Shown here piece by piece: positions 1 to 64,000 of a stretch of 64,000 nucleotides of DNA (the stretch's first letter is position 1; every line of letters begins with the position of its first letter). Made by a program: the position numbers and the translations under genes. The notes under the pieces are model-generated. The model saw nothing but the letters and a program-made list of their open reading frames with translations, did not search any database and had not been told where the DNA came from. This DNA comes from Paraspadella gotoi (taxonomy: Eukaryota > Animalia > Chaetognatha). Where the stretch lies: NCBI GenBank assembly GCA_051294375.1, contig CM119267.1, positions 24,319,244 to 24,383,243 on the forward strand. Direction: 5' to 3'.

Positions 1-52
1 TCTTTTCCATTTCTTTTCTTTTCTTTTAATCAGTTGAGTGAATGTAAGTTGC

Positions 53-91
<39 letters not shown>

Positions 92-399
92 CAGCAAACT
101 CGTAGTAACTTTCTGAGTCCCGATGTTCGAGAGTGATTGAGTCTTTGAGCCCAAGATTAAGAGAGAAAGAAAGAGAAAAAATGTGNNNNNNNNNNNNNNN
201 NNNNNNNNNNNNNNNNNNNNNNNNNNNNNNNNNNNNNNNNNNNNNNNNNNNNNNNNNNNNNNNNNNNNNNNNNNNNNNNNNNNNNNNNNNNNNNNNNNNN
301 NNNNNNNNNNNNNNNNNNNNNNNNNNNNNNNNNNNGAGAGAGAGAGAGAGAGAGAGACAACGAGACTCTTCGGTTTTAAAGTAAACTTTGTACGAAAGG

Positions 400-1145
400 A
401 AAAAAACAAAGAGACAAAGGGATAAACTGACAAAGAGTCAAACAGACGAAGATACAAACAGACAAAGATACAAAGGTACAAAGAAACAGACAAAGAGACA
501 AAGAAACAAACAGACAAAAAAACAAACAGACAAACAGACAAAGAGACAAAGAGACAAATAGACAAATAGACAAACAGACAAAGATACAAACAGACAAACA
601 GACGAAGATACAAAGGTACAATGAAACAAACAGACAAAGAGACAAAGAAACAAACAGACAAAGAAACAAACAGACAAAGAAACAAACAGACAAAGAGACA
701 AAGAAACAAAGAGACAAAGAGACAAAGAAACAAATAGATAAAGAGACAAAGATACAAACAGACAAACAGACAAAGAGACAAAGATACAAAGAGACAAAGA
801 TACAAAGAGACAAACAGACAAAGCGACAAAGAGGCCTCTGCGAGGGAGAAATGAGACTTTCTCACTTTGGACGACGACGACGACGACGACGACGATACTG
901 ACGACGACGAAGCTGACAACAATAGCTATGAAAAAGACGATGTCGATGATGACGATGACGACGACGACGACGACGACACATACTTTAAAGACGATGACGA
1001 AGATGACAATGATGACGACGGCGAGAATGACAACGATGACAACGATGACAATAACGATGATGATGATAACAACGGCGACAACGATGACGACTACGACGAT
1101 GCTGACAACGACGGCGACGACGATGACAACGACGATAACGACGAC
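400..1145. repeat. (GACAAA)-type then (GAC/GAT)n low-complexity tract
   Basis: Directly visible; similar tracts at 2630-2925 and 4060-4270. Confidence 0.9.
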
Positions 1146-3057
1146 GTTTCCCTTCACGTCCCGTCAGAGAAATTAATGTCTCCAACGCAGTCGTAATTTT
1201 CGCTCTGGATGAAGAAAGAAAATGGAAAAGGTGATTGTGGTGGTTGAGGTGGTTTAGGTGGTGGTTGTGGTGGTGATTGTGGTGGTNNNNNNNNNNNNNN
1301 NNNNNNNNNNNNNNNNNNNNNNNNNNNNNNNNNNNNNNNNNNNNNNNNNNNNNNNNNNNNNNNNNNNNNNNNNNNNNNNNNNNNNNNNNNNNNNNNNNNN
1401 NNNNNNNNNNNNNNNNNNNNNNNNNNNNNNNNNNNNNNNNNNNNNNNNNNNNNNNNNNNNNNNNNNNNNNNNNNNNNNNNNNNNNNNNNNNNNNNNNNNN
1501 NNNNNNNNNNNNNNNNNNNNNNNNNNNNNNNNNNNNNNNNNNNNNNNNNNNNNNNNNNNNNNNNNNNNNNNNNNNNNNNNNNNNNNNNNNNNNNNNNNNN
1601 NNNNNNNNNNNNNNNNNNNNNNNNNNNNNNNNNNNNNNNNNNNNNNNNNNNNNNNNNNNNNNNNNNNNNNNNNNNNNNNNNNNNNNNNNNNNNNNNNNNN
1701 NNNNNNNNNNNNNNNNNNNNNNNNNNNNNNNNNNNNNNNNNNNNNNNNNNNNNNNNNNNNNNNNNNNNNNNNNNNNNNNNNNNNNNNNNNNNNNNNNNNN
1801 NNNNNNNNNNNNNNNNNNNNNNNNNNNNNNNNNNNNNNNNNNNNNNNNNNNNNNNNNNNNNNNNNNNNNNNNNNNNNNNNNNNNNNNNNNNNNNNNNNNN
1901 NNNNNNNNNNNNNNNNNNNNNNNNNNNNNNNNNNNNNNNNNNNNNNNNNNNNNNNNNNNNNNNNNNNNNNNNNNNNNNNNNNNNNNNNNNNNNNNNNNNN
2001 NNNNNNNNNNNNNNNNNNNNNNNNNNNNNNNNNNNNNNNNNNNNNNNNNNNNNNNNNNNNNNNNNNNNNNNNNNNNNNNNNNNNNNNNNNNNNNNNNNNN
2101 NNNNNNNNNNNNNNNNNNNNNNNNNNNNNNNNNNNNNNNNNNNNNNNNNNNNNNNNNNNNNNNNNNNNNNNNNNNNNNNNNNNTGGTTGAGGTGGTTGAG
2201 GTGATTGTGGCGGTGATTGTGGTTGTTTAGTTGAGGTGGTGATTGGGTTTGTGAATGTGGTGATAGAGGTTTAATTGTGGTGATCATTTTGGTGATTGTG
2301 AAGGTTTTGGTGGAGTAATTGTGGTTGTTCTTGCGAAGGGATTCACATTTATCATCCAAGTGATTTTTTATTTGTGGTATTTGTGGTTGTGATTTGTATT
2401 TGTATTTGTGATTGTGGTTAATGATTGTGGGGAAATTGTATGTTTTCTTGTTTTATTTTAATGATTTATCGCGTTTTTGGTGATGATGAAAGTAAAAATG
2501 TACACGATATACGAATTAAAATTGTGATGCAAAAAGTCGACCGTGAGATATTTTGGTTCATCTCAAAAAGAGAAAAGGAAAATAATGAAGTTTAGAAGAA
2601 AATAAAAAAAGAATAAAAAAGAAAATTAATGAGATGACGATGACGACGACGACGATGACGACGACGAAGATTAAAAACAATGAAAACATTAGGGATAATG
2701 AGGCGACGACGACGACGACGACGACGACAACGACAGCGACGACGACGAAGATGACGACGAAGATTAAAAACAATGAAAACATTAGGAATAATGAGGCGGC
2801 GAGGATGACGACAACGGCGACGACGAAGATGATGACGACGATGACGGCGACGACGACAGCCGCGACGACGACGGCGACGACGACAAAGATGACGACAAAG
2901 ATGACGACGACGACGACGACGACTTCGCCGTTCGACAAACAAAAGTCGTAGATTTATTCTTTGGAGACGGAAATACGAGTGGTTGCTTATCCGGAAAAGA
3001 GGGGAAAGGAAATATAGATAGAGAGAGGATAGGAAAAAAATAGGAGGAAAGTGAGGA

Positions 3058-3160
3058 AAGATGGAGTGGCCAAGTAAAAGATGGAGTGGCCAAATAAAAG
3101 ATGGAGTGGCCAAATAAAAGATGGAGTGGCCAAATAAAAGATGGAGTGGCCAAGTAAAAG
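3058..3160. repeat. 20-bp minisatellite, 5 copies
   Basis: Unit AAGATGGAGTGGCCAA(A/G)TAA. Confidence 0.9.
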
Positions 3161-3297
3161 AACAAGAACGGTAATTCAAATGTGTTGCTCCGCAGTGACT
3201 TCCTTATCACGAGTATTTCTCGTGACATGACATGACGTGACATTACATGACAACAATAACTTTCTTTCTAAAGAATAAACAGCGTGGAGGAAAATTT

Positions 3298-3905
3298 GGT
3301 GTCGGTCGGTCGGTCGGTCGGTCGGTTCGTCGGTCGTCGGTCGGTCGGTCGGTCGTCGGTCGGTCGGTTCGGTCGGTCGGTCGTGGGTCCGGGTCGGTCG
3401 GTTCGGTCGGTCGGTCGGTGGTCGTGGGTGTCGGTCGGTCGGCTCGTCGTCGGTCGGTGGGTCGGTCGTGGTCCGGTCGGTCGTCGGTCGGTCGGTCGTT
3501 GGTCGGTCGGTGGTCGGTCGGTCGGTCGGTCGGTCGGTCGTCGTCGGTCGGTCGGTGGGTCCGGTCGGGTCGCTCGTCGGTCGTCGTCGGTGGTCGGTCG
3601 GTCGGTCGGGTCGGTCGGCATCGGGTCGTCGTCGGTCCGGTGGTCGTCGTCGTCGGTCGGTCGGTCGGTCGGTGGGTCGTCGGTCGTCGTCGGTCGGTCG
3701 GTCGGTCGGTCAGTCGGTTCGGTCGTCGAGTCGCGGGCGTCGGTCGGTCGGTCGGTCGGTGGGTCGGTCGGTCGGTCGCTGTTCGGTGGTCGATCGGATC
3801 GGGGTCGGTCGACGTCGGTCGGTGGTCGGTCGGTCGGTCGCGTCGTGTCGGTGGTCGGTCGGTCGGTCGGTTCGGTCCGGTCGGTTCGGGTCGGTCGGTG
3901 CGGTC
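3298..3905. repeat. Degenerate (GGTC)n/(GTC)n microsatellite
   Basis: Directly visible; source of several spurious ORFs. Confidence 0.95.
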
Positions 3906-4061
3906 TGCTCTGGTCGTTAAATTAGCCTACTTTCTTTCATTCCTTTCGCTTCTTATTGAAAAATAAAAAAAAAACTCTTTTAAGAATTTTTTTTTAATAC
4001 GCTGATGGTTTTCTTAATCATGTATAATTAGATTAATGTGATCCGGGAGTACGTAGGAAAT

Positions 4062-4134
<73 letters not shown>

Positions 4135-6196
4135 TGGTTGGAGTGTAGCGCCTGTAGCGGTGGCAGCGGTGGCAGCGGAAATAGTAGCTTTAGCTCATCA
4201 TCATCATCATAGCCGTCGTCCTCGTCGTCATCATCAGCATCATCATAATCATTATCATCATCATCATCGTCTCCTTTGTACTTCTTTCCTCAAAATAGCC
4301 TACAGTATTTCTTTCTTTTCCCTAAAATATAATCTACTTTTCTTTTTCTCAGAAATGCTCTCACTCTTCGGTCCACCTCTTGACTTTAGAGGAGGCAAAG
4401 TCCCCGGTTGCTCCATTATAGTTATCGTCTTCGTCGTCGTCGTCTTCGTCGTCGTCGTTGACGTCGTCATTGTCGTCGTCGGTAACGTTGATGATGCGGA
4501 TCATAGACGTATTCGCATGAAGCNNNNNNNNNNNNNNNNNNNNNNNNNNNNNNNNNNNNNNNNNNNNNNNNNNNNNNNNNNNNNNNNNNNNNNNNNNNNN
4601 NNNNNNNNNNNNNNNNNNNNNNNNNNNNNNNNNNNNNNNNNNNNNNNNNNNNNNNNNNNNNNNNNNNNNNNNNNNNNNNNNNNNNNNNNNNNNNNNNNNN
4701 NNNNNNNNNNNNNNNNCGATATTATCAGGGAAAAAAAATAATTACAAATCAAAATAAACTTATTTTTATTTTTATGACATTAATCTAAAAACATATGATA
4801 TGTATAATAATTTTGAGGAGACAGAAAAATCATGAGAAAATTAATTGAGAAGAAAAAAGGAGAGAGAAGAATCTCTGGGGAGAAGAAAAAGAGGAAAAGA
4901 GGAAGATGGGAGGAAAGGAGAGGAAAGAAGAGGAAAAGAGTGAGAAAAAAAGAAGTGGAGAATATAAGGATTATATATTATTATTATTTTTGTTATTTCA
5001 GGACCATTTAGCTCTCTTACAGAGAATTTAAAATTTGAAGAATTTTTAGCTCTCTCTCTTTCGGTCTCTCTATATCTCTCCATCTCCCACTATCTCTTAA
5101 AAAAAATTTTAAAAAGTAAGGAAATGAATAAGGATAAAAAGAAGTTGGGGAAAAACTGCAAATAAAGACAAATGGAAGTCAAAAAAATAAGTGAAAAAAA
5201 TTGGGAGAAAAAAAAACTCTCTCTCTTTTCCCCTTTCACTCTAAATGAAAAAGAATCACAGCTGAAGACGAAAGAATCTGCAACAAATGAAAAAAGTCCA
5301 AAAACAAGAAAGAAAAGTTGAACATAGATTAGCTTTTTTAGCGTAAAATTAAAAAGCCAAATGAAAAGTTTATAATTTTAATGACATACAGAAAGTTTTG
5401 AGGAAGGAGAGAATAATTTTATTTCATATCTTTTTACCAATAAATATATCGGTTTTTTGACATACATACTACGTAAAATAAACAAAATTGGCATCAAGAG
5501 ACGAAACTGAATTTTTGCCTCCGAATATCGATTGGATTTTATTTCTTTTTTTTTCTTTTTAGTAAATTTTGTGAACTCTATATGCTTGCCCTTTACGCGT
5601 TGTTTTCTTTTTTATCTTTCTCTCTTTCTCTCTTTCTCTCTCTCTCTCTCTCTCNNNNNNNNNNNNNNNNNNNNNNNNNNNNNNNNNNNNNNNNNNNNNN
5701 NNNNNNNNNNNNNNNNNNNNNNNNNNNNNNNNNNNNNNNCTCTCTCAGTCTCTCAATCAAATTTCGTTTCCATTTTTTTCTCAATAAAATTTGTGATGCG
5801 AAACCAAAACATCGACGACGAAAAATCAAAGAATCAAAAGTAAAAAAAAAAACAACAAATCGATTTTCTTCTTTTTCTTATTTTTTTCCTTTCCCCTTTT
5901 TCCCCTTTTCTTTTCTCTTTTCCCTTTTCCTTTTTCGATTGCCCTTTGTCCTTTCCCTTTTCATTCTCCTTTTCCCATCTTACCTTTCTTTTCCATTTCC
6001 TTTTAACTTCTCTTTCCTTTTCCCCCTTTCCCGTTTCGGTTTTCCCTTTATTTTCCCTTTTCCCTTCTTCTTTTTCTTTTCTCCCTTCTCATTCTTTTCC
6101 CTCCCAATATTTCATCATCCCTACTTTCTCCCACCCCCTCTCCACCGCCCCCCTCTCCCTCACCCTACACCCCATCTCTCCCCTCAACCCCCAGCA

Positions 6197-15989
<9,793 letters not shown>

Positions 15990-16734
15990 CGCTACAGGGA
16001 TAAACATTGTATATTTAAACATCGATAACATTGTTTATTAAACAAGCAACGTTATTAAATGAGATGTCTACCTTACTCCAAACCCCCTGATTGCTAAAAT
16101 AAAATATGAATTTAAGGCCTCGCCATGTCGTTCATCTTTATCGATTAAACTCATTAATTTTATATATTCAGTAATTTTTCTACAAGTCTAAAGTTGCTTT
16201 TCTTAATCTTTTAAATCGGCTTCCAATGTATTTTCTTCTTCTTCTCTCCCCACAATTTTTTTTTCAAAACGATTAATCGTGAATTAATCTAACCCGAATT
16301 TTTACGAATAATTAATTAATCAATTCATCTTTACTCTCTTTCATTGATAACTTGCGATTTAGCTTACTCGAAAGTTATAATTTTTTTTCCCTGTTTTATC
16401 ATTTAGCCAATAATTTAATCCAACGCATATCAATTTAAAAATTATTGTTATTTTTTACTTGAAAAAAAAAAATAAAAGAAAGACAATAACAATCGGTTAA
16501 TATAGTTAACATTTCAAGATTGAGTCAGTGAGAAATTCATGTTTATATTTTTGAGTTTGCAAAATAGAAAGATACTTGTACTTGTTATAAAACAATCCAA
16601 AACAACAATAAATATGCTAAAAAAAAAAAAAACTCTTCAGCTCCCACATGTCAGCCATGCACCCCTGCCCCTCTGCCCCCCAACTACTGCCCCGTCGAGG
16701 CCAATTTGACCTTGAGCTTGACTTTGTCCTCTAA

Positions 16735-20160
<3,426 letters not shown>

Positions 20161-21099
20161 TCTTGGAGGTTTGATTGTAAGAATGAGTTGATTGTACTAC
20201 TAAGTTGGTAAAATCTTTTACAGTTCAAGATACAAGAGTAAAACATACAGAGTTAATAAACTTAATCTAAAGAAAGATAGATATTTTAGTCGATTTCTAT
20301 TTTATTTATTAAATGAATGAATAATTTTTATATTGGTTGTACCAATTTCATACAATATGCGGTACATTGGCAATTACAATTGTAAAAATGATACATATAT
20401 TACTTAAAAAACAACAAACGACAAAAATAAGTTAAAAATCTAAACTAAAACTCACGAAATTCCAAAATGAAAAGGAAAGAAAATTCAGAATAATTTTTTT
20501 CTCAAAAGTTTAAAAAAAAACAGAGGCTCATTAAAATAATCTCAAGTAAAGGGAGTGAAGAGGCAGAGAGGGAAGAGAGAGAGAGAGAGAGAGAAGAGAG
20601 GAGGAGAGAGGAGAGAGAAGAGTGATCCTATGGAAGCGAGAAAAGTGAAGCTTATTAAGAGCGAGAGAAATCCTGATTTAAAACTTCTTTTTTTTGCGAT
20701 GCAAATTTTATTGGGAATCAACGGGTGAATCTTTATTTTTTTTACAAGTCACTCTTTCAGTTTGCGAAATCTTGCATCTAATTTTTTAAAAATGAAACTT
20801 AATTAAGTTTTAAAAAACCTTAAATGATAAAAGTCTTATGACCACAATTTCTATTTTCCCCCCAGTTTACTTTCCCAGCCCGCCTTTCCTCCTCTTCTCC
20901 CCTCCATCTCCTCCTCTCTTCTTCCCACTCTTCCTCTCCTCTCGTCTCTCCCCTATTTCACGCCCGCCCACCCACCCCTCTTCCTCTCCTCCCTACCCCA
21001 CCCTCTTCCTCAATCCCCGCCCACTTTCACGCCCCCCCCAGCCCTCCTTTCCTCTCTCCTCCCCCATTCAGCCCAATTTCACGCGTCCCCTCTCCCCAG

Positions 21100-37272
<16,173 letters not shown>

Positions 37273-38032
37273 AGTGACGAGTGTTTAGTCAAAACTTTAG
37301 ATTAATACTTTTAAGATAAGTTTCTGCTTAAAATTTCGAACAATAAATCTTTCCAATACATTATTGAACAAATTCCAATTTATTATGAACATAGACGGAA
37401 AGTAACAGGTCTTTGAATGAAATTATAAACAATTAATTATTGAATTTACAAACATTTATTTTACGACGCATTAGCATTGATGTTAATAAACTAGGAGTAA
37501 TGTGTGACTTTTTCTTCGAAAATTTTAAAGAGGAGCAAAAGAATTCATTTTTTGTTTAGGCTGTCTCTAAGAGACGCCGCTGCAACACAACAAGAAGCTT
37601 TCAAAAGTCTGAGAAAAAAACAAACAAAAGATTTTCGAAATTCCAGACTGTAGTTACAATTATAATGTAGGTAAAAAAGCCAAATGGAGTTTTATTTAAA
37701 ATAGATACCAATTACAATAAATACTTTACATTACATTACATTACTTGAGTTTTTTTCAAACCTCATTGGGTTTATATTTACATTCGCCGACCGGGATTTT
37801 GCGGTCGGTTATTTGTTTTTCGCTTCTTATGACTATGAGCGATGTATAGAAATCTCGCTACGCAAAAATAAATGACACTGTTAAGGGTAGAAAATTTTTA
37901 TATCCTAAATTTCATTTCGAAACCTCCCCTAACCCTAACTACCCCTAATCCCTAACCCTAACCACCACTAACCCAATTGCTTACCATTTAAAAAATATAA
38001 CAAAAATACTATTTATTTTATGAATTGTTTAT

Positions 38033-38251
38033 GTACGAGTTTTATTAAGAAATATAAATTTCGGACATATTCCGGCCTCAATGTAAGCCTTCATAAGCGC
38101 AAAAACGAATTGTTTTGTGAAATAAATATTTTCACAAAGTTTGACGAGGGAGTCTATAAAAATATTTGTTTCACAAATTAATTCATTTTTTCGCTGATGA
38201 AGGCTTACATTGAAGTCCGAAATTTATGTTTCTTAATAAAACTCGTTGTAC
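38033..38251. mobile_element. Inverted pair of Penelope-like terminal fragments with degenerate hammerheads
   Basis: 38033-38135 is the reverse complement of 38159-38251; both carry CT(G/T)ATGAAGGCTTACATTGA...TCCGAAA, the same family as 40388-40430. Confidence 0.6.
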
Positions 38252-40018
38252 GTCAACAAACAATTCATTTTCTACCTCAAACATAAAAATATCAATTAAA
38301 ATAAATTTAAAACAATTATTACTTATTATAAATTTTAAAAAATGTATATTACTGGGCAAACTGACTCGACGCAGGAGGGAAAACAAAATTAAATGGATTA
38401 ACAAAGCACCGACCGCTAGTACCTAAACTTGGTTGCGTACGTCGAATAGTAAAGTTACCCTCTCACTGGTTCGCTAGCTGAGACCGCTATTCATTGAATG
38501 TTTTAAAAATTAAAATATTGTTAACTACAGGGGTGGCGAGAGGGGAGGACACCCTCGCCTCAGGGGGGCCCCTGAGAAGTGAGAAAAAAAGAAGGAAAGA
38601 AAAAAAGAAAAAAAATTTTAAAAAAGAAGAAAAGAAAAAAATTTTTAAAAAAGAAGAAAAGAAAAATAAAGAAGAAGAAAAATGAATTTAGTGATTATGA
38701 AAAAAGGTTCAGTTTGTGCAGATTAGTCTAACTGATCAAATTCAGGTTAGATCATGCTTGGGGTCCCTTTAGACTTTAGGGGTCAAGTTGGGCCCCTATT
38801 TAAGTCAAATCAAGGCCCATTGGTAATGTCCCAACTGTTTCAGGATATAGTCCATTTTACTTTTAATGGGGTCACTAATTCAGTCAAGTTAGGGCCCTTC
38901 TAGAGGTAAAAAACAAACAATTTAAAACAATTTAAAAATCAATGAGGGCCCCACAATACTTTATGAGATAGTAACCAAAGCAATGATAGCATACACGATA
39001 ATCCTTTTCTTTGGGACTTGGGTTATTATTAATTTATATATTTATATTTATTATATTATATTTTATCTCTATTGCTAAATCTAATTTAGACTAGATTTAC
39101 ACTACAGGAGAGGCACAATAATGTGATTTTAAAAAAATTTTAAAAAGTTTTTAAAAAGTTTTAAATTTTAAAAAAACTTTTAACAAGTTGCAAGTCCTGG
39201 AGGCAGAAGTTTGAGCACTGGAGCAATTTTCAAGGCAGAAAATCGGTAATCGAAAACTAAAATTATGGAGAGCGGCCAGGAGGCCAGGGGAGGGGCCCGC
39301 CATTTCTCTCGTTAACTAAAAAAAATATAAGACTGAAGGGAAATGTTGGACAGTTAAAATAGGAGAGAAGAAGTGTGAGATAAGAAACAAGTAAATTTGA
39401 AAAAGTTGTTGAAAAATGTTTTTGAAGATCGTTCATAATACTTAACATTACTTTCTACCATTTAATGATTCAGTTTATAACACGTATTTATTTATTTATT
39501 TTTTTCATAGGGAACACATTCAGTTAAAAAGGAAGGACTAAAACGAAGATAAGCGATAACAGGTTTCGATCGCTCAACCTTTTTCACTTTCGAAACCGGT
39601 TTTGAAATGCTTTACCTGTTCGGAGGGAGAACGTGTCGGGAGTCGGTTTATGAAATTGGTACAACCAATATAAAAATTATCCATTCATTTAATAAATAAG
39701 CTATCTTGCCCCTGACTTTGGACAGGCTTTGGTGGTTTAAGGCCTCATCACTCTTACAAGATAATTAAAAGATAATAATTACAAGATAATGTATTTTTCA
39801 AAAGCCCTGGATCTACCTCCTTTTAAATTAAATGATAATCAAATGATAATTCAAGATTACTACGCAGCACAACAAATCTCTTTCGAATTTTATTAAAACA
39901 ATGAAGAATAAAACTATTTACGAAGGACAGTTGCCTCAGAGATATTCGTTAAGGACGGTACAATTCTTCAACTCTTTACGTATGGAAATATCGATCTCAC
40001 TCATCACTTTATTTCAAG

Positions 40019-43000
40019 ATGGCGGACGAGGAGGATTCACGAAATTCGTCTCTTGATTTCAAGATGGCGACGAGAAGGATTTACGGTCAGAAAAGAATGA
40101 AGAAACGACGACATTGTCGACGGAAATGCTCGTCAAAGGTAAGTTTAGTTCATAATCAAATAGATAATGGTAAAGTGACTGTTAGAGAATATGAAAATGA
40201 AAATAGTTTTAAAATTTATCTTAAGCGCACGGAAGCATTTAAAAATTATTTTATTACTGTATAAAGTTTAAAAAAAATTTAATACATTCTGATAGAGCTT
40301 TAAAATTTAGATAAAGGTTATTATTATAATTTTGTTTAGGAGAAAATTTTTTTTTATTTTAAACAACGAATTTATTTAGCATGAAAAATGGACATGTTTC
40401 GGCTTCAATGTAAGCCTTCATCAGCGCAAAGTGCTATCAACACAACGAAACGAAAGAACCAATACAATATAATTTCTTTAAATTTTTCTGTTTTATTGAT
40501 AAAAATTTTAAAAAACCATTAAATTCAGCCAATGATGATGATAATAATGACTTTTTAAGGTTTTTTTTATTTTTAACCAATTTATTGTCAAAATTTGAAA
40601 AAATTATAGTACTAACTTTTATTTAACTTTTCAAGCTTTACAGGAATCCGTTCTTAAAAAAAAAATTTAAAATTTTTTTTTTCCATTTGTTATATATTAA
40701 TAAAAATTTAAAAGCTTCAGTTCAACAACCCAATGAACTAATTCAAAAGGTTGCATTGAAAATCGATTATGTGGTAGAAGGAAAAAAGAAATATTTTTGA
40801 GAATCTAAAGCAAATTTCGGCCAATGTAACTTTGATGTTAATTAAAGTTTTTTGAATTCAGCTTGTGTGCATTGTTTAAAAAATTGCATCACAGGCGAAT
40901 TCCACCCCTAACTTTATGCCGATTAACTGTCCCTTATTTTTGATGCTGCAGATTGCCCCCAGGCCCCGACCCCTCCTCGGCGACCTGACTTGGACTTTCT
41001 TCGAGTCTGCCTCACCTTTATCATCATCGCGTGGCACGTCAGTTCGGTTTACTTACCCATAAGGTAATGACGGTTATTATTAATGTTCATAATAACGTCT
41101 ATAATGTTTATGTTTGTGTTTATTTCATTTTTTTTTCAGATGGTACATCCTGGATCCGTGGCGAGACTATCTTCAACGCGATTGGACAGACACAGTAAAT
41201 ATCACATAGATACCATTGACGAATTGTCAGAAAAAGAGTAGCTATTTTAGAAGATAGATGAACAGTGAACACTGCTTTTTTTCACAATTTATTCACGAGA
41301 GCGAATTATAAGACCCGAAACGGATCGAGCGCAAACGTTCTACCGAGACTATCTCTCTGACTCCGATCCTTCATCCGAACTCCACAGTCCCCAGTCCAGG
41401 GGCGTGTAGAGGGGTAGACACTGAGGCGGAACAGGTTACAAACTAACAGAAGTCCGGTATAAATATTGTTAATGTTTTTATTAAAGATTGTAAAAATTAA
41501 AAAAAATTTAAAATTTATCTTATAGTTAAATGCATGGAAGCTATTTTATATTATCCAAATACTATATAATTTTTTTTAATAAATTAAATTTTTTTTTTTA
41601 CGGATTCTGATAGAGCTTGAAAAGTTATTATTATTATTATTATATTTATTATTATTAAAGGTTATTATTACTAAAAAAAAATAAAAATTTAATGAATGAT
41701 AATGATGATTTTTTAAAGTTTTTTTAAAATTTTAATGATCATTAAAATTTTGGAAATTTGTAGTACTAACCTTTATCTAACTTTTTAATCTTTATCAGAA
41801 TCCATTTTTAAAAATTGTAATTTCTGAAAACAATTTTTAAACATTTCTTATATTTTGTTAATTATTAAAATGCTTCCATGCATGAGGAAAATTAATTTAA
41901 TCAAAATCTAACATCATAAGTAAATTTGGTTTTAAAAGGACAAAAGACTTTTATCGCAGACTTTTTAATATTGTAAAAAAATGTTAAATTCTGTTCCGCC
42001 TTAGTAGACACGCTCCACAAAGCCACAGCCTGTTCATCCTGTTCATCCTGTTCATCCATTGAGCAAAGTGGTCATGAGGCCATTGAGGGGGTGGGGAAGA
42101 GATTGAGGGGAAGGGGGAAAAAACTCTTCCGCCGGTAAAAAGTATTTCGAATTGTACTTCGACCTGCGATTGATTAATATCCGGGTTCGATCATACACTT
42201 CCCTCAGGTGGGCGATATCTGGCGCGTCTACACCCGATGGTGGACCATGCACCTCTACTTCTTCCTCTCCGGTTTCAACACTTACCTCGCGCTGTGGCGC
42301 CGAGACGAGATCGCCTTCCGTCTCGAGCGGTGCCATCGACTCGCCGTTCCGGTGCTGTTCATGCTCGGCGTCACCAACGTCGGAATCGTCGCCACATATT
42401 GGGAGGAGATCACGCCGGCTTGTCTCAAGTGGGCGTGGCTGTTAGAGTGGGGGCGGATGGGCTCGAGGGAGGGGGGAGTTAATTAAAGAGGGCCACTTAA
42501 TTATTCCGTGATTAATTAAACAAGTTTGAGCAAACAATGTCGGATCTGCCCACGATCATTATCGGTAATTAAATAATTAATAATTAATTAATTAATAATT
42601 AATTAATTAATTCAAGTTAATTGATTAATTAATTAACTTTATCTGAAATGTTTGTTTTGATTTATTAATTGACTGATTAATTAATAATTGATTGACTAAT
42701 TGATTAATTAATTGATTAATTATTTGATTAATTTATACATCTTGCATTTACATTTGCTATTAAAAGAAAAAGAGGCATTGTGGTGGTATAATCACTAGGG
42801 TGGAGTGATGAAAAGATTGAGCGATTGAACATTATTTTTTTGCTGCCTATGGATATGTGAATAATGAATTTTAAATCCTTTTAAAAATTTTTTTAGCATA
42901 AAAGTATAGTAAATTCAATTATTTATGTAATAATATCCTTATAAAATCGTTAAATTTTAAAATATTTTTATTTTATTTTTAAGAACAGATTTGGATTCGC

Positions 43001-46000
43001 CATAAAAAATTAAGAAATTTTTATAAAATATGTTATGATATTTTAATGTTTAGAAAACAAAAAATGACTAAAACGTTTTAACATATATAAGTTTCTACTA
43101 CAGAGAATAAAAAACTCATAAATTTTTACTTTTTTCCCCGTTTTAAACGTTGAAGATGACAGAATTTTTGATAACATGTTTTATATTTTTGATTCAACTT
43201 TTTATGAAGAATCTGAATCTTTATTAAAAGTTTTAAAAAAATAATTTTTAAAATTAACTATTTTATAAGGATATTACTAAAAATATATTATATTTTACTA
43301 TTTTGTTCCCGAGATAATATGAACAAAATATTTTTTGTATTAGTTAATCATGCTATCTCACATCTAAATATCTTTGTTCGATCATTTAAATAAATTTTTT
43401 GTTCTTGAGTGCTCCACTCTAATATTCACACCACGTCACGTCACATCATATCACGTCAAGAATCATTCAGCCAATACAATTGGCTCGGAGGGGGAATACA
43501 CCATCCGAGGCGTTATGTTCCATCAACAGTCGTAACGAATTCACTCTGCGTTGGCAAAGCGAGACCGTTCTAGGGTAATCGCGCCAGTGACTTGAGGCGT
43601 CACTGAGGGTCGGAAGCCCCCAAAGCCAACAGTAAGATGCCGCATCCCAGGCAACCCGGCTGTTGCCATAGCATAATCAATTAGTGAAACAGTTTTTTTA
43701 AATTTTTTCCATTAATACGCATTTCCACTCAAACGATTCCATCGAAACTTGATTTCCAGCTTAATCACACACTTTCCTACCCACATACAAATTTCAGGTC
43801 AATTGCCCCATCCACTCATGAGTAATTGGTGTTCAAATAATGAAATACATTTTTGTTTTTTCCATTTAAACTCATTTCCACTCGGACGATTCCATCGAAA
43901 CTTCATATCCAATTCAATCACACACTTTCCTAACCACATACAAAATTTCATTCCAATCCATCCATCCAATCACGAGTAATTGGTGTTTTTTGTTAAGGGG
44001 ACGGACGGACAGACAGACAGACGGACATCGTTTTTTTTATTTCGCATAATTTATTATAATTCTATGTTCAGACATGATATAAGTGAATGCCCGACAAGTT
44101 TGGGGGGGCGGACCGATGGACCGACAGAGTCGGGATCTAAAAAACTAAAAAACTTGAGTAATGACGTATGGGAAAACTTAAAACATAAATTAGGAATTAG
44201 GATAATAGGGCTAGCAATTAAAGATTGAAGTTATGGATCAGTACGGTTGAATATGAATATTAAAACAAACGTAACAGAAATAGATCGTTTATAAAAAAAA
44301 AAGAGATTGCCCCCGACTTTGTTCAAACTTTTTAAAATAATCTTAACCAATGTGATTCAGTATTATTTTGATTCAAAATAGCTTTTCATCTCATCGCTCC
44401 CCTTCCTTCGAATCCAGGCGTCTAAAGGGAGGAGGCAGAGCGGGATGTCCAATCTACTTTCTTCCTAACTCCCACGAGTCTTTGGGACATTACGCGGTCA
44501 ACATTTGGACAAAGTTCGGAATGTACACGGCCCAGGGCTGGTTCCTCATTTGGCTCTTCATTCAAACGCAGGTCAACAATCTTGGCGACTTTTTAAATTT
44601 GTTAATTACTCTTTATAACTGTTGATAATGATAATGATTTGCAGAAGACATTATGGCTGAAGATTTGTAACGTGAATCTCTCTCTCTCTCTGAGGAATTG
44701 TTACTAAGTCCTTGTAGAGTACTTGCAACTATGTTAATCCCGAAGTGAGAAGGCTATGGACAATCTCGACTATTTTGACATTGGTTGAATCAAATTTAAT
44801 AAATGGAACCGCCCCAAATTTCCCCCATCTCCAAAAGGTTTTAGCGACTTTCTTCTGCATCTGTCATCCTTCCTCGGCTTCAGTCTTCGCTCGACTAGGG
44901 CGGCGCCTCGACGCCGCCAAACCCGGCGCCGTCTCGTTACGTCTGCGGCGTCTGCGCGACTGGGGCGCCGCATCGCCGCGTCGATTCGCCAGCGCCGTCT
45001 ACTTTTGCGTCGGCGGCGAATCCGGCGTCAAATTAGTGCTGATTCCCGGCGTCGGTTTATCCGCCTGCTTGGTGAGGGAAAGGAGAGACTGAAAAGCATT
45101 TTTGACCTCAGCTACTAATTACCTAAATAATAATACCCAATAACTATTAACTAATAATAATAATGTGAAGAAATGTCAGGTGAAATATCATTAATTGACA
45201 AAACGCGAAGACATCCTTTAACATACATCTAGTATGAGGGATGGGGGCATGGCCTTTCCAAAGTTAAGGGCAAGATAGTTTATTCATTAAAATTTTAATA
45301 TAGTTTGTCCGAATTTCATACACACCAAATCATTTATATCGTATACTATATATACAACGTTTTGTATTTCCTAATTACAGGCGTTTGGCCATTGGTTGTA
45401 CCCGTCGATCGTTTCGTGGTTCTACGATTTTCCAGAAGGTTCGTTAGATTCTAGACTATAAAGTTAATCTTATTCAATTACATTTTTTATTGTAGAGTGA
45501 AGCGTAGTAAAAATTATAAATTTAACTTTAATTAAAATTCTAAAATTGAAGAACGAACAACATTATACTAATGAACATTTATGTATAAAAAAATTTTCTA
45601 ATAAATTTTACAATTTATGCAGTAGGCCATATTTATACTAGTGCTAATCCAATAAATGTTAAAATTTCAAAATAGTTTTTTGTAAGATTTGTTTGCATGA
45701 AAAGTTGATATAAAGAAATATAACTCTTTTTAAAAAAATATTTCATTAAGTTGGTCAAATATAAAAAAATCTATATTTTAAGCTAAAAATTAAAATCTTA
45801 CATATTAAATTTAGTTTTTTTAATTTTTAACCGACTTAATGAAAGAATTTTTAAAAATGATTTATATTTTCTTTTATCCACTTTTGACGAGGAATTCAAA
45901 TCTGCAAAATTAAGAAAAGCCTATTTTGAAATTTATCGATTTTATAAGGATAGTGTGGCGGTATATTCACACCGCCTCACGTCCACTGTCGTTCAGCTAA

Positions 46001-47521
46001 ATCCATTGGCTCAGAGGGGGAACACAATATCCCAGGCGTAGTGTTCCATCCACAGTCCTGACGAATTCTCTGCGTTGGCAAAGCGAGACCGTCCTAGGGT
46101 AACCGCGCCAGTGACTGGATGCGTCACTGAGGGTCGGAAACCCCCAAAGCCAACAGTGAGATGCCCCATCCCAATGGGAATCACAGGCAACCCAGCTGTT
46201 GCCATAATAGTACTATTTATAAATATAGCCTACTGTGAAAATTGAAGAACATAATTTTTTTTTTTTTTACAAATCTGTTCACTGATGGTATGTTGTTAAT
46301 AATTGACATTTAGAATTTTCGTATGTAACTTTCACTACGCTCTACAATGAAGAGTACAGATAGATTTTAAAATCAGTTTTATATTTTCATATTCAACCTT
46401 CGAAGGTTTGGGATACATCTTTGTCCAAATAGCCGGATTCGCTTTGGCGGCCATTGACGATCGCGTGATTGTCATTATTAAGCGAAAGGCGTGGCTGTTT
46501 TTGGTGGCTGGTCACGTGATTCTAATCGCTTTCAGGTTTAAAAAAAATACATGGTAACTTCATTAAAAAAAACTGCACATCTCATACGCAATTTTTTCTC
46601 TCGACATGAAAATATATTTAAATAATTTAAATATATATTATATATAAGGATTATATTGGTTGTACCAATTTCATAATTTTTATTTTTCCTCAATATTTAA
46701 AGCTTGAAAGAAAAATAACTAAAATATGGTTAATTCCCTCTTTCAAAATCAACCAAAAAGATGCCAGAGACACCTCACAATCTCAATTCTCCGTTTTCCC
46801 GCCAGAGGTAACGGAACCTTTTTTCCCGCCTTCTTCGCTTGGATGGAGACCCTCGTCGACTCGGATATCGTCTCCGGCATTTGGGGGGGCTTCGGCATCT
46901 GGCTCACGATCTTGGGTTCGGTGGGCGTGGCACGGAAGTTAGTTACGTCTCATTCGCCTCGATTGGCGGCGTTGGCGGAGATGTCGATGCCGATCTACAT
47001 CACTCACGTGAGAAACAGTGAATGTGGTTGTAAGGGGATGATGTAGTTAGGAAAGGGTCAAAGGGAACGAACGAATAGTAATGTAACCAAATAAGGACCC
47101 TGTAAATTTCATACCTCGTCTCCTTAATAAATAATCTGTCCTAGGATAGATATAGATAGGACGGAGAGGCGACAGTGAGCTATTCTTAAGGTTGTATATG
47201 TCATGGTCAATAACTCTTACCATACCCCCCCATTTCCCCCCCCCCCAACAGATCCAAATCCTCGTCTTCCTCGGCGTCTTCTTCCTTCGTCTTCCTCTCC
47301 TCCATCATTTCCTCTTCTTCTTCCTCTTCCTCTGTCTCGTCCTCCTCGTCGTCGCTCGTCTCATCGTCTCCTCCTCTTCGATCAAATACTTTTTCGGTCT
47401 TCGGCCAGAAAAGGGGGCGTGGCTGCCGGGCGAGCGGCTCTGCGGCCTCGGACCCTGTTTGGCGCTGCTGGCGCTGACGATGGCGCAGTCCAAATTGAGG
47501 GAGATGTATTTGATTGGATGA
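40019..47521 (+). CDS. Acyltransferase-3 family membrane O-acyltransferase (MdoC/OpgC-like), about 10 exons
   Basis: Exons 40019-40138, 40963-41063 (RRPDLDFLRVCLTFIIIAWH), 41140-41194, 42208-42429 (WTMHLYFFLSG..ERCHRLAVP), 44418-44571 (GWFLIWLF), 44838-45071, 45381-45438, 46406-46535, 46806-47007 (EMSMPIYITH), 47252-47521 (IKYFFGL). Phases are compatible and there are multiple TM segments. Confidence 0.85.
40388..40430 (-). ncRNA. Minimal hammerhead ribozyme motif (Penelope-like); stem I degenerate
   Basis: Reverse complement GCG-CTGATGA-a-GGCTT-ACATTG-AAGCC-GAAAC-AT-GTC. Confidence 0.65.
42779..43670 (+). mobile_element. Solo LTR, family A, interrupted by a hAT MITE
   Basis: TSD GCAT on both sides. 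The empty site (AAGCATAATCAATTAG, single GCAT) is visible in the host repeat's other copy near 57393. Confidence 0.8.
42796..43421. mobile_element. hAT-type MITE
   Basis: TIRs TAGGGTGGAG/CTCCACTCTA; 8-bp TSD ATAATCAC/ATATTCAC; second copy at ~47838-48450. Confidence 0.75.
45954..46206 (+). mobile_element. Solo LTR, family A
   Basis: TGTGGCGG...GTTGCCATA with TSD ATAG. Confidence 0.8.
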
Positions 47522-47837
47522 TAGACAGATTCGAAGTATTATTGGGGTTCTCGATGATATCTTGGTGATAGCTGCGGTGACTCAAATAACGAATATTTGG
47601 AAAAACTTGAGGCGTGTTTTTTGTGTGATAAGTAAAACGTTTTGGTCATTCCTGCTGACCCCTACGGGTCGCAAAGTAGAAAGACTTCGTCGTCGTTTTA
47701 TTCGTCGTCTTTGTTATCGCATGAACTATTTGAGCTTCCAAATATCTTTACTGGTAATTGTTGACTCTTGTTTAAAATGTGATTATATGGAATACGTCGC
47801 AGGCTTGGGGGGGGGGAAATCACAGTGCAATGTTCAA

Positions 47838-48450
47838 TAGGGTAGAGCGATGAAAAGATTGAGTGATTGAACATTTTTTTTTTGCTGCTTATAAACATAT
47901 AATTAATAAATTTTACATCCTTTTAAAAATATTTTTAACATAATAGTATAGTAAATTTAATTATTCATGTAGTAATATCCTTATAAAATTATTAAATTTC
48001 AAAATAATGTTTTTTTATTTATAACAAATTTGGATTCGCCGTATAAAACTAAAAATATTTTATTAAATATGTTATATGATATTTTAATATTTGGATTACA
48101 AAAAATGACAAACGTTTTAACATATAAGTTTTTACTACAAAGAATAAAAAAATTATAAATTTTTTTTTCTTGTTTTAAACACTAAAGATGACAGAATATT
48201 TGATAACATATTTTATATTTTTGATTCAACTTTTTATAAAGAATCTGAATCTTTATTAAAAGATTTAAAAAAAATATTTTTAAAATTTATTATTTTATAA
48301 GAATATTATTACAAATATTATTTTTTATTATTCTGTTCCCGAAAAAATATGAAAAAAGTATTTTTTGTACTAATTAATCATACTATCTTACATCTAAACA
48401 TCCTTATTCAATCATTCAAATAATTTTTTTGTTCTCGAGTGCTCCTCTTC
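47838..48450. mobile_element. hAT-type MITE, second copy
   Basis: Colinear with 42796-43421 along its length. Confidence 0.7.
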
Positions 48451-49014
48451 AATTAGTTGGCAACGCAGCGAAGTTGTCTTACATCGTTCAAACGTTGTCG
48501 GAGTAAGACAAGGGAAACCATAATATTTAAATCGATTTCATAACAATTTCTACTAGAATTAGTTCAAGATTGGAAATAAAATTTAAAAAAAAAACAAACC
48601 GATTTTGATATTTATTATTTCTAGCTATAATTTTTGAAATCTAGTTGTGTAGTAGTGCGCTACAAGTAAAAGAATGTTTGACATTGAAAAATTTGAAAGT
48701 TTTTCAATGAAATAAGCCTTGACGAAAATAAATCACTTAATGCGCGACATAGCGAATATGGCCGTCATAATTATGTATTACATATTACATGTATTACATA
48801 ACATTATGTAAATTATAGCGACGAATCTTCTTTTTCAACAATTTGCACAAAATTGTGACTTTGTAGATAGTAAATACACTTATAAACAGCTTTAATTAGG
48901 CAAGTGCTGGGTACAGAACGTCGCTTTCACTTAGTCACTTTAACTTGGACAAAAAAATTAAGAAGAGAAAATCTGAAAGTTTTATATTGACACAAAATAT
49001 AAATCATAAGAATA

Positions 49015-50103
49015 TCACAAACAAAAGTCGTCCGCCGTCGATGGCGCTTTTATCGGAATTTCTCTCACATAAAATGGCAAAGATTTCCATTGAAATTTTT
49101 TTGGTAGAATTTCGTTACGAAATTTGAGTCGCAGCGAGTCGCGAGACAGCATTATCTGAAAGAGGGAGGAAAGGATATATATATATATTATATATATATA
49201 TATATATAAGATAATATAAAAAGTCCAAAAAGCGAGGAAGGTCAGAAAGAAAATTAAAAAAAAAAAAAGACGGACGACTGGATAAAGTTATACTCAGAAG
49301 AAATATACAGCATAAAAAATAAAAACGTTAACCTAAAAAAAATCAATCAATCAAATTAATCAATGCCAAAGCTATTCCTCCTTGTGAACTTACTCGACTT
49401 CCTTTATGGCTGAATTCCGTCTTGAAAAAAAGTTCTGTTCCGAGTCGCGCGTCGCAAACTCGACAAAAAACGTCGCCTGACGAAATAAGTTTTGTATTTA
49501 CGAACCTGGGGGAGCCTTTTGTTTCTTATAGCTAATTATGGTTCTTATTGGTTAAGTTAATTTTGAGATTGGAGTGACCGGCCTCGGCGGCTAAACGGAT
49601 TTAAAAATGATTTTTGGCCTTATAGACTTGTCCTCGGCCCTCGCGAATTATCTTCTTATTTTTCTTTGTCCGTTTGTGTTCGTGTTGGTGGGTTAGTTCA
49701 CTATTTATTTATTATTTTTTAATCTTTCTTTTTCTTTTTATCACTATTTCCTTTTATTTCGTTCGCCAATTTTTTTTCCTTTACTCTTTCCTCTTCTTTC
49801 CTTCTCTCTTTCCCTTTTTTTCCTTCTCTCTTTTCCTTTTTTTCTTTTTCTTTCCTTCTCTCTTTCTCCTTTTTTCCTCCTCCCTTCACCTCCTCCCTCA
49901 CCGACATAATCCTCGTCGAAGAAAGACTTCTTCCTCTCCTCCTCCAACGGCTTGACGACGACCCTCTCCAGGATGTCGTCGTCGTCGGCCACGTGATGCT
50001 GCTTAATCCTGATCACGTGACGTCCGCTTACGACGTCGGCGCCGCAGGCCTTGCAGGCGACGGTGTAGGAAGCGGGGTTGGAATCGCTCGTCGGATCCTG
50101 CAT
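49015..50103 (-). CDS. Stand-alone RIG-I-like receptor C-terminal (regulatory, Zn-binding) domain protein, 141 aa
   Basis: Exons 50103-49902 (MQDPTSDSNPASYTVACKACGADVVSGRHVIRIKQHHVAD...), 49476-49394 (GDVFCRVCDARLGTELFF...), 49155-49015 (IMLSRDSLRLKF...KKFQWKSLPFYVRE...*). GT-AG sites, open frame, two CxxC motifs, HHV and W..LPF.V motifs. Confidence 0.85.
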
Positions 50104-50376
50104 CCTCGGTTTTTTTTGTTTTTCTTCAGTTTAGTGAAAAAGGGGCGTGGCGTTACGAGACAACAATGCGACGATTTGACTAATCCTTTTTCTTTTTAAG
50201 ATCTGTGTGTATATTATTTATTAAAATTGATTAATATCGCTACATCGATCTTATGCAGAAATATAAACTAATATTGTTAAGTCGCTTCAATATCACAATA
50301 AAACTAAAAGGCTTCGGGACGCCAATTAAGAAGGGCCGTCAATGCCCCATCGGGAGCACGGCTCTGAGGGCGAGCC

Positions 50377-63682
<13,306 letters not shown>

Positions 63683-64000
63683 CTAATAGGCGATGGAGAA
63701 AACGAAATATGTGAGAGAGAGAGAGAGAGAGAGAAAAAGAGAGAAAGAAAGAGAGCGAGAGAGCAAAAGAGAGCGAGAAAGAGAGAAGAAATAAAAAGAG
63801 CAAAGAGAGAAAAAAGAGCGAGGAAGAGAGAGAAAAAGAGAGCGAGAAAGAGAAAGAAAAAGAGAGCGAGAAAGAGAAAGAAAAAGAGAGCGAGAAAGAG
63901 AAAGAAAAAGGGAAAGAGAGAGAGCGAGAAAAAGAGCGTAAAGAAGAGAAAGGAAAAAATGAAAGAAAAGAGAGATGGAGAGAGAGAGAGAAGTCGACTT

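Follow-up and report, generated by a model that had tools for sequence, protein, structure and literature searches.

A gene for a stand-alone RIG-I-like receptor C-terminal domain behind a receptor gene in Paraspadella gotoi

The locus

Two RIG-I-like receptor (RLR)-related genes lie in tandem on the minus strand of the window, that is, the whole 64-kb stretch of Paraspadella gotoi DNA analysed here. The first encodes an RLR with helicase, pincer and C-terminal domain (CTD), and the second, hereafter the mini-CTD gene, encodes a CTD alone. The features are listed below in the direction of transcription; P0014 denotes the closest relative found for the neighbouring RLR, and X1 a public sequencing run described under Transcription.

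52431..63682, minus strand: ten helicase and pincer exons of the neighbouring RLR, whose 5' part lies past the window end
52104-51855, 51449-51367, 51218-51138 and 50487-50377, minus strand: CTD exons of the neighbouring RLR, the last junction being seen in X1
50104..50376 (273 nt), minus strand: spacer between the RLR stop codon (50379-50377) and the mini-CTD ATG, covered unbroken by one X1 contig
50217..50222, minus strand: candidate RLR poly(A) signal, the sole AATAAA/ATTAAA in the spacer, putatively used
50124..50145, minus strand: candidate splice acceptor (trans or cis) or candidate core promoter, pyrimidine-rich and ending in an AG 20 nt 5' of the ATG
49902..50103 (202 nt), minus strand: mini-CTD exon 1, with the ATG, first CxxC (C17/C20), H36-H37, basic loop R57-K59 and F61; covered by an X1 contig with 0 differences
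49394..49476 (83 nt), minus strand: mini-CTD exon 2, with the second CxxC (C72/C75); 28 of its letters form the loose end at 49901 in X1
49015..49155 (141 nt), minus strand: mini-CTD exon 3, with the conserved FQWK motif, a short tail and the stop codon; assigned by frame and similarity to P0014

The model of the neighbouring RLR comprises 14 exons in the window, all with GT-AG boundaries, and gives an open frame of 676 aa that ends in a TGA at 50379-50377; single exons match the Pfam families DEAD and Helicase_C. A preliminary reading made from the sequence only had described this gene as a full RLR; it is indeed intact over the portion that the window contains, which begins at helicase motif Ia and ends with the stop codon; motif I, like any N-terminal domain, falls outside. 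P0014, with which the model is identical at 350 of 653 positions from P0014 residue 196 onwards, was the best of the three candidates (out of 22) that passed a helicase-exon search, whereas another such search passed none of 48. This protein of 867 aa matches Pfam DED (28 bits, below the cut-off of 35.9), DEAD, Helicase_C and RIG-I_C-RD, and its nearest solved structure is MDA5 (9e-55). Because P0014 carries a DED-helicase-CTD architecture, the neighbouring gene probably encodes an RLR of the DED type, which is on record from invertebrates (PMC8662601, PMC8998645); its own N-terminus is outside the window. P0014 itself is an unannotated full-length RLR on a 3073-nt JGI contig, and its CTD falls below the Pfam cut-off (23.9 versus 25.6 bits), so that this RLR lineage is easily overlooked.

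Reading of the frame gave the mini-CTD gene three exons and 141 codons (minus strand, 50103-49015) with no internal stop, and both of its introns are GT-AG, in phases 1 and 0. An intact three-exon, 141-aa CTD-only ORF about 270 bp behind the RLR stop codon is what the sequence-only reading had proposed, and both the ORF and the gap (exactly 273 nt) were recovered, as were all of the motifs listed for it (CKAC, HHV, CRVC and KKFQWKSLPF.V). The feature does not extend to position 50377, as had been stated, since that position belongs to the RLR stop codon. The ATG stands 16 residues before C17, at the domain boundary, with an A at -3, and in pairwise comparison exon 3 is identical to P0014 at 15 of 34 positions (E 6e-9). 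With neither a DExD/H helicase nor a pincer, the product falls outside the full RLR family. No third copy of the CTD was found by tblastn within the 64-kb window.

Origin and homology

Local duplication of the RLR CTD exons had been put forward as the origin of the mini-CTD gene, and both exon structure and alignment support it. Local alignment of the mini-CTD with the neighbouring CTD scored 189, a value reached in none of 2000 shuffles (maximum 59). As claimed, both mini-CTD introns share aligned positions and phases with the first two CTD introns of the neighbour, and the middle exon is 83 nt in both genes (51449-51367 in the neighbour); to this can be added that the neighbour's third CTD intron (51137-50488) is absent from the mini-CTD gene. 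The homology spans the whole domain when the mini-CTD is set against CTDs from RLRs that possess a helicase: 43/135 positions are identical in the neighbour and 40/135 in P0014, compared with 70/144 between the latter two. The zinc cysteines (C17/C20 and C72/C75) form pairs 55 residues apart, in keeping with the spacing of about 54 in the family; those of RIG-I are C810, C813, C864 and C869 (PMC9557057). Residues P10, C17, K18, C20, V25, H36, E56, F61 and E64 are invariant in all eight aligned rows.

Pfam was scanned with single exons. RIG-I_C-RD (PF11648) was the best of five families for exon 1 alone (E 7.5e-4), but at 20.1 bits the match lies under the cut-off of 25.6, as does that of the whole P0014 CTD at 23.9; exons 2 and 3 gave no match. 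Fold models of the half-domain and of the relative were of low confidence (pLDDT 52 and 46); in fold comparison, their best RLR rows reached Z 2.0-2.5, and Foldseek returned no match under E 0.001 with them. The ESM Atlas held no usable match for the P0014 CTD and its sole rows for exon 1 were zf-BED-like and below 0.9; a phmmer search of the PDB with the P0014 CTD alone listed no RLR among its matches. A protein search for a mini-CTD orthologue, in collections poor in spliced animal protein, passed 0 of 1 candidates. The one metagenome stretch among 595 that passed the mini-CTD search (L001) was rejected as antisense to a dehydrogenase-like ORF. Of six representative matches from a separate search, three (P0002, P0005 and P0006) were dropped as repeats unrelated to the CTD.

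Selection and divergence

The suggestion that purifying selection has preserved the frame and its zinc ligands received statistical support from codon comparison and from simulation. Over 121 codon pairs, identity between the mini-CTD and its neighbour was 0.46, 0.62 and 0.37 at codon positions 1, 2 and 3, a pattern that sums both branches of the pair. For neutral decay, the neighbour's CTD served as stand-in ancestor and was substituted, with no indels, using each of two base mixes until identity had fallen to 70, 60, 50 or 40%; in these eight settings, an open frame with all four cysteines was kept in 61, 25, 18, 5, 6, 0, 2 and 0 of 3000 runs. GC3 of exon 1 is 0.84, against an intron GC of 0.26-0.36, and is lower in exons 2 and 3 (0.37 and 0.41). 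The mini-CTD gene is very probably a functional protein-coding gene.

Divergence has nonetheless been considerable. In a six-row tree (split 84/93), the mini-CTD branch measures 5.45 against a median of 0.42, a length that leaves the duplication undated by the tree. Of the 121 columns, 33 are common to both RLRs and changed in the mini-CTD, which, together with the very long branch, fits relaxed or redirected selection. Columns that the mini-CTD has in common with just one of the two RLRs number 14 for the neighbour and 8 for P0014. Insertions peculiar to the neighbour's CTD are missing from it; this and the long branch suggest that the mini-CTD is old, fast-evolving or both.

RNA-binding residues and predicted function

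In RIG-I, F853 stacks on blunt ends, and H847, K858, K861 and K888 grip the triphosphate (PMC11346460); LGP2, which has no affinity for triphosphate, also binds blunt ends, and MDA5 binds stems (PMC11346460, PMC10681732). Residues of the mini-CTD were placed on RIG-I by their spacing from the third zinc cysteine (C864), assuming no gaps and using no structure. By this count, F61 precedes the third cysteine by 11 residues, just as F853 precedes C864, and the positions of K858 (-6), K861 (-3) and H847 (-17) are occupied by Tyr66, Asp69 and Glu55, while that of K888 has no certain placement. The mini-CTD is thus without a RIG-I-type pocket (H847, K858, K861), and binding of 5'-triphosphate, which the sequence-only reading had considered, is unlikely on these grounds. 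Phe at -11 is found in the neighbour and P0014 as well, and both are without lysine at -6 and -3, so loss of the two lysines is not specific to the mini-CTD. A basic triplet at -15 to -13 is present in the mini-CTD only, vis-à-vis the neighbour and P0014; its core has a pI of 8.9, versus 7.05 in the neighbour, the acidic tail is lost, and of the KWK-type backbone motif (PMC8464030) it retains WK. The pI of the whole protein is 6.9, with an acidic patch in exon 1.

The mini-CTD gene is real as a spliced coding frame and is a homologue of the RLR CTD; it is neither an RLR nor the bearer of a RIG-I-type triphosphate pocket. The simplest reading of its residues would be an LGP2-like blunt-end binder without motor or signalling domain. 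Its product is probably made as a stand-alone protein and, to judge by the conserved positions, may well bind RNA.

As a tentative best explanation, we propose that this intact, spliced, CTD-only duplicate yields a 141-residue zinc protein that caps blunt dsRNA ends and damps the upstream RLR. The duplicated CTD exons form an intact spliced gene, likely translated into a protein with a predicted zinc fold; this protein is expected to cap blunt dsRNA ends and to ignore 5'-triphosphate. Having neither ATPase nor signalling domain, it would compete with the RLR encoded directly upstream, and the competition would presumably damp that receptor. Through the 273-nt spacing, the two genes could be induced together. 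A brake is the likeliest sign because repressor domains block RIG-I in trans and the positive role of LGP2 needs its ATPase. Indeed, the RIG-I repressor domain alone blocks signalling, the LGP2 repressor domain acts in trans, and the positive role of LGP2 requires the ATPase domain (PMC3914343); the trans-inhibition data come from vertebrate over-expression. That the mini-CTD is on balance an inhibitor of the RLR is a possibility that we favour with reserve.

The same end-binding residues (F61 and the invariant positions) would also suit a positive partner that helps the RLR to load on stems, or a restriction factor that blocks viral RNA ends directly; the core more basic than the neighbour's and the positive roles of LGP2 (PMC3914343) point in this direction as well. 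The positive role of LGP2, however, depends on an ATPase domain that is missing from the mini-CTD (PMC3914343), and we regard these two options together as unlikely. A slightly poorer prospect is a redirected zinc domain that has lost RNA binding and become a protein adaptor. The long branch, the acidic patch of exon 1 with the whole-protein pI of 6.9, and the weak resemblance of the family's CTD to Yippee-Mis18 (E 0.075) would be in line with such a role, but the mini-CTD keeps H36-H37, F61, the basic loop and the WK of the KWK-type motif (PMC8464030).

Transcription and the intergenic spacer

Evidence of transcription was sought in four public runs, none recorded as RNA. X1 is presumed to be RNA, and its junctions show splicing; it comes from one study, as contigs only, and was mapped on 49885-50630. 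Run X2 had 0 records on this interval, and the pieces contributed by runs X3 (4) and X4 (2), each roughly 30 nt long, all fell on a GAC repeat, so that one of the four runs supports the mini-CTD at the RNA level. An X1 contig of 1199 nt agrees with 49901-50489 at every position (0 differences), and the loose end that it has at 50489 corresponds to the penultimate RLR exon, so that the last RLR junction is seen spliced. At 49901, a loose end made up of 28 letters from mini-CTD exon 2 shows that exons 1 and 2 are spliced. A second X1 contig with 30 mapped letters carries the latter junction at a depth of about 236, versus 334 for the long contig by bin arithmetic, depths that cannot rank genes; the exon 1-2 splice is more than a trace. 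For this junction, the predicted splicing of the mini-CTD gene was confirmed.

In one X1 contig, RNA runs unbroken from the spliced end of the RLR across the spacer into mini-CTD exon 1. A separate transcription start, which had been expected near 50110-50200, receives no support from X1, in which this contig joins the RLR exons to exon 1. Contigs can fuse overlapping transcripts and drop short tips (poly(A), spliced leader), and so an own promoter, operon-type processing and read-through are all compatible with the data. We give about an even chance to a promoter of the mini-CTD gene's own, situated within the RLR 3' end or overlapping it; processing as in operons is less probable, and an mRNA made by read-through only is less probable again.

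The spacer is in frame with both genes, yet contains seven stops, which rules out stop-codon read-through from the RLR into the mini-CTD. Two ATGs upstream of the start codon lie in it, with frames of 3 codons and 1 codon. The AG at 50124 has a pyrimidine share of 0.74, the highest of 16 AG sites between 50376 and 50080, and it is the only one of the eight AGs downstream of the AATAAA within the range of true acceptors (0.53-0.95, n=16). A GC-box-like word upstream of the mini-CTD ATG was set aside as promoter evidence, its five other copies among the six in the window being without promoter support.

Eukaryotic operons with trans-splicing occur in nematodes and tunicates. The locus resembles these in its short spacer, in the AATAAA that precedes a pyrimidine-AG by about 100 nt and in its continuous RNA; it differs from them in that no spliced leader was seen at the mini-CTD locus, where no loose end is listed in the spacer of X1 contigs, which drop short tips. 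A full two-gene antiviral operon, in which one precursor is resolved by cleavage at the AATAAA and trans-splicing at 50123 into a death-effector-type RLR and a stand-alone blunt-end-capping repressor domain, seems improbable as a whole; if it were true, the sensor would be hard-wired to its own brake.

The mini-CTD could also remain untranslated: its exons may prolong read-through RLR transcripts at the 3' end, perhaps targeting them to NMD, or the gene may have died recently. This would accommodate the unbroken contig from RLR exons into exon 1, with no separate start demonstrated, and the two short upstream ATGs; it is made very unlikely by selection on the protein frame, by an ATG with A at -3 at the domain boundary and by the tendency of contigs to fuse overlapping transcripts. 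Least credible of all is an alternative 3' cassette by which RLR helicase exons splice to the second CTD and swap specificity: the AG at 50124 matches the RLR donor at 52712 in phase and reads on in frame to the ATG, and there is an in-frame CAG at 50098, but the 52712-to-50124 join would remove the pincer, the 50098 site has a pyrimidine share of only 0.21, and X1 depth is flat over 49935-50384, with no joint among the matches listed.

Relation to known systems

The sequence-only reading knew of no characterised natural CTD-only RLR gene. No functional study of such a gene was found in a literature that came mostly without subscription papers, and neither was a tandem pair of RLR and CTD-only gene; but a CTD-only model is in print, namely Aplysia californica LOC101853805, an uncharacterised gene model with no domain other than a RIG-I-like CTD (PMC9334734). 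Because it has already been reported, the novelty of the mini-CTD is lower than claimed. The likeness rests on the domain description, the Aplysia gene being known from annotation. Nothing on CTD-only genes was found in a planarian paper (PMC8797187).

Among characterised proteins, LGP2 is similar in having no signalling domain, in an aromatic capping residue without triphosphate lysines and in the capacity, predicted for the mini-CTD, to act in trans (PMC3914343, PMC11346460); it differs in keeping its helicase, whereas the mini-CTD is a CTD alone. The isolated RIG-I and LGP2 repressor domains are laboratory constructs, and the mini-CTD is a separate natural gene. Helicase loss and CTD duplication recur in DED-type invertebrate RLRs, the type to which P0014, the neighbour's closest relative, belongs by its DED-helicase-CTD architecture: in Patiria, one protein combines DED and CTD but has no helicase, and another has two CTDs (PMC8662601). 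The Patiria proteins keep a DED, however, whereas the mini-CTD has no signalling domain and an ORF of its own. Supplementary Table 5 of the same paper tallies CTD proteins per class, one of which may be CTD-only; if so, such models would be common (PMC8662601).

In invertebrate genomes, models of a CTD alone are for the most part removed by filters or are indistinguishable from fragments; one survey of invertebrate RLRs, for instance, demanded both helicase and CTD (PMC8998645). Since the mini-CTD lies below the Pfam cut-off, similar genes may be widely missed. Whole in frame, spliced between exons 1 and 2, apparently under selection and joined to its parent at the RNA level, the mini-CTD would provide a clean natural test of a free CTD as brake or decoy.

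Other features of the window

A multi-exon acyltransferase-3 gene at about 40000-47600 (plus strand), with weak Pfam Acyl_transf_3 matches on two exons, converges on the 3' end of the mini-CTD gene. A dispersed repeat of about 270 nt (copies 87-90% alike) occurs at 50609-50877, 45951-46220, near 17000-17235 and at 43470-43676, one copy lying inside the RLR intron that is absent from the mini-CTD gene. Two exons of a WD40 gene, which we take to be WDR63/DNAI3-like, occur twice on the minus strand (24676-25692 and 31425-32500); the first set adjoins an N gap and differs in frame, which suggests misassembly or partial duplication. On the same strand, cysteine-rich exons at 6991-7356 and 10542-11127 have no Pfam match and presumably belong to the Ly6/uPAR type, and a gene at about 16700-20200 has an F420_oxidored-type NADP-binding exon and is, we assume, related to pyrroline-5-carboxylate reductase. 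Short degenerate telomere-like (TAACCC) arrays lie in non-coding DNA at 37920-37980 and 52200-52270.
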